Origin: Candidatus Lutacidiplasmatales archaeon
GTDB lineage: Archaea > Thermoplasmatota > Thermoplasmata > Lutacidiplasmatales > UBA184
Assembly (NCBI GenBank): GCA_044451945.1
Contig: JBIOKR010000005.1
Coordinates: forward strand, 4,573 to 68,572
Direction of reading: 5' to 3'
DNA length: 64,000 bases
How positions within the stretch are numbered: position 1 is the first letter of the stretch; each line of letters opens with the position of its first letter. Positions 1 through 64,000 of the stretch are shown in pieces. The translations under genes were made by a program, and so were the position numbers. The notes under the pieces were generated by a model. It saw only the letters and a list, made by a program, of their open reading frames with translations, did no database searches and was not told the origin of the DNA.

Positions 1-1
1 C

Positions 2-232
2 GTCCCGCTGCTCGAGGAGATCTCGCGTCTCTCCCGGGAGTTGCGAAAGGTGAACGTCGCCGGGGAGGGTGGCGAGTACGAGACGCTCGTCGTGGATGCT
101 CCGTTCTTTGCGCAGCGGATCGAGATCGATGTCGGCGAAAGGGAAGAGGGAGGCGGGGCGTTCCGGCTGAACATCCGCACCGCCCACCTCGTCCCCAAGA
201 CGACGGCCGCCCTCCCCCCCAAGGTGAATTAG
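2..232 (+). CDS. Diphthine--ammonia ligase (Dph6 family), 3' end only; truncated by the window edge
   Basis: Motif NVAGEGGEYETLVVDAPFF is typical of the Dph6/PP-loop ATPase C-terminus. The frame is open back to the window start. Confidence 0.85.
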   Translation, partial: VPLLEEISRLSRELRKVNVAGEGGEYETLVVDAPFFAQRIEIDVGEREEGGGAFRLNIRTAHLVPKTTAALPPKVN

Positions 233-253
233 GGGAACCCGCTCGGGCCGTTC

Positions 254-1006
254 GTGACCCGTCCCGCTACCCCGCCGGCCGGCGCGAACCGAGCCGCCCG
301 CGCGCTGGGGGACCCCCGCTCCGTACCCGACATGCGCTGGCTCGGTCGTCTCTCGGGGGCCGACCCGGACGAACTTCAGCAAGTGCTGGGGGAGCTCGGC
401 GAAAAGGTCGAACTCGAGCGGACGGTCCATGGCGCCCACCTCTCCCACGGCCGGGACTTCTATGCCCAGTTCCGTGCCCCCTTCGAGCTGTATGCCATCG
501 TTCGCCTAATCCGGCCCGCCCACGTCATCGAGACCGGGGTCTCCTCGGGGGTCTCCTCGATGCACCTGCTGCTCGGGCTGAACGCCAATCGCCGGGGGCA
601 GCTGCACTCCATCGACCTGCCGACCCACCAGGCGGGGCCGGTCCTCTCTCCGAGCGAGTCGCCGGTCTGCATTCCCCCGGGCCTCGACTCCGGATGGGCA
701 GTCCCGCGTTCCCTGCGTCGCCGCTGGGACCTACGGATCGGCCGCTCCCAAGACGTGCTGCCTCATCTCGTTCGGGAGTTGCCGAGCGTCGACCTCTTCC
801 TTCACGATAGCCACCATACCCCAAGCCATCTCACCTTTGAGCTCGAGGCGGTCCGGCCGAAACTTCACCCCGGCTCCGTCGTGATGGCGGACAACACGAT
901 CTGGACGGGGCAGGCGTTCGACCGGTTCGCGCGCTCTGTGGGGGCCCCGGTGCTTCGACGGCGCCGGAGCGACCTGGTCGCTCTACGCATCCCCGGATCC
1001 CCCTAG
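254..1006 (+). CDS. Class I SAM-dependent methyltransferase (Methyltransf_24-like)
   Basis: Motifs VIETGVSSGVSS, LHSIDLP, VDLFLHDSHH and LHPGSVVMADN. Confidence 0.8.
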   Translation: MTRPATPPAGANRAARALGDPRSVPDMRWLGRLSGADPDELQQVLGELGEKVELERTVHGAHLSHGRDFYAQFRAPFELYAIVRLIRPAHVIETGVSSGVSSMHLLLGLNANRRGQLHSIDLPTHQAGPVLSPSESPVCIPPGLDSGWAVPRSLRRRWDLRIGRSQDVLPHLVRELPSVDLFLHDSHHTPSHLTFELEAVRPKLHPGSVVMADNTIWTGQAFDRFARSVGAPVLRRRRSDLVALRIPGSP

Positions 1007-1054
1007 TCACGGCCGCGGCAACGCATATCTGTAGTCCTTTTCTCGAGGGGATCG

Positions 1055-2773
<1,719 letters not shown>

Positions 2774-3182
2774 ATATCCTTAACGAAAAGCGGCTTCCGA
2801 GCGGGGGATGCTCCGCCGGGCCGCATCCTCCCCCGACCGATAGCCAGCGGGCGGTGTGGGCGGAACTTGGCCAAACTCGTCCGACACATGGTGGTTGACC
2901 GTCACCCCCGCCAGAGTGGGAAGTTGACCTGGAGCTGACGAGGGGACAACTCTCGGGTCGGCCCGTAGTTCGGAAGCGCTGAAGGAACTCCCAAACACCC
3001 GGATCCTCCCCAACGGCGAACGCTACCCCAGGCGGAGCCTCGGTCGGCCCGCAGAGATTCCCCCCATTTAGTCGACCACCGGGGCTGCTCATTGTCGGGG
3101 GGTCGGCTTCCCGCGACGAGTAGGACACAGGAAATCGAAGTGCCGAAGCGGTAAAGAGGTCCCGGCCGTATTCGCTCTCGAC

Positions 3183-3599
3183 TTGGTCTTCACCGTGCTC
3201 GGGAGGGTAGCGAGGCCCCTCGGATGGATCGCCATCGGAGTGACCACAGGTCTCCTGGTCGGCTTGATCTCTGCACCTTCGGTTGACAGGCTCATTCACC
3301 CGAGCCACTCACCCACCACCCCGGACTATCCGATCTGGTGTTCCAGCCCGAACCCCCAAGCTGGATACAATTATTCGGCGGTGTACGAGACGAGCAACGG
3401 GACAATCTCGTCGTTCGGTGGGTTCTCCGGTGGCGCATTTGCGACCGCCGGCCCAGGGGAGCTTGTGCTGCCTATCGGGACGGGCAGTTACTCCAACCAG
3501 ACCCTAATCCACAGCATGTTCTGCTACGTGAACCAAGGGCACTCGGGGGGTTTCCCATTCCACGTCGACCTTTCTACCAAGGAAGTTGTTTGGGGCTGA
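3183..3599 (+). CDS. Hypothetical membrane-anchored or secreted protein
   Basis: N-terminal hydrophobic segment, two Cys and N-glycosylation sequons (NYS, NGT, NQT). Start uncertain. Confidence 0.55.
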   Translation: MVFTVLGRVARPLGWIAIGVTTGLLVGLISAPSVDRLIHPSHSPTTPDYPIWCSSPNPQAGYNYSAVYETSNGTISSFGGFSGGAFATAGPGELVLPIGTGSYSNQTLIHSMFCYVNQGHSGGFPFHVDLSTKEVVWG

Positions 3600-3697
3600 A
3601 TCAAGGATCTCGTTTCGTGACACCCCCGCGCACCACGGCCTGAAGAGCTCGAGCGTGGAGCGTCTGATTTCGTGCTCTGGCGGTTCAGACTCGGATT

Positions 3698-4237
3698 CTA
3701 AGGCGTCGGCAGCTCCCGCTCCTTCCGCTGGGTTCCTTTGGAAGGGATAGCGACGGCGGCGACCATGGCCACCGCACCCACCACCATGAGCCCGACCGCG
3801 ACCAAACCACCGAAGGGAGCCTCACTGTAGGTGACACTGACCGTTATGTTCGAGCCGGGGGCGAAGGCACCCGGAAATACCATGAAGAGCTCCCCGGGCC
3901 CACCTGTCCAGGTCAGCGAGCCAGCGGTCCCGGGCCCGCGGGCTACGGGAGAGGAGTTGGGGTCAAACTGGGAGCAGTTCGCGCTGTGCCCGCAACTATA
4001 GACCTTGAGGTCGCCACCACTCGCGGTCGGCCATCCGCTCGAGCTCCAAGTCGCGGTGTACATGATCTGAAGTCCCAGGATGTTGTTTCCGACCGGAGCG
4101 GTCACGTTCTCGGCGTAGAAGGTTCGAGCGCTCGAGGAAAACGTCCGTGGAGGGAACGATCCATGCGTAGGCGCCACCCAGAGGAAAGACCCTCCGATTA
4201 CGATCAATAGACCAACCGCGAGAATCCACCGCCTCAA
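3698..4237 (-). CDS. Hypothetical membrane protein with N- and C-terminal TM helices
   Basis: GGAGG lies just before a TTG start. Sequence begins RRWILAVGLLIVIGG, has a C-x4-C motif, and ends in a TM helix with a basic tail. Confidence 0.7.
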   Translation of the reverse strand: MRRWILAVGLLIVIGGSFLWVAPTHGSFPPRTFSSSARTFYAENVTAPVGNNILGLQIMYTATWSSSGWPTASGGDLKVYSCGHSANCSQFDPNSSPVARGPGTAGSLTWTGGPGELFMVFPGAFAPGSNITVSVTYSEAPFGGLVAVGLMVVGAVAMVAAVAIPSKGTQRKERELPTP

Positions 4238-4337
4238 GGTCGCCTCCGGGGCCGCGATTGGTTACGGGGTCATAGACGTTGCTTCGTTGGTCGCTCGCTG
4301 CCCCCCAACCAGAAGGGCGCCTTTTTTGAAAGCGGCG

Positions 4338-4892
4338 GTGCATGGCCAGCCGCGCGTCCTCCGGAAGCGAAGCAGTATTACTTCCGAGCGCCTCTCCCCT
4401 CCTTCGAGCGCGACCCCAACCCTCGTGGGGAAGGAGGCGGATCCGACGACCGAAGGAGTTCCGATAGCGAGCACAACTGAACCGGCGGCTCCTGTCCGCC
4501 GAAGGCGAATCTCACCCACCGATAGGAAGAGTCGTCGAATCTTCGTCGCTGTGATCGCCGTCCTCGTGGCCGTTCCAATCGTGGTGGCGGTCTACGAGGA
4601 GGATCGTCCCCGGGGCTACCAGTTCGTTCTGAGCAACAACTTGCACACCCCAATCCAAGTGGCCGTCGCGATCGATGGGACAACGGTCTATGATGGGAAC
4701 ATTACGGGATGGGGCGGCTTTATCCACAACGGGACGGACCCGTGGTACATCAACGACTGCATCGAGCATTCGATCGTGGTAATCACCAACCTCAGTTCTC
4801 CGAACTGGGATGGCCGATGGAGCGGCGGCATCGGGGATTGCCCGGGGCAGCATACCGTCTTGAAGGAGTTCACTTCCCAGTTACAGTGGTAG
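4338..4892 (+). CDS. Hypothetical single-pass membrane protein
   Basis: Basic stretch, then TM RRIFVAVIAVLVAVPIVVAVY, then a beta-rich extracellular domain with sequons. Start uncertain. Confidence 0.6.
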   Translation: MHGQPRVLRKRSSITSERLSPPSSATPTLVGKEADPTTEGVPIASTTEPAAPVRRRRISPTDRKSRRIFVAVIAVLVAVPIVVAVYEEDRPRGYQFVLSNNLHTPIQVAVAIDGTTVYDGNITGWGGFIHNGTDPWYINDCIEHSIVVITNLSSPNWDGRWSGGIGDCPGQHTVLKEFTSQLQW

Positions 4893-5033
4893 GCCGGTTG
4901 CGACCGGTGCCGTTCCCGTCTCGCTCTCATCGACCGCGATTCGACCCCCCGGCAAAGGGTGGGTTGATTCCCGGCTACGGTAGGGCACTTCCCGCTCGGC
5001 TTAGCTCAGCGAATCCGCTGGGTCAGGGGGTCG

Positions 5034-5276
5034 TCATTGCGTTCTCATGCGAGCCGCGTCCCCAGGGGGAGCATGCCGGCTGGTGTCGCCACCTTTCCAC
5101 CGTGCCGGTCGGGCAAACCATGCGGCTGCAAGTATGCCAAATAGGAGCGCCGTTCCGGCCCAAAAGTCTGGTGGAAGACCGAGAATCCAAAGGTCAGGAG
5201 AGTTCGCCAAACCGTCCGCAATCACCCCCCAGGTGCAGATGATCACCATTGCCCCAATGATTCGGACCGCTCGCAT
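5034..5276 (-). CDS. Small two-TM hypothetical protein
   Basis: MRAVRIIGAMVIICTWGVIA...FWAGTALLFGILAAAWFA. Confidence 0.5.
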   Translation of the reverse strand: MRAVRIIGAMVIICTWGVIADGLANSPDLWILGLPPDFWAGTALLFGILAAAWFARPARWKGGDTSRHAPPGDAARMRTQ

Positions 5277-5361
5277 GGATTGCGGTAGCTGCCCCCAAGG
5301 TAAAGGCCTGCGCACGGCGGTGGGTCGACTGGGGCGGACCCGCGCGAATCGCGTCCCCCGG

Positions 5362-6282
5362 CTAAGTCTCAGCTACCGAGGTCAGAAGGACCTTGCCCAC
5401 CGGCGCGGAAAACTGGACATTGGTCCAGGCGGTGAAGTTCGAGAGACTCGCGTTCCCGACCGAACAGCGAGTGGAAGAGGTGACCGTCATTGAGAACTTG
5501 AGGACGTAGTGGTCACCTCTTGTCATCCCGGTCAACAGCGGAACCTTCCAGGAGAAGCTTCCGCAGTGGGACACGTTGAGAGAGAATCCAGTATTCGGAT
5601 AAACCGATGAGGAGCAGCCCGAACTACTCGAGCAGGCCGAGAGATTGGAGGCATAGTCCAGGATGTACGAGAAGTTGGTGGTCGAGCTGAACGACGTGTT
5701 CGACGTGAGGTCAAAGATGTACGCTTGCCCAGTCAGTTCAGTCTCAAGCCCCCGGTCGCAGAACGAGTAACCGGGATGTCCAATGGTCTTGCATTTGCCC
5801 CATGAGAACAGCATGCTGGTGGAGTCGTTGTACGTGATATTAGCGAAAACTGTTGGAGTTCCCGCGCGATAGGACAGATTCACAGAAGCGTCGAACCCAC
5901 CGGTCACCTCGGCGTATCGAGTTGATGACGTGTTACCCAACGAGTAGGTATGGCAAGAAGTCGCCCAGGTCGTGTAATTGTAGTGGGCTTGGCCCGTCCG
6001 GAGAACGAATCGCGGGTTTCCTCCGGCCCAGGCCGACATGCACCCCTTGCCGCCTGTCAATCCACGGTGACAAAGGCTCGAGTCCAGGCAGATGGCATTG
6101 TAGTGAGTGGCGGTGCCGCTGTATGGAGGTGTCAGGACCAAGACCGACGAAGATGGTACGGGGGTGGCCAACGCGAGCGGATTGAGCGTGATCAATCCCA
6201 TCGCAGCTGCGAGGACCAATGGCAAGAGGGCCCGGGGTCCGGGGACGGTCGTCACGGGTCCACCGCCTCGTGTTCCGCCCAT
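5362..6282 (-). CDS. Secreted Cys-containing beta-rich protein (paralogue family member A)
   Basis: Signal-like LLPLVLAAAMGLITL. Motif PPYSG...C...FVLRTG...C is shared with the genes at 9052, 54230 and 55249. Start at 6282 or 6255. Confidence 0.7.
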   Translation of the reverse strand: MGGTRGGGPVTTVPGPRALLPLVLAAAMGLITLNPLALATPVPSSSVLVLTPPYSGTATHYNAICLDSSLCHRGLTGGKGCMSAWAGGNPRFVLRTGQAHYNYTTWATSCHTYSLGNTSSTRYAEVTGGFDASVNLSYRAGTPTVFANITYNDSTSMLFSWGKCKTIGHPGYSFCDRGLETELTGQAYIFDLTSNTSFSSTTNFSYILDYASNLSACSSSSGCSSSVYPNTGFSLNVSHCGSFSWKVPLLTGMTRGDHYVLKFSMTVTSSTRCSVGNASLSNFTAWTNVQFSAPVGKVLLTSVAET

Positions 6283-6744
6283 CTCCGGCGAGATGCGGCC
6301 CGCGTAGATACGTTCTCCCAGACGGCGTCGGCCAGTCTGCCGAATTTCCGGAAGCTTCGCAGTCTCGACGACCCTGAACTCCGCCCAAAGACCGCGCAGG
6401 GCGGACCCCGCATTGACTCTCAACCGGACCGAGTACCTATGGGAACCTCCGATTCGGGAACGGTCACGAATTGTACTTGCTGGTCCGGGTCCTCATGATT
6501 CTGATCCTCAGGTGATGACGGATTTGTTCTACTTCCCCCGAATCAGGTCGGCGGTTCCATTTCTGCTGGCCCGGATGGCTCTCGACATCGCCGAAACTGA
6601 GTCGCACGTGCGCCCCCAGGCAGATCGGAGACTCTCCGAAGGCTGACGTGCTGCTCCGGGGGGGACGCTTGGGCAGCCAGCCATCCGCGCTAAGGGGACC
6701 CCCACCGCCGGACGTTTATCGAAGAGGAGCTCCGGTCCCAGACC

Positions 6745-8154
6745 GTGGCGAACGAGGAGTACCGCGCGACGCTCGCGCACCTCTACGGGCTGCGCCGTTT
6801 CGGGATGCGCCCCGGCCTCGAGGTCATCCGATCCCTCCTCGGCGCGCTCGACCACCCCGAGGAGCGATTCCGGGCGATCCACGTCACCGGGAGCAAGGGG
6901 AAAGGCTCAGTCTCGGCGATCGCTGCCGAGATCCTCGAGGCGTCCGGCCGCCCGACCGGCCGATTCACCTCCCCTCACCTCAAGAGCTACCGGGAGCGGA
7001 TCCAGGTCCGTCGTCGGCCGATCTCCGCCTCGGCGGTGGTCGACGGTGTGGCCCGGGTCCGAGAAGCGAGCGATGAGCTCCTTCGCAAGGGGGCCATCGA
7101 TCGCAACCCGACGTTCTTCGAGGTGACTACCGCACTCGCGTTCGACCACTTTGCCCGGAAAGGGGTGGAACACGCGGTCATCGAAGCGGGGTTGGGGGGC
7201 CGCCTCGATTCGACGAACGTCCTCCGGTCGACCGTCGGCGTCGTCACCACCATCGAGCTCGAGCACACCGAGATCCTCGGGCCGACGGAGAGGGATATCG
7301 CGCAGGAGAAGGCCGGCATCTTCCACGCGGGGATCCGTGGGATCGTAGGCGAGCTCAAGGCGCCGGCCCGCGATGCGCTCGAGGCGACTGCACGGGGGGC
7401 CGGTGTGCCGCTCTGGCATCTCGGCCGTCAGATCCAGGTCCGGGGGCGACGGTTGGAGCCGGGGGGCCAGCGTCTCGACATCACGACCCCGCCGGGCAGC
7501 TTCGACGACCTTGGGCTTCCGCTGGCCGGAAGCTTCCAGGCCGGCAACGCCGCGCTCGCTATCGCCGCCGCGCTCGAGCACGCACGCTCCCTGGGTGCGC
7601 CGATCACCGAGTCGGAGCTTCGAAAGGGGTTGGGGCATGTCCGCTGGCGGGGCCGACTCGAAAAGCTCCCGGGCCGCCCCGACCTGTACGTCGACGTCGC
7701 CCACACTCCGGAGAGCGCTCGGGCCCTTGCCTTAAGCCTCGGGGAGATTGCGCCGTTCGAGGAGCCTCAGGAGAACGCGATCGTCTTCGGCTGCCTTGAC
7801 GACAAGCGGGTCGACCCGATCTTCGAGGCGCTCGCCCCGCTCGCTCGCACGCTGGTCGCCGTGCCCGTCCGCTCGGCCCGCTCGCTCGACACCGCCGCGC
7901 TCCGGCGGATCGCGGTGGGGCGTTTCCCCCGCGTGGTCGTCTCGCCCGACCTCCCGACCGGTTTCGCCCTCGCCCGAGCGGCCACCGGTCCGGACGGCTT
8001 TACCCTCGTCACCGGTAGCGACTATCTAGTCGGCGAACTCCTAAGGAACCTCGAGGGCGGAGAGGACGAGCCGGACCTCTCGGACGTCGTGACCGCCGCC
8101 GCTTCCGACGAAGTGGTGCGGCCGAGAGCGCCGTCGACCGCGGGGGACCGTTGA
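6745..8154 (+). CDS. folC: Folylpolyglutamate synthase / dihydrofolate synthase
   Basis: Motifs HVTGSKGKGS, FTSPHL, TFFEVTT, EAGLGGRLDSTN, WRGRLE and DVAHTP. Confidence 0.93.
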   Translation: MANEEYRATLAHLYGLRRFGMRPGLEVIRSLLGALDHPEERFRAIHVTGSKGKGSVSAIAAEILEASGRPTGRFTSPHLKSYRERIQVRRRPISASAVVDGVARVREASDELLRKGAIDRNPTFFEVTTALAFDHFARKGVEHAVIEAGLGGRLDSTNVLRSTVGVVTTIELEHTEILGPTERDIAQEKAGIFHAGIRGIVGELKAPARDALEATARGAGVPLWHLGRQIQVRGRRLEPGGQRLDITTPPGSFDDLGLPLAGSFQAGNAALAIAAALEHARSLGAPITESELRKGLGHVRWRGRLEKLPGRPDLYVDVAHTPESARALALSLGEIAPFEEPQENAIVFGCLDDKRVDPIFEALAPLARTLVAVPVRSARSLDTAALRRIAVGRFPRVVVSPDLPTGFALARAATGPDGFTLVTGSDYLVGELLRNLEGGEDEPDLSDVVTAAASDEVVRPRAPSTAGDR

Positions 8155-8951
8155 AGCGAGCGCCGCCGCTCGACTGGGAGGTCGTGCTCGACCGGCTCTC
8201 CGCGTTCTACGGCCGGGGCGATTGGCGGGTGCCGTACCTGCGCGACCACGCCGAAGACCCGTTCCAGGTGCTCATCGGCACCATCCTCTCCCAACGGACC
8301 CGTGACGAGAACACCGACCGGGCCTCGGCCAAGCTGTTCGCGAAGTATCCGGACGCGGCTGGGCTCGCCCGCGCGACCCCAAAGGCGATCGAGGCGCTCA
8401 TCCGGGAGACCGGATTCTACCGCACCAAAGCCCGCCACATCCGCGCATGCGCCCAACAGGTCCTCGAGCGGTTCCACGGGGTGGTCCCCCCCGACCTCGA
8501 CACCTTACTCACCTTACCCGGCGTCGGCCCGAAGACCGCAAACTGCGTGCTCGTGTTCGGTTACGGGATCCCCGGAGTTCCGGTCGACACCCACGTTCAC
8601 CGGATCTCGAACCGGATCGGGGCGGTCCGGACGAAGACCCCCGAGGAGACGGAAGCCCAACTCCGGGAACGCCTCCCTCGGGAGTACTGGATCCCGATCA
8701 ACCCGCTTCTCGTGCAGCACGGACAGAACCTCTGCCGTCCGAACGGACCGTTGTGCGAGCGGTGCCCGATCGCCGACATTTGCCCGACCGGGGTCGCCCG
8801 CACGCTGGGCCGCCCGACGCCTCGGCCCGAGGACCGGGTCGCCCGGGGCGCGTCAGCCGCCCGCCAAGGAAGGCGTCGGCCTCCGTCCGCACGACGACCA
8901 ACGCGCGGTGCGCGCTCATCGCCCAGGAAATCGTCGGCGTCAGCCCCCTAA
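8151..8951 (+). CDS. nth: Endonuclease III
   Basis: ILSQRTRD, HhH motif LPGVGPKTA, VDTHVHR, and the C-x6-C-x2-C-x5-C [4Fe-4S] motif. Overlaps folC by 4 bp. Confidence 0.93.
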   Translation: MKRAPPLDWEVVLDRLSAFYGRGDWRVPYLRDHAEDPFQVLIGTILSQRTRDENTDRASAKLFAKYPDAAGLARATPKAIEALIRETGFYRTKARHIRACAQQVLERFHGVVPPDLDTLLTLPGVGPKTANCVLVFGYGIPGVPVDTHVHRISNRIGAVRTKTPEETEAQLRERLPREYWIPINPLLVQHGQNLCRPNGPLCERCPIADICPTGVARTLGRPTPRPEDRVARGASAARQGRRRPPSARRPTRGARSSPRKSSASAP

Positions 8952-9051
8952 CGCCGCCCCGGTCCGTCAACGAACCCGATCCGGGATCACCGGTGGGCCT
9001 GCCCACCCTGTCGGGAAGAACCGACCTCGGCGAAGGCTCGGCCCGAACCCC

Positions 9052-10149
9052 CTACGAGACCCGGACCCAATTGAGAGAGAACCCGTTGCCCCGCGTCGCC
9101 AGGTTCAGGGCGGCGCCGGCCGATCCGTGGGACCATCCGTTGAGCGTGACGGAGGTTGCGCCTTGAAGGTAGATGATCCAGATGTAGTGGTGAGAGTTAA
9201 TGAACGTCCCATTGCACCAAGCGGTACCCGTCAGCGTACCGGAGTCGCTGAAGCTGGTGCTCGTCCCCTTGACCCCCGTTACGTAGTCGGCCCAGTACGA
9301 GGTGGTCGAGACGTTGCCGCTCGTGCAGGCATACGAACTGTTCCGCCACTTGCCGTGGTTCCACAACGTCGCGTTGCCGCACGCCCAGTTGGTCGTGTTG
9401 TAGGTCTCCGTCACCTCTGCGACCACGGACGTTCTGAAGCCGAAGGTGGAACTGGGATCACGGGTCGAATAGTTCGTGAGGTCCTCGACGTACGAATTGA
9501 GGACGAGGCCGACGGAGCTCCACACAAGGCAGGTTCCGTACTCGTAGGAATACTGGGCATAGTAGTAGTACGTCGACTTGTTGAAGACCGGTCCCCCGGG
9601 CGGTGGGGATCCCGCCCAGCTGTTGCCGTTGAAGTACTCGACGGTGGTGAGATTGCCCGGGACGAGTAGCGCGTGGCAGTTCCCCAAGCGCGACCCGTCG
9701 AACGCTCCGCCGGTCGCGCGCCATCCCAGGAACAGATTGGCCCCGACGTGATGGAACCCGTTGGTGGGAACGCCGAAATGGACAGATAGTTCGATTGCAC
9801 CGGTGGTGTCGGCGCCGCTCCCGGTGAGAGGCACCGCCGAGGGGCACGGCTTCGCCTTCGATAGGGACGCTCCCCCACCGTTCCCCGTCCGCAGGTCAAA
9901 GTGCCATTTGACGACGTTCGCCGCCGAACCGCAACCACTGGCCCCGAGAGAATTGATGGGGAAGGTACCGCCCCGATAGGGTGCCCCGTGTGAGTTCGTG
10001 CCGGGATGTGCCCCCCAACCCGCCGGGGCGACCATCAGCAGCACCGTCACTCCAGCCAGCACCGCGGCCCACGCGCTCCTTCCGGGGCGCCGTCGCGCAC
10101 GGACCGTCCGGGTCCACACCAAGCCCGCATTCCGTACTGTTCCTCCCAT
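9052..10149 (-). CDS. Secreted Cys-containing beta-rich protein (paralogue family member B)
   Basis: Signal-like AWAAVLAGVTVLLMVAPAGWG. Motif GAPYRGG...C...FDLRTG...C, C-terminus NLATRGNGFSLNWVRVS, many sequons. Confidence 0.75.
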   Translation of the reverse strand: MGGTVRNAGLVWTRTVRARRRPGRSAWAAVLAGVTVLLMVAPAGWGAHPGTNSHGAPYRGGTFPINSLGASGCGSAANVVKWHFDLRTGNGGGASLSKAKPCPSAVPLTGSGADTTGAIELSVHFGVPTNGFHHVGANLFLGWRATGGAFDGSRLGNCHALLVPGNLTTVEYFNGNSWAGSPPPGGPVFNKSTYYYYAQYSYEYGTCLVWSSVGLVLNSYVEDLTNYSTRDPSSTFGFRTSVVAEVTETYNTTNWACGNATLWNHGKWRNSSYACTSGNVSTTSYWADYVTGVKGTSTSFSDSGTLTGTAWCNGTFINSHHYIWIIYLQGATSVTLNGWSHGSAGAALNLATRGNGFSLNWVRVS

Positions 10150-10397
10150 TCGTGGTCCCCCGGTGACCCCCCCGCTCAGCCCGAGGATGGTCTCTTGGCC
10201 GCGGGAGCGGTTACGACTACTTACACCTCCGCCAGCCGCTGGACCGTCGACCGTACAGGACGAAGGCGGTGGGCCAACGGGGGACGCGGCGCTGCGGCGA
10301 GGCTCCTGGGGTTGGTTGGGGCGTCGAGCGGGGTGACCAAGCCGCCCGGGCGAATCGCCAAAGCCCTTTTCATCCGAGCCGGCTCCCACCGCGCTCG

Positions 10398-12962
10398 ATG
10401 GACGACTCGGAGTACGACCTACCGTTCTTCCATCGCCAACCGTTCACGCGCGGCACCTGCGAGGCCTGCGGCCACGCATTCTGGTCGCTCGGCGAGCACT
10501 CCCGTTGCCAGGAGTCTCCCTGCACCCCGTACGGCTTTCTCGGAAAGCCCGGCTTCAAACGGGCCCGCACGCCCTCCGAAATGCGGGAGGAGTATCTCTC
10601 CTTCTTCGAGCACCGCGGCCACACCCGGCTGAGGCGCTACCCCACCGTCGCACGCTGGCGAAATGATGTGTTCTTCACGCAGGCGAGCATCTACGACTTC
10701 CAGCCGTGGGTGACGAGCGGGGCGATCCCCCCCCCGGCGAACCCGCTGACCATCAGCCAGCCGTGCCTTCGGTTCATCGACCTCGACGAGGTCGGCGTGA
10801 GCGGGCGGCACTTCACGGTCTTCGAGATGATGGCCCATCACGCATTCAACCGGCCGGACCACGAGGTTTACTTCAAGGACAGGACCCTCGAGCTCTGCCA
10901 TGAGCTTCTGACGAGCGAGCTCGGCGCCGACCCAAGGGCGATCACCTACAAGGAGGAGGTCTGGGAGGGCGGGGGCAACCTTGGCCCTTCGATCAGCGTC
11001 GGCACGCTCGGGCTCGAGCTCGCGACGCTCGTCTTCATGGAGTACGTCCGCGACGGGGAGAAGCTCGTACCGATGCCGCTCACCGTCGTCGACACCGGGT
11101 ACGGCCTCGAGAGGTTCACCTGGTTCTCCCAGGGCACGCGCACTGCCTACGAGGCTGTGTTCGGCTCCGCGTACGACGAGCTGAGGGCGACCTTCCCGGC
11201 GAAGGAGGCGACGATCGTCATCGACCACGCCCGGGCCCTCAATTTCCTCCTTACCGACGGCGTGGTCCCGTCCAACAGCAAGGCGGGGTACTTCTCGCGG
11301 CTTCTCTTGCGCCGCCTCATCCGGACCCTCTCCAAGGCGTCGGAGGCTCCCGAGCTCATCGCCGTCCTCGACCGCGTCGGCCGGGAGATCGCCCGCGACC
11401 ACCCGGAGATCGGCGAGCACCGCGACGACATGCACCGGGTGGTGGAGGCGGAGGTCGCTCGTTTCCAGGAGACGCTCACCCGCGGAAAGGGCTCTGTGCG
11501 TCGCCAGGAGGAACGATTGCTCCGTGAGGGCCGGAAGGTCTCGTCCGACGACCTGGTCGAATGGTACGACTCTTTGGGACTCCCTCCGGACCTCGCGGTC
11601 GAGGAGCTTTCGAACCCCCCTGCGGTGCCGGGCGACTTTTACGCCCAGGTTTCGAAGCGACACGAGAACGAGTCGCCGACGACCGACTACGTCGAGCCGA
11701 CGCTGGTGCTTCCGGCGGTCCCGGCCAGCGTCCCGCCGACCGAGGTCCTCTACTACCGGGACCCGTACACCCTGACGTTCGAATCGCACGTCGTCTTCTC
11801 GGAGGGCCCGTTCGTCGTCCTGGACCGGACGTACTTCTACCCCACCGGCGGCGGCCAGATCACGGACACCGGCGAGCTGGGCGGGGTTCCGGTGGTCGAG
11901 GTCCTCCGCAAGGGCCCCCACGTCCTTCACCGCCTCGAGCGAGCCTCGACGGCGGCCGTCGGAACGCGGCTGCACGGCAAGGTCGATCAGCCGCGCCGTC
12001 TGCAGCTGATGCAGCACCATACCGCGACCCATCTCCTCAACGGCGCGCTGCGCGAGGTGCTCGGACCGCACGTCTGGCAGGCCGGCGCCTACAAGGGGAC
12101 AGAGCTCGCCCGGATCGACGTGACGCACTTCCGCGCCCTCCTGCCGGAAGAACAGCGCCGCGTCGAGCGGCGCGTCCACCAGGTGATCCGCGAGGACCGT
12201 CCGGTCAAGAGCTACTTCGAGGCCCGGGGGGAGGCGGAGCGACGCTTCGGGTTCACGCTCTATCAGGGCGGGGCCGTGCCCGGAAAGGAGCTACGGATCG
12301 TCGAGGTCGAAGGGTTCGACACCGAGGCGTGCGGCGGTACGCACTGCACGCACACGAGCGAGGTCGGTCTCGTTCTCCTCCTCGGCACCGAGCGGATCCA
12401 GGATGGGGTCGTGCGCCTGACGTACGCCGCCGGAGAACGGGCGCTCGACCTCCTCGAGGCGCACGAGCGCTCCCTCTCCGATAGCGCCCGGAAACTCGGG
12501 GTCCCTATCGACCGACTCTCCGAGGGGATCGACCGGCTTCTCGAGGAGCGCGAGGAGAGCCGCAAAGCTCACCGCGCCGGAGAGAAGGAGGATATCGCCG
12601 CGATCGCCCAGAAGCTGCTCGCCGACCCCGCCGCCGCACGGGCCGCCGGCGAGGTCCGGGTCATCTTCGGGTCGTTCCCGCTCGACCGGGCCCAGCTCAT
12701 GGAGCTCTCACGGATCCTCACCAAGCCCCCGAATACGGTCGCCGTTCTCGCCGGCGAGCGGGAGGGGAAAGGGTACCTGTTCGCCGGCTCCACCGCCCCC
12801 ACCGTCTCGGCCGCCTCGGTGCTCGGCGCCGCGAAGGCCGCCTTCGGGGGGAAGGGGGGCGGGAACCCGTCGTCCGCCACCGCGGAAGGGGAGCCGGGGA
12901 CCCCGCTCGCCGAGGCGCTTAGGCTCGCCCGGGAAAAAGCGCTCTCGCTGGCCGGTGGCTGA
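10398..12962 (+). CDS. alaS: Alanine--tRNA ligase (archaeal type)
   Basis: N-terminal CxxC, YPTVARWR, ISQPCLRF, GRHFTVFEMMAHH, editing motifs HHTATH and ACGGTH. TTTTTCAT lies about 26 nt upstream of the ATG. Confidence 0.97.
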   Translation: MDDSEYDLPFFHRQPFTRGTCEACGHAFWSLGEHSRCQESPCTPYGFLGKPGFKRARTPSEMREEYLSFFEHRGHTRLRRYPTVARWRNDVFFTQASIYDFQPWVTSGAIPPPANPLTISQPCLRFIDLDEVGVSGRHFTVFEMMAHHAFNRPDHEVYFKDRTLELCHELLTSELGADPRAITYKEEVWEGGGNLGPSISVGTLGLELATLVFMEYVRDGEKLVPMPLTVVDTGYGLERFTWFSQGTRTAYEAVFGSAYDELRATFPAKEATIVIDHARALNFLLTDGVVPSNSKAGYFSRLLLRRLIRTLSKASEAPELIAVLDRVGREIARDHPEIGEHRDDMHRVVEAEVARFQETLTRGKGSVRRQEERLLREGRKVSSDDLVEWYDSLGLPPDLAVEELSNPPAVPGDFYAQVSKRHENESPTTDYVEPTLVLPAVPASVPPTEVLYYRDPYTLTFESHVVFSEGPFVVLDRTYFYPTGGGQITDTGELGGVPVVEVLRKGPHVLHRLERASTAAVGTRLHGKVDQPRRLQLMQHHTATHLLNGALREVLGPHVWQAGAYKGTELARIDVTHFRALLPEEQRRVERRVHQVIREDRPVKSYFEARGEAERRFGFTLYQGGAVPGKELRIVEVEGFDTEACGGTHCTHTSEVGLVLLLGTERIQDGVVRLTYAAGERALDLLEAHERSLSDSARKLGVPIDRLSEGIDRLLEEREESRKAHRAGEKEDIAAIAQKLLADPAAARAAGEVRVIFGSFPLDRAQLMELSRILTKPPNTVAVLAGEREGKGYLFAGSTAPTVSAASVLGAAKAAFGGKGGGNPSSATAEGEPGTPLAEALRLAREKALSLAGG

Positions 12963-13090
12963 GTCCAGCATGGGAACAACCGAGCCGGCGGGTAGAAAGG
13001 TTTACCTTCCCCTTCCCGCAATTGGAAGCGTCGGTAGCGTCTCATGAGGCAGCTTATCCCCGTACCACGAGCCGCCGAGGGGTGGACCTG

Positions 13091-14635
13091 ATGGCGGAGA
13101 ACAACGGCGGCAGCTCGGTCGGCGGCGTACCGCTCGAGGTCATCGATTTCCTCTCGGCCAAGGGCGGCCGTTCGCTGATCGTCAAGGGCGGCGCCGGCAC
13201 CGGGAAGACGACCTTCGGACTCGAGCTGCTCGAACGGATCGGAAAGCCGGCCCAATCGTACTACCTCTCCACCCGCGTCGGGGACGAGGCGCTCTACCGA
13301 CAGTTCCCGTGGCTGAAGGCGACGGAGATGCGCGCGCGCATCCTGGATGCCGGAAAGCTGTTCCTCGAGGCCGTCAGCGCCCAGGGGAAGGGGACGACCC
13401 CGGAGATGCCGGAGTCCGAGCAGAAGAAGGTCCGCGCCGCCCGGGAGGTCATGCGCACCTTCAGCGAGGACCGGGGCGCGCCGAGCCGCGTCGACCGGAC
13501 CCACCTCACGGCGCTCTTGAAGCGCAACCCGATGCCCGAGGTCGAGAACGTCTACAACCGCGTCGAGCGGGCGCTCCCGGAGAAGTCGCTGCTCGTCATC
13601 GACTCCCTCGAGGGAATCACCCACAAGTACGGTCTCGAGATGGAAGAGTTCGTCATGGCGCTCCAGAAGGACCTCGTGGAGGCGTCCAGCGCCAACGTCG
13701 TGATGATCCTCGAAAAACCCGAGGCGGGCGGCATCGAGTACCTCGTCGACGGCCTCATCTCGATCCAGCGCGAGGAGCTCGACGAGCGGCGGGTCCGTCA
13801 CCTCAGGCTCGAGAAGCTTCGCGCGACGAACATCACCCGCCCGCGCTACGCGGTAACGCTGAACGGCGGACGGTTCGAGGCGCTCGGGACGTCCAACGGG
13901 CATGCGACGCCGGCCCAGACGATGTGGAAGGCGTCGGCGGACCCGGAGCGGTACTACTCGACCGGCATCGCGGACTTTGATGCGCTCCTGGGCGGCGGCT
14001 TCCGCCGGGGAAGCTTCAACGCCTTCGAGGTCGACGTCAACGTCGGGATCGACGACTACTACATGCTGTTCACGCCGACGTTCCTCAACTTCCTGTCCCA
14101 GTCGCGCGGGATCATCGCGGTCCTGGCGGCGGGCGAGTCGCACGAGAAGCTCCGGGAGACGCTCACGCGCCACACGTCGCCCAACGTCTTCGACACGCGC
14201 GTGCGGATCGCCGACTACACCGCGAACGAGACCGAGGAGAGCTACATCGTGCCGATGGCTCGCTTCGGACGCGACGAGGCGCTTCGCGCCATGACGACCG
14301 CCGAAAAGGCCGCGCGCGGACCCGAGCAGAAGCCGTTCCTCGAGTACACCGCCTTCGACACGCTCGAGAGCCTGATGGGCGACCAGGTCGCGATTCGGAT
14401 GTACTTCCACGGGGTCCAGCGCACGAAGCTCGTGGGGAACCTCGGGATCGGGCTCCTGAAGCCGGGGCTTCTCGTCTCGAGCGAGATCCTCAACATGATG
14501 GACACGTACTTCCGTATCATCAACATCGACAACGCCCCGTGCATCTACGGGATACGGCCGCGCACGACCATCTACTCAATCTCCACCGATACCGAGGCGG
14601 GATCCCCCCACGCCAAGCTGACCCCGATCGTCTAG
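13091..14635 (+). CDS. GvpD/KaiC-like tandem RecA-fold ATPase
   Basis: Walker A GGAGTGKT, Walker B LVIDS, EYLVDG and LEKLRA. The second domain starts YYSTGIADFDALLGGG and has a degenerate P-loop. Confidence 0.8.
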   Translation: MAENNGGSSVGGVPLEVIDFLSAKGGRSLIVKGGAGTGKTTFGLELLERIGKPAQSYYLSTRVGDEALYRQFPWLKATEMRARILDAGKLFLEAVSAQGKGTTPEMPESEQKKVRAAREVMRTFSEDRGAPSRVDRTHLTALLKRNPMPEVENVYNRVERALPEKSLLVIDSLEGITHKYGLEMEEFVMALQKDLVEASSANVVMILEKPEAGGIEYLVDGLISIQREELDERRVRHLRLEKLRATNITRPRYAVTLNGGRFEALGTSNGHATPAQTMWKASADPERYYSTGIADFDALLGGGFRRGSFNAFEVDVNVGIDDYYMLFTPTFLNFLSQSRGIIAVLAAGESHEKLRETLTRHTSPNVFDTRVRIADYTANETEESYIVPMARFGRDEALRAMTTAEKAARGPEQKPFLEYTAFDTLESLMGDQVAIRMYFHGVQRTKLVGNLGIGLLKPGLLVSSEILNMMDTYFRIINIDNAPCIYGIRPRTTIYSISTDTEAGSPHAKLTPIV

Positions 14636-14643
14636 GGGCCCTT

Positions 14644-15306
14644 CTAAGGCGACCAGTTCGGTAGGCCCGGGAAAAGGAACAGCATCGCGGCGGCGAAGAG
14701 GGCGGGCGCGATCGTCATCGCCAGATCGTCGTCCAGCCGGCCCATCCGCGGCCCTTCGGCGAGGATCGCCACGACCGCCGCAGGGACGGCAAGCACGATC
14801 GCCCCGGGGGCGCTGAACCTTCCGACGAACAGGAGGGCAGCGAACGCGATGGCGCCGTACGCCGCCAGGGGGAGGGCCGGATAGGCGGGACGCCAGCGAG
14901 CGGAGCGCCTCATCTCGCCGATCACCGGGTCGAGGAAGGCCGCCCCGATGACCGCGAAGGTCGCCACCGGCCGGTCGAACAGCACGACGGTCGCCACGAG
15001 CGCGATCGCGTAGAACGCAAAGCTCGCCACCTTGTCACGTTCGCGCGGGAGGACCGTGGGGATCTCGAGATGGGCGACATGCCTCAATCCCTCCAGGGAT
15101 AGCACGACGGCGAGGGCCGCGAACAGCACCACCTCATTCGAGACGACCCGGAAGAACCCCACGGGCAGTAGAAAGTAGACGAGCACCAGCGCCCCGGCGC
15201 AGTGCATCAGTCGGCGCCAGAGCCGGTCCCCGAGCTCAGGGTCCCCGGCGAGGTGCTCGCCGAGCCACCGGCGATAGCGGCCCCCCGTGTGCAAACGCGC
15301 CGGCAT
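14644..15306 (-). CDS. Dolichol kinase / polyprenol kinase-like membrane protein
   Basis: RRLMH motif, multiple TM helices, DPVIGE and DDDLAM. Confidence 0.7.
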   Translation of the reverse strand: MPARLHTGGRYRRWLGEHLAGDPELGDRLWRRLMHCAGALVLVYFLLPVGFFRVVSNEVVLFAALAVVLSLEGLRHVAHLEIPTVLPRERDKVASFAFYAIALVATVVLFDRPVATFAVIGAAFLDPVIGEMRRSARWRPAYPALPLAAYGAIAFAALLFVGRFSAPGAIVLAVPAAVVAILAEGPRMGRLDDDLAMTIAPALFAAAMLFLFPGLPNWSP

Positions 15307-15448
15307 GGAGGTTCGGTGCGGCCCTATCGGCTATCTCGCTTTCGATGTCCACAGGAGGTCGCTCCTCGTCCCCTCGGAGGTCGTTCCGAGGGACCGACGG
15401 GATCGGCGGAGACGAAGCCAGTCGGCGGCGGGTCGGGACGTGGGCCGA

Positions 15449-16192
15449 TCAGGGCGACTTGCGGGTCCCCGGATCCGGCCGCCTCAGAAGTCTCTCCTCC
15501 TCCAGGGGTGGGGCGAAGAGAAACGCAACGGACCACGCGACGAGGACCGCGGTCAGCGTGAGGAGCACCGGAAGCATGACGATCCACGACAGGCCGAATA
15601 CGGCGTGGGTCCCCGAACTGTTGCCGACGGGGCCCTGGTCGATCGTCGAACCGCTGAGGGCGAACGGACCCGCCATGCGCGCGTCGGCAGAAGTTCCCGT
15701 CCAGGAGACCCAGTGGGTGATCTCCCGGCCGGAAACCCAGCTGTCCCATCGGACCGTGACGCTCGCGAACCACGGAGCAATCCCGGTTCCACCCGAGACC
15801 GCGAGGCTGAAGTTCTGTGGCCCGTGGGCCGCCGTGAGCTCCAAGAACTCCGGCGAGAGGAGAACCGCCCCGATCATCTCGAGGAGCGGCGAGCTCGCCC
15901 TGTCTCGAGGGGATGGGGCGACGACCGGATGTGCCGCGGGTAACGGGGCCGGACGAGCCAGGTGGGGGAATCCGAACGCAAGAACCTCGTAGGATGCCCC
16001 GGAATCGGGGAGCGGGGTCCGAAGGTAGGTGGAGCCCCCAGAATGGGAGAGCGTCGTCCCTTGGATGGACGCGACGCGGGCGTGCGAAGGACTCCCGGAA
16101 AGCCCGGAGAGGCATCCGCCGACCGTGAGTAGAAAGACGATGAGGATGGGAACTCCGAGAAAGGGCCCGGGCTGTTCGATAGTGAACCGCAT
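15449..16192 (-). CDS. Hypothetical membrane protein
   Basis: N-terminal hydrophobic GVPILIVFLLTVGG and C-terminal TM WIVMLPVLLTLTAVLVAWSVAFLF. Confidence 0.55.
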   Translation of the reverse strand: MRFTIEQPGPFLGVPILIVFLLTVGGCLSGLSGSPSHARVASIQGTTLSHSGGSTYLRTPLPDSGASYEVLAFGFPHLARPAPLPAAHPVVAPSPRDRASSPLLEMIGAVLLSPEFLELTAAHGPQNFSLAVSGGTGIAPWFASVTVRWDSWVSGREITHWVSWTGTSADARMAGPFALSGSTIDQGPVGNSSGTHAVFGLSWIVMLPVLLTLTAVLVAWSVAFLFAPPLEEERLLRRPDPGTRKSP

Positions 16193-16399
16193 GGTCTCGC
16201 GCCATCTCCCCGACGGTCGGGCGTCCGTCCCGTCAGGGAGAGATTGCCCGGGAGGAGGTATTTGGAGCCATCTTTCGACGCGACCTCGCACCGCCGGAAA
16301 CCCCGGAGGGCGCGCTCGATGGTGGACACGCGGTGCGCGCCCCGCTTCGACCGCCCCCGGGGAAGAGCTTTTTGCGGCGGGCCGCTGAGTCGCGACGCC

Positions 16400-16855
16400 G
16401 TGAAGGTCACCGTCCTGGTCGGCAGCCGCTCGGACCTCGAGATCGCGGAGAAGGTGCGCGCTCGCCTCGAGGCTTTCCATGTCCCGTGCGAAGTGCACGT
16501 CGCCTCGGCCCACCGGACCCCCGAGAAGGTCGACCGGCTCGCCCAGGACTCGGAGACGGACGTCTTCATCGCGATGGCCGGCCTCTCCGCCGCGCTTCCC
16601 GGAAGCGTCGCCGCGCGCACCCTCCGACCGGTCATCGGCGTGCCGCTCGGCCGCGGCCTCGGTCTCGATAGCCTGCTCTCGGTCGTCCAGATGCCGCCCG
16701 GGATCCCGGTGGCGGCCGTGGGCCTGGACGCCAGCGAGAATGCGGCGGTCCTCGCCGTGCACATTCTCTCGCTCAAGTACCCCGAGCTCACGAAGGAGCT
16801 CGAGAAGTACCGCGCCAAGTGGCGCGAGGAGCCCACCGGCGGGAGCCCGAAGTGA
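16400..16855 (+). CDS. purE: N5-carboxyaminoimidazole ribonucleotide mutase
   Basis: Motifs GSRSD, SAHRTP, AGLSAALPG, PVIGVP and SVVQMPPGIPVA. Confidence 0.95.
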   Translation: MKVTVLVGSRSDLEIAEKVRARLEAFHVPCEVHVASAHRTPEKVDRLAQDSETDVFIAMAGLSAALPGSVAARTLRPVIGVPLGRGLGLDSLLSVVQMPPGIPVAAVGLDASENAAVLAVHILSLKYPELTKELEKYRAKWREEPTGGSPK

Positions 16856-17799
16856 AGGACCCGGCCGCGTTCCACAAGGATGCGGTCGCGGCGCTCCGGG
16901 CCGCCGTTCCTGGAAGAGCGATCGTCGCCGCGAGCGGCGGGATCGACTCGACGGTCGCGGCGGTGCTGGTGCAGGAAGCGCTTGGAGACCGGGCCCGCGC
17001 CTTGTTCGTCGACACGGGTCTCCTGCGCGAGGGAGAGGTCGAGCTCGTCGCCGATTTCTTCCGACAGAGTGGGCTACGCCACGAACTCCTGCGGGCGGAG
17101 GGGCCGTTCCTCACCCGGCTCGAGGGGGTCACCGACCCGGAGGAGAAGCGGCGGCGCATCGGGGAGACGTTCATCCGGATCTTCGAGGAGGAGGCCGCCC
17201 GCTCCGGGGCCGACTGCCTCGTCCAGGGGACGATCGCGCCGGACTGGATCGAGAGCGGCGGGTCGCTGCGCGACACGATCAAGACGCACCACAACGTCGG
17301 CGGGATCCCGAAGGACAGCCGGCTGCGCATCATCGAGCCGCTGAGGGATCTCTACAAGGACGAGGTCCGGGCCCTCGCCGAACACCTCGGCGTGCCCCGA
17401 CCCGAGCGCCAGCCATTCCCGGGTCCGGGCCTCGGGGTCCGGGTCATCGGAGCGATCACTCGGGAGAGGCTCGCGGTCGCGCGACGTGCGAACGCGATCG
17501 TCGAGCAGGAGGTCGACCGGGCCATCGCCGGGGGAACCATGCGAAGGCCCTGGCAGTACTTCGCCGTCCTATTGCCGGTGCGGACGGTCGGTGTCACCGG
17601 CGACAGCCGTGTCTACGGCGAAGCGGTGAGCGTCAGGATCGTCGAGTCGGTCGATGCGATGACGGCGACCGCCCTCGCCCCGCCCGCCGAGGTCGTTCGC
17701 ACGATCGCCGAGCGGATCACGCGGGACCTCTCCGGGAAGGTCGCCCGGGTCCTGCTGGACGTCACCGACAAACCGCCGGCGACCATCGAGTGGGAGTGA
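16852..17799 (+). CDS. guaAB: GMP synthase, ATP pyrophosphatase subunit (B)
   Basis: Motifs SGGIDS, DPEEKR, QGTIAPDWIES, IKTHHNV, RQPFPGPGL and KPPATIEWE. No glutaminase domain. GTGA overlap with purE. Confidence 0.93.
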   Translation: MKDPAAFHKDAVAALRAAVPGRAIVAASGGIDSTVAAVLVQEALGDRARALFVDTGLLREGEVELVADFFRQSGLRHELLRAEGPFLTRLEGVTDPEEKRRRIGETFIRIFEEEAARSGADCLVQGTIAPDWIESGGSLRDTIKTHHNVGGIPKDSRLRIIEPLRDLYKDEVRALAEHLGVPRPERQPFPGPGLGVRVIGAITRERLAVARRANAIVEQEVDRAIAGGTMRRPWQYFAVLLPVRTVGVTGDSRVYGEAVSVRIVESVDAMTATALAPPAEVVRTIAERITRDLSGKVARVLLDVTDKPPATIEWE

Positions 17800-17864
17800 C
17801 GGCCCTGGGCCCGGGGGGAAGAACCTATGTTGGCGCGGCGGTCGGCGCCGGCCGAGGCGACCGT

Positions 17865-18089
17865 TTGACCCCCGCCAAGCCCGCGACCAAGCCGCGGACG
17901 ATCCACGTCCCGGAAGAGGTCGCTGCCGGGCTCGAGAAGCGCATGCAGGGGAGCGCCTTCCCCGACCTGGACGCCTTCGTCGGATTCATCCTCGCGCGTC
18001 TCCTCGAGGACCCTTCGGAGACGCCGTTCTCCGCCGAGGAAGAGATCCGGTTGAAGGAACGGCTCCGCTCGCTCGGATACATCGACTGA
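17865..18089 (+). CDS. Small CopG/ribbon-helix-helix-like protein
   Basis: RTIHVPEEVAAGLEKR...LDAFVGFILARLL, with C-terminus EEEIRLKERLRSLGYID. TTG start inferred. Confidence 0.7.
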   Translation: MTPAKPATKPRTIHVPEEVAAGLEKRMQGSAFPDLDAFVGFILARLLEDPSETPFSAEEEIRLKERLRSLGYID

Positions 18090-18330
18090 CGCGGCCGCGC
18101 GCCTTTCCTCCCGCAGATCACTCTCCCCGAGGGGGGTCGTCTCCCTCGTCGGGCGTCGGCCCAAGGCGAGCGGCTCCCGGTGGGCCGGCCGGAGTGCCGG
18201 TTCCTCCTAGGAAACGGGGGATGTCGGTACCGACCAGCCGCTTGAGTTCGGGTTTCTCCCGGCGGCGTTCGCTCGGCCATTAGTCCCGGGAGACCCGTCC
18301 TTGCTTCGGTGAATCCCCTTGGGGGAAAAA

Positions 18331-18675
18331 ATGTGGAACCTGGGACTGGTAGCGCCGATGGTGGAAAGGAGATCCGGCTACGGGATCGCGGTCGACGAGT
18401 TCGCTCGACTCGAGTTCCCCGGGGAGCCGATCGGGGGGGTCGACGCACGGCTGCGGCTCGGCCTCGAGCCGTTCGACGACTCGATGGACCGGCTGGGGCA
18501 GAGCGTGCGGCGGCGCGCCGCGAGCGTGCGACGGGCGTTGGGCGAGCTGTTCGGCGCGGTCGCCGGACCGCCGCTGGGGCCTCAGCGGCTTCTGACGGGT
18601 CTCTTCGCGAGGACCCGGCCGCTGACGGCGGTCCGCGCCGGGTCGATCGCCTCCCTCCCGATGGGGGTGCCCTGA
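18331..18675 (+). CDS. Hypothetical protein
   Basis: ORF coupled to the next gene by a TGATG overlap. No recognisable motif. Confidence 0.45.
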   Translation: MWNLGLVAPMVERRSGYGIAVDEFARLEFPGEPIGGVDARLRLGLEPFDDSMDRLGQSVRRRAASVRRALGELFGAVAGPPLGPQRLLTGLFARTRPLTAVRAGSIASLPMGVP

Positions 18676-18929
18676 TGACGACCCGCCCGAGGATCCAGGC
18701 GGAGCTGGACGGGGCGCTCGGAGCGTGGGATCTTCACATCCTTCGCTGCACCGAGTGCCTCTCCTACGGCACGCACTTCTGCCCGGAGGGCGAGTACGCC
18801 TCCGAGCGCGTGGCGGCCGTTCAGGCGGCGCTGCTGCGGTTCGATGAGAAGGCATCCCGTGCGGACGCCGGAAGGATCGTCCGGGCGACCGCCGGACGAC
18901 GCGGCTTCCGGCTCCCGCTCCCCGGGTAG
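18675..18929 (+). CDS. Small putative Zn-binding protein (His-Cys3)
   Basis: AWDLHILRCTECLSYGTHFCPEG; a paralogous motif occurs in 44868-45242. Confidence 0.65.
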   Translation: MTTRPRIQAELDGALGAWDLHILRCTECLSYGTHFCPEGEYASERVAAVQAALLRFDEKASRADAGRIVRATAGRRGFRLPLPG

Positions 18930-19102
18930 GCCCTACCTCGCCAGGCGAACCCATTCCGGTCGCAGCCCCGGCACGGTCCGGGGCTCCGACCTCCTGGGCG
19001 CTGGGCCGAAGGTTCCCTGGCGGTGCCGGCGACCCGGAGGCTGAAGGGCCGCGATGCCCGCAGGCTTTTCGCAAGGTCGCCTTACCGATCGAGGAGGGAC
19101 GA

Positions 19103-20059
19103 TTGGACGCGCTCGACTTTGCCATCTTCCGGTTCATGTCCCCCGGGGGCGAGGCGCGCTTCTGGGGGTCGCGGCGCCTCATCGACCCTCGGATCACCCC
19201 GAGAGAGATCGCCGAGCGGGTCGGCGTCAGCGTCAACGGGGTCCGCGCCCGTCTCGCGGCCCTTTCGACGGCGGGGTTCCTGAGGGGAAGCGAGGTCTGG
19301 CCGAACCCTTCGCTCTTCGGGGTGCGCCTCTCGACGGTCGAGATACCGGTCACCGATGCCTCCGAGGCGGCCGTCCTGCTCGACGACCTCGCCCTGGTCG
19401 ATGGCGTGACGTTCGCCCGGGACCTGCTGGACGAGAAGGACCGCAAGCTCAGGGTCTCCTTTGTGACGGACGGGACGGCGACCAGCGGGCGCCGAATGGC
19501 CCTTCTGCGTCGTCTCGCGCCCCGGGGGCTCCTGCGGGAGCCGGTCGGGTACTGGGTCCCGCCGTGCGAGGCCGAGCTCTCCCCCCTCGACTGGCGGGTG
19601 CTCCTTGCCCTTCGAAAGGCGCCGGACGACTCCCTGAGCCGGATCGCCGAAACCGTCGGGGTCACGCTGAAGACCGGGGCGCGCCGGTTCCACCGGCTCC
19701 TGGACCAACGGGCGTGCTGGTGGACCCACAGCGAGCGCTCGGAGGAGTTTCCGTTGGCGCTCGTCGCGGCGCATGTCGGGACGGCCGCCGAGCGGGAGGA
19801 GGTGGCCGGCGAACTCCCTCGACTGACGGAGAGTTGGATGCCCGTGGGCGCCGACGGGATGGGCGTCGAGCCCGGGGCCCGCGCGTTACCCGTCGTCGGC
19901 CTCGTCCCGGTGGGGACCCCGGTCCAGCTCGAACGGCTGGTGCGCCGCATCGCCGGATTGCCCGGCGTCAACCGCGTCGAACGTACGTTCGCCCTCGGTT
20001 CCCGCGGGTATCCCGGCTGGTTCGACCGGCGCCTCGAGGAGCGGACGAGGCCCCGATGA
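19103..20059 (+). CDS. Lrp/AsnC-like regulator with two winged-HTH domains
   Basis: DALDFAIFR...PREIAERVGVSVNGVRARL, and a second domain LSPLDWRVLLAL...LSRIAETVGVTLKT. Confidence 0.75.
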   Translation: MDALDFAIFRFMSPGGEARFWGSRRLIDPRITPREIAERVGVSVNGVRARLAALSTAGFLRGSEVWPNPSLFGVRLSTVEIPVTDASEAAVLLDDLALVDGVTFARDLLDEKDRKLRVSFVTDGTATSGRRMALLRRLAPRGLLREPVGYWVPPCEAELSPLDWRVLLALRKAPDDSLSRIAETVGVTLKTGARRFHRLLDQRACWWTHSERSEEFPLALVAAHVGTAAEREEVAGELPRLTESWMPVGADGMGVEPGARALPVVGLVPVGTPVQLERLVRRIAGLPGVNRVERTFALGSRGYPGWFDRRLEERTRPR

Positions 20060-20074
20060 AGACCGCTCCTTGGC

Positions 20075-22009
20075 TCACGCGAGGTTCATCTTGCGCAGCA
20101 GGAGCCGAAAACGTGGGTCCTTTGCGACGTGGGCGTGCATCGGGTCAAGGACCCAGTAGCGGGCGTTCACGTCGCGGCGCTCGAGCCCGCGCTCCAGCCA
20201 CACGAACAGCTCGTCGAGCTCGTTCAGGTGCGCGTAGACGTCGGCGAGGTCGGACTCCGAACGCAACCCTTCCGGCAGCTCCTCGAGCTTTCCCAGGATC
20301 TCCTTGGCCCGGGCCCTCTCCCCGATCGTGGCGTAGTAGACGGCGTAGTGCCCGAGGATCCACGGCTCCCCCGGGCGCAGCGCGTTGAGCCGGTCGATGG
20401 CGGGCAGGAGGTGGGTGAAGTCGGCGCGATGCAGGTAGTACAGGGCGAGCGCCGACTCGTAGAGCGAGCCGGCGGGGTCCGTCTTCGAGAGCGTCACGAG
20501 CTTCTGCCACGCCCGGTCGTACTGTCCAAGGTAGATCCACAGGGCGGTCTGGGAGGCCCCGATGACCGCTGAGTGGGGATCGGCCTCCTCCGCCAAGCCG
20601 AGCTCGCGCTCGGCCTCTTCGGCGCGCCCCTGGTCCTCCAGGAGGAGGGCGTAGGAGTGGTGGGCGACCGCGTTGCTCGGGTTCAACGAGACGGCGAGGC
20701 GGAACTCCTGCTCCGCCGGCCCGAACCGATAGTCGTCGTGCAGCACGAGACCGAGGGAGGCATGGGCCTCGGCCAGGTTCGGGTCGATCTCGACGGCGCG
20801 GGTCGCCAGGATGCGGCCACGTTCGCGGGCGAGCTCGGGGGCGATGTGCCGGTACCGGCCGAGTAGGCGCATCACATCCGCGAGCCCCGAGAGCGCCGCG
20901 GCGTTCAGCGGGTCGAGCGTCACCGCCCGCTCGAACTCGGCCTCCGCCCCTCTAAGCGCCTCCTTGGAGCGGTCGTTCAGAAGGGCCCGCCCCTTCAGGT
21001 AGGCGAGGTACGACTCGGGCCGCACGACCGGTCGCGAGGCAAGGCGGGCCTCCTCGCTCGCCCCGAGGTCGAGCCTAAGGTGCCCGGCGACGGCTTGGGC
21101 GATCTCGGCCTGGAGCGCGAGTACGTCGCCGAGCTCCCGGTCGTAGCTGCCGAGCGAGGTACTCTCCTGCGTCGAAACGTCGATCAGCTGCGCGTTGACC
21201 CTCAACCGGTTCCCTGATGTTCGGACGCTCCCCGAGAGGAGCGACGCCACCCCGAGCTCCGCGCCGATCTCGGCGGGATCCTTCGAGCTCGCCTTGTACT
21301 GCCGGACCGAGCCCGGCGCGATCACCCTCAGGTGGCGCAGCTGGCAGAGGACGCCGATGAGCTCCTCGGTGAGGCCGTCGGCGAAGTACTCGTCCTTTCC
21401 GTCCGCGCTGATGTTGACGAACGGCAGGACCGCGAGGCGCTGGGGGGCCGCCCGGGGGGCGCTCCCGGCCGCGCCCCGCGCCGGGAGTTTCAGGCGGTAG
21501 ACGTCCACGGGGACGAGCACGTTCTTGAGCGACCTCGGGTCGAGCTTCTCGAACCGCACGGCGATCTTGTTGCGGACCTGGTCGTACACCTGGCCGGAGA
21601 TGCACACCCCCCCGGGGTCGGCGAGCGGCTGCATCCGCGAGGCGACGTTCACCGCGTCCCCGAGGACGTCCTTCCCGGCGTGGACGACGTCGCCCAAGTG
21701 GATCCCGATGCGAAGCCGGAAGGGAGGGGCGGCCGGACCGTCTTCGCGAAGGCTCCGCTGGATCTCGATCGCGCAGGTCGTGGCCTCGAGCGCGCTGTCG
21801 AACTCCACGAGGAACGCATCGCCCATCGTCTTGACCTCTCGGCCGTGGAATCGGGGGAAGATCCTCCGCAGCCGGGCGTTGTGGTCCTCGAGGATGGAGA
21901 GCGCGGACGCCTCATCCGCCTGGGCCATGGCGGTGAATCCGACCATTTCGGTGAACATGATGGCGGCCAGACGGCGCTGCCGGTCGTCCACGGCGCCGGG
22001 AGCCGCCAC
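20075..22009 (-). CDS. Class III adenylate/guanylate cyclase domain + TolB-like domain + TPR repeats
   Basis: RRLAAIMFTEMVGFT, VKTMGDAFL, RIGIHLGDV, GDAVNVASR; then LAVLPFVNIS..DEYFADGLTEELI; then TPRs (AVTLDPLNA, AVEIDPNLAEAHASLG). Confidence 0.9.
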   Translation of the reverse strand: MAAPGAVDDRQRRLAAIMFTEMVGFTAMAQADEASALSILEDHNARLRRIFPRFHGREVKTMGDAFLVEFDSALEATTCAIEIQRSLREDGPAAPPFRLRIGIHLGDVVHAGKDVLGDAVNVASRMQPLADPGGVCISGQVYDQVRNKIAVRFEKLDPRSLKNVLVPVDVYRLKLPARGAAGSAPRAAPQRLAVLPFVNISADGKDEYFADGLTEELIGVLCQLRHLRVIAPGSVRQYKASSKDPAEIGAELGVASLLSGSVRTSGNRLRVNAQLIDVSTQESTSLGSYDRELGDVLALQAEIAQAVAGHLRLDLGASEEARLASRPVVRPESYLAYLKGRALLNDRSKEALRGAEAEFERAVTLDPLNAAALSGLADVMRLLGRYRHIAPELARERGRILATRAVEIDPNLAEAHASLGLVLHDDYRFGPAEQEFRLAVSLNPSNAVAHHSYALLLEDQGRAEEAERELGLAEEADPHSAVIGASQTALWIYLGQYDRAWQKLVTLSKTDPAGSLYESALALYYLHRADFTHLLPAIDRLNALRPGEPWILGHYAVYYATIGERARAKEILGKLEELPEGLRSESDLADVYAHLNELDELFVWLERGLERRDVNARYWVLDPMHAHVAKDPRFRLLLRKMNLA

Positions 22010-22015
22010 GCCCTG

Positions 22016-22954
22016 TTAATCCCTCGCGCCGTCGTCTTCCGAGGGGCTCCGGGGCGGCCGTCGGCCCCCTCGCGCGGGGGCCCGTCGACCCCCCGCCTTT
22101 CGGCGGCGCCGTCCCGGGGGCGACCCGGAAGCTCGCGAGGCGGGGGACGGGTCGGTCTCCCGCCGTGGGATCCTCAGGCGCTGCAGCGCGTCCTCGCTCA
22201 CATGGGAGGGAAGCGGGGGGACGAAGAGGGTGGCGACCGGGGCTACCGTCGCGCTCGCGAGACCTTCTATCGGAAGCCGTAGGATCGTCGGCCCCGCGAC
22301 GACGTAGGGCGACGCCTCGTAGAGCACCACTTCGTGCCTCGAGCCGTAGGCGTCCGACAACCGCTCTCCGAGGAATCGGAGCGCCGAAGCGATTCCCGAC
22401 GAGCGGTCGGGGCGGTAGTCGAGCACCCCGATGACCCCAACCTGCCAGAGGACGAGCGCGCTGGTCGGGTCGAACTTGCGGACATGGACCAGGAAATCGG
22501 TCGCCTCGAAGCTCTGGCAGCCGGAGCGCGCCGGATCCACACCGAGGTCGGCGAAAAGGCAATCCTCCGCGGAGATCGCCGGCAACATCTCGGCGCTGAG
22601 CCCCTCCTCCCGCGCGCGGCGGATCGCCTCGTGGGACGGATGGACGAAGACTCCGGGATGGCCGTAGAAGACGGCGCAGACCCGCTCGCCCGCGCGCACC
22701 GGGGACAGGATCCGGTCGACCATCCGACCGTACGCCACCGACCGGTCCTCGCCCGGCCGATAGGCGTCGCCCAACGACTCGGCGGTGGGTCGCAGCTTGC
22801 GGAGCCACGCCTCGGCGAGTCCGTCGGCCACCAGATAGAGGACCCGGTCGGCGTGCTGGATCTCGTGGCGCGCCTCCACACTCACGTGGCGCGCGGCCTT
22901 GATGCCGACGCCCACCACGATGAGGCGACCGGTCCTCGCCCGGGCCTGCCGCAC
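22016..22954 (-). CDS. Borosin-type peptide backbone alpha-N-methyltransferase (OphMA/SonM-like, TP_methylase fold)
   Basis: GRLIVVGVGI, ADRVLYLVAD, Y-x5-R-x3-Y (AYRPGEDRSVAY), VFYGHPGVFVHPSH, MLPAISAEDCLFADLGVDP, GCQSFEAT, LWQVG and VVLYEA. Confidence 0.92.
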   Translation of the reverse strand: MRQARARTGRLIVVGVGIKAARHVSVEARHEIQHADRVLYLVADGLAEAWLRKLRPTAESLGDAYRPGEDRSVAYGRMVDRILSPVRAGERVCAVFYGHPGVFVHPSHEAIRRAREEGLSAEMLPAISAEDCLFADLGVDPARSGCQSFEATDFLVHVRKFDPTSALVLWQVGVIGVLDYRPDRSSGIASALRFLGERLSDAYGSRHEVVLYEASPYVVAGPTILRLPIEGLASATVAPVATLFVPPLPSHVSEDALQRLRIPRRETDPSPASRASGSPPGRRRRKAGGRRAPARGGRRPPRSPSEDDGARD

Positions 22955-22984
22955 GGAGGACCCACCGGCGCCGTCCCTGCCGGG

Positions 22985-23227
22985 CTAATGCCCGCCGTGG
23001 TGCGTGATCTTGATGACGTGGGTGATGAACCAAGCGAGACCGACCGTGGGCTTGATGATCTCCCGGACCTCCGCGATGCTCCCGGAGAGGATGGCGTGGA
23101 TAGACCGCGGCGAAAGCCCGGCGCGCTTCATCACGGCCTCCGGGTCCTCTTTGTACTCCTCGAAGAGTTTCGGCTCGTCGGCGAGACGGGTCAGAAAATC
23201 GGTGACGCTCTTCGCTTCCGCATCCAC
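22985..23227 (-). CDS. Split-borosin precursor peptide (borosin-binding helical domain + C-terminal core)
   Basis: 80 aa. SVTDFLTRLADEPKLFEEYKEDPEAVMKRAGLSPRSIHAILSG is a LigA/BBD-like bundle, followed by VGLAWFITHVIKITHHGGH. Lies 30 nt upstream of the methyltransferase. Confidence 0.85.
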   Translation of the reverse strand: MDAEAKSVTDFLTRLADEPKLFEEYKEDPEAVMKRAGLSPRSIHAILSGSIAEVREIIKPTVGLAWFITHVIKITHHGGH

Positions 23228-23248
23228 GGGGGCCGGGACGAGGACTCG

Positions 23249-23265
23249 GTAAATAGAACTTTCCG
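23249..23265 (-). promoter_or_regulatory. Putative BRE/TATA promoter of the borosin operon (leaderless)
   Basis: Minus strand reads CGGAAAGTTCTATTTAC; the TATA-like part ends 22 nt before the GTG at 23227. Confidence 0.5.
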
Positions 23266-23403
23266 GGCCGACCTTGGATTGCCCTCCGGCGGGCGATAGG
23301 TTCGGTCGCAAGGAGCAGCGGGGGAACTGCCTGCGCAGGATCGGGCCGGGGATCGGTGGGTCCACGGAAACGCTATTGGCCCGTTTGCCCCGTAGCCCGA
23401 GCG

Positions 23404-23673
23404 ATGCTCTCCTGCCCGTTCTGCGGGGCGCCCGAGACGGCCCGCCTGGATCTCGAAGGGAGCCGGTTCCTGGTGTTCGGCTGTCAATTCACCCCCAAGG
23501 TCGACCCGTCGTGGACCGACCCCGAGCTCGCCCAGCACCTGAAGAGCGATTTCCCCGCCACCGGGAGCGAGTACTTCCGGGGAGTGTGTGACCGCCTGCA
23601 CCTCTACGTGACGCGGGGGGCGGGCGGCCGCGAACTCCAGGGCTCCCCAGCCGTTCCGCGCGATCCGTCGTAG
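23404..23673 (+). CDS. Small Zn-ribbon-like hypothetical protein
   Basis: MLSCPFCGAPE...FGCQF...VCDRLH. Confidence 0.7.
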   Translation: MLSCPFCGAPETARLDLEGSRFLVFGCQFTPKVDPSWTDPELAQHLKSDFPATGSEYFRGVCDRLHLYVTRGAGGRELQGSPAVPRDPS

Positions 23674-24205
23674 TCCCCGTCCGGCCGCGAGGTTTCGACC
23701 TCTGGCCGGCAAAGAGGCCCGGTGGTTGGCGAGAGGACCGTCTCGACCCCTTTCGCCGCCGAGGTCGCGGGGCGGGCTGCCCCCGACGGCCGGGGTTCCC
23801 TCGCGCCCGCCGCACCGGGACGAGCGCCTCCGCCTCGATCTCGACCACCAATTCCTCCGAGATCAGCCGGGAGACCTCCACCATCGTGGTCGCCGGTCGG
23901 GCGGCTCCGAACACCTCGGCGTGCGCCCTTCCCACCGGCTCCCAGGCACGGATGTCGGTCACGAAGATCCGGGTCCGCACCACGTCCTCGGCCCCCGCCC
24001 CGAGCTCCCGGAGCGCCTTCAGGAGGTTGGCGATCGCCTGCCGGGTCTGCCGGTACGGGGCCCGCGTCGCGATCGGTCGCCCGTCCTCTCCGGTCGCCGT
24101 GGTACCCGATACGTACACGTGCTCCCCCGCACGGATCGCCCGGGAGTAACCGACCTGGGATTCCCACGGGGTACCGCTCGTTACCCGAACTCTTCGGGCG
24201 GCCAT
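23489..24205 (-). CDS. RidA/YjgF family protein with a long Arg-rich read-through tail
   Basis: SGTPWESQVGYSRA, VSGTT, DVVRTRIFV, RPATTMVEV and VEIEAEA. The domain ends near 23820 and the ORF continues to 23489. Confidence 0.8.
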   Translation of the reverse strand: MAARRVRVTSGTPWESQVGYSRAIRAGEHVYVSGTTATGEDGRPIATRAPYRQTRQAIANLLKALRELGAGAEDVVRTRIFVTDIRAWEPVGRAHAEVFGAARPATTMVEVSRLISEELVVEIEAEALVPVRRARGNPGRRGQPAPRPRRRKGSRRSSRQPPGLFAGQRSKPRGRTGTTTDRAERLGSPGVRGRPPPASRRGAGGHTLPGSTRSRWRGNRSSGAGRARGRSTTGRPWG

Positions 24206-24210
24206 CGGGT

Positions 24211-25098
24211 CTACGTCGGCACGGCGACCTGGCCGATCTTGGCGAGGGCGCTGTCGGTGGAGACGAGGTGCCGGGGGAGCCCGAGCTCCTGCGGGGTGGC
24301 GCCGAGTGCGAGCCCGACCAGTTGGGCCAGGTGGAAGACCGGCATGTCGATCGGCTCTCCGACCTCCTTGGCCGCCGGCTTCTGGAAGGAGTCGAGCGAG
24401 ATGTGGCAGAGTGGGCAGGGGGTCGCCATCGCATGGGCCCCATGGGCGGCGGCGTCCAGGAGTTGCTTTCCCGCGATCCGGTTCGCCGTCTCCGCCTTGA
24501 CGAACAGTACCGGAAACCCGCAGCACATCACGCGACCCCGGTACATCACGGGGGTCGCCCCGAGGGCGGTGATCAGGTCCTCGAAGGAGTGCGGCTCCTC
24601 TGCGCTCTCCGAGCCGAGCTCGTCCGCGGGTCGCAACAAGTGGCAGCCGTAGAAGGCGCCGACCTTGAGCCCGGTGAGCGGGCGGCGCACCTTCGCGCGG
24701 ATCGCCTCCGCCCCGATCGTCTGCGTCAGCACGCTCAAGAGGTGGTTCACGCGCGTCGTTCCCCGGTAGCTCACTCCGATCTGGGCGAGCGCCGGGTCGA
24801 CCTTGGCGCGGACTTCGGGCCGGGCGAGGCGGTGGTTCGCGAGCGAGAGCATTCCCTGGCAGGTCGAGCAGACCGTCAGGAGGTCGAGGCCCGCCTTCTC
24901 GGCGAACGCCAGGTTCCGGGCGTTCAGGGCGAGGTTGAGCGTCTCGTTCGCCTCGTCCATGAACCCCGAGCCGCAGCAGGAGAATCCCGGAAAATCGACG
25001 AGCTCGATCCCGAGCTTCTGGCAGACCCAGCGCGTCGACATGTCGAGCTCCTTGCCCGACTCCTTCGCGACGCACCCGGGGTAGTAGGCGAGCTTCAC
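24211..25098 (-). CDS. CCG-domain HdrB-like subunit of succinate dehydrogenase (SdhE/SdhC type)
   Basis: AYYPGC, SCCG, CSTC, FYGCHLLRP, MCCG and CPLCH. GTGA overlap with sdhB. Confidence 0.9.
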   Translation of the reverse strand: MKLAYYPGCVAKESGKELDMSTRWVCQKLGIELVDFPGFSCCGSGFMDEANETLNLALNARNLAFAEKAGLDLLTVCSTCQGMLSLANHRLARPEVRAKVDPALAQIGVSYRGTTRVNHLLSVLTQTIGAEAIRAKVRRPLTGLKVGAFYGCHLLRPADELGSESAEEPHSFEDLITALGATPVMYRGRVMCCGFPVLFVKAETANRIAGKQLLDAAAHGAHAMATPCPLCHISLDSFQKPAAKEVGEPIDMPVFHLAQLVGLALGATPQELGLPRHLVSTDSALAKIGQVAVPT

Positions 25099-26072
25099 GG
25101 CGACCCCTCCGGGGGCTTGTCGAGGAGCTCGTAGAGCTTCTGGACCTCCTCGACCCCCTCGATCGGATGGGGCTTCTTGAGCAGCTCCGGCTTCTTGCGG
25201 GCGATCCGAAGCCCCTGCGGCAGCTGGCCGAGCATCTCCAGGGGGTTGTACGTCTGGCGGACGAGCTTCATCTCGTTGAGCTGGCCCGCGTCGCGGATGT
25301 TGTCCTTGAATCCGACCGCATGCCGGGAGCCGTGCTCCGAGCCTCCCTGGACGGCGATCGCCATCTCCTTGAGGTCCCGGATCCGCTCGGAGGGCCGGAC
25401 CCCCTTCGGGCACGCCTCGGTGCACAGATGGCATCGCAGGCACAGCCAGAGCCCGTCGGTCTGGATCTTGACGAGCCGCTCCCGACGGCCGCCGTCGCGC
25501 GGGTCGACAACGAACCGGTAGAGCTTGGCGAGCGCCATCGGTCCGGGGAAGGAGGGGTCGCTCTCCACGGCCGGGCAGGCGGAGTAGCAGGCGCCGCAGG
25601 CGATGCACCGAGGGGTCTCGTGGAACCGGTCGACCTGTTCGGGCGTCATCGGGTTCTCCCGCCCCTCGGGCATCGGGTGCTCCGGGTCGGGGATCAGGTG
25701 GGGCTCGAGCCGCCGGTAGCGGTTCCAGAACGGCGCCGTCTCGACGACGAGGTCCCTTAGGATCGGCTGGTTGCGCATCGGGTCGATGACGATCCGGCCG
25801 TGCCGGGCTAGCTCGGGGCCGATCGGCGTCTGGCAGGCGAGCCGGCTCTTCGAGTTGATCACCATCGCGCAGGAGCCGCAGATCGCGCTCCGGCACGAGT
25901 AGCGCATCGTGAGGCTCGGGTCCATCTCGGAGCGGACCTTGAGAAGGGCGGTCAGGACCGGGGTGTGCGGCGGCAGCTCGAGCGTGAACTTGTCGTAGCG
26001 CGGCGACTTGTCCCGGGACGGGTCGAACCGGTAGACCTCGAACGGGGCGCTGACGCTCGCCTCTTCGACCAT
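25095..26072 (-). CDS. sdhB: Succinate dehydrogenase / fumarate reductase iron-sulfur subunit
   Basis: SCRSAICGSC, LAC, CIACGACYSACP and CLRCHLCTEACP. Confidence 0.93.
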   Translation of the reverse strand: MVEEASVSAPFEVYRFDPSRDKSPRYDKFTLELPPHTPVLTALLKVRSEMDPSLTMRYSCRSAICGSCAMVINSKSRLACQTPIGPELARHGRIVIDPMRNQPILRDLVVETAPFWNRYRRLEPHLIPDPEHPMPEGRENPMTPEQVDRFHETPRCIACGACYSACPAVESDPSFPGPMALAKLYRFVVDPRDGGRRERLVKIQTDGLWLCLRCHLCTEACPKGVRPSERIRDLKEMAIAVQGGSEHGSRHAVGFKDNIRDAGQLNEMKLVRQTYNPLEMLGQLPQGLRIARKKPELLKKPHPIEGVEEVQKLYELLDKPPEGSP

Positions 26073-27745
26073 CAGTACACCCGCTCCTTCGGCTCCCAGC
26101 GGGTGTAGGCGACCGGAGCGTAGGAGATCGTGGGGCCGTCCGCGGTGTAGCGGGCGAGCGTGTGCTTCATCCAGTTCGCGTCGTCGCGCTTCGGGTAGTC
26201 GACGCGCGTGTGGGCGCCGCGGCTCTCGGTGCGGGCGATCGCACCCACGCAGATCACCTCCGCGAGGTCGAGCATGTGGCCGGTCTCGAAGGCGTCGGTC
26301 AGGTTGATGTTGTAGACCTTCGAACGGTCGACGACCCGCACCTTGGCGAAGCGCTGTTGGAGCGCCCGGATCTTCGAGAGCGCCTCGGTGAGCTCCTCGG
26401 GCCGCCGGTAGATGCCGACGAGCCGGTCCATCGTCGTCTGCATCTCCGTGCGAAGGTGCTGGGGCTCCTCCCCTTCCACCCGTGCGCTCATCGCGTGGAT
26501 CGCCGTCTTGGCGGCGTCGAGCTGGGCAGTTCCGACCGTCGGCTCGGCGGCGTGACGGGCGTGCTCGGCCGCGGCGATGCCGGCCTGCTTACCGAAGACG
26601 AGGGTCTCCAGGAGCGAGTTCCCGCCCAGGCGGTTCGCGCCGTGGATCGAGACGCAGGCGGCCTCCCCGGCGGCGTAGAGTCCTGGGATGTTCGTCTCCC
26701 CCCTCGCGTTCGTCCCGATGCCCCCCATGATGTAGTGCTGCGCCGGCATGATCGGGATCGGTTCGGTGACCGGGTCGACGCCCGCGAACGTCCGGCAGAA
26801 GTCGCAGATCTCCTGGAGGCGGCTTTCGATCCGCTCCTTGCCGAGGTGCATGAGCTCGAGGTGGACGTAGCCTCCGGGGAATCCGCGGCCCTCCTTGACC
26901 TCGGTGACGATCGAGCGCGATACGACGTCCCGCGAGGCGAGGTCGAGGACGTGGGGGGCGTACTTGCTCATGAACCGCTCCCCGAGCCGGTTCTTCAGGA
27001 TCCCGCCTTCGCCCCGGGCTCCCTCGGTGATCAGGATCTTCGATTCGAGCAGCGCGGTCGGGTGGAACTGGACGAACTCCATGTCCTTGAGGAGCGCGCC
27101 GGCCCGGTACGCGGCCGCGATCCCGTCGCCCGTGCAGCTGTGCGCGTTCGTCGTCGCCCCGTAGATTCGGCCGGCCGGGCCCGTGGCGAGCACCACCGAC
27201 TTTGCAGCGATCGACTCCACCTCGCCGTTCTGCCGGTCGTAGACGATCACTCCCTGGGCCCGTCCGTCCGCGACGACGACCTCGGTAAGGTCCCACTCCT
27301 CGTAGACCGTCAACTCCTCGGTCCCGAGGCGCTCGTAGAGGGCCTGCAGTAGGGCGAGACCGGTGCGGTCGGCGGCGTAGATCGTGCGCGGGAATCCGGC
27401 GCCACCGAACGGCCGACGGGCGAGCGATCCGTCCGGAGCGCGGCTGAAGATGGTGCCGAAATGCTCCATCTCGACAACCGTCGGGCCGGCCTCGCGACAG
27501 AAGAACTCGATCGCGTCCTGGTCGCCGAGGTAGTCCGAACCCTTCACCGTGTCGTAGATGTGGGTGTCGACGGAGTCTTCCTTCCCGACCGCCGCGTTGA
27601 TCCCGCCCTGGGCGGCGCCGGAGTGCGAGCGCAGTGGATGCAGCTTCGAGACGAGAGCGACCTCGGCTCCGGCTTCGACCGCCGCGAGTGCGGCACGCTG
27701 TCCGGCGAGCCCGGCCCCCACGACCACGACCTCGTGCCGCAGCAT
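26072..27745 (-). CDS. sdhA: Succinate dehydrogenase / fumarate reductase flavoprotein subunit
   Basis: [46 protein letters not shown] and ESRGAH. Confidence 0.95.
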
Positions 27746-27993
27746 GCGCGGACCCCCCGACACTTGCGACTGCTTAATCCCTCGCGCCCCGGAGCCGGGA
27801 CGAGGCGAACCCTCACGCCCGTCAGTGACGGGCGCTAGGCACGGAGTCGCAGGGCGGTCGCTCGTCGACCCGCGGCGCCCCCCCCGGAACGCCGGGGGAT
27901 CTCGCTACGATCCGCCGGAGGAGTGTTGAACACTGCTATCTACCCGACCGCCCCGTCGACTCCGGCCGGCGTCTCTCGGCACCAGGTGGCCGC

Positions 27994-28893
27994 TTGGACT
28001 CAGCGCATTACCGATTCGAACGCCTCTCGGAGCACGTGACGTTCGCTCGCTCCCGACCGGAGGGGGGCGCGCTCTCCAACTCGGCCCTGGTCGACCTCGG
28101 TGGAGAGACCCTGGTGTTCGACACCTCGCTCACCCCGCAAGCCGCTCAGGACCTATGCCACGCGGCCGCCGAGGTGACCGGGCGCGCGCCCTCGCTCGCG
28201 GCGAACAGCCACTGGCATCTCGACCATACCTTGGGAAACCAGGCGTTCACGGCCGTCCCGACGTACGGGACGCAACGAACGCGGGAGATCCTCCGGGAGA
28301 AGCTCGGCGAGCTTTCGACGCAGATCAGTGTCCCAGTGCTGGAGAAGCGCGTCGGGGAGCTCGAGGAGATGCTCGCGCGGTCGCCCCCCGGCGCGGTTCG
28401 TATGTACCTTCGCGGGGTGCTCGGCACCAATCGCTGGCTGCTCGACGCCGCCCCCACCCTGCGGATCGTTCCCCCGAATCACGGCTTCCAAGGAAAAGTA
28501 CGCCTCCCGGGAAGCCGGCACGCGGAGCTGGTGAGCTTCGGTGGCGGCCATACGGAAAGCGACGCCCTGTTGTACCTTCCCGACGACGGGCTCCTCGCCA
28601 CCGGGGACCTCGTCGTCGTGGAGACCCACCCCAACGTGCGGTCCGGCGACGCCGAGCAGTGGCTCGGAATCCTCCGTCGCATGGAGCAGCTTCGACCCGA
28701 ACGGGTGGTCCCCGGGCACGGACCGGTCGGCGGGCCCGAGGCGATCGAGGCGGTCCGCGACTATCTCAGCACACTGCTCAAGCTCGCGCAGGGATTCGGG
28801 CCGGTGGATATTCCACCGCGATTCGCCGGTTGGGCGATGGCCGACCAGTTCGAGGGGAACGTGGAGTTCCTGCGCTCCCAACGCTCGCGATGA
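27994..28893 (+). CDS. Metallo-beta-lactamase-fold hydrolase
   Basis: NSHWHLDHTLG, GHTESD, TGDL and VPGHG. Confidence 0.85.
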   Translation: MDSAHYRFERLSEHVTFARSRPEGGALSNSALVDLGGETLVFDTSLTPQAAQDLCHAAAEVTGRAPSLAANSHWHLDHTLGNQAFTAVPTYGTQRTREILREKLGELSTQISVPVLEKRVGELEEMLARSPPGAVRMYLRGVLGTNRWLLDAAPTLRIVPPNHGFQGKVRLPGSRHAELVSFGGGHTESDALLYLPDDGLLATGDLVVVETHPNVRSGDAEQWLGILRRMEQLRPERVVPGHGPVGGPEAIEAVRDYLSTLLKLAQGFGPVDIPPRFAGWAMADQFEGNVEFLRSQRSR

Positions 28894-28973
28894 ACCGCCC
28901 CGGCCGGGGTACGGGCCGACGCACCCGTTCCGCGCCGAAACTCGGTAGAGGGAGCGTAAGCCGTCCGCGAGCG

Positions 28974-28981
28974 CTTATATA
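28974..28981 (+). promoter_or_regulatory. TATA box upstream of psmB
   Basis: CTTATATA in an otherwise GC-rich intergenic region. Confidence 0.55.
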
Positions 28982-29017
28982 GCGACCCCAAGTCACCCGT
29001 TCGATTTTCCGGGCTGA

Positions 29018-29701
29018 ATGACGATGGCGATGCAGTCGATGCAAGCGGCGGACAGAGAGAAGCTTCACACCGGCACCACGACCATCGGCCTCGTCTGCAA
29101 GGACGGCGTCGTGCTTGCGACGGAGCGCCGCGCGACCGCGGGCAGCTTCATCGCGAACAAGTCGACCCAGAAGCTGTTCCGCATCGATTCGAACATCGGC
29201 ATGACGGTCGCCGGCCTGGTCGGCGATGCCCAGGTGCTCGGCCGCTACCTGCGCGCCGAGGTCTCCCTCTACCGGCTGCGCCGCGGGGCGACGATGAGCA
29301 CCGAGGGGGCCGCGACACTTCTCGCGAACATCCTGAGCGGCAACCGCATGTTCCCCTACTACGCCTGGCTGATCATCGGAGGCTTCGACCTCAAAGGCGG
29401 CCACGTCTTCTCCGTCGACCCGGCGGGCGGCTCGATCGAGGACAAGTACGTCTCGGTCGGGAGCGGCTCGACGTTCGCCTACGGTATCATGGAGGAGGGG
29501 TACAAGTCCGACCTCTCGGTCTCCGACGGGGTGGACTTGGCGCTCCGCGGCCTCACGGTCGCCATGCGACGGGACAGCGCGAGCGGCGACGGATACATCG
29601 TTCACACGATCACGGCCAAGGAGTACAAGGAATACTCCGAGGACGAAATCAATAAGCGCTTGAAGGCGCTCAAGATTCCACTGCCCCCGACCCTCCCGTA
29701 G
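29018..29701 (+). CDS. psmB: Proteasome subunit beta
   Basis: Propeptide cleavage site TG/TTTIG, ATERRAT, GSGS and RDSASG. Confidence 0.96.
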   Translation: MTMAMQSMQAADREKLHTGTTTIGLVCKDGVVLATERRATAGSFIANKSTQKLFRIDSNIGMTVAGLVGDAQVLGRYLRAEVSLYRLRRGATMSTEGAATLLANILSGNRMFPYYAWLIIGGFDLKGGHVFSVDPAGGSIEDKYVSVGSGSTFAYGIMEEGYKSDLSVSDGVDLALRGLTVAMRRDSASGDGYIVHTITAKEYKEYSEDEINKRLKALKIPLPPTLP

Positions 29702-29764
29702 GGTCCCGGGCGCCCGTTCGCGGGCCCAACCGATTCCGCCAACCTGTTCCCATTGCACGGTCCT

Positions 29765-31669
29765 ATGAGTTTCGACGCGTTAGTCGACCAGACCCGGGAG
29801 GCTCTCAAGGAGATCCTACCGGACACGGTCGAGGTCACCGACATCCAGCTCGAGGGCCCTCACATCGTCCTCTACACCAAGCAGCTCGATTCGTTCCTCT
29901 CCGGAGGCGACCTCCTGCGCCAGATCGCCCAACGGCTGCGCCGCCGCGTCCTCGTGCGGACCGACCCGGAGGCGCTCATCGACCCGAAGGAGGCGGAGCG
30001 GGCGATCCGCGAGCTCATCCCGGTCGAGGCGGAGATCAGCGCGCTTTATTTCGAGCCCGAGACCGGCGAAGTCGCCATCGAGGCGGCGAACCCAGGGGCG
30101 GCGATCGGCCGCCAGGGCGCGGTGCTCAACGAGCTCAAGCGGAAGATCGGTTGGGTCCCGACCGTCGTCCGGACTCCCCCGATCCCCTCGAAGACCGTCG
30201 AGGAAGTGCGGGTGCACCTTCGCAACGTCTTCGACGAGCGCCACTCGTTCCTCAAGAAGGTCGGCGTCAGGATCGCCCGGGACCGTCTTCCCGAGAAGAT
30301 TTGGGCGCGGAGCACGGCGCTCGGGGGCTACCGAGAGGTCGGGCGCAGCGCGCATCTCCTCACCACGCAGAACTCGAAGGTGCTGATCGACTGCGGCATC
30401 GACCCGGGGTCGGACCGGACGCCCTTCTTCAACGCCCCCGAGCTCCTCCCGCTCGACTCCCTCGATGCGGTCGTCGTGACGCACGCCCACCTCGACCACT
30501 GCGGTCTCGTGCCGGTCCTCCTCAAGTACGGCTACCAGGGCCCGATCTACTGCACGCTCCCGACGCGCGATCTGATGACGCTCATGCTGCTCGACGCGAT
30601 CAAGGTCACCAACCAGGAGGCCCGCAAGGGGCTCTACGACTCCTCCCACGTCCGCGAGATGGTCACGCGCACGATCCCGCTGCGCTGGGGCGAGACGACC
30701 GACATCGCTCCGGACATGCGGCTCACCATGCACAACGCCGGACACATCCTCGGCTCCTCGATCTGCCACTTCCACCTCGGGGACGGCGACTACAACCTGG
30801 CGTACAGCGGCGACATCAAATTCGAGCGGAGCTGGCTGTTCAACCCGGCGACCAACCGCTTCCCGAGACTCGAGACGCTCATCCTCGAATCAACGTACGG
30901 CGGGTATCGCGACGTCCAGCCGAGCCGTCAGCAGGCGACCGAGGATTTCAGCGCGCTCGCCTCCAAGGTGCTCGACCGCGGCGGGAAGCTCATCGTCCCG
31001 GTGTTCGCGGTCGGCCGTTCCCAGGAGGTCATGCTGGTCCTCGAGGAGCGGATGCGCGAGAAGCGGATCCCCCGGGTCCCCGTCTACCTGGACGGCATGA
31101 TCTTCGAGGCGACGGCGATCCACACCGCGTACCCGGAGTACCTCAACAGCCAGCTGAGGACCCAGATCTTCCAGCAGGGGGACAACCCGTTCCTCTCCGA
31201 CGTCTTCCACCGGGTCGACTCCCAGCAGATGCGCATGGGCATCCTCGACTCGAAGGAGCCGTGCATCATCCTCGCGACCTCGGGGATGATGAGCGGCGGC
31301 CCGGTGATGGAGTACTTCAAGGCGTGGGCGCCCGAGGAGAAGAACGGGCTGCTCTTCGTCGGATACCAGGCCGACGGGACGTTCGGCCGCCGATTGCAGC
31401 GCGGTCTCTCCGAGACGACGTTCATGGACGGGAGCCGGCAGTACGGCGTCCCGGTCCGTCTCGAGATCGCGACGATCGAGGGCTTCTCGGGCCACAGCGA
31501 CCGGGTGCAGCTGATGAACTACGTCGCGACCCTCGACCCCAAGCCCCAGCGCATCATCCTCAACCACGGCGAGGAGTCGAAAGCGCTCGACCTCGCGACG
31601 AGCCTCCACAAACGGTTCAATGTCGAGAGCCGGGTACCCTACAATCTCGAGGCGATCCGCCTCCTCTGA
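29765..31669 (+). CDS. Beta-CASP ribonuclease aCPSF1 (FttA)
   Basis: N-terminal KH domains, LGGYREVGRS, THAHLDHCG, AGHILGS, ESTYG and GFSGHSD. Next to psmB. Confidence 0.95.
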   Translation: MSFDALVDQTREALKEILPDTVEVTDIQLEGPHIVLYTKQLDSFLSGGDLLRQIAQRLRRRVLVRTDPEALIDPKEAERAIRELIPVEAEISALYFEPETGEVAIEAANPGAAIGRQGAVLNELKRKIGWVPTVVRTPPIPSKTVEEVRVHLRNVFDERHSFLKKVGVRIARDRLPEKIWARSTALGGYREVGRSAHLLTTQNSKVLIDCGIDPGSDRTPFFNAPELLPLDSLDAVVVTHAHLDHCGLVPVLLKYGYQGPIYCTLPTRDLMTLMLLDAIKVTNQEARKGLYDSSHVREMVTRTIPLRWGETTDIAPDMRLTMHNAGHILGSSICHFHLGDGDYNLAYSGDIKFERSWLFNPATNRFPRLETLILESTYGGYRDVQPSRQQATEDFSALASKVLDRGGKLIVPVFAVGRSQEVMLVLEERMREKRIPRVPVYLDGMIFEATAIHTAYPEYLNSQLRTQIFQQGDNPFLSDVFHRVDSQQMRMGILDSKEPCIILATSGMMSGGPVMEYFKAWAPEEKNGLLFVGYQADGTFGRRLQRGLSETTFMDGSRQYGVPVRLEIATIEGFSGHSDRVQLMNYVATLDPKPQRIILNHGEESKALDLATSLHKRFNVESRVPYNLEAIRLL

Positions 31670-31742
31670 GCCTGCGCTGGACAAACCTATATATCGCGCA
31701 CCGGGTCCAACGACGGCGACGCTGGGAGCAGGTACCGGGTCG

Positions 31743-33248
31743 ATGCCGCAACAGCGACGGCGGTTCCTGGTCCTCGGGCTCGACGGCGGCACTTTCGACC
31801 TTCTGGACCCGCTCATGCGGGCCGGCCACCTCCCGTTCCTGGGCCGCCTCGCCTCGAAGGGGCTTCGCGCCCCGTTGGCCTCGGTCTACCCCCCGAAGAC
31901 GATCCCCGCATGGTACTCCTTTGCGACCGGCCAGGACCCCGGCGCCCTCGGCATCTTTGGCTTCACGGAGCCGAACGGTGGACCGGGAAAGAGTCGGATC
32001 GTCCAGACGTTCCGGCCGGCGGAGGCGTTCTGGGACCAGCTCTCCCGACAGGGCGTGCCGGTCGGCGTTCTCAACTTCCCCCTGAGGGCCGGCTACCCTC
32101 TGAACGGCTTCGTGGTCCCCGGCATGCTCACCGAGAACGCCCCGACGTTCCCGACCGACCTCAAGCGCAGCCTCGAGGCGGAGCTCGGCGAGCCGTACAT
32201 GCCCGAGCTCCCCGCCTACCGGTCCTCCCGGCGCTTCGAGTGGATGGAGCTCGCTACCCGGGGAGTCGTCCAACGGGGCCGGGCCGCGGAGATCCTCCTC
32301 AGGATACACCGCCCGGACTTCCTGTTCGTCCTCTTCCGGGAGACCGACCGGATCCAGCACCAGCACTGGGGAGAGCTCACCGGGCCCCGGGGGAAGGTCG
32401 GCGCCGACCTCGTCACCTTCTGGCGGAGCGTCGACCAGGCGTGCGAAAGGATCGACGAGGCGTTCCACGCCCAGGGGGGCCCCGGCGTCACCCTCGTCAT
32501 CTCCGACCACGGCCACGGTCCGGCGCGCTCGGACTTCTTCACGAACCGCTGGCTGCTCGACGAGGGGTTCCTGAAGTTCAAGAACGGAGGCGACAGCTGG
32601 AAGCGAAAGGCGCTCTCGACGATGCTGCTCGCCACCGAGAGGTTCCGCCCGGCCCGCGCCATCGTCCGGCCGCTCGCCGACCGGCTGCGCGGCGGGGCGG
32701 GCCGGGAGTTCGTCGGGCGGATGGTCGCCGGCGACATGAGCTTCGAGGCGATGGCCCACCACATCGACTGGGAGCGGAGCGAGGCGTTCTCCTACCCAGT
32801 CCCCGAGGGGATCTATCTCAACCGCTACAATCCAACTCTGACCCCCGAGCGCGGCGCCGAGGTGACGCGGGAGATCCGCGAGCGTCTCGAGCGGTACAAG
32901 GAGGCCCGCGTGGAGGTCTTCGAGCCGAGGGAAATATACAAAGGGTCGAACCTCAAACTCTCCCCTGCCCTTCTGTTGAGGATCGATGATCTCGCCACCG
33001 AGCTTCGCATGGACTTCAGCTACCGGGCGCCGATGCTCAAGGAGCGACCCGGCTTCTTCTACGGGACCGGGGTCCACCGCATGAACGGGATCCTCATCGC
33101 CTACGGCGACGGTATCCCGACGCAGCGCGTCGAGGCGCCCCTCTCGCTGCTCGACGTGGCGCCGACCGTTCTCGAGGGGATGGGCGTCGCCGTCCCCGCG
33201 GCGATGGGCGGCCGGTCCTTCGGCTCCCGGCTAAGCGCCGGCGCCTGA
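31743..33248 (+). CDS. Alkaline phosphatase superfamily (nucleotide pyrophosphatase/phosphodiesterase type)
   Basis: LGLDGGT, PPKTIPAWYSFATG, ETDRIQH, ISDHG, GVHRMNG and DVAPT. TATA box CCTATATA at about 31686. Confidence 0.88.
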   Translation: MPQQRRRFLVLGLDGGTFDLLDPLMRAGHLPFLGRLASKGLRAPLASVYPPKTIPAWYSFATGQDPGALGIFGFTEPNGGPGKSRIVQTFRPAEAFWDQLSRQGVPVGVLNFPLRAGYPLNGFVVPGMLTENAPTFPTDLKRSLEAELGEPYMPELPAYRSSRRFEWMELATRGVVQRGRAAEILLRIHRPDFLFVLFRETDRIQHQHWGELTGPRGKVGADLVTFWRSVDQACERIDEAFHAQGGPGVTLVISDHGHGPARSDFFTNRWLLDEGFLKFKNGGDSWKRKALSTMLLATERFRPARAIVRPLADRLRGGAGREFVGRMVAGDMSFEAMAHHIDWERSEAFSYPVPEGIYLNRYNPTLTPERGAEVTREIRERLERYKEARVEVFEPREIYKGSNLKLSPALLLRIDDLATELRMDFSYRAPMLKERPGFFYGTGVHRMNGILIAYGDGIPTQRVEAPLSLLDVAPTVLEGMGVAVPAAMGGRSFGSRLSAGA

Positions 33249-33263
33249 CGGAGCGCTTCATCC

Positions 33264-34418
33264 ATGTCGTGGAAGGTCGACCTGTTGGCCACCACCGCGC
33301 CGGACGACCCGACCTCGGGACTGAGCCGGACCGTCTACTCGCTCGGCGAGTCGCTCAGCGAGCGTGGCCACACCGTCCGCATCCTCTACCCGTCGAACTC
33401 GGCGCCGCCCCCCCAGGGTTCGAGCCGGGTCAAGTTCGTGCCGGTCCCCGACGCCGGCGCCTCCCGGCGTCCGTTCGGTCGCGACATCGTCATCGGGAGG
33501 CGGGCGAGCGAGCTCTTGGACCCCCACGCCGACCTGTTCGTCGGCAACGACGAGAAGGCCGGGGCCCTCACGATGCCGGCGAAGAACGGGACGAAGCGGC
33601 CGGTCTTCGCCATGTTCGTCCATGACGTCTCGCTCCACACCTTTGACACGCTGCGCCCGCTCGAGCCGAACCGGGGCCTCCGCCAGAAGCTCGGCAACTA
33701 CCTCGACCGCCGGGCGCTCTTCAAGCTCGAGGGGACCGCGATCCGGGAAGCCGGGGTCATCGTCGTCGGCTCCGAGCTCAACCGGGCGCTCCTGGAGCGC
33801 TACTACCACCCGGACCCCTCGAAGGTCAAGCTCGTCCCCCACGGGGTCCCCGACCCGATCCCGGTCGGGACCCGGGAAGAGGCCCGCCAGGCGCTCCACG
33901 TCCCGCTCGACGTGCAGGTCGTCTCGTTCATCGGCCGCAACCCCGAGCGCCAGGGACTGCCGGTCGCCCTGCAGGCGTTCCGGCGCGTGCGGGCGTTCTT
34001 CCCCGGGGCCCGCTTCCTCGTGGTCGGTTCGAGCGTCGCCGCCGAACCCGGCGTCATGAGCCTGGGGGTCGTCGACGAGCGGACGAAGGCGAGGGTCCTG
34101 ACCGCATCCGACGTCTTCCTCTTCCCGGCGCGCTACGAGGGGTTCGGCCTCGCCCCCCGCGAGGCGATGCGCTACGGCGTCGCGACGCTCGTCAGCCGCC
34201 ACGTCCCGATGGAGGGTGCGGGGGCGAAGGGGGCGGTTAGAGTCTGTCCGGGCGACGACCCCGGCGACTACGCGAGCGAGCTCGCCGAGCTCCTTGCCCA
34301 GCCCGCGCTGCGGCGCGAGATCGGGGAGAGCGGGCGAGCCTACGCGGACTCCTTCAGCTACGCCCGGATGGCCGAGCGGGTCGAGACGGCGCTCGCCCCG
34401 ATCCTTTCCTCCCGTTAG
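33264..34418 (+). CDS. Glycosyltransferase family 4
   Basis: VPHGV, FIGR and DVFLFPARYEGFGLAPREAM. Confidence 0.88.
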   Translation: MSWKVDLLATTAPDDPTSGLSRTVYSLGESLSERGHTVRILYPSNSAPPPQGSSRVKFVPVPDAGASRRPFGRDIVIGRRASELLDPHADLFVGNDEKAGALTMPAKNGTKRPVFAMFVHDVSLHTFDTLRPLEPNRGLRQKLGNYLDRRALFKLEGTAIREAGVIVVGSELNRALLERYYHPDPSKVKLVPHGVPDPIPVGTREEARQALHVPLDVQVVSFIGRNPERQGLPVALQAFRRVRAFFPGARFLVVGSSVAAEPGVMSLGVVDERTKARVLTASDVFLFPARYEGFGLAPREAMRYGVATLVSRHVPMEGAGAKGAVRVCPGDDPGDYASELAELLAQPALRREIGESGRAYADSFSYARMAERVETALAPILSSR

Positions 34419-34975
34419 CCCGGGCCCCGGTCCGCCTCCCGCGGCATCTCGGGCTCCGGGAACTCCTCGAGCCGGTAGTCGCGCGCGCTGCGCCGGCCGG
34501 ACGCCGAGGAGCGGTCGCTCACCCCCCAGCGCACCCCTTCCGGGAGCACGCCGGCCTCGAGCTCGTCGAGCATCCGGGAGAGGGCGCGGGCCAGGTCAGG
34601 GAACGGATTCGCCTCTCCGTGGTCGCGCCACGGCTTGGGCTCGCGCAGCACGGTGAGCTTTTCTCCGGTGACGACGAAGACGCCGATGCGCTCTCCTTTC
34701 GCCCGGCTCCCCCGGCCGAGGAGCTTTCTCGCCAGGCTCTCCCTCGGCAGGGCGACCGCGACCCAATCGGCGAACCCACGGCGTCGCACCGCCTGGGCGA
34801 ACAGTTTCTTCCAGTCGTACAGCTTGAGCTCGACGAGGCCGACCTCGGCGCCCCGCCGACAGACCAGGTCGAAGTAGTCCGAGCCGTCCGGGTCGACCCA
34901 GACCCGGTACCCCTTCCCGGCCAGGTAGGCGCACACCGCCGGGGCGAGCTCCCGTTCCCGATCCGGGACCGGCAT
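34415..34975 (-). CDS. PD-(D/E)xK nuclease-fold protein
   Basis: ERELAPAVCAYLAGKGYRV...YFDLVCRR..VGLVELK...AQA: helix-1 Glu, then Asp, then ExK, then Gln. Confidence 0.65.
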   Translation of the reverse strand: MPVPDRERELAPAVCAYLAGKGYRVWVDPDGSDYFDLVCRRGAEVGLVELKLYDWKKLFAQAVRRRGFADWVAVALPRESLARKLLGRGSRAKGERIGVFVVTGEKLTVLREPKPWRDHGEANPFPDLARALSRMLDELEAGVLPEGVRWGVSDRSSASGRRSARDYRLEEFPEPEMPREADRGPG

Positions 34976-34998
34976 CGCCCTTGGGCGGGGCCAGGCGC

Positions 34999-36774
34999 TC
35001 ACGGCCCGGCCCGAAGGAACCAGCGGTCGAGCCGCGTCCGCTGGAACCGGACCATGATCGGGCGACCGTGCGGGCAGGCGTAGGCGGCGCCGGGTAGCTC
35101 GTAGAGCGATTCCAGGATGCGGGCGAACTCCTCGGGGCTGAGCGGGTCCCCGGCCCGGACCGAGCCGTGGCAGGCGATCGACGCGCGCACCCGGTCGGCC
35201 GGGTCGTCCGGAACGGTCGGCCGGGTCCCCCCGGCGAGCTCGTCGAGGAGCTCGAGGAGTTGCGCGACCGGGGCGAGCCGGCCGTGGTACACCGGGACCG
35301 AATGCACCCGGTAGGAGTCGCCGCCGAACGGCTCCACGTCGAACCCCCCGGAACGCACCTCGTCCCCGCGGCTCCTCAGGGCCTCCGCCTGCGGGGCGGT
35401 CAGCTCGAGGCGAACAGGGCTCACCAGCTCCTGCCGGGGAAGGGCGCCCTGCGCCCTCAGGCGGTCGAACTGCAATCGCTCGCTCGCCGCGTGCTGGTCG
35501 ACGATCACGAGCCCGTCGTCGCTCTCGGCGAGCCAGTAGAGGTTCGCGATGCACCCGAGCAGGTAGAGCCTCGGGTGCCGTTCGTTCCCCCGGACCTCCC
35601 GACGGTGGGCGAGCGGAGAGAGCGGTCGCACGGAGGAGCCGACCCGGGGGAGCGCGACCGAAACCGGCCCGGTCATCGGCTCCGGGGAGAGGTCGTCCAA
35701 AGTGCGGATCGCGGGGGGGGCAGCCACGCCGGACACGGCCGTCAGTGGCTCCGAGACGGCCGGCGCCGCCAACAGCGCGGCCCGCACAGCCCCTCGCAGG
35801 AGGTCCTCTAGATCGCGTTCCCGTGCGATCCGGACCTCCCGCTTCGTCGGATGGACGTTGACGTCGACGCGGGACGGGGCGACCTCGAAGTGGATGACGC
35901 CCACCGGGAACCGCCCCTTCGGCAGGTGGTCCGCGAACGCCAGGGCGACCGCCCGTGAGAGCCCGCGTGAGACGATCACCCGGCCGTTCAGGGAGAGGTA
36001 GAGGCCCGTGGAGCTCGCCCGGGATATCGTCGGGCGTCCCAGGATGCCCCGCAGCCTGAGCCCGTGCTCCCCCTCGGCCTTCAGCGCGAACGACTGCTCG
36101 AGGAACTCCGGTCCGAGCGCATGCCCCGCGGCATCCGAGAGCTTCGCGGAGGGCGGGAATCGGGCGACCTCCCTGTCCTCGGAGAGGAGCGTGAGGCCGA
36201 CGAGGGGGCGGGCGAGGTAGAGGCGCTCGATCGTCTGCAGCACCTCGACCTGCTCGGCGGCCGGCGCCCTGAGGAACTTTCGGCGGGCCGGCGTGTTGAA
36301 GAACAGCTCCCGGACCTCGACGGAGGTCCCCGGGGCGCGCCCGGTGACGAACCCCTCGGGGCTCCCTCCCCCGATCACGAGGAGCCCGTGGGCCTCGTCC
36401 GTTCCGGGAGGTCGAGAGAACAATCGGAGCTTGGAGACCGCCGCGATCGAAGCGAGCGCCTCACCGCGGAAGCCCAAGGTCGTCACCTCCGAGAGATCCT
36501 CCGGCCCTGCGAGCTTGCTCGTCGCGTGGCGCTCGAGCGCCATCGTGAGCTCCTCCGCCGGGATCCCCGAGCCGTCGTCCTCGACCTCGATGAGCTCGAG
36601 CCCGCCGCCGGCCAGGCGCACGAGAACCTCTCCCGCCCCGGCGTCCAACGCGTTCTCGACGAGCTCCTTGACCACCGACGCGGGACGTTCCACGACCTCC
36701 CCGGCGGCGATCCGTAGGACGGTTCGGTCGTCCAGGCGCCGGATCGGCCGGCGGGTGATGGCAGAAGCGCTCAC
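34999..36774 (-). CDS. mutL: DNA mismatch repair endonuclease MutL
   Basis: IAAGEVVERPASVVKELVENALDAG, GFRGEAL, DVNVHPTK, DQHAASER and CPHGRP. Confidence 0.96.
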   Translation of the reverse strand: MSASAITRRPIRRLDDRTVLRIAAGEVVERPASVVKELVENALDAGAGEVLVRLAGGGLELIEVEDDGSGIPAEELTMALERHATSKLAGPEDLSEVTTLGFRGEALASIAAVSKLRLFSRPPGTDEAHGLLVIGGGSPEGFVTGRAPGTSVEVRELFFNTPARRKFLRAPAAEQVEVLQTIERLYLARPLVGLTLLSEDREVARFPPSAKLSDAAGHALGPEFLEQSFALKAEGEHGLRLRGILGRPTISRASSTGLYLSLNGRVIVSRGLSRAVALAFADHLPKGRFPVGVIHFEVAPSRVDVNVHPTKREVRIARERDLEDLLRGAVRAALLAAPAVSEPLTAVSGVAAPPAIRTLDDLSPEPMTGPVSVALPRVGSSVRPLSPLAHRREVRGNERHPRLYLLGCIANLYWLAESDDGLVIVDQHAASERLQFDRLRAQGALPRQELVSPVRLELTAPQAEALRSRGDEVRSGGFDVEPFGGDSYRVHSVPVYHGRLAPVAQLLELLDELAGGTRPTVPDDPADRVRASIACHGSVRAGDPLSPEEFARILESLYELPGAAYACPHGRPIMVRFQRTRLDRWFLRAGP

Positions 36775-39395
36775 CCGGCGCCGTCCCGCGGGGCAGCGAG
36801 GCGAACTCTCCAGTCGCTCAGCCAGGCGAGCGCCTCGAGCGGTGTCATCCGGTCAAGGTCGAGCGAGCGGAGCGCCTCCTCGAGCGCCGAGGGTGGCGCC
36901 AGGGCCTCCGCCGGCAGTAGCATCGCCTGGGTGTAGCCCGTGGTCCTGCGCCGCGCCGCGCCGGAGGGGGCGAGGGAGATCCCGCCGGCTTCGAGGCGCT
37001 TTAAGAGGCGCGTCGCCTCGGCGACGACCTCCGGGGGCATCCCGGCGAGCTTGGCGACGTGGACCCCGAGGGAGCGGTCGGTGCTCCCCGGGACCAGGCG
37101 GTGGAGGAACGCGACGTCGTCGCCGCGCTCGGCGACCGCGAGATGCGCGTTGCGGGCGCCCGAGAGGCCCTCGACGAGCTCGGTGAGCTGGTGGTAGTGC
37201 GTCGCCAGGAGCGTGCGGCAGCGCAACCGGTCATTGAGGTGGCGCAACGTCGCCCAGGCGAGCGCCAGGCCGTCGAACGTGCTCGTCCCGCGGCCCACCT
37301 CGTCCAAGAGGACGAGTGAGCGCTCGTCGGAGTCCCTGAGGATCTCCGCGACCTCGCTCATCTCGACCATGAAGCTCGACTTGCCGCGGCCGATCTCGTC
37401 GGTGAACCCCATGCGGGTGAACAACGACGAGACGACCCCGATCCGGGCGAACTTCGCCGGGACGAAGGCGCCCGCCTGCGCGAGCACGACCAGGAGCCCG
37501 ACCTGCCGCATGTACGTCGATTTTCCGGACATGTTGGGTCCGGTCAGCACGAGGAGCCGGTCGTTGGCGCCGTCCAGCTCGGTGTCGTTCGGCACGAAGC
37601 GGCCCGACAGCGTGCGGTCGAGCACCGCGTGTCGGCCGTCGCGCACCTGGAGCAGGAGGCTCTCGTCGACGACGGGGCGGATGTGCCCTCGCTCCTGGGC
37701 GACGAGGGCGAAGGTCGCCAGCGCGTCGAGCTCGCCGATCGCCCGGGAGATCCGGTGCAGCTTCGGGACGCACTGGTCGATCTCGTTGAGCAGGGATTCC
37801 CACACTTCGGCCTGCAGGGTGCCGACCGACTGCCGCGCGCCCAGGATCTCCGTCTCGAGCTCTGCGAGGCGGTCGGTCGTGAACCGCTCGGCGCCCTGGA
37901 GTGTCTGCTTGCGACGGAAGTGCGGTGGGACCTTGGCGAGGTGAGGCCGGGTGACCTCGAAGTAGTAGCCGAAGACCTGATTGTAGCCGATCTTCAGCGA
38001 GCGGATGCCGCTCGCCTCCGACTCCCGCTTCTCGAGGCGCTCGAGCTCACTGAGCGCCTTCTCCTCTCCCGAACGACGGCGGTCGAGCTCCTCGGAGAAG
38101 CCGGTGCGGAACAGCTTCGGGTCGTCGGCGTCGACCGCGACCGGTTCTTGGATCGCGGAGCGCAGCCGGTCGACCAGCTCCGGGAGCCGGTCGAGACGGG
38201 AGGCGAGGCGCTCGGCCATCGGGCTCAACGGGGCGCGCCCGAGCCAGGCCCGCACGCTGGAAAGCGCCTCCAGGCTCTCCCGCAGGCTGACGAGCTCGCC
38301 GGGACGCACCCGCCGCCCCGCGACCCGGGAGGCGATCCGGGAGAGGTCCGAGACCTTGGCGAGCTCCTGTCGAAGGCTGAGCAGCTCCGCCCCGCGCTCC
38401 TTGAGCGACTCCACCGCATCCTGACGGTCCCGGATCGCGGGTACGTCGGCGAGCGGGTTCTTCAGCCAGAAGGCGAGGGCCCTTCGACCGGGGGCGGTCA
38501 CGCTCTCGTCCCAGGTCCCGATCAGCGTCAGGCCACCCGGGTCGTCCGGGTTCATCGGTCGGCTGATCTCGAGATGCCGAAGCGTCTTCGGGTCGAGGAT
38601 CAGGCGTCGGACCCCTGCGGTGCGCTCGAGCGGTTCGAGGAACGGGAGTAGCCGGGGCTGTGTCGCCCGCACGTAGGCGGCGAGGCGGCTCGTCACCTCG
38701 CCGACCGGCCCGCCCGAGCGGCCAAGAGGCGCCAGGAGCGTTGGGAGCTCGTCGGTCGCCATGGGCTCGGGCGCCCGGTCGAGGCGGGCGGAGGGGAACT
38801 CCCGGTGGACCGCCGTCTCCAGCTTCGAGACCGATTCGCTCGAGCGGGCGTCGAGCAGGATCTCGCGGGGCGAGAACGGGGCAAGGGCGCTCAGCAGGCG
38901 GTCCAGCCCCCCCGATTCGACCGGCCCAAAGAACAGTTCGCCGGTGGTGATGTCGCACGCGGCGTACGCCGAGGGTCCCCTCTCCTCCCAGCGCACGGCG
39001 GCGAGGAAGTTGTGGTCGGCGCCGGGGAGGATCCGCTCCTCGAGCACCGTTCCCGGCGTGACCACACGGGTCACCTCCCGACGGACGAGCCCCTTGGCGA
39101 ACCGCGCGTCCTCGACCTGGTCGCAAAGCGCGACCTTGTAGCCCTTCTGGACGAGTCGACCGAGATAGCTCTCCACGGCGTGGTGGGGTACCCCGGCCAT
39201 CGGGGTCCGGTCGCCGCGGCCGTCCGGTGCCCGCGCGGTGAGCACGACCTCGAGCTCCTTGGCGAGCAGCTTGGCGTCGTCCCCGAACGTCTCGTAGAAG
39301 TCGCCGACGCGGAAGAGGACCAGGTGGCCGGGGTAGCGGGCCTTCACCCCCTCGTACTGTTCGAGGAGCGGAGAGAGCGCCGCCGAGTCCGCCAT
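36771..39395 (-). CDS. mutS: DNA mismatch repair protein MutS
   Basis: FRVGDFYETF, TPGT, TGPNMSGKST, SFMVEM, DEVGRGTS and ATHYH. Confidence 0.96.
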   Translation of the reverse strand: MADSAALSPLLEQYEGVKARYPGHLVLFRVGDFYETFGDDAKLLAKELEVVLTARAPDGRGDRTPMAGVPHHAVESYLGRLVQKGYKVALCDQVEDARFAKGLVRREVTRVVTPGTVLEERILPGADHNFLAAVRWEERGPSAYAACDITTGELFFGPVESGGLDRLLSALAPFSPREILLDARSSESVSKLETAVHREFPSARLDRAPEPMATDELPTLLAPLGRSGGPVGEVTSRLAAYVRATQPRLLPFLEPLERTAGVRRLILDPKTLRHLEISRPMNPDDPGGLTLIGTWDESVTAPGRRALAFWLKNPLADVPAIRDRQDAVESLKERGAELLSLRQELAKVSDLSRIASRVAGRRVRPGELVSLRESLEALSSVRAWLGRAPLSPMAERLASRLDRLPELVDRLRSAIQEPVAVDADDPKLFRTGFSEELDRRRSGEEKALSELERLEKRESEASGIRSLKIGYNQVFGYYFEVTRPHLAKVPPHFRRKQTLQGAERFTTDRLAELETEILGARQSVGTLQAEVWESLLNEIDQCVPKLHRISRAIGELDALATFALVAQERGHIRPVVDESLLLQVRDGRHAVLDRTLSGRFVPNDTELDGANDRLLVLTGPNMSGKSTYMRQVGLLVVLAQAGAFVPAKFARIGVVSSLFTRMGFTDEIGRGKSSFMVEMSEVAEILRDSDERSLVLLDEVGRGTSTFDGLALAWATLRHLNDRLRCRTLLATHYHQLTELVEGLSGARNAHLAVAERGDDVAFLHRLVPGSTDRSLGVHVAKLAGMPPEVVAEATRLLKRLEAGGISLAPSGAARRRTTGYTQAMLLPAEALAPPSALEEALRSLDLDRMTPLEALAWLSDWRVRLAAPRDGAG

Positions 39396-39408
39396 CTCGG
39401 CCCTCGAC

Positions 39409-39487
39409 GGGCTCCCGGGTCAAAACGGTTCGGACCCGCCCTGTGGGCCGCGACAGGGGCTGCGGGACTCGCGACCCGCCGGAGCCC
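39409..39487. other. Perfect four-stem cloverleaf-like structure (79 nt), function unknown
   Basis: Stems: GGGCTCC/GGAGCCC (39409-15/39481-87), CGGGTC/GACCCG, CCCTGT/ACAGGG and GCGGG/CCCGC. Confidence 0.4.
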
Positions 39488-39541
39488 GATCCGGCCATCC
39501 ACCGCGGATCGCCATCGAGCCGGAGCCTCGGGCGGGCGGAG

Positions 39542-39625
39542 CGCTGAGGGGGAGATTTGAACTCCCGTGGCGTTGCCGCCACCAGCTTTCAAGGCTGGCG
39601 CCTTGCCGGGCTAGGCTACCTCAGC
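39542..39625 (-). tRNA. tRNA-Ser(TGA)
   Basis: Acceptor GCTGAGG/CCTCAGC, anticodon arm CCAGC-CTTGAAA-GCTGG, long variable arm, T arm GGGAG-TTCAAAT-CTCCC, discriminator G. Confidence 0.95.
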
Positions 39626-39844
39626 ATCCGTCCATTCGAAGGCACGCCCTTCTCTTGGCACTTTCCGCGCACCGGCCGACACCGCGGGTCCGACATCGTG
39701 GAGCCAAGAGGCGATGGTCTTGCCGGGGAGCCACCCCTCGTCGGGTACCCGGCCTCCGTCCGACCTCCCGATATAGGATCCCCGGGGGGAGCTCTGCGCG
39801 AGGAAGCGGGGTCGGGCGGAGGTCCGGCGCCGCCCCCGGCGGAG

Positions 39845-39947
39845 TGCAGGCGCCGGGAATTTCGCGACGGACGCCTCGGCGTTCCGCCGGTTCGAACCCG
39901 GGTGGTCAGCTTGGAAGGCTGACATCCTACCGCTAGATTACACCTGC
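39845..39947 (-). tRNA. tRNA-Gly(TCC) with a 32-nt non-canonical intron (39859-39890) at position 59/60
   Basis: Acceptor GCAGGTG/CGCCTGC, anticodon arm TCAGC-CTTCCAA-GCTGA, T arm CCGGG-TTCGAA^T-CCCGG interrupted by a strict bulge-helix-bulge. Confidence 0.92.
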
Positions 39948-39987
39948 ATCGGGGACGCCGGACCGCCGGTTCCAAGGGCTGCGCCGA

Positions 39988-40557
39988 CTAATGCTTTTCT
40001 GCCGGCTTCGCGCCGGAGCGCGCGGGGGCGAGGTCGACGAAGGCGACGCGCTCGAGCACGAGGCCCTCCCATCCGGCCTCGGGGACGACACCGCGCTCGA
40101 CCTCGGTGATCCCGAGCCGCTCGAGCACGCTCGCTCCCAGCGCGCGCGGATACACCGCCGGGTCGGCGACGAGCCCGAATTCCCCCAACAGCCCCTCCAG
40201 CTCCCGGGGCTTCTCGACGACCAGGACGAACTCTTCGGTCTGGGGGGCGACGCCGACCTTGGCGAGGGCCCTGGGAAGCTGGTCGTCCCCGGCGACGTAA
40301 AGGGCGAGCTCCGCGCCCCGGTCCCTGAGACGCGACTCTCCGCGACTCCTCGACCTGCCGAGGTGGGCCCAGGCGGAGTAGAGGTGGCGCTCCCCGGCGA
40401 TCGACCCGGCGTCGAAGAGGGCGACGAGACCCTCTCCGGCCGCCGCGAGCCTTCGAAGCGTTGCGACGAGCTCGGCGCTCGAAGGCGCCGGGGGATGGGC
40501 TCGGCGCGCTCCGACCGCCCTAAGGCTGCGCCCTTCGACGGGAGGTAAAGGGGCCAT
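39988..40557 (-). CDS. cgi121: KEOPS complex subunit Cgi121
   Basis: FDAGSIAGERHLYSA, ELALYVAGDDQLPRALAKVG, and C-terminal LVLERVA. Confidence 0.8.
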   Translation of the reverse strand: MAPLPPVEGRSLRAVGARRAHPPAPSSAELVATLRRLAAAGEGLVALFDAGSIAGERHLYSAWAHLGRSRSRGESRLRDRGAELALYVAGDDQLPRALAKVGVAPQTEEFVLVVEKPRELEGLLGEFGLVADPAVYPRALGASVLERLGITEVERGVVPEAGWEGLVLERVAFVDLAPARSGAKPAEKH

Positions 40558-40569
40558 GGGAACTTGGGC

Positions 40570-41178
40570 TCACTCCGCCATGAAGCGCGCGAACTCTTCC
40601 CTTGAGCGGGGCTTGAGCGTGTAGTTCTCCTCCCGCTCGCGGCCGACGGTGCTCGTCGGCGTCGCCCCGTAGTCGTGCCCGGGGAGGATGATGAGCCCGG
40701 GCTCGAGCGCGGCCAATCGCTGCAGGCTGTCGTAGAGCCTTCTCGGGTCGCCGCCGGGAGCGCGGACCGCTCCGCACTCGCCGACGAACAGCGTGTCGCC
40801 GGTCGCGAGGTGGCCCTCGAATCGGTAGGTGACGCTGTCCTGGGTGTGGCCGGGGGTATAGAGCACGGCGACCGTCATGCGCTCGATCTCGACATGGTCG
40901 CCCTCGTCCACGCTGACCTCCTGGGCGAGCGGCGCGAGCTTGTGGGCGACGACCTTGGCGCCGGTGCGGGACCGGATCTCGCCGTTGCCCGCGGTGTGGT
41001 CCTGGTGGCTGTGCGTGTTGAAGATGTAGCGAACCTTGACGCGGTGCCGGTCGATCGCCTCGAGGACCGGTTCCACGCCGTACGAGGGGTCGATGACCGC
41101 TCCCGTCCCGCCCTCGGCGTCCGCGACCAAGTAGGTGAAGTTCTGCAGCGGACCGATGACGAACTGCTCGAGCAGCAC
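40570..41178 (-). CDS. MBL-fold hydrolase (glyoxalase II / ETHE1-like)
   Basis: NFTYL, THSHQDH, TPGHT, TGDTLF and PGHDYG. Confidence 0.88.
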   Translation of the reverse strand: MLLEQFVIGPLQNFTYLVADAEGGTGAVIDPSYGVEPVLEAIDRHRVKVRYIFNTHSHQDHTAGNGEIRSRTGAKVVAHKLAPLAQEVSVDEGDHVEIERMTVAVLYTPGHTQDSVTYRFEGHLATGDTLFVGECGAVRAPGGDPRRLYDSLQRLAALEPGLIILPGHDYGATPTSTVGREREENYTLKPRSREEFARFMAE

Positions 41179-41588
41179 AGTGGTTCGAGCGGGGTTCGCT
41201 ATTTGACCGTGGGGGGCCTGTTCGGACCCTGGGCGTCGCGGCCTGCGACAGGATCACCGCCCACCTCCCGAGTCCCGATGCCGGTGAAGCGGTGGGCCTC
41301 TCGGGGTACATGATCAGATGGCCAGGAGCCGCCGACCGGCTCTGCGACCGGGGGTTCACTAGTTTGGGACCGCGCGCCACCGGCCTGGGCTGCCCGCCCG
41401 TGCCGTTGATCGACATGAAGTCGGCCATGTGGACCTAGAGCGGACTCGGACGTCGCGGGCACGGCACCAGGAGCGGCAGTCTCACGAAAAAGGTGTGCAA
41501 GGAGACAAACACTCCTTTGTGCCCTGGCCGGCTCGGTCCGACCCTTGTCGATACGTGTATCTACTCAAAGCCGTTGGCCGGAAAGGCC

Positions 41589-42704
41589 ATGTTGCTCGAG
41601 AGCCGCCGGCGCCGGATCCTAGTTCGCCGCATCGCCATCGCCCTCACCCCGGTCTGCGCAGTGGCGCTTCTGCTCTTCCCGGCGATGCCCGCGGCCGGAC
41701 TCTCGAGTCTCGGGATCTCAACCTCCACTGCAGTCCATCCATCCGCCGCGGCGACCTGGACCAACCTCACAAGTAGCCTGACGACCAACCCCGGATACCG
41801 CGCCACGGGCGGCTTCGCTTGGGACGCTAATCTGGCACGAGGAGTTCTCTTCGGAGGGTACGTTCAGTCGTACCCCGGGGGCCCCGCGTACCTCACCAAC
41901 GACACCTGGACGTACTCCGGCAGCTGGACGAACATCAGTGCTCGATTCTCGGTGGCACCTTCGCCCCGATTCATCGGTGAAGCGATGGTCTACGACGCGA
42001 AGGACGGCTATGTTCTCCTGTTCGGCGGACTCTCGGGGTACAACTCCGGGCTTGGCGACACGTGGAAGTTCACGCACGCGGGCTGGAAGGACCTCTCCGC
42101 CGCCGTCGGGTTGGCCCCTTCGCCGCGCTTTGGTCCCAGCGTCACCTACGACACCGCGACCCAAAAGGTGCTGCTCTTCGGGGGTTGCCCCTACATCGGC
42201 TCATCTACCTGCTACAACGATACGTGGACCTATTCCGGGGGCAAGTGGACGAACCTCTCCCTGAGCGCAGGACCCAGCCCCCGACGCGGCGCCCAAATGG
42301 CTTACGACCCCGTAACCAAAGTGGTCCTGCTCCAAGGCGGGGTGAACGGCGCGGGAACCGGCCTCAGCGACAGCTGGCTCTTCCAGCACGGTTCGTGGCA
42401 TAAGCTCAACCCGAAGGTGGTCCCCCCGGCCCACTGGCTCGGGGTGATGACCTTCGACCCGGCGCGCCATGTGATCATCATGTTCGGAGGTTGCATCACG
42501 GTCGGCTGTGGCAACGACATCAACGGAACCTGGTCGTTCGCCTTCGGTCAATGGACCAATCTCTCCGGCGGACTCACCCATGCCCCACCTACCACGGGAA
42601 GCACGATGGGGGTCTACGACCCGAAGACATCGAGCGTCATAGCTTTCGGCGGGCAGACCACCTCCGCGGGGACGCTCATGAATCAGACCTGGTCCTACGG
42701 CTAG
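41589..42704 (+). CDS. Secreted Kelch-repeat beta-propeller protein
   Basis: Signal peptide, then about 6 repeats of PSPR...YD....VLLFGG...DTW.Y...WTNLS. Confidence 0.85.
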   Translation: MLLESRRRRILVRRIAIALTPVCAVALLLFPAMPAAGLSSLGISTSTAVHPSAAATWTNLTSSLTTNPGYRATGGFAWDANLARGVLFGGYVQSYPGGPAYLTNDTWTYSGSWTNISARFSVAPSPRFIGEAMVYDAKDGYVLLFGGLSGYNSGLGDTWKFTHAGWKDLSAAVGLAPSPRFGPSVTYDTATQKVLLFGGCPYIGSSTCYNDTWTYSGGKWTNLSLSAGPSPRRGAQMAYDPVTKVVLLQGGVNGAGTGLSDSWLFQHGSWHKLNPKVVPPAHWLGVMTFDPARHVIIMFGGCITVGCGNDINGTWSFAFGQWTNLSGGLTHAPPTTGSTMGVYDPKTSSVIAFGGQTTSAGTLMNQTWSYG

Positions 42705-42882
42705 GTCGCGGTGGCAACCCCAGCCTGGTCAACTGAGCCCCCCTAGGGAGCCTTCACCGGGCGCCCGTGAGGCCTATATTGAACCCGCGGGGCGGCTGCT
42801 CATTGGAGAGCCTCTAGCTTCGGCGGTTGCGGGGCCCCGTCGGTCCGCTGTCGATAGTTCGACGAGAATCGGCCGCTCGTCC

Positions 42883-43803
42883 CTACGGCGCGCCGGCGTC
42901 CGTCTCCTGGGGGTCGGCGGACGAGCGCGCGCCGGTCACCGCGTCCAGGACCACGCGTCCCTGCGCACCTTCGATGTACCAGTACGGGGCGTGGACGAGG
43001 GTCGGGGTTCCGATCCTCAGGTCGTCGTGACCCGGGGGAACGCGGCGACGCTCGATCACGAGAGCCCCGCCGTGCTGCTCGGTGTGGTCGACCCAGACGG
43101 TGTGCCGCCGCTTGAGCGAGAGCTCGGCCCGCTGGAACGCATCCTCGGCGGAGATCACGGGTTCGAGGCGCTGGTGCGCTCCCTCTAGGTCGGCGACCAG
43201 CTCCCGGTCCCCTACCTCCCAGACCTCGGAGCGTCCGGAGAGCGCGTTGACGGCGACCAGGTGATCGCTGACTGCGCCCGCTCCGCCGTGGGCCGAGGCG
43301 ACGCGCACCCGATACGGCGCGACGAAGAACGGGACGAGGCGCAGCGTGAACCGGAACCCCTCGACGCCCGCGAGCGCCTCGGCTTCGGCCCGCCCGAGGC
43401 GGGGGCCGACGACCCGCTCCCCTTCGGGGAAAAGTCCCGGAGGCGTCTCCACGGGAGGTGGATGGCTCCCCTCCGGGACGGGCTCCGCCGCGCCCGGGAG
43501 GAGAAGGAGCTCCCCCAGCGCCGGCCCGAGGGACGACGGGTCGAGGACCTCGATCCCCCGCTCGGAGGCGAGCTTGCGAGCGACATCCCCCGGGTCCTCG
43601 TCGTAGACGATCGTCCGGTGGAGCGTGTCGGGCGGGAACTCGGATTCGAGCTCGACCGGAGAACGACGGGCGGTCACGAGGATCACGGCGCGTCCGTCCC
43701 GGGGGCGGACCGCCCTCAGTCCGACCTCCCGGTCGTCGAGCCGGTAGCCGGCGGCCTCGAACAGGCGACGGATGAGCGAGGGCTCGGTCGTCGCCACCGC
43801 CAT
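42883..43803 (-). CDS. Conserved-looking hypothetical protein (possible degenerate restriction-endonuclease-like N-terminus)
   Basis: LIRRLFEAAGYRL...RKLASERGIEVLD...LGELLL, followed by a duplicated VPF/APYW...AVNALSG / VLDAVTG pattern. Confidence 0.6.
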   Translation of the reverse strand: MAVATTEPSLIRRLFEAAGYRLDDREVGLRAVRPRDGRAVILVTARRSPVELESEFPPDTLHRTIVYDEDPGDVARKLASERGIEVLDPSSLGPALGELLLLPGAAEPVPEGSHPPPVETPPGLFPEGERVVGPRLGRAEAEALAGVEGFRFTLRLVPFFVAPYRVRVASAHGGAGAVSDHLVAVNALSGRSEVWEVGDRELVADLEGAHQRLEPVISAEDAFQRAELSLKRRHTVWVDHTEQHGGALVIERRRVPPGHDDLRIGTPTLVHAPYWYIEGAQGRVVLDAVTGARSSADPQETDAGAP

Positions 43804-43929
43804 CCGGCGGCGATGGGCTTGCTCAGGATATCTGCCTTTAGTCGAGCCGACGGCGGGGTCCCGGGGGTCAAGGAGCACCGGGAAGGACCGCCGAAACGTT
43901 CATGGACGCCGGGAACCGGTCACCCTTCG

Positions 43930-44742
43930 ATGCCCCACTACCGGGTCGGGTGCATGGGCTGGGGGTACGAGGATTGGTGCGGCCCGTTCTACCCTGCCAA
44001 AGCGGCGCCGATCGAGTTCCTCGGCCGATACTCCCGGGTCTTCGACCTCGCGGAGGTCGATTCGAGCTTCTACCGGGCCCCGAGCCCGTTCCTCGCCCGC
44101 CGTTGGGCGACCAGCACGCCCCCCGGCTTCACCTTCTCGCTCAAGGTCCCGCGGGAGGTCACCCACGCGCCCCCCACCGAGCCGGTCGAGACCGGGATCC
44201 AGAAGTTCCTCTCCGGCATCGCCCCGCTGCGCGAGGCTGGAAAGTTGGGCCCGCTCGTCGCGCAGTTCCCCCCATCCTTCAAGCGTCCCTCGGGAGCTCC
44301 TCGGCTCCAGGCGATCCTCGACGGCATCCCCACGGAGTACTCCCTGGCGGTCGAATTCCGCCACGCCTCCTGGTGGGAGCCGAGCGTCCTCAAGACGCTC
44401 GAGGCTCGAGGAGCGGCGCTCGTTTGGTCCGTGTATCCGACGGTCCGACCCCCCTACGCGGTGACCGGCCCTTTCCTCTATGCCCGGTTCGTCGGCGATC
44501 GGGAGTTGACAGAGTTCGGCCGGATCCAACGCGACCTGAGCGACGAGGTGACGGCGATGCGCCGACACTTCGAGGAGGAGGGTCGCTCGGTGGGCGAAGC
44601 GTTCGTCCTGTTCAACAACCACTTCATGGGGTACGGTCCAGGGACCGCCCGCAGGGCCCAAGAGCTGCTCGACGTTACGCCATCCGACCTCTCGCTCGCG
44701 GGCCGTGACCCCGGTCAGCAGCGTCTCGGGGAACCGGGCTAG
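43930..44742 (+). CDS. DUF72 family protein
   Basis: GCMGWGYEDW.GPFYP, EVDSSFY, FSLKVPREVTH, QFPPSF, AVEFRH and FNNHFMG. Confidence 0.9.
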   Translation: MPHYRVGCMGWGYEDWCGPFYPAKAAPIEFLGRYSRVFDLAEVDSSFYRAPSPFLARRWATSTPPGFTFSLKVPREVTHAPPTEPVETGIQKFLSGIAPLREAGKLGPLVAQFPPSFKRPSGAPRLQAILDGIPTEYSLAVEFRHASWWEPSVLKTLEARGAALVWSVYPTVRPPYAVTGPFLYARFVGDRELTEFGRIQRDLSDEVTAMRRHFEEEGRSVGEAFVLFNNHFMGYGPGTARRAQELLDVTPSDLSLAGRDPGQQRLGEPG

Positions 44743-44745
44743 CGC

Positions 44746-44863
44746 TGCGACGCTCCTCGGCCCGAGGTGCGACCAGACGCTGCGACAATGCGACAACGGT
44801 CGCACGCTGTCGAACCACCGCCGCCCCCGGCCCTTCCGGCGGCCCCGGCCCCCAGGGTGCGAC
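44746..44863. repeat. Array of six TGCGAC hexamers (one inverted), candidate operator
   Basis: TGCGAC at 44746, 44768, 44781, 44789 and 44858; GTCGCA at 44799 (palindrome TGCGAC-aacg-GTCGCA). Confidence 0.6.
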
Positions 44864-44867
44864 AGTC

Positions 44868-45242
44868 GTGGCGGAAGAAACGCCCATAGAGTATTCGGGA
44901 AGGTTCCCCGGGATGAGCGAACTTCAGAGTGAGGTTTTGGAACAGACGAGCCCAGGGGCGTATGCCCTTGGCGACGAAGCCGAATCGATCCCCGAAGAGC
45001 TGGTCAACGACGGCAGCCCGCTGGGCGGATTTCGGTCCGCGGTTTCGGCGTGGGAAGGCCACGTCGGGCGCTGCCGGCGCTGCCGCGACGGTCCGGACGC
45101 CTGTGACAGCGGCCGCTTCCTCGCGCACGAGGTCTACGAGGCGCAGGTCCTGCTCCTGACCTCCCGCACCGGCCCGGAAGGGATCCCGAGCCCGATCACC
45201 GGGCCCCGCCCTCACCCGGTCGTCCCCGGAATCCCCCTATAG
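44868..45242 (+). CDS. Small putative Zn-binding protein (His-Cys3), paralogue of 18675-18929
   Basis: AWEGHVGRCRRCRDGPDACDSG, with an acidic N-terminus. Confidence 0.65.
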   Translation: MAEETPIEYSGRFPGMSELQSEVLEQTSPGAYALGDEAESIPEELVNDGSPLGGFRSAVSAWEGHVGRCRRCRDGPDACDSGRFLAHEVYEAQVLLLTSRTGPEGIPSPITGPRPHPVVPGIPL

Positions 45243-45466
45243 AACCTAGACGCGCCACTCTCTCCTCCCCCCGAGGGGGACGCCGCACCCTCCCGCGGCG
45301 CCCCCTTCCCCCCTCTCTTTTCTGAAATTCTCCGACCCTGGGAGCTGCCGCCCCCGGCCGCGGACTCCGCGCCGCACGCTTCCTCGCCCCCGGCCGGGCC
45401 GCTCGACGGGCGGCGGTTCGAGCGGAAGTCATTTATCTCGAACTCGGGTGCAATCGCCGTCAACAG

Positions 45467-47689
45467 ATGGGGGAGGCAATCACCCTCCGGGTCGCCGAGG
45501 CGTTCCAGCAGGACATCGGGCTCGGCACCGCGCGCCTGGACGTCGGCACCCGCCAGCGCCTGAAGGTCGGGGTCGGCGACATCGTCGAGATCCGCGGCCG
45601 CAAGGTCACCGCCGCCGTGGTCAACCGCGCCCAGCAGGACGACGAGAGCAAGGGGCTCGTCCGCGTTGAGGCGGTCGTCCGTCGCAACGCCGGGGTCAGC
45701 ATCGGCGACCGGGTCATCGTCCAGCGGATCGACTGCCCGATCGCCGAATCGATCACGATCGCCCCGATCTACTCCGGCTCGGCGAAGATGGACCTGGGGC
45801 CGGGGCTCGAATCGTTCGTCTCGAAGGCGCTATCTCGCCGGCCGTTCGTGCGCGGGGACGTCTTCGTGATCCCCGGGGTGTTCCTGATGGGCGGCTCGCT
45901 GCCGTTCATGGTCGTCACGACCGCGCCCAAGGGAACGGTCCAGGTCGGCCCGACGACGCTCATCACGATCAAGGACGAGACCGTCACCGAGACGGAGGTC
46001 GCCGCTCCCCGCGTCGCCTACGAGGATATCGGGGGCCTCAAGGAGAAGTTGGGACGCGTCCGCGAGATGATCGAGCTTCCGCTCAAGCACCCCGAGCTGT
46101 TCGACCGGCTGGCGATCTCCCCGCCGAAGGGGGTCCTTCTCTACGGACCGCCGGGTACCGGAAAGACGCTGATCGCCAAGGCCGTCGCGAACGAGGCCGG
46201 GGCCCACTTCATCGGCATCCAGGGCCCCGAGATCATCTCGAAGTACTACGGGGAGAGCGAGAAGGAGCTCAGGGAGAAGTTCGAGGAGGCGGAGAAGAAC
46301 GCCCCCTCCGTGATCTTCATCGACGAACTCGACTCGATCGCCCCACGCCGTGACGAGGTCGTCGGCGAGGTCGAGCGGCGGGTCGTCGCGCAGCTGCTCA
46401 CGCTCATGGACGGTCTCTCGGGCCGGGGGAACGTCATCGTGATCGCGGCGACCAACCGGGAGGAGGCGATCGACCCCGCCCTCCGACGCCCCGGACGATT
46501 CGACCGGGAGATCGAGATCGGGGTCCCGACGCAGGCCGGCCGGTTGGAGATCCTTCAGATCCACACCCGCGGGATGCCGATCGAGGGGAGCGAGAAGGAG
46601 CGCGAGAAGATCTTGAAAGAGCTCGCGGCGCTCAGTCACGGGTTCGTCGGCGCCGACCTGGCCGCGCTCGGCCGGGAGGCGGCGATGCGCGCGCTGCGGC
46701 GCTTCCTCCCCGAGATCGATTTCGACAAGCCGATCCCGCTCTCGCTGCTCGAGCGGATGAAGGTCAGCGAGAAGGATTTCTTGGAGGCGCTCAAGCAGAT
46801 CGAGCCGTCGAGCCTGCGGGACGTCGCCGTCGAGATCCCGACCACCCGGTGGGAAGAGGTCGGCGGCCTCGACCGGGTTCGGCAGGTGCTGCGCGAATCG
46901 GTCGAGCTGCCGTTCAAGAATCCCGCCGTCTACCGGCACATCGGCATCGACCCGCCCCGCGGGATCCTCCTGTACGGGCCGCCCGGGGTGGGAAAGACGC
47001 TGCTGGCGAAAGCCGCCGCCACCGAGAGCGAGGCGAACTTCATCTCGGTCAAAGGCCCCGAGATCATGAGCAAGTGGGTCGGCGAGAGCGAAAAGGCGAT
47101 CCGGATGATCTTCAAGAAGGCCCGCCAGGCGTCGCCGGCGATCGTCTTCATCGACGAGATCGATTCCATCGCTCCGCGCCGCGGACTGCAGACCTCGAGC
47201 GGGGTCACCGAGCGCATCGTCAACCAGCTGCTCACCTCGATCGACGGCCTCGAGTCGATGGAGAGGGTGCTCGTCCTCGCGGCGACGAACCGTCCGGACA
47301 TCCTCGATGAGGCGCTGCTGCGGACGGGCCGGTTCGACCGGCTGCTCTACGTCGAGCCACCGAGCGTCGAGGGGCGGCTCGAGATCCTCAAGGTGCACAC
47401 CAAGAAGATGCCGATCCAGGACGTCGACTTGAAGGAGCTCGCCCAGCGCACCCAGGGGTACGTCGGGAGCGATCTCGCCGCCGTCTGCCGGGAGGCCGGC
47501 CTCGTGGCGATCCGGGAGAACCTGAAGGCGAACCGCGTGACGATGGCGCATTTCGACGAGGCGCTCAAGCTCACGCACTCCTCCTGCGATTCGGAGACCC
47601 TCAAGTTCTACGAGGACTTCTCCCGGCAGGTCAGCCGGGAGCGCGTCGGCCGCCGTCCGGAAGAGCCGGTGCAGGCGATCTACCGGTAG
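45467..47689 (+). CDS. CDC48/VCP-family AAA+ ATPase (VAT)
   Basis: N-domain and two AAA modules ([16 protein letters not shown]; FIDELD, FIDEID; RPGRFD, RTGRFD). Confidence 0.96.
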
Positions 47690-47806
47690 CGTCGGCGCGA
47701 CGCGCGCCGGCACCTCGATTTTCGGCGGGTAAGCTATATGTAGTGAGGCAAGGTTGCGCGCCGAGTTCCCCGATGGGGAACTTGGAACAAGGGGACGTGG
47801 AACACG

Positions 47807-50800
47807 ATGGGCAGAAGGCTACCGCGGGCCGCCCTGTGGGCTCTCGTTGTCGTGATGCTGGCGAGTACGCTGGCATCGCTCACGGGGGCGCAGGCCGGCT
47901 CTTCGACGAACTACACCCTACAGGGGTATGTCGAGCAACCGGGGGCCGTGTCGCCCCCGCCGGTGCCTTCGGGAGTGACTGTCGATCTCGTCTCCTCGGC
48001 GACCCACCAGGTCTACTCGGCGCAGACTCTGGCGGGAACAAGCGGGCAGTTCAAGTTCAACGCTTCCAACACGCAGTCGGCGCTCGAGCCAGGCTGGTGG
48101 GGCGTCTACGTCCCGCCCCAGGCGCACGTGACCATCCCCGGCTGCTCGCCGTGCGCGGTCCTGCCGCTCAACTCTACCCCTCAGTATAGCTACCTCAACA
48201 ACTCGGACCTCACCACCGCCAACTACCCGGTCACGATCACCGGTGTCGCGCTGTTCCCCTACAACGCGACCATCTGGGGGAACGCCACCAGCGGCGGCCT
48301 CAACACCCCGGTCTCCGGCGCCACGGTCGAGCTGACCGCCCCCTCCTGGAACGGCTTCGTTCTCTCCTCGAACACGACGAACAAGACGGGGGGCTTCACC
48401 CTCTCCGCGCCCTGGTCTCCCGCCGGGAGCCCGTGGGTCGTGGAGACGATCGTCCCCGGTACCCCGAACCACTACAACTTCACGCAGCTGACCGTGGCGG
48501 CCTCGAAGGTCTCGGTCTCGCCGAACGTCAAGAACTTCCTGACCTGGGGGTACGTGAACCTCCTGTCCAACCCTTCGGCCCACGTGCCGAACGGGGGCAA
48601 CGCGACCCTCATCGACCCCTCGACCGGATACGTCTACTCGATGCCGACCCCCGCGGGCGGCTTCTACGCCGTCGGAACGTACCCCTCGAACTTCGCCGGA
48701 CCCGGCGTCCAGAAGTTCGACCTCGTCCTCTCGACGATCGGCTACGGGACGACCTGGTACCCGCTCAACGTCAGTGCCGCGAACCCGTCGTCCGGCGCGA
48801 ACCCGCACAACGTGCTCGTCTCGCCGGTTTCAGCGCCGAGCAGCTATCTCAGCACGCTCAACTTCTCCCAGGGGTTCGGCAAGCTCAACGTCACCACCGT
48901 CGCCTCGCTGACCAGCAACTCGGTCCTCCCCGAGCTCGCCAACGCGTCGGTCGGCGACCTCTGGGCTCAGCTGGCGCTCGACTGGCAGCACAATCTCACC
49001 TTCAACGCGGCGAACGCGCCGGGCGTGGAGAGCTGGGTCAACTCCTCGGGTCCGTTCTTCCCCGCCGGTCAGGCGATGACCACGGTGAACGGAACGGGAT
49101 TCGGGCAGCCGACCAACGACACGTTCACCCCGAGCAGCACGTGCGTGAGCTGGTGCGGCCTCAACTCGAGCGCCACGATGGGCTTCGTCTGGCACCAGAG
49201 CTACAACGTGACGGCGAAGATCGCCGGCTCCTCGAAGTCGTACACGCTCGCCTTCAACTTCAAGCACCCGACGAACTCGGAAGCGATGAACTACACCGTC
49301 GTCCTTCCCGCCGGCTACGTCCTCAACGCCGGCACGAGCGCGCCGGCGCAGTCCAAGCTCGTCACGGCGGGACCGGGCGGGACGTGGACCTCCTTCACGC
49401 TCGTCTCCCAGCCGTCGAGCTCCGCGGGCGGAAGCGCCTCGTTCACCGTCGTCAAGTACGGGAACATCACCGCGAGCGTCAACGTCTCGGTGTCGAACTT
49501 CGCGTTCTCCAAGCTCAACGTGCTCAACCACACCCGCGCGAATTACACGGTGATCCTGGGCGCGAAGGAGAACGCCACCTTCTCCGCCGTCAACTCGACG
49601 TTCGCCTCGGGGACCAACGGAACGAAGTACATCTGGAACTTCGGGGACCTTAGCCCGGTCCTCACCACCTCCAAGCCGACCACCAACCACACCTACAACG
49701 CGACGAGCGCGGCGATCAAGGGCTCTCTCGCCATCACCTCCTCGGGAGGCAAGAGCAGCTCGGCGAACTTCACCGTCTACGTGAGCTCGGGGGCGCCGAC
49801 CGCGGTCATCACGACCAACGCGAGCGCCGCCCAGACCCACGTGACGACGGGTGGGGTGACCTACCTGATGGTCAACTCCTCGGCGACGCTCAAGCTCAAC
49901 GCGTCGAAGAGCAGCTCGACCCTCTACTCCGGCGCCCCGGTCAAGGGCGTCATCTCGGTCGCGTACTGGAACATCTCGAGCTTCGGCTACAACAAGAGCG
50001 CGAACTACTCGGCGGGCGGAGGCGCGAATCCGCTCAACAACCTGACGCAACCGTTCCAGGGCGCGGGCCACTACCTGAGCTCCGGGATGGTCAACGGCAC
50101 GCCGGTCCCGATCTCCGCCTTCAAGCGAATGGGCGGCTGGCAGTACAACATCACCCTCAAGGTCTGGGACGGCGCCGGCGTGAGCTCGACCGCTAAGCTG
50201 GTCGTGCTCGTGCTCGACACCGAGAAACCGGTGCCGGTGGCGAACATCTACGACGCCAGCGGAAAGTCGATCTCCGCCTCGGGGGTCGTCGAGGGATCCA
50301 ACCACTCGGTCGAGGTCCAGCTGTCGGCGAAGAACACGACGGACCCGCACAACGGCTCCGTCACGTGGTACAACTGGTCAGTGACGAACAAGGGGAACAC
50401 CTCCGCCCACTGGACGTGGAACCTCTCCTCGGCCGCTCCGACGTACCCCGTGCCCGCGAACGTCATCCGGTGGCTCCCGCCGCAGGGGAAGCCCTACACG
50501 GTCAACCTCACGGTGACGGACCGCGCCGGGAACACGGCGTACACGACGATCGCGCTCACGGTGAGCGCGAACGCGAGCGCACGACCGGTCCTGTCGGTCT
50601 CGAACCTGACCGCCCCGTCGACGGTGACGGTCGGCTCGAGCTACACCGTCTGGGCGAACTTCACGACGACCGTCGGGCAGAACTCCACCTGCGACAACTT
50701 GACCGTGCGCTTCTACCTCTTGCCGCCGTCCGGCTCGGGCACCCCGATCTACATCGGCGGCTCCCCGGGCAGCGTCCAGTTCTACGGGTACGTCAACGGG

Positions 50801-51190
50801 ACCGTCAACTCGAGCGCCACCTCGGCGCCGGGCGGCGTCCTTGCGAAGCTCCCGTACAACCAGACGGTGCGCGCCCAGCTGAGCGGCTGGTCGCCGGCGC
50901 GCGTCGGCACTTGGGACATCTGGGTGAACGGCACCTGCACGAACGAGTTCGCGGCCGACCTCTCCGGTGGCGCCAACCAGGCGCACAACGGCCTCGTGAT
51001 CAACCAGAACCCGATCGTCCTGACCGAGGAGATCCTCGGGGTCATCGGTATCGTCGCGGGGGTCATCGCCGTCCTATTGTTCTGGAACTTCCGGCTGCGC
51101 GGCAAGGGCGGAAAGCCCGTCGGCACCAAGGGCGGCTCCAGCAAGTCGACGTCCAAGAAGGACGACGACGAGGATGAGGACGAAGCCTAG
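47807..51190 (+). CDS. Large secreted PKD/Ig-domain surface glycoprotein with a C-terminal TM anchor
   Basis: Signal peptide, WNFGD PKD motif, YTVNLTVTDRAGN, very many N-x-S/T sequons, TM ILGVIGIVAGVIAVLLFW, charged tail. Confidence 0.85.
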   Translation: MGRRLPRAALWALVVVMLASTLASLTGAQAGSSTNYTLQGYVEQPGAVSPPPVPSGVTVDLVSSATHQVYSAQTLAGTSGQFKFNASNTQSALEPGWWGVYVPPQAHVTIPGCSPCAVLPLNSTPQYSYLNNSDLTTANYPVTITGVALFPYNATIWGNATSGGLNTPVSGATVELTAPSWNGFVLSSNTTNKTGGFTLSAPWSPAGSPWVVETIVPGTPNHYNFTQLTVAASKVSVSPNVKNFLTWGYVNLLSNPSAHVPNGGNATLIDPSTGYVYSMPTPAGGFYAVGTYPSNFAGPGVQKFDLVLSTIGYGTTWYPLNVSAANPSSGANPHNVLVSPVSAPSSYLSTLNFSQGFGKLNVTTVASLTSNSVLPELANASVGDLWAQLALDWQHNLTFNAANAPGVESWVNSSGPFFPAGQAMTTVNGTGFGQPTNDTFTPSSTCVSWCGLNSSATMGFVWHQSYNVTAKIAGSSKSYTLAFNFKHPTNSEAMNYTVVLPAGYVLNAGTSAPAQSKLVTAGPGGTWTSFTLVSQPSSSAGGSASFTVVKYGNITASVNVSVSNFAFSKLNVLNHTRANYTVILGAKENATFSAVNSTFASGTNGTKYIWNFGDLSPVLTTSKPTTNHTYNATSAAIKGSLAITSSGGKSSSANFTVYVSSGAPTAVITTNASAAQTHVTTGGVTYLMVNSSATLKLNASKSSSTLYSGAPVKGVISVAYWNISSFGYNKSANYSAGGGANPLNNLTQPFQGAGHYLSSGMVNGTPVPISAFKRMGGWQYNITLKVWDGAGVSSTAKLVVLVLDTEKPVPVANIYDASGKSISASGVVEGSNHSVEVQLSAKNTTDPHNGSVTWYNWSVTNKGNTSAHWTWNLSSAAPTYPVPANVIRWLPPQGKPYTVNLTVTDRAGNTAYTTIALTVSANASARPVLSVSNLTAPSTVTVGSSYTVWANFTTTVGQNSTCDNLTVRFYLLPPSGSGTPIYIGGSPGSVQFYGYVNGTVNSSATSAPGGVLAKLPYNQTVRAQLSGWSPARVGTWDIWVNGTCTNEFAADLSGGANQAHNGLVINQNPIVLTEEILGVIGIVAGVIAVLLFWNFRLRGKGGKPVGTKGGSSKSTSKKDDDEDEDEA

Positions 51191-51359
51191 CGATCGCTAG
51201 GGCCTAGAAGGCTCCGAAGCCAACCCATTCCGAACGCGGCCGTCCTCGGCCGCGGTGGATTCCCAACGGCGGGCCTTGAGGCCCAACGTTTCGCAGGTAC
51301 GGCCGGCGGTCAGGCAGGACAGAGGACCGATGGCAGCGGGAACGGCCCAGCGGGCCGGC

Positions 51360-51557
51360 TCACCCGTAGGGTCCGACCTCGTCCAGGAGGTCGACGTGGG
51401 TCAGGACCATCCTTCGGCAGCAGTAGCGGCTCATCCCGAGGGCATCGAGGACGGCACCCGCGGGTTCGCCGCGGGCCGTCCGCTCCCGGAACTCGTCCCA
51501 GTTCTGCCCGATGACGGCTCCGCAGGTGAAGCACCGCACGGGGATCATCATCGTCAT
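51360..51557 (-). CDS. rpoN: RNA polymerase subunit Rpo10 (N)
   Basis: MIPVRCFTCG and RYCCRRM. Confidence 0.96.
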   Translation of the reverse strand: MTMMIPVRCFTCGAVIGQNWDEFRERTARGEPAGAVLDALGMSRYCCRRMVLTHVDLLDEVGPYG

Positions 51558-51579
51558 GGGGTACGCTCCGGCGGTTTCC

Positions 51580-51987
51580 TCACCGATAGGACTTCTGGCG
51601 GCGCTTGCGCGCGCCTCGCCCACCCGGGCGCTTTGGCAGCTTTCGCCGCGGGTCGTTGACGAGCAGCGAGCGGTCGTAGTGCTTGAACATCTCCTCGAGA
51701 TGCGAGTCCTTCAGCCAGGAGAGAAGGCCCCGCGCCACGGCGGTGCGGGCGGCGCTCGCCTGGCCCATGATCCCGCCACCCTGCACGTCCACGCTGATGT
51801 CGAGGCTCTTCCAGCGGTCCCCGACCATGAGTAGCGGCTCCTGGATCTTCTGGCGGACGAGCTCGGGCTCGTAGATCTCGAGCGGCTTTCGATTGACGCG
51901 GACGAGACCGGTCCCCTTGCGGACGCTCGCCCGGGCGATCGCCTCCTTCCTCTTGCCGGTGGCGAGGACGATCTGGGGAGCCTTCAC
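51580..51987 (-). CDS. rps9: 30S ribosomal protein S9
   Basis: GKRKEAIARA, GGGIMGQA and GARKRRQKSYR. Confidence 0.97.
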   Translation of the reverse strand: MKAPQIVLATGKRKEAIARASVRKGTGLVRVNRKPLEIYEPELVRQKIQEPLLMVGDRWKSLDISVDVQGGGIMGQASAARTAVARGLLSWLKDSHLEEMFKHYDRSLLVNDPRRKLPKRPGGRGARKRRQKSYR

Positions 51988-52580
51988 ACGCGGGCTCCGA
52001 GAAGGCGGGAGATCTCTTCGAGGGTCATCGGGGCGCGCAGCGCGGGACGGGCTTTCGCCTGTTCGATGATAAGGCGCGGGGAACCCGAGTACTCTCCGGG
52101 CGCTCCGATGTAGACCGTGAGGCGGTCGAGCGCCTCCTTGCCGCGGGTCTTCAAGTGGGGCAGCATGCCGCGAACGGTCCGCCGGAAGATCCGGTCGGGG
52201 TACCTCGGGTAGTGGGGTCCGGTCCGCTTGGAGCCGCGGGCCCGGTTCGCGACGTAGAACGATAGGATGTTCTCGCGGGAACCCGTGACGACGCTCTTCT
52301 CGGCGTTGAGGACGACGATCGTGTCGCCCTGCAGGAGCTTCTTGGCGATGAGGCTCGCCGCGCGGCCGAGCACGAGCCCGTTGGCATCGACGACCTTGGC
52401 ACCCGGGATCGCCATCGTGGGCGCCGGGCTGGGCTTCGTCACCGCGACCGCCGCGGCAGGGGCGGCGGGCTTCGGGCTCGCCGGGGCGCTTGCCGGTCGG
52501 GGAGGCCTTGCCGGGCGCTTCGCTGGCACGGCGGCGGGGGCCGCCGGAGGGCTCGCGGGAGCCGGTGGAGCATCAGGCAA
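51984..52580 (-). CDS. rpl13: 50S ribosomal protein L13 (alternative ATG start at 52415)
   Basis: VVDANGLVLGRAAS, NAEK and PDRIFRRTVRGMLP. Confidence 0.93.
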   Translation of the reverse strand: MPDAPPAPASPPAAPAAVPAKRPARPPRPASAPASPKPAAPAAAVAVTKPSPAPTMAIPGAKVVDANGLVLGRAASLIAKKLLQGDTIVVLNAEKSVVTGSRENILSFYVANRARGSKRTGPHYPRYPDRIFRRTVRGMLPHLKTRGKEALDRLTVYIGAPGEYSGSPRLIIEQAKARPALRAPMTLEEISRLLGARV

Positions 52581-52938
52581 GGAGTCTAACCCCCGACCCG
52601 TCCGGCTTCGCCTTGATGAGCTCCTCGATGGTGAGCGCCTTGCCTCCGGCGCCGTGGATCTTCTGCCGGGCGCGCCCAGAGTATCCCCACGCGGCGACGG
52701 TGATCGGCTTGCCGATCTCCCCGTGGGCGAGCAGCTTTCCGGCGACCACGACCGTGTCGTTCGCCTCGGCCAAGCGCTCGAGGTGGCCGACGTTGAGCGG
52801 GGTCGTCTGGTGCCGTGGCCGGTTCAACCTCTCAGCGACCGCTCCCCAGATGGGGGCGGAGTTCGCCCGGGACGCTCGCCGCAGCTCGATGAGCGTGCGA
52901 ACGAGCTCGGGATTCTCCTTGCGAATCGTACGGAGCAT
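52573..52938 (-). CDS. rpl18e: 50S ribosomal protein L18e
   Basis: KENPEL, APIWGAVAERL, VVVAGKLL and KIHGAGGK. TATA box CTTATAT at about 52971-52977. Confidence 0.95.
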   Translation of the reverse strand: MLRTIRKENPELVRTLIELRRASRANSAPIWGAVAERLNRPRHQTTPLNVGHLERLAEANDTVVVAGKLLAHGEIGKPITVAAWGYSGRARQKIHGAGGKALTIEELIKAKPDGSGVRLLA

Positions 52939-53100
52939 GGGCGTAGGGACCGGCGCGACCCGGGTGGCTCATATAAGCGTTGCCGCGGTTTTTTCCGATC
53001 CTCGAACTCGTCTTTCTTCGAGGGGCGCGGAACCGCTCATCGGTGCAAATGCCCGCCAACGATTAAATACGCCGGCCCGCCATCCGCCGCCGAGGACGCC

Positions 53101-53343
53101 ATGCGAAAGTTCCTGACCGAGCTCCGGGGAAAGACCGTGATGACCAATGACGGCCAGATCCTCGGGATGATCGAGAACTTCGTCGTCGACACGACGACGG
53201 GGGGGATCGCCCACGTTCTCGTCACGCCCAGCGAGGACGTCGAGCCCCGCCTGTTCCAGACCGACGGCTCCGGCCGGCTCGTGCTCCCTTTCAAGAGCAT
53301 GCGAGCCGTCAAGGACGTCGTCGTGATGGAAGTTGGGAAGTGA
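53101..53343 (+). CDS. PRC-barrel domain protein
   Basis: LRGKTVMTNDGQILGMIENFVVDTTTG...AVKDVVVM. ATTAAATA lies upstream. Confidence 0.85.
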   Translation: MRKFLTELRGKTVMTNDGQILGMIENFVVDTTTGGIAHVLVTPSEDVEPRLFQTDGSGRLVLPFKSMRAVKDVVVMEVGK

Positions 53344-54160
53344 CCCCACCGGACCCGCCTTCGTCTCGGTCGTCGTAACCGTCAAGAACGAATCGCGGCA
53401 TCTCCGCCACCTCTTCGAGAGCCTCCGGGGCCAGGAGGCGCCGTTCGAGGTCGTCCTCGTCGATGCGCTCTCGCGCGACGGCACGTTCGAGATCGCCAAG
53501 GAGTACGAGCGCAACTTCCCTGGCATGTTCCGGGCGTTCCAGCGCTACGGCTCACGGGGCATCGGCCGCAACGTCGGGGTCCACGAGGCCCGGGGGGAGT
53601 TCGTGGCGTTCATCGACGGCGACTGCTTCGCCGACTCCCGATGGCTCCACCAGCTGCGGGGAGGCTTCCAGTCGGTGGACGTCGTCGCCGGCAAGACGGT
53701 GAACGTCGGTCAGGGGAAGTACGCCGAGCTCGAGCGGGTCGAGCTGTTCGAGCGCGGGAGCGATGTGACGTTCCCCTCGTGCAACCTGGGTTATCGAAAG
53801 GCGCTCTTTGACCGTCTCGGCGGCTTCGACCCGCGGTTCATCACCGCCGAGGACATCGACCTCAATCTGAGGGCGGTGCAGTCGGGGGCGACGGTCCTCT
53901 CCGTACCGGAGGCGGTCGTCTATCACCAGGTCCGCGCCACGTTCGTCCGCTTCCTCTACCAGGCGTTCTGGAACGGCTACGGCCGAAAGCAGCTCACCGA
54001 GAAGCACGGCAACCTCTGGGGCGCGTACCGGTTGAGGCGCCTCTTGGCCGGACAGAAGGGACCGATCGCCTGGGCGAGGCTTTGCGCGGCGCTGTTCGGC
54101 TACGTGTCGCGCGTGTTCACCGGCGGAGGGCATCGGCTCTCCACGCCGCGCCGCAGCTGA
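53333..54160 (+). CDS. Glycosyltransferase family 2
   Basis: VSVVVTVKNE, VDALSRDGT, AFIDGD, GGFD and AEDIDL. Confidence 0.9.
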   Translation: MGSDPTGPAFVSVVVTVKNESRHLRHLFESLRGQEAPFEVVLVDALSRDGTFEIAKEYERNFPGMFRAFQRYGSRGIGRNVGVHEARGEFVAFIDGDCFADSRWLHQLRGGFQSVDVVAGKTVNVGQGKYAELERVELFERGSDVTFPSCNLGYRKALFDRLGGFDPRFITAEDIDLNLRAVQSGATVLSVPEAVVYHQVRATFVRFLYQAFWNGYGRKQLTEKHGNLWGAYRLRRLLAGQKGPIAWARLCAALFGYVSRVFTGGGHRLSTPRRS

Positions 54161-54229
54161 GCTCCACGGCGTCCGACGTCGACCGGCGCCCCGAGGGGCC
54201 GTTTCGCCATCGTCCACTTCCCGGAGGGG

Positions 54230-55219
54230 TCACACGGTCTGGACCGAGGAGAGGGTGAATCCGGACCCGTGGCGGGCGAGGTCCATGAGCGCGGTCGCGG
54301 ACGCGTTCGTCCAGCCCGAGGCCTGGACGTCGACCTCACCGGCGACCGAGACGATCAGGCGGTACTGATGGTGACGGAGGACGGTGCCCGTGAACCGGTA
54401 AGCGAAGCCAGCGCTGCTGCCGACGAAGAACGAGGAGGACGGCGTGGTCGTCGTCGAATTATGGCTCCAACCGGTCCAGTGGCTGACTCCTCGGCCGCTA
54501 ATCTTGACCCAATGCTGCCAGGACCAGTCGAAGAGTGTGGAGCTCGATGAATTGTTCTGGGCGAGCGGGAGGATGTCGAAGGTCGGCCAGTCCATGTAGC
54601 TGTTGCTGTCGTTAACGTCCTCGAGGAAGAAGGTCGCCGCGAGATTCGCGACCGACCCGACCTGGCAACTGCCGTACGCGCCCACCGAAGTAACCCGGTA
54701 GACACCGAACCAGGAGTGGGAGGTGTAGGTGCTGCGGACGGTGGCGGGATGCCGGCAGGTGCCGTTCGTCCATTCGGCCCCACTTACCGTCCAAGCGACC
54801 GACCCGTTGACGAACGCCGTATGGTTACCCGCTCCGGGGAAGTTCACCGGGATCGACAACGTCAACGCAACATCCGCCAGGGCGCTGCTGTCGTGGAAAC
54901 CGGTCACCATGGAAGGACACGTCGGCGACCGGGCCGCCGCCAGCCAGCCGCCCACCCCGGTTCGCAAGTGGAATTGCGGCCCGGAAGCGAGTTTTTCGGC
55001 CCCGCAGTTCGTCGCGCCGACCGTGATGCTTCTCGTCACCGAGCCCGAGAACCCCGCCGGCCGGCCCGACGAGGCGGGGTGGCCGCTGACTCCGACCGGC
55101 AGGATGAGCAGGAGCACGATGCTCGCCACGCCGATCGCCGCGGGGGGCGTGCGCCGAGCTCGAGGTCGCGATTGGGCCAGCGGGCGGGCAAAGTCGGTCC
55201 GAGTCCGTGGTTCGCCCAT
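54230..55219 (-). CDS. Secreted Cys-containing beta-rich protein (paralogue family member C)
   Basis: Signal-like IGVASIVLLLILPVGVSG. Motif GFSG...C...FHLRTGVG...C, C-terminus DLARHGSGFTLSSVQTV. Confidence 0.75.
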   Translation of the reverse strand: MGEPRTRTDFARPLAQSRPRARRTPPAAIGVASIVLLLILPVGVSGHPASSGRPAGFSGSVTRSITVGATNCGAEKLASGPQFHLRTGVGGWLAAARSPTCPSMVTGFHDSSALADVALTLSIPVNFPGAGNHTAFVNGSVAWTVSGAEWTNGTCRHPATVRSTYTSHSWFGVYRVTSVGAYGSCQVGSVANLAATFFLEDVNDSNSYMDWPTFDILPLAQNNSSSSTLFDWSWQHWVKISGRGVSHWTGWSHNSTTTTPSSSFFVGSSAGFAYRFTGTVLRHHQYRLIVSVAGEVDVQASGWTNASATALMDLARHGSGFTLSSVQTV

Positions 55220-55248
55220 CCCCTTCACCATACCCTGTTCAAGCCCTC

Positions 55249-56460
55249 TCAGCCTACCGTGATGGAAGAGAGCCGGAACCCCCGACCCAACGTCGCGAAG
55301 TCGAACGCCCAGTCGGCACCGCCGTGCCTCCAGTAGCTGCTCGCGGACATCGCCCCCTGAACCCCGATCTGGATCGCGTAGTGGTGGCCCGCGCGGAACA
55401 CCGGTGTCCACCACCAGGCGCCTCGAAGCACGCCCGAGCTTGACCAATTGACGTGGCCCAGGGTGCCGGAGGTCGACGAAGCGGTCGGGGCGTAGACGGT
55501 AATGAGTGACGAGAGAGTCCAGTTGAGGCTCGTGCAGGTCCACGGGTAGTTGAAATTCGTCGGCCAGCTCCCGCTGTTATTGTTCGGACCGTTCCCGTAC
55601 CACTCCTGGGCGGAATCACAGAACCAGTCGGTGTAGTTCGTCACCTCGAGGGTGGCGGAGAAGAGAGTCCCTCCGACGCCGACGCTGCTTCCCCCGAGAC
55701 GGACGGCTCTGCCGGTCGTCGTGTCGATGAGGAGTGCGGAAGCCCAGAGGGCGACGGACACGGTGGAGTGGCACAGCCCGTATTGGCCGGATTCCCGGTA
55801 ATGGTACCAGGTGGTGGTATTGTTCAGATGGAACGGCCCGGGCGGCAGGGTCGCTCCGTACGACCGGTTCCCCCAAGAACCGTTCGTCGTGTCGTTCCAG
55901 GTTTCGTTGAAGCTCGGGAAGGTGGTGGTATTCGTCGTCGCGTTGTAGGCGCCGTTCCACCCGGTGGCGTTGTACGCTCCCGTGTAGGTAACGACCTCGT
56001 CGCAGCGCCCCGACCGACTTCCGCTGGTCGCCACCGCCGCGACCTTCCACGAGAAATCCGCCTTCACGGTGACGTTTTTCGCTCCCACGGGCGGATGGAT
56101 AGGTAAGGCGGCCTCGAAGCCCCCCGTCGCCGACACGGACCCTCCCAAGGTCCGGGATCCCGCCAGGCACGTTCCTGCCCGAGCCGTTGATCCGGCCGAA
56201 CCGACCCCGCGGTGCAGGTGAAACACCCACGACGACGAGACGTTGACGCTGGCGCACGGGTTCTGTATGTAGAGATTCGTCGCCGCCCCTGCGCCCTGGA
56301 ACGGGGGGCCGACCGTGACCGACCGGGAAGGGCCCGCCGGTGACCCGGCCGATAGCAGGAGGAGCACCACCAGCCCAACGCCCGCGCCCCCGAGTCCGCC
56401 GAGGAAAGGGCGGCGCCGGGCAGCTCGATTCGTCCGTCGGGGAGCGGCCCCGGGGGACAT
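55249..56460 (-). CDS. Secreted Cys-containing beta-rich protein (paralogue family member D)
   Basis: Signal-like GVGLVVLLLLSAG. Motif PPFQG...C...FHLHRGVG...C, C-terminus DFATLGRGFRLSSITVG. Confidence 0.78.
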   Translation of the reverse strand: MSPGAAPRRTNRAARRRPFLGGLGGAGVGLVVLLLLSAGSPAGPSRSVTVGPPFQGAGAATNLYIQNPCASVNVSSSWVFHLHRGVGSAGSTARAGTCLAGSRTLGGSVSATGGFEAALPIHPPVGAKNVTVKADFSWKVAAVATSGSRSGRCDEVVTYTGAYNATGWNGAYNATTNTTTFPSFNETWNDTTNGSWGNRSYGATLPPGPFHLNNTTTWYHYRESGQYGLCHSTVSVALWASALLIDTTTGRAVRLGGSSVGVGGTLFSATLEVTNYTDWFCDSAQEWYGNGPNNNSGSWPTNFNYPWTCTSLNWTLSSLITVYAPTASSTSGTLGHVNWSSSGVLRGAWWWTPVFRAGHHYAIQIGVQGAMSASSYWRHGGADWAFDFATLGRGFRLSSITVG

Positions 56461-56671
56461 TGAAGGGCTTGTCGGCTCGACGGGAGCGCCCAGGTGAAGA
56501 CCCTCGGTCCGGAGGACATCCCGGTGCTATTTACGGGTCGTGGCCACGTCGTGGCCACAGAGGCTACACGGACACCCCGAGCGGCCCGGGCGTGAGGGCC
56601 CGGGTCCATCCCACGCAGGGCGGGCCGACCCGTCAGGGCGACGACCGTCGCCCGAGAGTCGATCGGCCGGT

Positions 56672-57031
56672 CTAGCCGGTCTTGAGCAGCTCGGCGACCT
56701 TCATGACCTCGCCCAAGGTCCGGGCCGCATCCGCGCTCTGGTCGACGACCGCCACGAGCAGCGCCTTCTTGCCGCTCCCGACGATGATCGTCTTGGAATC
56801 GGTACCTTCGATGACGATCCGCTCCGGAGGGGAGCGGTTGAGCTCGGTGTTCGCGGTCGCGGCCGCTCCGAGGATGGTGGCGCACATGATGGCGAACGTC
56901 TCGGTGTAGACGCCGGCCGGCACGTCGGCGTACAGCACGAGCCCGTCGCGCGAGACGAGCGCAGCGGCCACGCCGTTGATCTTTCCTTTGAGGTCCTTGA
57001 TGACCGACCCCACGTTCCCTGTTGCCATCAT
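56672..57031 (-). CDS. Roadblock/LC7 domain protein
   Basis: INGVAAALVSRDGL and ETFAIMCATILGAAATA. Confidence 0.88.
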   Translation of the reverse strand: MMATGNVGSVIKDLKGKINGVAAALVSRDGLVLYADVPAGVYTETFAIMCATILGAAATANTELNRSPPERIVIEGTDSKTIIVGSGKKALLVAVVDQSADAARTLGEVMKVAELLKTG

Positions 57032-57043
57032 TCCCGGATACCC

Positions 57044-57445
57044 CTACATCTCCTCAATATGGAATCGACATTCTGTCTGGCCGACGCTCGCGCACGCCTC
57101 TTCTGTACACTTGACGCGCGAGCCCTTAAAACGTTCGTAGAACTCCCTCAGGATACCCCGTAGCCGGTGGCAGGTCGGAATCTCGCTCGACGAGACCTCG
57201 ATCGAGCCGCGGACGACGACATCCCCGTCCTTGAACGTGATATCCTCGATCCAGCCGCGCTCTTTGAGGAGCTCTCCGGCCTTCTGGAAGTAGTGCGCGC
57301 GGTCCTTGAGGGCCTCCTCGGCCATCTCGACCCCGATGACGGAGCCTTCCTTGAAGAAGAGACCGTGGCAGGCGTGGGACATCACGCCCTCGTAAAGCTC
57401 CTTGATCTTGTGGAGCTCTTCCTGGTCGAACTTGACGGTGCGCAT
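57044..57445 (-). CDS. V4R domain protein
   Basis: PTCHRLRGIL, EEACASVG and CRFHIE. TATA box CCTATATA about 27 nt upstream. Confidence 0.82.
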   Translation of the reverse strand: MRTVKFDQEELHKIKELYEGVMSHACHGLFFKEGSVIGVEMAEEALKDRAHYFQKAGELLKERGWIEDITFKDGDVVVRGSIEVSSSEIPTCHRLRGILREFYERFKGSRVKCTEEACASVGQTECRFHIEEM

Positions 57446-57522
57446 CGCCGAGCTTGGGACCGCCGGTCTATCTATATAGGACTTCCGCGGCGGCGGCACC
57501 GGCGTGACGGAGGAGCGCGGCG

Positions 57523-58281
57523 TCACGGGGCCCCAGAGGGCTCCGGCGAGTTCGGCGGCGTCGCGGTCCCTTGGGCCTGCGGGGCGTCCACGAGCGGTCG
57601 CAGGGAGCTCCAGCGCGGGGCTTCGACGCGGGCCCACCAGTCATGCCGGTCGAGAAGCTCCGCATTGAGCCCCGCCCTGCCCGCGGCCCGTACGTCGCTC
57701 CAGAAGAGAGGTCCGACGAACATCGTGCGCTTGCGCGGGACCCCGAGCTTCTCCACCGCCGCACGGAACGCGACCGGATCCGGAAAGCCGGCCGTGCCGG
57801 CCGCCGGCTCGATGAACAGGGAATCGGGGATCGTCGAACGTTTCATCGACCATCGGACGACCTCGGCGGGAAGGGAGCTCACGACGCCGACCTTCACCCC
57901 CCGGGTGAGGAGGGCGCCGAGCGAGGGGAGGGCATCCGGGAACGCCTCGACCTCATTCGTCGGCTTCAGGAATCGGCCCACGACCGCCTCGGTCTCGGCG
58001 TCCGGCAGGGGGTGGCCCGCGATCGCCGCGAGCGTCTCCTTGAGATGGCCGCGGTACGCTTGGGCGTCCGGGAGAGCGCTGCCGCCGGTGAGCGCCAGCC
58101 ATCGGCGCCGGTCCCAGCCGAGCACCGAGCGCTTGATCGCCGCCCGGGCGCTGCGTTCGGAGAGCATCGGGCCTCTCGGTCGCCACGCCCACTGCCAGTG
58201 CGAAAGCGTCTGCCACGGGACGAGCCCGTCCTCCAGCATGATCAGCACCGCCGAATACGGCGGTACGCTCGGGGTCGCCAC
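57523..58281 (-). CDS. HAD-superfamily fold protein with degenerate catalytic motifs
   Basis: FPDALPSL, GVKVGVVSS, PDPVAFRAAVEKLGV and MFVGP...SDVRAAGRAGL. Motif I lacks Asp. Confidence 0.7.
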   Translation of the reverse strand: MATPSVPPYSAVLIMLEDGLVPWQTLSHWQWAWRPRGPMLSERSARAAIKRSVLGWDRRRWLALTGGSALPDAQAYRGHLKETLAAIAGHPLPDAETEAVVGRFLKPTNEVEAFPDALPSLGALLTRGVKVGVVSSLPAEVVRWSMKRSTIPDSLFIEPAAGTAGFPDPVAFRAAVEKLGVPRKRTMFVGPLFWSDVRAAGRAGLNAELLDRHDWWARVEAPRWSSLRPLVDAPQAQGTATPPNSPEPSGAP

Positions 58282-58293
58282 GGTCGACCCGGC

Positions 58294-59157
58294 CTAGCCC
58301 CGACCGGTCTTCTGCAGCTCGAGAAGGTCCTCGGTGGAGACCTTCTCGCCCTTCTTCAGCCGCGCCAAGAAATCCTCCTCCTTCGGAGGCTCCTCGGTCG
58401 CCCAGCGCGTCGGGACGTGACCCCCCCGCGCCGCGTAGAGCATCTTCTCGAGGTCCCGGACCTCCTCGATCGCCGCGATGTGGGAGCGGTGCTCCTCGTC
58501 CGCGGCTGCCTTTACCTCGATGAGCTTCGCCTGGATGTCATCGGCCTGCCGGCGAAGTTCGTCGACGCCCTCGTAGAGGCCGACCATCGTCTCGTGCTCC
58601 TTCTGCGCCTCCTCGGCGAGGCCCCCGACGGCGGCGTGGTGCTTCTCGGCTTCGGCGCGCGCCTCGTTGAGCGCGGTCGTCGCCTTCTCGATCTCCGGGT
58701 CCTGACGGAACTGGTCGTCCTGGTCGCGGATCCCGGCCTCGAGTCGCTTCATCTCCTCGATGAGCCGCTTCTCCTGGTCGGGGGTGTGCGCGGTGGTCAT
58801 GTGGCGGAACTCGAGCTCCTTGAGCTCCTTGCGGAGTCGCCAGACGGGGACCGCTCCCTGGCGGGGCGGGCGGGCGCGCTTGAGCTCCTGGACCTTGTCG
58901 CTCGTCTCCTGGAGCTTGCGGTTCCACTCTTCCCGGAGCCGCTTGGCTTCCCGGACCTGGTCGTTGAGGTCGTCGCGGTGCCGCCGGTGCTCCTGCGCCT
59001 CCGAGCTCTTTGCGTGGAGCTCGTCGATGATCTGGGCGCGCTTCTCCGCGACCTCTCGGGCTTCGGCGTTGAGCTTGTCGCGTTTGGCCCGGTGGCCGTC
59101 CGCCCGCGCGTTCGACTCCGCGCGCTTTCGTTCAAGCTCTTCGGTCGCGTCGGTCAA
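58294..59157 (-). CDS. Archaeal coiled-coil protein
   Basis: Long heptad E/K/R-rich sequence, RDKLN/RDDLN repeats, LEFRHMT...EKRLI, C-terminus KKGEKVSTEDLLELQK. TTG start inferred. Confidence 0.8.
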   Translation of the reverse strand: MTDATEELERKRAESNARADGHRAKRDKLNAEAREVAEKRAQIIDELHAKSSEAQEHRRHRDDLNDQVREAKRLREEWNRKLQETSDKVQELKRARPPRQGAVPVWRLRKELKELEFRHMTTAHTPDQEKRLIEEMKRLEAGIRDQDDQFRQDPEIEKATTALNEARAEAEKHHAAVGGLAEEAQKEHETMVGLYEGVDELRRQADDIQAKLIEVKAAADEEHRSHIAAIEEVRDLEKMLYAARGGHVPTRWATEEPPKEEDFLARLKKGEKVSTEDLLELQKTGRG

Positions 59158-59399
59158 GGGGCACCACCGGAGGAGTCCAACACCCCGGGGGGATGATTCG
59201 AATTGAGGGGGCCATATAAGCGCTTCCGAGGGCGCAGAGGCGAACACCGGCACGGTGGCGAGTGGCCGTTACGCCCGGCCGGCGCAGCAAGAAACCCGGC
59301 GCCGCGTCCTTTCATCGCCGTCCCCGGCCGCCGGAGCCGCCCGCACCGCTTCGAGTCCCGCATCATCCATATATCGCTCTCCCCGGTTGAATCCGCTTC

Positions 59400-60848
59400 G
59401 TGGAGGAGATCGGCCGCATCTTCGGCGATGTGGGGCTCGGCCTCTTCCAGCTCAACCTGAGCTCCCCGGTGGAGCGGGGGGAGTACCTCGCCGTGGACGA
59501 TGAAACCCATGGGCGAGTTCTCTGCCAGCTCGACAACCTGCTGAGGAAGAGCGACCTCGACCTCGAGCGGGCCGGGACGATGCATGAGGGGAGCGACACA
59601 CCGATCCACGAGCGCCTCCTCGGGACGGCGACCATCATCGGGTATCGGAACAACCAGGGGATCGTTTGCATCCCGACGATGCCGTTCCGTCCGGGCGCCC
59701 CGGTGTTCCGGGCCGAGGAGCCGCTGATCGCGGCCATCCTGGGGATCGGCAAGCATTCGGCGGCGGGAGCGTACGTGGGGCTCTTGCGCGGCCACTCGCT
59801 GAAGGTCGAGCTCGACATCAACCAGCTCGTCCAGCGGCACGTGAGCGTCCTGGCGAAATCCGGAGGAGGGAAGAGCTACCTTCTCGGCGTGCTGGTCGAG
59901 GAGCTGCTCCGCCACAAGGTCACCTCCGTCATCATCGACCCGCACGGGGAGTACGGGTCGCTCCGGATCCCGGCGGAGGAGAACGGGGTCCACGCCCGCT
60001 TCAGCGTGCAATCCCAGGGTTTCCCGAAGCAGATCCAGGAGTTCTCGCCGGACGTCTCCCTCAACCCGAGCGCGAAGCCTCTCACCTTCTCGCTGCGCGG
60101 CATCGACCCGAGGGATCTCTTGGTCTTCCTCGGCCTGACCAACGTAAAGCAGTACCTCACGCCGCTGCGCACGTTGCTCGAGGAGGTGAGCGCCGCGAAC
60201 CCGGAGTTCTCCGTAAAGGACCTCGCCCGGGCCGCCGAACGCAAGGCGGAGCCGGTCTTCGACCAGCTGCACGACCGCCTCGACTACCTCGAGGAGACCC
60301 GCATCCTGGGGCCGAAGGGAACGAGCCTCAACGACCTGGTCCACAAGGGGGAAGCGACGCTGATCAACCTCAAGGGGGTCGCCCCCGACATCCAGGAGAT
60401 CGTCGTCGCCCGACTCGCGCTCACGCTCTTCGACAACCGCAAGAAGGGAAAGATCGGGCCGCTGTTCCTCGTCATCGAGGAGGCGCACAACTTCGCCCCC
60501 CAGCAGGGGGCCGTCGCCTGCTCGAGGATCCTGAAGAACGTCGCGAGCGAGGGCCGCAAGTTCGGCCTCGGCCTGTGCGTCGTCACCCAGCGGGCGGCGC
60601 GCATCGACAAGAGCGTGCTCTCGCAGTGCAACACGCAACTGATCCTGCAGGTGACCAACCCGCTCGATCTCAAGGCGATCGCGCAGTCGATCGAGGGATT
60701 GACGCCGGGAATGACCGAAATGATCCAGTCGCTACCGGTCGGTGTCGCGCTCGTCACCGGCGGCGGCTACCACACCCCGCTGTTCCTCGAGGTCCGGCCC
60801 CGGGCGACCAAGCACGGCGGCGAGTCGGTCAAGATCGTCGACAACTGA
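59400..60848 (+). CDS. HerA/DUF87-family ATPase
   Basis: RHVSVLAKSGGGKS, IDPHGEY, IEEAHNF, EGRKFG and TQR. Confidence 0.9.
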   Translation: MEEIGRIFGDVGLGLFQLNLSSPVERGEYLAVDDETHGRVLCQLDNLLRKSDLDLERAGTMHEGSDTPIHERLLGTATIIGYRNNQGIVCIPTMPFRPGAPVFRAEEPLIAAILGIGKHSAAGAYVGLLRGHSLKVELDINQLVQRHVSVLAKSGGGKSYLLGVLVEELLRHKVTSVIIDPHGEYGSLRIPAEENGVHARFSVQSQGFPKQIQEFSPDVSLNPSAKPLTFSLRGIDPRDLLVFLGLTNVKQYLTPLRTLLEEVSAANPEFSVKDLARAAERKAEPVFDQLHDRLDYLEETRILGPKGTSLNDLVHKGEATLINLKGVAPDIQEIVVARLALTLFDNRKKGKIGPLFLVIEEAHNFAPQQGAVACSRILKNVASEGRKFGLGLCVVTQRAARIDKSVLSQCNTQLILQVTNPLDLKAIAQSIEGLTPGMTEMIQSLPVGVALVTGGGYHTPLFLEVRPRATKHGGESVKIVDN

Positions 60849-60872
60849 CGACGCGATCCGGGCCGAGCGGTC

Positions 60873-62396
60873 TCAGCGCCCGGCGTCCAGCAGGTAGCGG
60901 GTGACCAGTCGGACCCCGAAGGCCGTCGCCCCGGGGTTCTGGTACGCCGGCTGGTACTTGCGCGTCGTGGCGTTGGTGTACGCGGGCCCGGCGATATCGA
61001 GATGCGCCCACGGCGTCTTCCCGACGAACGTCTCCAAGAAGGCGCTCGCCGTCAGCACCCCGGCCGGCGGGATCTCGGTCGAGTTGCGCACGTCCGCGAG
61101 GTCGCTCTTCACGAGCTCGCGGTGGTAGTCGGTGAGCGGGAGGCGCCAGAGCGGCTCGCCGGTCGCCGCCGAGGCGTCCAAGAGGCCGCGGGCGAGCCGG
61201 TCGTCGGTCGACACGACCGCCGCCGTGTCGTCGCCCAGGGCGACGACGCACGCTCCCGTGAGCGTCGCGAGGTCGATCACCTCGTCCGGGTGGTGCTTGT
61301 CGACGACGTAGCCGAGCGCGTCGGAGAGGACGACGCGTCCCTCGGCGTCCGTGTTCAGGATCTCGATCGTCTTGCCGTTGTAGGAGCGCACGACGTCCCC
61401 GGGGCGATAGGCCGACGGACCGGGGAGGTTCTCGGCGCACGCCATCACGCCGACGACCTTCGGCGGCGCCTTGAGGAGGGCCGCCGCCCGCATGATCCCC
61501 ATCACCGCGCACGCGCCGGACTTGTCGAACTTCATGTCGCCCATGTGCAGCGCCGGTTTGAGCGAGATCCCCCCGGAGTCGAAGGTGATCCCCTTGCCGA
61601 CGACCGCGACGGTCTTTCCGCTGCGCGCCCCGCCGGCGTACTCGAGGACGATCATGCGGGGGGGATGGATGCTCCCGCCGCCGACGCCCAGGATCCCGCC
61701 GCATTTCATCTCGGCGAGCTTCTCCTCGTCGAAGACAGTGACCTTGATCCCGACCTCCTTGCCCATCCGCTTCGCCTCCTCGGCGAGCCAGGCGGGGGTC
61801 GCGGTGTCGGCCGGAACGTTGGCGATGTCGCGGGTCCACAGGACGCAGTCGAGCAGCGTGAGCTCCTGCTCTAAGGCCTTCTTGAGCGCGGCCTCCTCGC
61901 GGGTGAACCCGTCACCGAGGAAGATCGTCGCCTCCTCGACCCGACTGTCGCGGGTCGACTTGTACTTCATGAACTCGTAGCCGCCGAGCATCGCGCCGTC
62001 GGCGAGCGCCCTAACCGCGGCCTCGCTCGTGACCCGCTCGGAGACGAAGGAGGGAAGCCGGAACCCGACCGTGCGGACCCCCTTGCCCTTGAGTGAACGG
62101 ACCGCCTCCGCGGCGGCCCTTCGGACGGTGTCGGCGTCCACGGAGGAGGCGCCCCCCAGACCGATCAGGATGACCCGGCCCTTGCCGTCGGGTCGGTGGA
62201 CGACCGTGAGCTCCTTGCGCTTGCCCGTAAGCTCCCGGCGGGTCCACGCCGGGGCGAGCAGACCGCCGGCCGCCTGCTCTTCCTTGGCGAGGTTGCGGGG
62301 GAGCGCCTCGTCCTTGTCGGAGCGCTCGAAGACGCCGCTCACCGAGGCGTCGACGGAACCTACAGTAGCCTCTCGGCGGTCGAGCTGGAGCTTCAT
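60873..62396 (-). CDS. pepA: Leucyl aminopeptidase (M17)
   Basis: VGKGITFDSGG, MKFDKSG, NTDAEGR, DLATLTGA and WAHLDIAG. Confidence 0.95.
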   Translation of the reverse strand: MKLQLDRREATVGSVDASVSGVFERSDKDEALPRNLAKEEQAAGGLLAPAWTRRELTGKRKELTVVHRPDGKGRVILIGLGGASSVDADTVRRAAAEAVRSLKGKGVRTVGFRLPSFVSERVTSEAAVRALADGAMLGGYEFMKYKSTRDSRVEEATIFLGDGFTREEAALKKALEQELTLLDCVLWTRDIANVPADTATPAWLAEEAKRMGKEVGIKVTVFDEEKLAEMKCGGILGVGGGSIHPPRMIVLEYAGGARSGKTVAVVGKGITFDSGGISLKPALHMGDMKFDKSGACAVMGIMRAAALLKAPPKVVGVMACAENLPGPSAYRPGDVVRSYNGKTIEILNTDAEGRVVLSDALGYVVDKHHPDEVIDLATLTGACVVALGDDTAAVVSTDDRLARGLLDASAATGEPLWRLPLTDYHRELVKSDLADVRNSTEIPPAGVLTASAFLETFVGKTPWAHLDIAGPAYTNATTRKYQPAYQNPGATAFGVRLVTRYLLDAGR

Positions 62397-62410
62397 GCGC
62401 TCCAGGGGAT

Positions 62411-62791
62411 TCAGAACGTTGGTCTTAGCTTCTGCCGGTCGATGCGGATGCCGCCCGGCGTCAGGCAGATCAGGTTCTTGGCGATCCCGGCCACGTCGCC
62501 GCCCGTGTCCTTGGCGACGTTCTTGAGGTCCACGCTCATCCGGCGGACCGCCATCGGGTCGTTCGCGATCGAGGTGTAGTCGATGATGATGACGTCACCC
62601 TGGTAGGCGAGCTTGGAGACGTGGTGGAGGTCCTCGAAGCGAAGGATCTCGGCCATCTTGATCGACGCGTGGGCTCCCGCAAAGTTGTCCGCCTCGTCCT
62701 CGAAGCCCATCGTGCCCAGGTCGAGGAATGAGCCTTCCTCGAGGGTGTCGGAGCCGTGGTGGCGGCGGAGAATTCCTTTCTTGTTCATCAT
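62411..62791 (-). CDS. sepF: Cell division protein SepF
   Basis: GDVIIID, GGDVAGI and ICLTPGGIRIDR. Confidence 0.88.
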   Translation of the reverse strand: MMNKKGILRRHHGSDTLEEGSFLDLGTMGFEDEADNFAGAHASIKMAEILRFEDLHHVSKLAYQGDVIIIDYTSIANDPMAVRRMSVDLKNVAKDTGGDVAGIAKNLICLTPGGIRIDRQKLRPTF

Positions 62792-62830
62792 GAGCCGGTG
62801 GCCTCCTTGCCAGACGTTTCTGAGGAGGGC

Positions 62831-63685
62831 TCACCTCTTAAGCATGCCGTTGGAGGAGAGCCCGGAGTCGGCGGCCCGGTGCCCTTGACGGGAGGGGGCG
62901 GAGTCGGTGTCCCTGCGGTCCGTGCCCTGCCGGCTTCGGGCGGGGACGCTCGCCATGGCGGTCCGGGGGACCCTCAGGCAGAGCGTGACCCGGTAGACGT
63001 CGCGGCCGTCCTTGCGGCCGTAGAGGGTCGCCGACTCCTTGAGCGTCCCCCCGATCTTCGTCTTCATCAGCCGGGCAAGACCCCGGGCGGCGATCGTCTC
63101 CGAGAGGTAGAAATCCCACCCCTCGGGAAGCTCCTCGCGCCAAGAGAGCGCCTTTCGCATCTCCGCCCGAGCCTGGGGGATCGCCCGGTCCCACAGGCCG
63201 GCGAGCCGCTCCCTGAGCTCCCGGGCCGACTCCTTCGGTGGGCCCGGTTCCGAGCGGAGCTGGATGACGGCCGTGTAATAGTGCCCGGTGCGGCGGCTGC
63301 AATCCTCGCAGTTCCGGTGGTCGACCTTGACGATGAGCTTGACGAGCACGGTGCGCTCGGTGCCGCGGAACCTCACCAGGACGGCCCCCTCGAGCTCGCG
63401 TTGGAGCGGGTTCGAACCGGTCTCGGTCCACACCACCTTGCGGATCCCGACCTCCTCGTGCGGCTCGAGGAACGGGGCGAGGTCCTCGGGGGTCAGCAGC
63501 GTCGAGGAGCCGGCTCCCTCCCAGTGCTGTCCGATCCTTCGGGAGCCGCATGTTGGGCAGATGACGACGGTCGGTCGCTCCTTCGACCGGACGAGCGGAT
63601 TGTTCTTCACGTAGCAGTCCGGGCACAGGCCGTCGGCGATCGCCACGTCCGAGCGCCCGCAGAGGACGCAGAATTCTGCCCCCAC
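62831..63685 (-). CDS. NMD3-family ribosome maturation protein
   Basis: FCVLCG, LCPDC, CPTCG, CEDCSR and YYTAVIQLR. Confidence 0.9.
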   Translation of the reverse strand: MGAEFCVLCGRSDVAIADGLCPDCYVKNNPLVRSKERPTVVICPTCGSRRIGQHWEGAGSSTLLTPEDLAPFLEPHEEVGIRKVVWTETGSNPLQRELEGAVLVRFRGTERTVLVKLIVKVDHRNCEDCSRRTGHYYTAVIQLRSEPGPPKESARELRERLAGLWDRAIPQARAEMRKALSWREELPEGWDFYLSETIAARGLARLMKTKIGGTLKESATLYGRKDGRDVYRVTLCLRVPRTAMASVPARSRQGTDRRDTDSAPSRQGHRAADSGLSSNGMLKR

Positions 63686-63692
63686 GCTCCGC

Positions 63693-63989
63693 CTACTCGG
63701 TCACCGTGAAGATCTCGGCGTGGGGGACCCCCCCGAGGAGGCCGGTGCCGCCCTCCGCGACGAACCCGTGGGCGTGGGCGAGCGCGAGAACCCTCGGACC
63801 GAGGAGGTTCGCCGACGTCGCCTTGCCGAGCGCCCAGAGGAGCTCCTCCTCCGAGACCGCCCGCTCCCCGTAGAAGAAGGAGGTGATCTGCACGGTGCGT
63901 CCGGCGCTCCCCACGGGTAGGGCACGGCCGATCAGCTCCTCGTCGCACGCCGCGACGACGACTTCCGCGCGGACCCGGTGGATCCGCAT
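63693..63989 (-). CDS. DUF424 family protein
   Basis: VVVAACDEELIG, FFYG, ANLLG and GGVPHA. Confidence 0.88.
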   Translation of the reverse strand: MRIHRVRAEVVVAACDEELIGRALPVGSAGRTVQITSFFYGERAVSEEELLWALGKATSANLLGPRVLALAHAHGFVAEGGTGLLGGVPHAEIFTVTE

Positions 63990-64000
63990 GACGATACCGT

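What the first reader, a model, noticed from the sequence alone, without database searches (positions are those of the whole stretch)
20075..23227. Archaeal split-borosin RiPP operon coupled to a nucleotide cyclase-TPR protein
Seen: three co-directional genes behind one TATA-like element, namely an 80-aa precursor, a 30-nt gap, a 312-aa methyltransferase, a 6-nt gap, and a 644-aa cyclase-TolB-TPR protein. The methyltransferase has all the borosin hallmarks (Y-x5-R-x3-Y, FYGHPGVF, ISAEDCLFADLGVDP, GCQSFEAT, LWQVG). The small protein has the DFLxxL...EEYKxDPEAVMxxxGLS helical binding domain that closely recalls Shewanella SonA (from memory). Established: borosin methyltransferases (fungal OphMA, bacterial SonM) methylate backbone amides of a C-terminal core, and bacterial split-borosin loci often neighbour cyclic-nucleotide signalling genes such as GGDEF. 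To my knowledge the characterised pathways are fungal or bacterial, and the flanks here are clearly archaeal. No protease or exporter is in the operon. Inference: the methylated peptide acts intracellularly, for example as a TPR ligand that controls second-messenger synthesis.
Basis: partly seen in the sequence, partly recalled or inferred. Interest (0 to 1): 0.92.

Follow-up and report, generated by a model that had tools for sequence, protein, structure and literature searches.

The report
Archaeal borosin peptide operon with cyclase
An archaeon carries a small operon for a backbone-methylated peptide of the borosin kind next to a cyclic-nucleotide cyclase with a repeat-rich sensor part, and related sensor proteins sit beside borosin genes in several other microbial groups, which hints that these peptides serve signalling.

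Summary
On the minus strand there are an 80-aa precursor (22985-23227), a 312-aa methyltransferase (22016-22954) and a 644-aa cyclase-TolB_N-like-TPR protein (20075-22009). The gaps are 30 and 6 nt, and a rare AT-rich box lies upstream.

The methyltransferase matches SonM (E 4.9e-57) and keeps the four SonM key residues. The precursor matches SonA (E 1e-8) and folds like it. This is a type IV split borosin on an archaeal contig.

Archaeal borosin methyltransferases were already noted in print, though none has been characterised. The borosin pair is therefore a new member, not a new kind.

New here:
- All 9 borosin loci found in this Thermoplasmata genus (8 of 150 genomes) have a cyclase-TPR gene directly adjacent, in two gene orders.
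- A homologous TolB_N-like+TPR module, fused to a Ser/Thr kinase, adjoins the methyltransferase in 23 of 31 Acidobacteriota loci.
- Cyclase-STAND-TPR or STAND-TPR proteins do so elsewhere.

The constant partner is the TPR module.

Caveats:
- The cyclase family is far commoner than the borosin.
- Linked copies are not one clade.
- The window's cyclase has Glu at the first metal-binding Asp.

The peptide-to-TPR ligand idea stays an inference.

The parts
23250..23258 (-). TATA-like AT-rich box (TTCTATTTA) with a purine-rich stretch just upstream. It is centred about 27 nt before the precursor's GTG, which would give a leaderless or near-leaderless transcript.
   Evidence: Sequence. It is one of only 24 sites with at least 7 of 8 A/T in 64 kb, and none lies inside the trio. 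Function as a promoter is inferred, not shown.
22985..23227 (-). Borosin precursor, 80 aa. The borosin-binding-domain leader spans about residues 1-58 (23054-23227). The linker and C-terminal core, residues 59-80 (22988-23053), read ...KPTVGLAWFITHVIKITHHGGH with two x-I-T-H units.
   Evidence: phmmer to SonA chains gives E 9e-9 to 1.6e-8 over residues 7-57. The AlphaFold model (pLDDT 78) has five helices plus a low-confidence C-terminal helix. The top PDB fold hits are all SonA, with TM 0.89 and rmsd 0.9 A over 51 columns. An alignment with 19 other precursors was made.
22016..22954 (-). Borosin-type peptide alpha-N-methyltransferase, 312 aa. The catalytic part is residues 9-250. Residues 250-312 form an Arg/Pro/Gly-rich tail that is not conserved in relatives. 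A GGTGGG lies 6 nt before the GTG.
   Evidence: phmmer gives SonM E 4.9e-57 and OphMA-type enzymes E about 4e-46. Y65, R71, Y75 and Y97 align with SonM Y58, R67, Y71 and Y93 (their roles are described in PMC8429565). The YGHP and DCLFAD motifs are present. Pfam TP_methylase E 2.5e-20.
20075..22009 (-). Soluble class III nucleotide cyclase - TolB_N-like - TPR protein, 644 aa.
   Evidence: Pfam and NCBIfam. PDB phmmer: 3mr7 E 5.6e-27, Rv1900c E 1.5e-16. AlphaFold model with pLDDT 85. Foldseek TM 0.9 to Ma1120 and Rv1900c cyclase domains. No hydrophobic segment found.
21488..21973 (-). Cyclase homology domain, residues 13-174. K60, D64, D114, N121 and R125 are kept, but E21 stands at the first metal-binding Asp.
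   Evidence: Alignments. 9 of 10 paralogues have Asp at that column. The spacing matches Rv1625c D256/K296/D300/D365/R376 (PMC4174876 passages).
21080..21442 (-). TolB_N/FlgO-like alpha/beta domain, residues 190-310, after a disordered linker at residues 177-188.
   Evidence: secondary structure. The Pfam matches are weak. The domain is strongly conserved among paralogues and in Acidobacteriota kinase proteins.
20090..21061 (-). TPR superhelix, residues 317-640, about ten helix pairs.

Best explanation
SHOWN BY HOMOLOGY: genes 1 and 2 are a type IV split borosin pair. The 80-aa precursor docks through its five-helix borosin-binding domain on the dimeric SAM-dependent methyltransferase. The enzyme then methylates backbone amides in the hydrophobic C-terminal core.

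By analogy with SonA L63 and I65 in the motif L-V-I-S-H, the likely sites lie in the two x-I-T-H units, around W66/I68 and I72/I74. These positions are inferred.

SHOWN BY COMPARATIVE GENOMICS: the pair is genetically coupled to a signalling protein whose constant part is a TolB_N-like+TPR module. Here that module is soluble and fused to a class III cyclase with the Lys/Asp pair typical of adenylate cyclases.

INFERRED MECHANISM, to which I commit: the three genes are one transcript. The peptide, either the precursor tail or a released core whose methylation makes it stable and rigid, binds the TolB_N/TPR module and changes dimerisation or activity of the cyclase domain. Peptide production and methylation are thereby read out as a cyclic-nucleotide signal. 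This resembles the way cytoplasmic TPR receptors of the RNPP type read short peptides.

My odds:
- Real borosin pair: 0.9.
- Functional coupling to the cyclase protein of some kind: 0.6-0.65.
- Peptide as ligand of the TPR module: about 0.3.
For: Borosin identity:
- SonM E 4.9e-57, and the four key residues are kept.
- SonA E 1e-8, and the fold matches at TM 0.89.
- The YGHP and DCLFAD motifs are present.

Operon:
- The gaps are 30 and 6 nt, with one rare AT-rich box upstream and none inside.
- GC3 is 0.87-0.92, like the neighbours.

Linkage in the genus:
- The methyltransferase was found in 8 of 150 genomes of the genus, at 9 distinct loci after removing duplicates.
- All 9 have a cyclase-TolB_N-TPR gene directly next to the pair. 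2 of the 9 are seen only as a contig-end fragment: L007 holds the C-terminal 199 aa, and L011 holds the first 19 aa at E 1e-4. 1 of the 9 (L116) has the cyclase split over two frames.
- Two gene orders occur: precursor-methyltransferase-cyclase in the window, L011 and L116, and cyclase-precursor-methyltransferase in L005, L006, L007, L010 and L117. L009 has a cyclase gene on both sides.
- G000 has a single copy of this cyclase family in 2.28 Mb, and it is the one beside the borosin pair.

Across phyla (80 best loci of 532 relatives):
- 31 of 34 matches to the TolB_N+TPR half (E < 1e-20) lie within 450 bp of the methyltransferase frame.
- Such a match is adjacent in 23 of 31 Acidobacteriota loci. 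19 of these have a kinase domain by local phmmer, and all 6 that I scanned against Pfam were confirmed as Pkinase+TPR.
- Cyclase-STAND-TPR proteins are adjacent in 4 of 9 Chloroflexota and 3 of 9 Actinomycetota loci.
- An AAA_16+TPR protein is adjacent in 2 of 2 Methanomassiliicoccales loci. One Microcoleus locus has two TPR proteins and a kinase-STAND protein.
- TPR-GGDEF-methyltransferase fusions make up about 30 of 61 long relatives. GGDEF genes occur in 56% of split borosin clusters (10.1101/2021.12.24.474128, section 8 read).
Against: - No binding or activity data exist. The complex prediction could not be run.
- The cyclase-TPR family is far commoner than the borosin. It occurs in 30 of 36 genus genomes, with up to 20 matches per genome, against 8 of 150 for the methyltransferase. 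Most copies therefore work without a borosin.
- Linked cyclases are not one clade. At least 4 changes are needed on a tree of 30, and the window's copy groups with an unlinked paralogue. The nearest paralogues share no flanking synteny.
- The 9 methyltransferases of the genus form one branch (SH-aLRT 91). The 9 adjacencies are therefore not independent events.
- The window's cyclase has Glu21 where 9 of 10 paralogues and all aligned solved cyclases have the first metal-binding Asp. It may be weak or inactive.
- In Acidobacteriota, 9 of 11 kinase proteins checked have a hydrophobic segment after the kinase (crude hydropathy scan). Their TolB_N-TPR part is then probably outside the cell, away from a cytoplasmic peptide unless that peptide is exported.
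- In the known fusions the methyltransferase is joined to the cytoplasmic GGDEF side.
- None of the 61 long relatives fuses the methyltransferase to a class III cyclase or a kinase.
- 0 of 15 cyanobacterial, 2 of 2 Nitrososphaeria and 8 of 31 Acidobacteriota loci lack an adjacent homologue of the module.
Confidence: 0.45

Rival explanations
1. The information flows the other way. The TolB_N-TPR module senses something else. The output domain (cyclase here, kinase or GGDEF elsewhere) or the whole protein then controls production or methylation of the peptide, or the methyltransferase-precursor complex docks on the output domain. The borosin is the output, not the input.
For: - In Acidobacteriota the sensor half probably lies outside the membrane, while the precursor and methyltransferase have no export signal.
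- In the known type X fusions the methyltransferase is joined to the cytoplasmic GGDEF end and the TPR is predicted to be periplasmic (10.1101/2021.12.24.474128 passages). Such fusions were seen again.
- Most cyclase-TPR paralogues of the genus have no borosin, so the module must have other inputs.
Against: - The output domain varies (cyclase, kinase, GGDEF, plain STAND NTPase) while the TPR part stays. A partner that docks on the output domain would have to fit four unrelated folds.
- The Methanomassiliicoccales neighbours have no output enzyme at all, only AAA_16+TPR.
- No cyclic-nucleotide-binding domain was found in the methyltransferase or precursor.
Confidence: 0.25
2. The borosin pair is a self-contained accessory gene cluster that makes a stable peptide for some other use, such as a secreted metabolite. 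The cyclase-TPR gene is a neighbour for historical reasons. The pair entered the genus once beside such a gene and sits in paralogue-rich variable regions.
For: - The methyltransferases of the genus have a single origin.
- The cyclase family is expanded and often in tandem.
- Linked copies are not a dedicated clade.
- Glu21 may mean a crippled cyclase, and one linked copy is frameshifted (L116).
- Borosin loci in Cyanobacteria, Nitrososphaeria and others lack the module.
Against: - Adjacency survived at least two gene orders and changes of paralogue subfamily in 9 of 9 loci.
- G000's only copy of the family is the adjacent one.
- The same homologous module is adjacent in 23 of 31 Acidobacteriota loci, a different domain of life with a different output enzyme, and 31 of 34 matches lie within 450 bp.
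- Shewanellamide A showed no antibiotic activity (PMC10549244 passage).
Confidence: 0.2
3. The cyclase protein is a second substrate or a scaffold or chaperone for the methyltransferase rather than a signalling device. Its TPR holds the precursor for methylation or proteolysis, and cyclase chemistry is irrelevant here.
For: - TPR domains often act as scaffolds (general knowledge).
- Glu21 at a metal site.
- Large split-borosin precursors exist (type VIII, about 600 aa; 10.1101/2021.12.24.474128 passage).
Against: - The other five canonical cyclase residues are kept, and the linked orthologues in L005 and L006 have the Asp.
- SonM needs no helper to methylate SonA in vitro (PMC8429565 passages).
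- No repeat core like D-V-D-V was seen in the cyclase protein (read, not searched formally).
Confidence: 0.1

Closest known systems
SonM/SonA type IV split borosin of Shewanella oneidensis (PDB 7LTC and others; product Shewanellamide A)
   Same: - The methyltransferase is homologous over residues 9-249 (E 4.9e-57), with the equivalents of Y58, R67, Y71 and Y93.
- The precursor is encoded separately and has the same five-helix binding domain.
- About 17 residues follow a Gly in the core, which holds a motif like L-V-I-S-H.
- There is no protease in the cluster.
- The neighbour gene makes a nucleotide second messenger.
   Different: - The host is archaeal.
- The neighbour is a soluble class III cyclase with TolB_N-like+TPR, not a GGDEF protein.
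- There is no efflux gene.
- The loop between the first Tyr and the Arg is three residues shorter (Y-x5-R against Y-x8-R).
- The methyltransferase has a 60-residue basic tail.
- The core sequence differs, and its methylation is untested.
Type X borosins: TPR-membrane-GGDEF-methyltransferase fusion proteins (Xanthomonadales; 10.1101/2021.12.24.474128)
   Same: A borosin methyltransferase is tied to a TPR-bearing second-messenger synthase. I saw this again in about 30 of 61 long relatives carrying PF13424+PF00990+PF00590.
   Different: In type X it is one polypeptide, membrane-bound, and makes c-di-GMP. Here the genes are separate, the protein is soluble, and the fold is that of a cAMP/cGMP-type cyclase.
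Receptor Ser/Thr kinase-TolB_N-TPR genes beside borosin pairs in Acidobacteriota
   Same: The TolB_N-like+TPR half is homologous to that of the window's protein (E 1e-45 to 1e-61). It lies directly upstream of precursor and methyltransferase, the same order as in L005 and L006.
   Different: The output domain is a protein kinase. Most have a predicted membrane segment, so the sensor half is probably extracytoplasmic.
RNPP-type peptide signalling of Firmicutes (Rap-Phr, NprR-NprX, PlcR-PapR); recalled, not tested here
   Same: This concerns only how it may work. A small peptide gene is co-transcribed with a cytoplasmic TPR receptor that carries an effector domain.
   Different: There is no sequence relationship. 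RNPP peptides are exported, cut and re-imported and are not backbone-methylated. The window's precursor has no export signal, and no membership is claimed.
Mycobacterial class III adenylate cyclases Rv1900c, Ma1120 and Rv1625c
   Same: The catalytic fold matches (TM 0.9). The Lys/Asp substrate pair, Asn/Arg and the second metal Asp are kept.
   Different: The first metal Asp is Glu in the window's protein. The regulatory part is TolB_N-like+TPR.

Membership tests
Borosin alpha-N-methyltransferase (SonM/OphMA type) | Closest relatives are peptide N-methyltransferases, not tetrapyrrole or YabN methylases. | tested here: met
   All 25 PDB matches are SonM, OphMA, dbOphMA or MroMA (E 4.9e-57 to 6.6e-44). 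NCBIfam tetrapyrrole/YabN models score 14-34 bits against cut-offs of 163-525.
Borosin alpha-N-methyltransferase (SonM/OphMA type) | The signature motifs used for borosin detection (YGHP and DCLFAD). | tested here: met
   FYGHPGVF and ISAEDCLFADLG are read. The motif names come from 10.1101/2021.12.24.474128, section 8.
Borosin alpha-N-methyltransferase (SonM/OphMA type) | Active-site residues equivalent to SonM Y58, R67, Y71 and Y93. | tested here: met
   Y65, R71, Y75 and Y97 align with them in the HMMER alignment. Their roles are described in PMC8429565 passages. They are invariant in the two relatives.
Borosin alpha-N-methyltransferase (SonM/OphMA type) | Backbone amide methylation of a ribosomal peptide. 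| not testable with these tools
   Needs co-expression and LC-MS/MS.
Type IV split borosin precursor | A separate small gene next to the methyltransferase, encoding an N-terminal borosin-binding domain. | tested here: met
   SonA E 9e-9 to 1.6e-8 over residues 7-57. The predicted five-helix bundle has SonA chains as its top fold matches, TM 0.89. The Foldseek E-values are only about 0.01 because the domain is small.
Type IV split borosin precursor | A short hydrophobic C-terminal core after the binding domain. | tested here: met
   The tail is ...GLAWFITHVIKITHHGGH. 19 aligned precursors likewise end in I/V/T-rich tails. The sites of methylation are unknown.
Class III nucleotide cyclase | Cyclase homology domain fold. 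| tested here: met
   Pfam PF00211 scores 66 bits against a cut-off of 21.9. Foldseek TM 0.86-0.91 to Ma1120, Rv1900c and 3MR7.
Class III nucleotide cyclase | Six canonical catalytic residues: two metal Asp, the substrate pair, and Asn and Arg. | tested here: not met
   Five of six are present (K60, D64, D114, N121, R125). The first metal Asp is Glu21. 9 of 10 paralogues have Asp there. The protein is a member of the fold family; catalytic competence is open.
TolB N-terminal domain family | A significant match to the family model. | tested here: inconclusive
   Pfam TolB_N E 0.043 (14.4 bits, cut-off 22.4) and FlgO E 0.0018 (18.6 bits, cut-off 22.6). NCBIfam TolB E 0.0039. An alpha/beta domain is predicted at residues 190-310.
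RNPP peptide receptors | Sequence or fold membership. | not tested
   Used only as a functional analogy from recall. No RNPP structure appeared among the listed fold matches.

The most novel reading that the evidence does not exclude
Borosin peptides are not antibiotics. They are dedicated ligands of a TolB_N-like+TPR sensor module that evolution has wired to different outputs: cAMP/cGMP-type cyclases in a Thermoplasmata genus, receptor Ser/Thr kinases in Acidobacteriota, STAND NTPases in Chloroflexota, Actinomycetota and Methanomassiliicoccales, and diguanylate cyclases in Gammaproteobacteria. This would be a peptide-signalling system shared by Bacteria and Archaea, in which backbone N-methylation sets ligand stability or shape. 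The archaeal version is fully soluble and cytoplasmic.
Probability: 0.3. Interest if true: 0.85.

Novelty: new variant of a known kind. Interest (0 to 1): 0.6.

Why it matters
The natural role of prokaryotic borosins is unknown. The one bacterial product identified, Shewanellamide A, had no antibiotic activity, and the authors call its role elusive (PMC10549244 passages).

A recurrent, position-specific link to TPR-bearing signalling proteins with interchangeable outputs points to signalling. It also names a concrete partner to test.

The archaeal system is attractive for that test for three reasons. All three proteins are predicted to be soluble. The genome has a single copy of the cyclase family. 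The read-out, cyclic nucleotide synthesis, is simple.

It would also be a first handle on what controls class III cyclases in Archaea. These enzymes are rare: PF00211 was found in 9 of 121 genomes sampled from the class (one of the nine, G158, is flagged unpublished). Few archaeal ribosomal peptide natural products are known.

Tried and rejected
1. **Read-based check of chimerism and expression.** The look-up of sequencing runs on window:18500-24500 listed no run, and no RNA holder was listed.

2. **Complex prediction.** I asked for the cyclase protein (alignment A4) with the precursor (A5). The machine did not answer six times and the tool was then declared unavailable. Nothing was folded, so there is no result of any kind on binding.

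4. **Synteny.** I asked whether the borosin pair was inserted beside a pre-existing cyclase gene. The three nearest paralogues (L087-L089) share only the cyclase gene with the window, with no flank synteny. The question stays open.

5. **Fusion search.** Among 61 long relatives of the methyltransferase, none carries PF00211 or PF00069. Only TPR+GGDEF fusions, probable tandem methyltransferases and a few others were found. The search scored only the 8000 candidates sharing most words.

6. **A dedicated 'borosin-type' cyclase clade.** Rejected by the tree of 30 paralogues.

7. **Reading the 126-aa frame as the precursor.** Rejected, because homologues start at the 80-aa position.

8. **Paper searches.**
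- (six terms, any two) was too loose and gave nothing useful.
- Searches (borosin+kinase, 16 papers; borosin+cyclase, 21 papers) showed no sign, in the listings and in the passages I opened, of a described link to Ser/Thr kinases or class III cyclases.
- Table 1 of 10.1101/2021.12.24.474128 is an image. Its supplementary Pfam lists could not be opened and may already list such domains.
- Subscription papers on borosin mining are not in the library.

9. **Limits of the survey.**
- Only the best 80 of 532 relatives were seen.
- Adjacency was scored by homology to the window's protein, so unrelated TPR proteins are undercounted. The Microcoleus and Methanomassiliicoccales cases were found only by extra Pfam scans.
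- The membrane-segment call is a plain Kyte-Doolittle scan.
- Both trees used the quick method.

Full report
**What is there**

The three genes lie on the minus strand:
- An 80-aa precursor at 22985-23227, starting with GTG.
- A 312-aa methyltransferase at 22016-22954.
- A 644-aa cyclase protein at 20075-22009.

They are separated by 30 and 6 nt. The box TTCTATTTA at 23258-23250 is centred about 27 nt before the first GTG. Sites this AT-rich (at least 7 of 8 A/T) number only 24 in the 64-kb window, and none lies inside the trio. The second and third genes are preceded by GGTGGG and GAGGG. One leaderless transcript with internal ribosome-binding sites is the simplest reading, but it is inferred.

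A longer 126-aa frame exists for the first gene. The 19 aligned homologues begin where the 80-aa form begins.

**Is it a borosin pair?**

Yes, as far as sequence and fold can tell.
- All 25 PDB sequence matches of the methyltransferase are borosin enzymes: SonM E 4.9e-57, dbOphMA 1.3e-48, OphMA about 4e-46.
- Tetrapyrrole and YabN models of NCBIfam score 14-34 bits against cut-offs of 163-525.
- In the HMMER alignment, Y65, R71, Y75 and Y97 stand at SonM Y58, R67, Y71 and Y93. These are the residues whose mutation lowers or abolishes SonM activity (PMC8429565, passages).
- The two motifs used to detect borosin enzymes, YGHP and DCLFAD, are present (10.1101/2021.12.24.474128, section 8).
- The precursor matches SonA over residues 7-57 (E 9e-9 to 1.6e-8).
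- Its AlphaFold model (pLDDT 78) has five helices. Its best PDB fold matches are all SonA chains, with TM 0.89 and rmsd 0.9 A over 51 columns.

After Gly63 come 17 residues, LAWFITHVIKITHHGGH, with two x-I-T-H units. Shewanellamide A is the 16 residues after SonA Gly55 and is methylated on L63 and I65 of L-V-I-S-H (PMC10549244, passages). By analogy the methyl groups should fall around W66/I68 and I72/I74. That is inference only.

**Is the host archaeal and the contig sound?**

- The same window encodes an archaeal proteasome beta subunit (242 bits, cut-off 224), ribosomal protein L18e, aCPSF1 (894 bits) and CDC48.
- GC is even across the window.
- The trio's third-position GC (0.87-0.92) matches its neighbours.
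- The nearest relatives of the methyltransferase lie in records titled 'Thermoplasmata archaeon'.
- The same trio sits inside long contigs of other assemblies, of 215, 306 and 595 kb.
- Reads could not be consulted.
- The immediate neighbours are a convergent winged-helix/AsnC-type regulator, a small protein without family, a RidA-type protein and succinate dehydrogenase subunits. There is no protease or exporter.

**The third gene**

- Pfam finds Guanylate_cyc (E 3.9e-18) and TPR families.
- The AlphaFold model (pLDDT 85) shows a cyclase domain at residues 13-174, a disordered linker, an alpha/beta domain at 190-310 that matches TolB_N and FlgO only weakly, and a TPR superhelix at 317-640.
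- The cyclase domain superposes on Ma1120 and Rv1900c with TM 0.9.
- K60, D64, D114, N121 and R125 keep the spacing of Rv1625c K296, D300, D365 and R376. This is the Lys/Asp pair of adenylate cyclases.
- Residue 21 is Glu where the first metal-binding Asp should be. 9 of 10 paralogues have Asp, as do the linked orthologues L005 and L006.
- No hydrophobic segment is present, so the protein is predicted to be soluble.

**Is the cyclase gene really linked?**

Within the genus, the methyltransferase was found in 8 of 150 genomes. That search used a stricter first look, so the count is a floor. After removing duplicates between named and handle loci there are 9 distinct loci, and every one has a cyclase-TolB_N-TPR gene directly beside the pair.

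Two of these are seen only at a contig end:
- L007 holds the last 199 residues, 81% identical to L005's protein.
- L011 holds the first 19 residues, 23 nt after the methyltransferase, at E 1e-4, which is weak.

In L116 the cyclase is split over two frames.

Gene order differs:
- Precursor-methyltransferase-cyclase in the window, L011 and L116.
- Cyclase-precursor-methyltransferase in L005, L006, L007, L010 and L117.
- In L009, cyclase genes lie on both sides and a third lies 2.3 kb away.

G000 holds a single copy of the family, and it is the adjacent one.

**Points against a simple reading**

- The family is present in 30 of 36 genus genomes sampled, with up to 20 matches in one genome.
- The window's closest paralogues (52% identity) are in genomes without the methyltransferase and share no flanks with the window.
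- On a tree of 30 paralogues the linked copies need at least 4 changes.
- The nine methyltransferases form one branch (SH-aLRT 91, not starred). The borosin probably entered the genus once, and the nine adjacencies are not independent.

**The wider pattern**

Of 532 relatives found in one genome per species, I saw the best 80. The TolB_N-like+TPR half of the window's protein, searched alone, hits large frames beside the methyltransferase. 31 of 34 matches at E < 1e-20 lie within 450 bp of it, and 3 lie 2.3-3.9 kb away.

| Group | Loci with an adjacent neighbour | Kind of neighbour |
|---|---|---|
| Acidobacteriota | 23 of 31 | TolB_N+TPR homologue; 19 have a kinase domain by local phmmer, and all 6 scanned against Pfam are Pkinase+TPR |
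| Chloroflexota | 4 of 9 | class III cyclase-STAND NTPase-TPR |
| Actinomycetota | 3 of 9 | class III cyclase-STAND NTPase-TPR |
| Methanomassiliicoccales | 2 of 2 | AAA_16+TPR |
| Microcoleus (one locus scanned) | 1 of 1 | two TPR proteins and a Pkinase-AAA_16-GAF-SpoIIE protein downstream |

By the homology test, 0 of 15 Cyanobacteria, 0 of 2 Nitrososphaeria, 0 of 2 Rhizobium and 0 of 2 Planctomycetota loci have the module.

About 30 of 61 long relatives are TPR+GGDEF+methyltransferase fusions, and none carries a class III cyclase or a kinase. The literature reports GGDEF genes in 56% of split borosin clusters, as well as these fusions (10.1101/2021.12.24.474128).

The common denominator is therefore a TPR-bearing signalling protein, and the output enzyme varies.

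**Mechanism**

The constancy of the TPR part argues that it is the part that meets the borosin system. I take peptide-to-TPR-to-output as the most likely scheme, at about 0.3.

The strongest objection is topology. 9 of 11 Acidobacteriota kinase proteins checked have a hydrophobic segment after the kinase, and type X fusions are predicted to show their TPR in the periplasm. In bacteria the peptide would therefore have to leave the cell to be sensed. Otherwise the contact is with the cytoplasmic side, and the borosin is an output rather than an input.

In the archaeon all parts are predicted to be soluble, so both directions are physically possible. I could not test binding because the complex prediction tool did not complete.

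**What is known already**

Archaeal borosin methyltransferases have been reported as database hits:
- 11 hits, 8 of them Halobacteria, plus a mixed Streptomycetales/Halobacteriales cluster (10.1101/2021.12.24.474128).
- 'Bacteria and a few archaea' (PMC10549244).
- 'Fungi, archaea, and bacteria' (10.1101/2024.01.09.574750).

In those passages I saw no archaeal system described as characterised.

I found no text on a link to class III cyclases or Ser/Thr kinases (searches, passages). However, the relevant table is an image, the supplements were closed, and some borosin mining papers are not in the library.

**Verdict**

The pair is a new archaeal member of type IV split borosins.

Two things are new as far as I could check:
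- Its coupling to a soluble class III cyclase-TolB_N-TPR protein.
- The recurrence of the homologous sensor module beside borosin genes in Acidobacteriota.

Together they make this a new variant of the known borosin-GGDEF association. The ligand hypothesis is open. Interest 0.6.

Noticed in passing
window 20075-22009 and relatives (G001, G003, G007, G011, G020, G025, G033 and others): The class III cyclase-TolB_N-TPR family is strongly expanded in this Thermoplasmata genus. It occurs in 30 of 36 genomes, with up to 20 matches in one 1.6-Mb genome and often in tandem. It was found in 0 of 24 genomes of other families of the class with the same query. PF00211 was found in only 9 of 121 genomes sampled across the class (which includes the unpublished G158). 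G000 itself has one copy.
   Followed up: partly
L012, L017, L018, L021, L026, L028, L030, L033, L049, L054, L080 and others: In Acidobacteriota the borosin pair is preceded by a Ser/Thr kinase-TolB_N-like-TPR gene in 23 of 31 loci. 9 of 11 proteins checked have one hydrophobic segment after the kinase, which is a receptor-kinase topology. Several loci (L033, L051, L084) have such a gene on both sides.
   Followed up: partly
L005:8037-8306, L006:3484-3744, L007:755-1000, L010:4836-5084, L014:4428-4730; also L033, L049, L071, L082: Many precursors carry a strongly basic Arg/Lys-rich tail after the hydrophobic core, for example ...RRGRRRKKKAT. In some Acidobacteriota the Lys-rich tail runs 30-50 residues. 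The window's precursor lacks one, but its methyltransferase has an Arg-rich C-terminal tail instead.
   Followed up: no
L116 (G170:C7), about 3572-5480, minus strand: The cyclase-TPR gene beside the borosin pair is split between two reading frames, matching query residues 12-243 and 237-644. This is either a frameshifted pseudogene or an assembly error.
   Followed up: partly
L034:8871-16773 (Microcoleus) and L014:1889-4345, L020:1085-3616 (Methanomassiliicoccales): Other borosin loci are flanked by TPR proteins of unrelated sequence. The Microcoleus locus has two TPR proteins plus a 1713-aa Pkinase-AAA_16-GAF-SpoIIE protein. The Methanomassiliicoccales loci have AAA_16+MalT-like TPR proteins with no enzyme output domain.
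   Followed up: partly
window 22985-23227: The precursor's leader gives a sub-threshold match to NCBIfam IniB_NTERM (E 1.7e-6, 27.9 bits against a cut-off of 40) and to Pfam LigA (E 0.01). SonA itself is deposited as a 'LigA domain-containing protein'. A possible relation between the IniB N-terminal domain and the borosin-binding domain was not pursued.
   Followed up: no
window 23489-25075, minus strand: The RidA-type domain (Ribonuc_L-PSP, residues 307-418 of the frame) sits in a 528-aa open frame. That frame runs on well past the domain and overlaps the opposite-strand 105-aa ORF at 23356-23673. This is probably the long spurious frames typical of 70% GC DNA, and the true gene limits are unclear.
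   Followed up: no
NMT tree, L014/L020 and L029/L044: The archaeal borosin methyltransferases seen here fall in three separate places on the tree: the Thermoplasmata genus, Methanomassiliicoccales with Actinomycetota, and Nitrososphaeria among Chloroflexota and Acidobacteriota. This suggests several transfers into Archaea (quick trees, midpoint root).
   Followed up: partly
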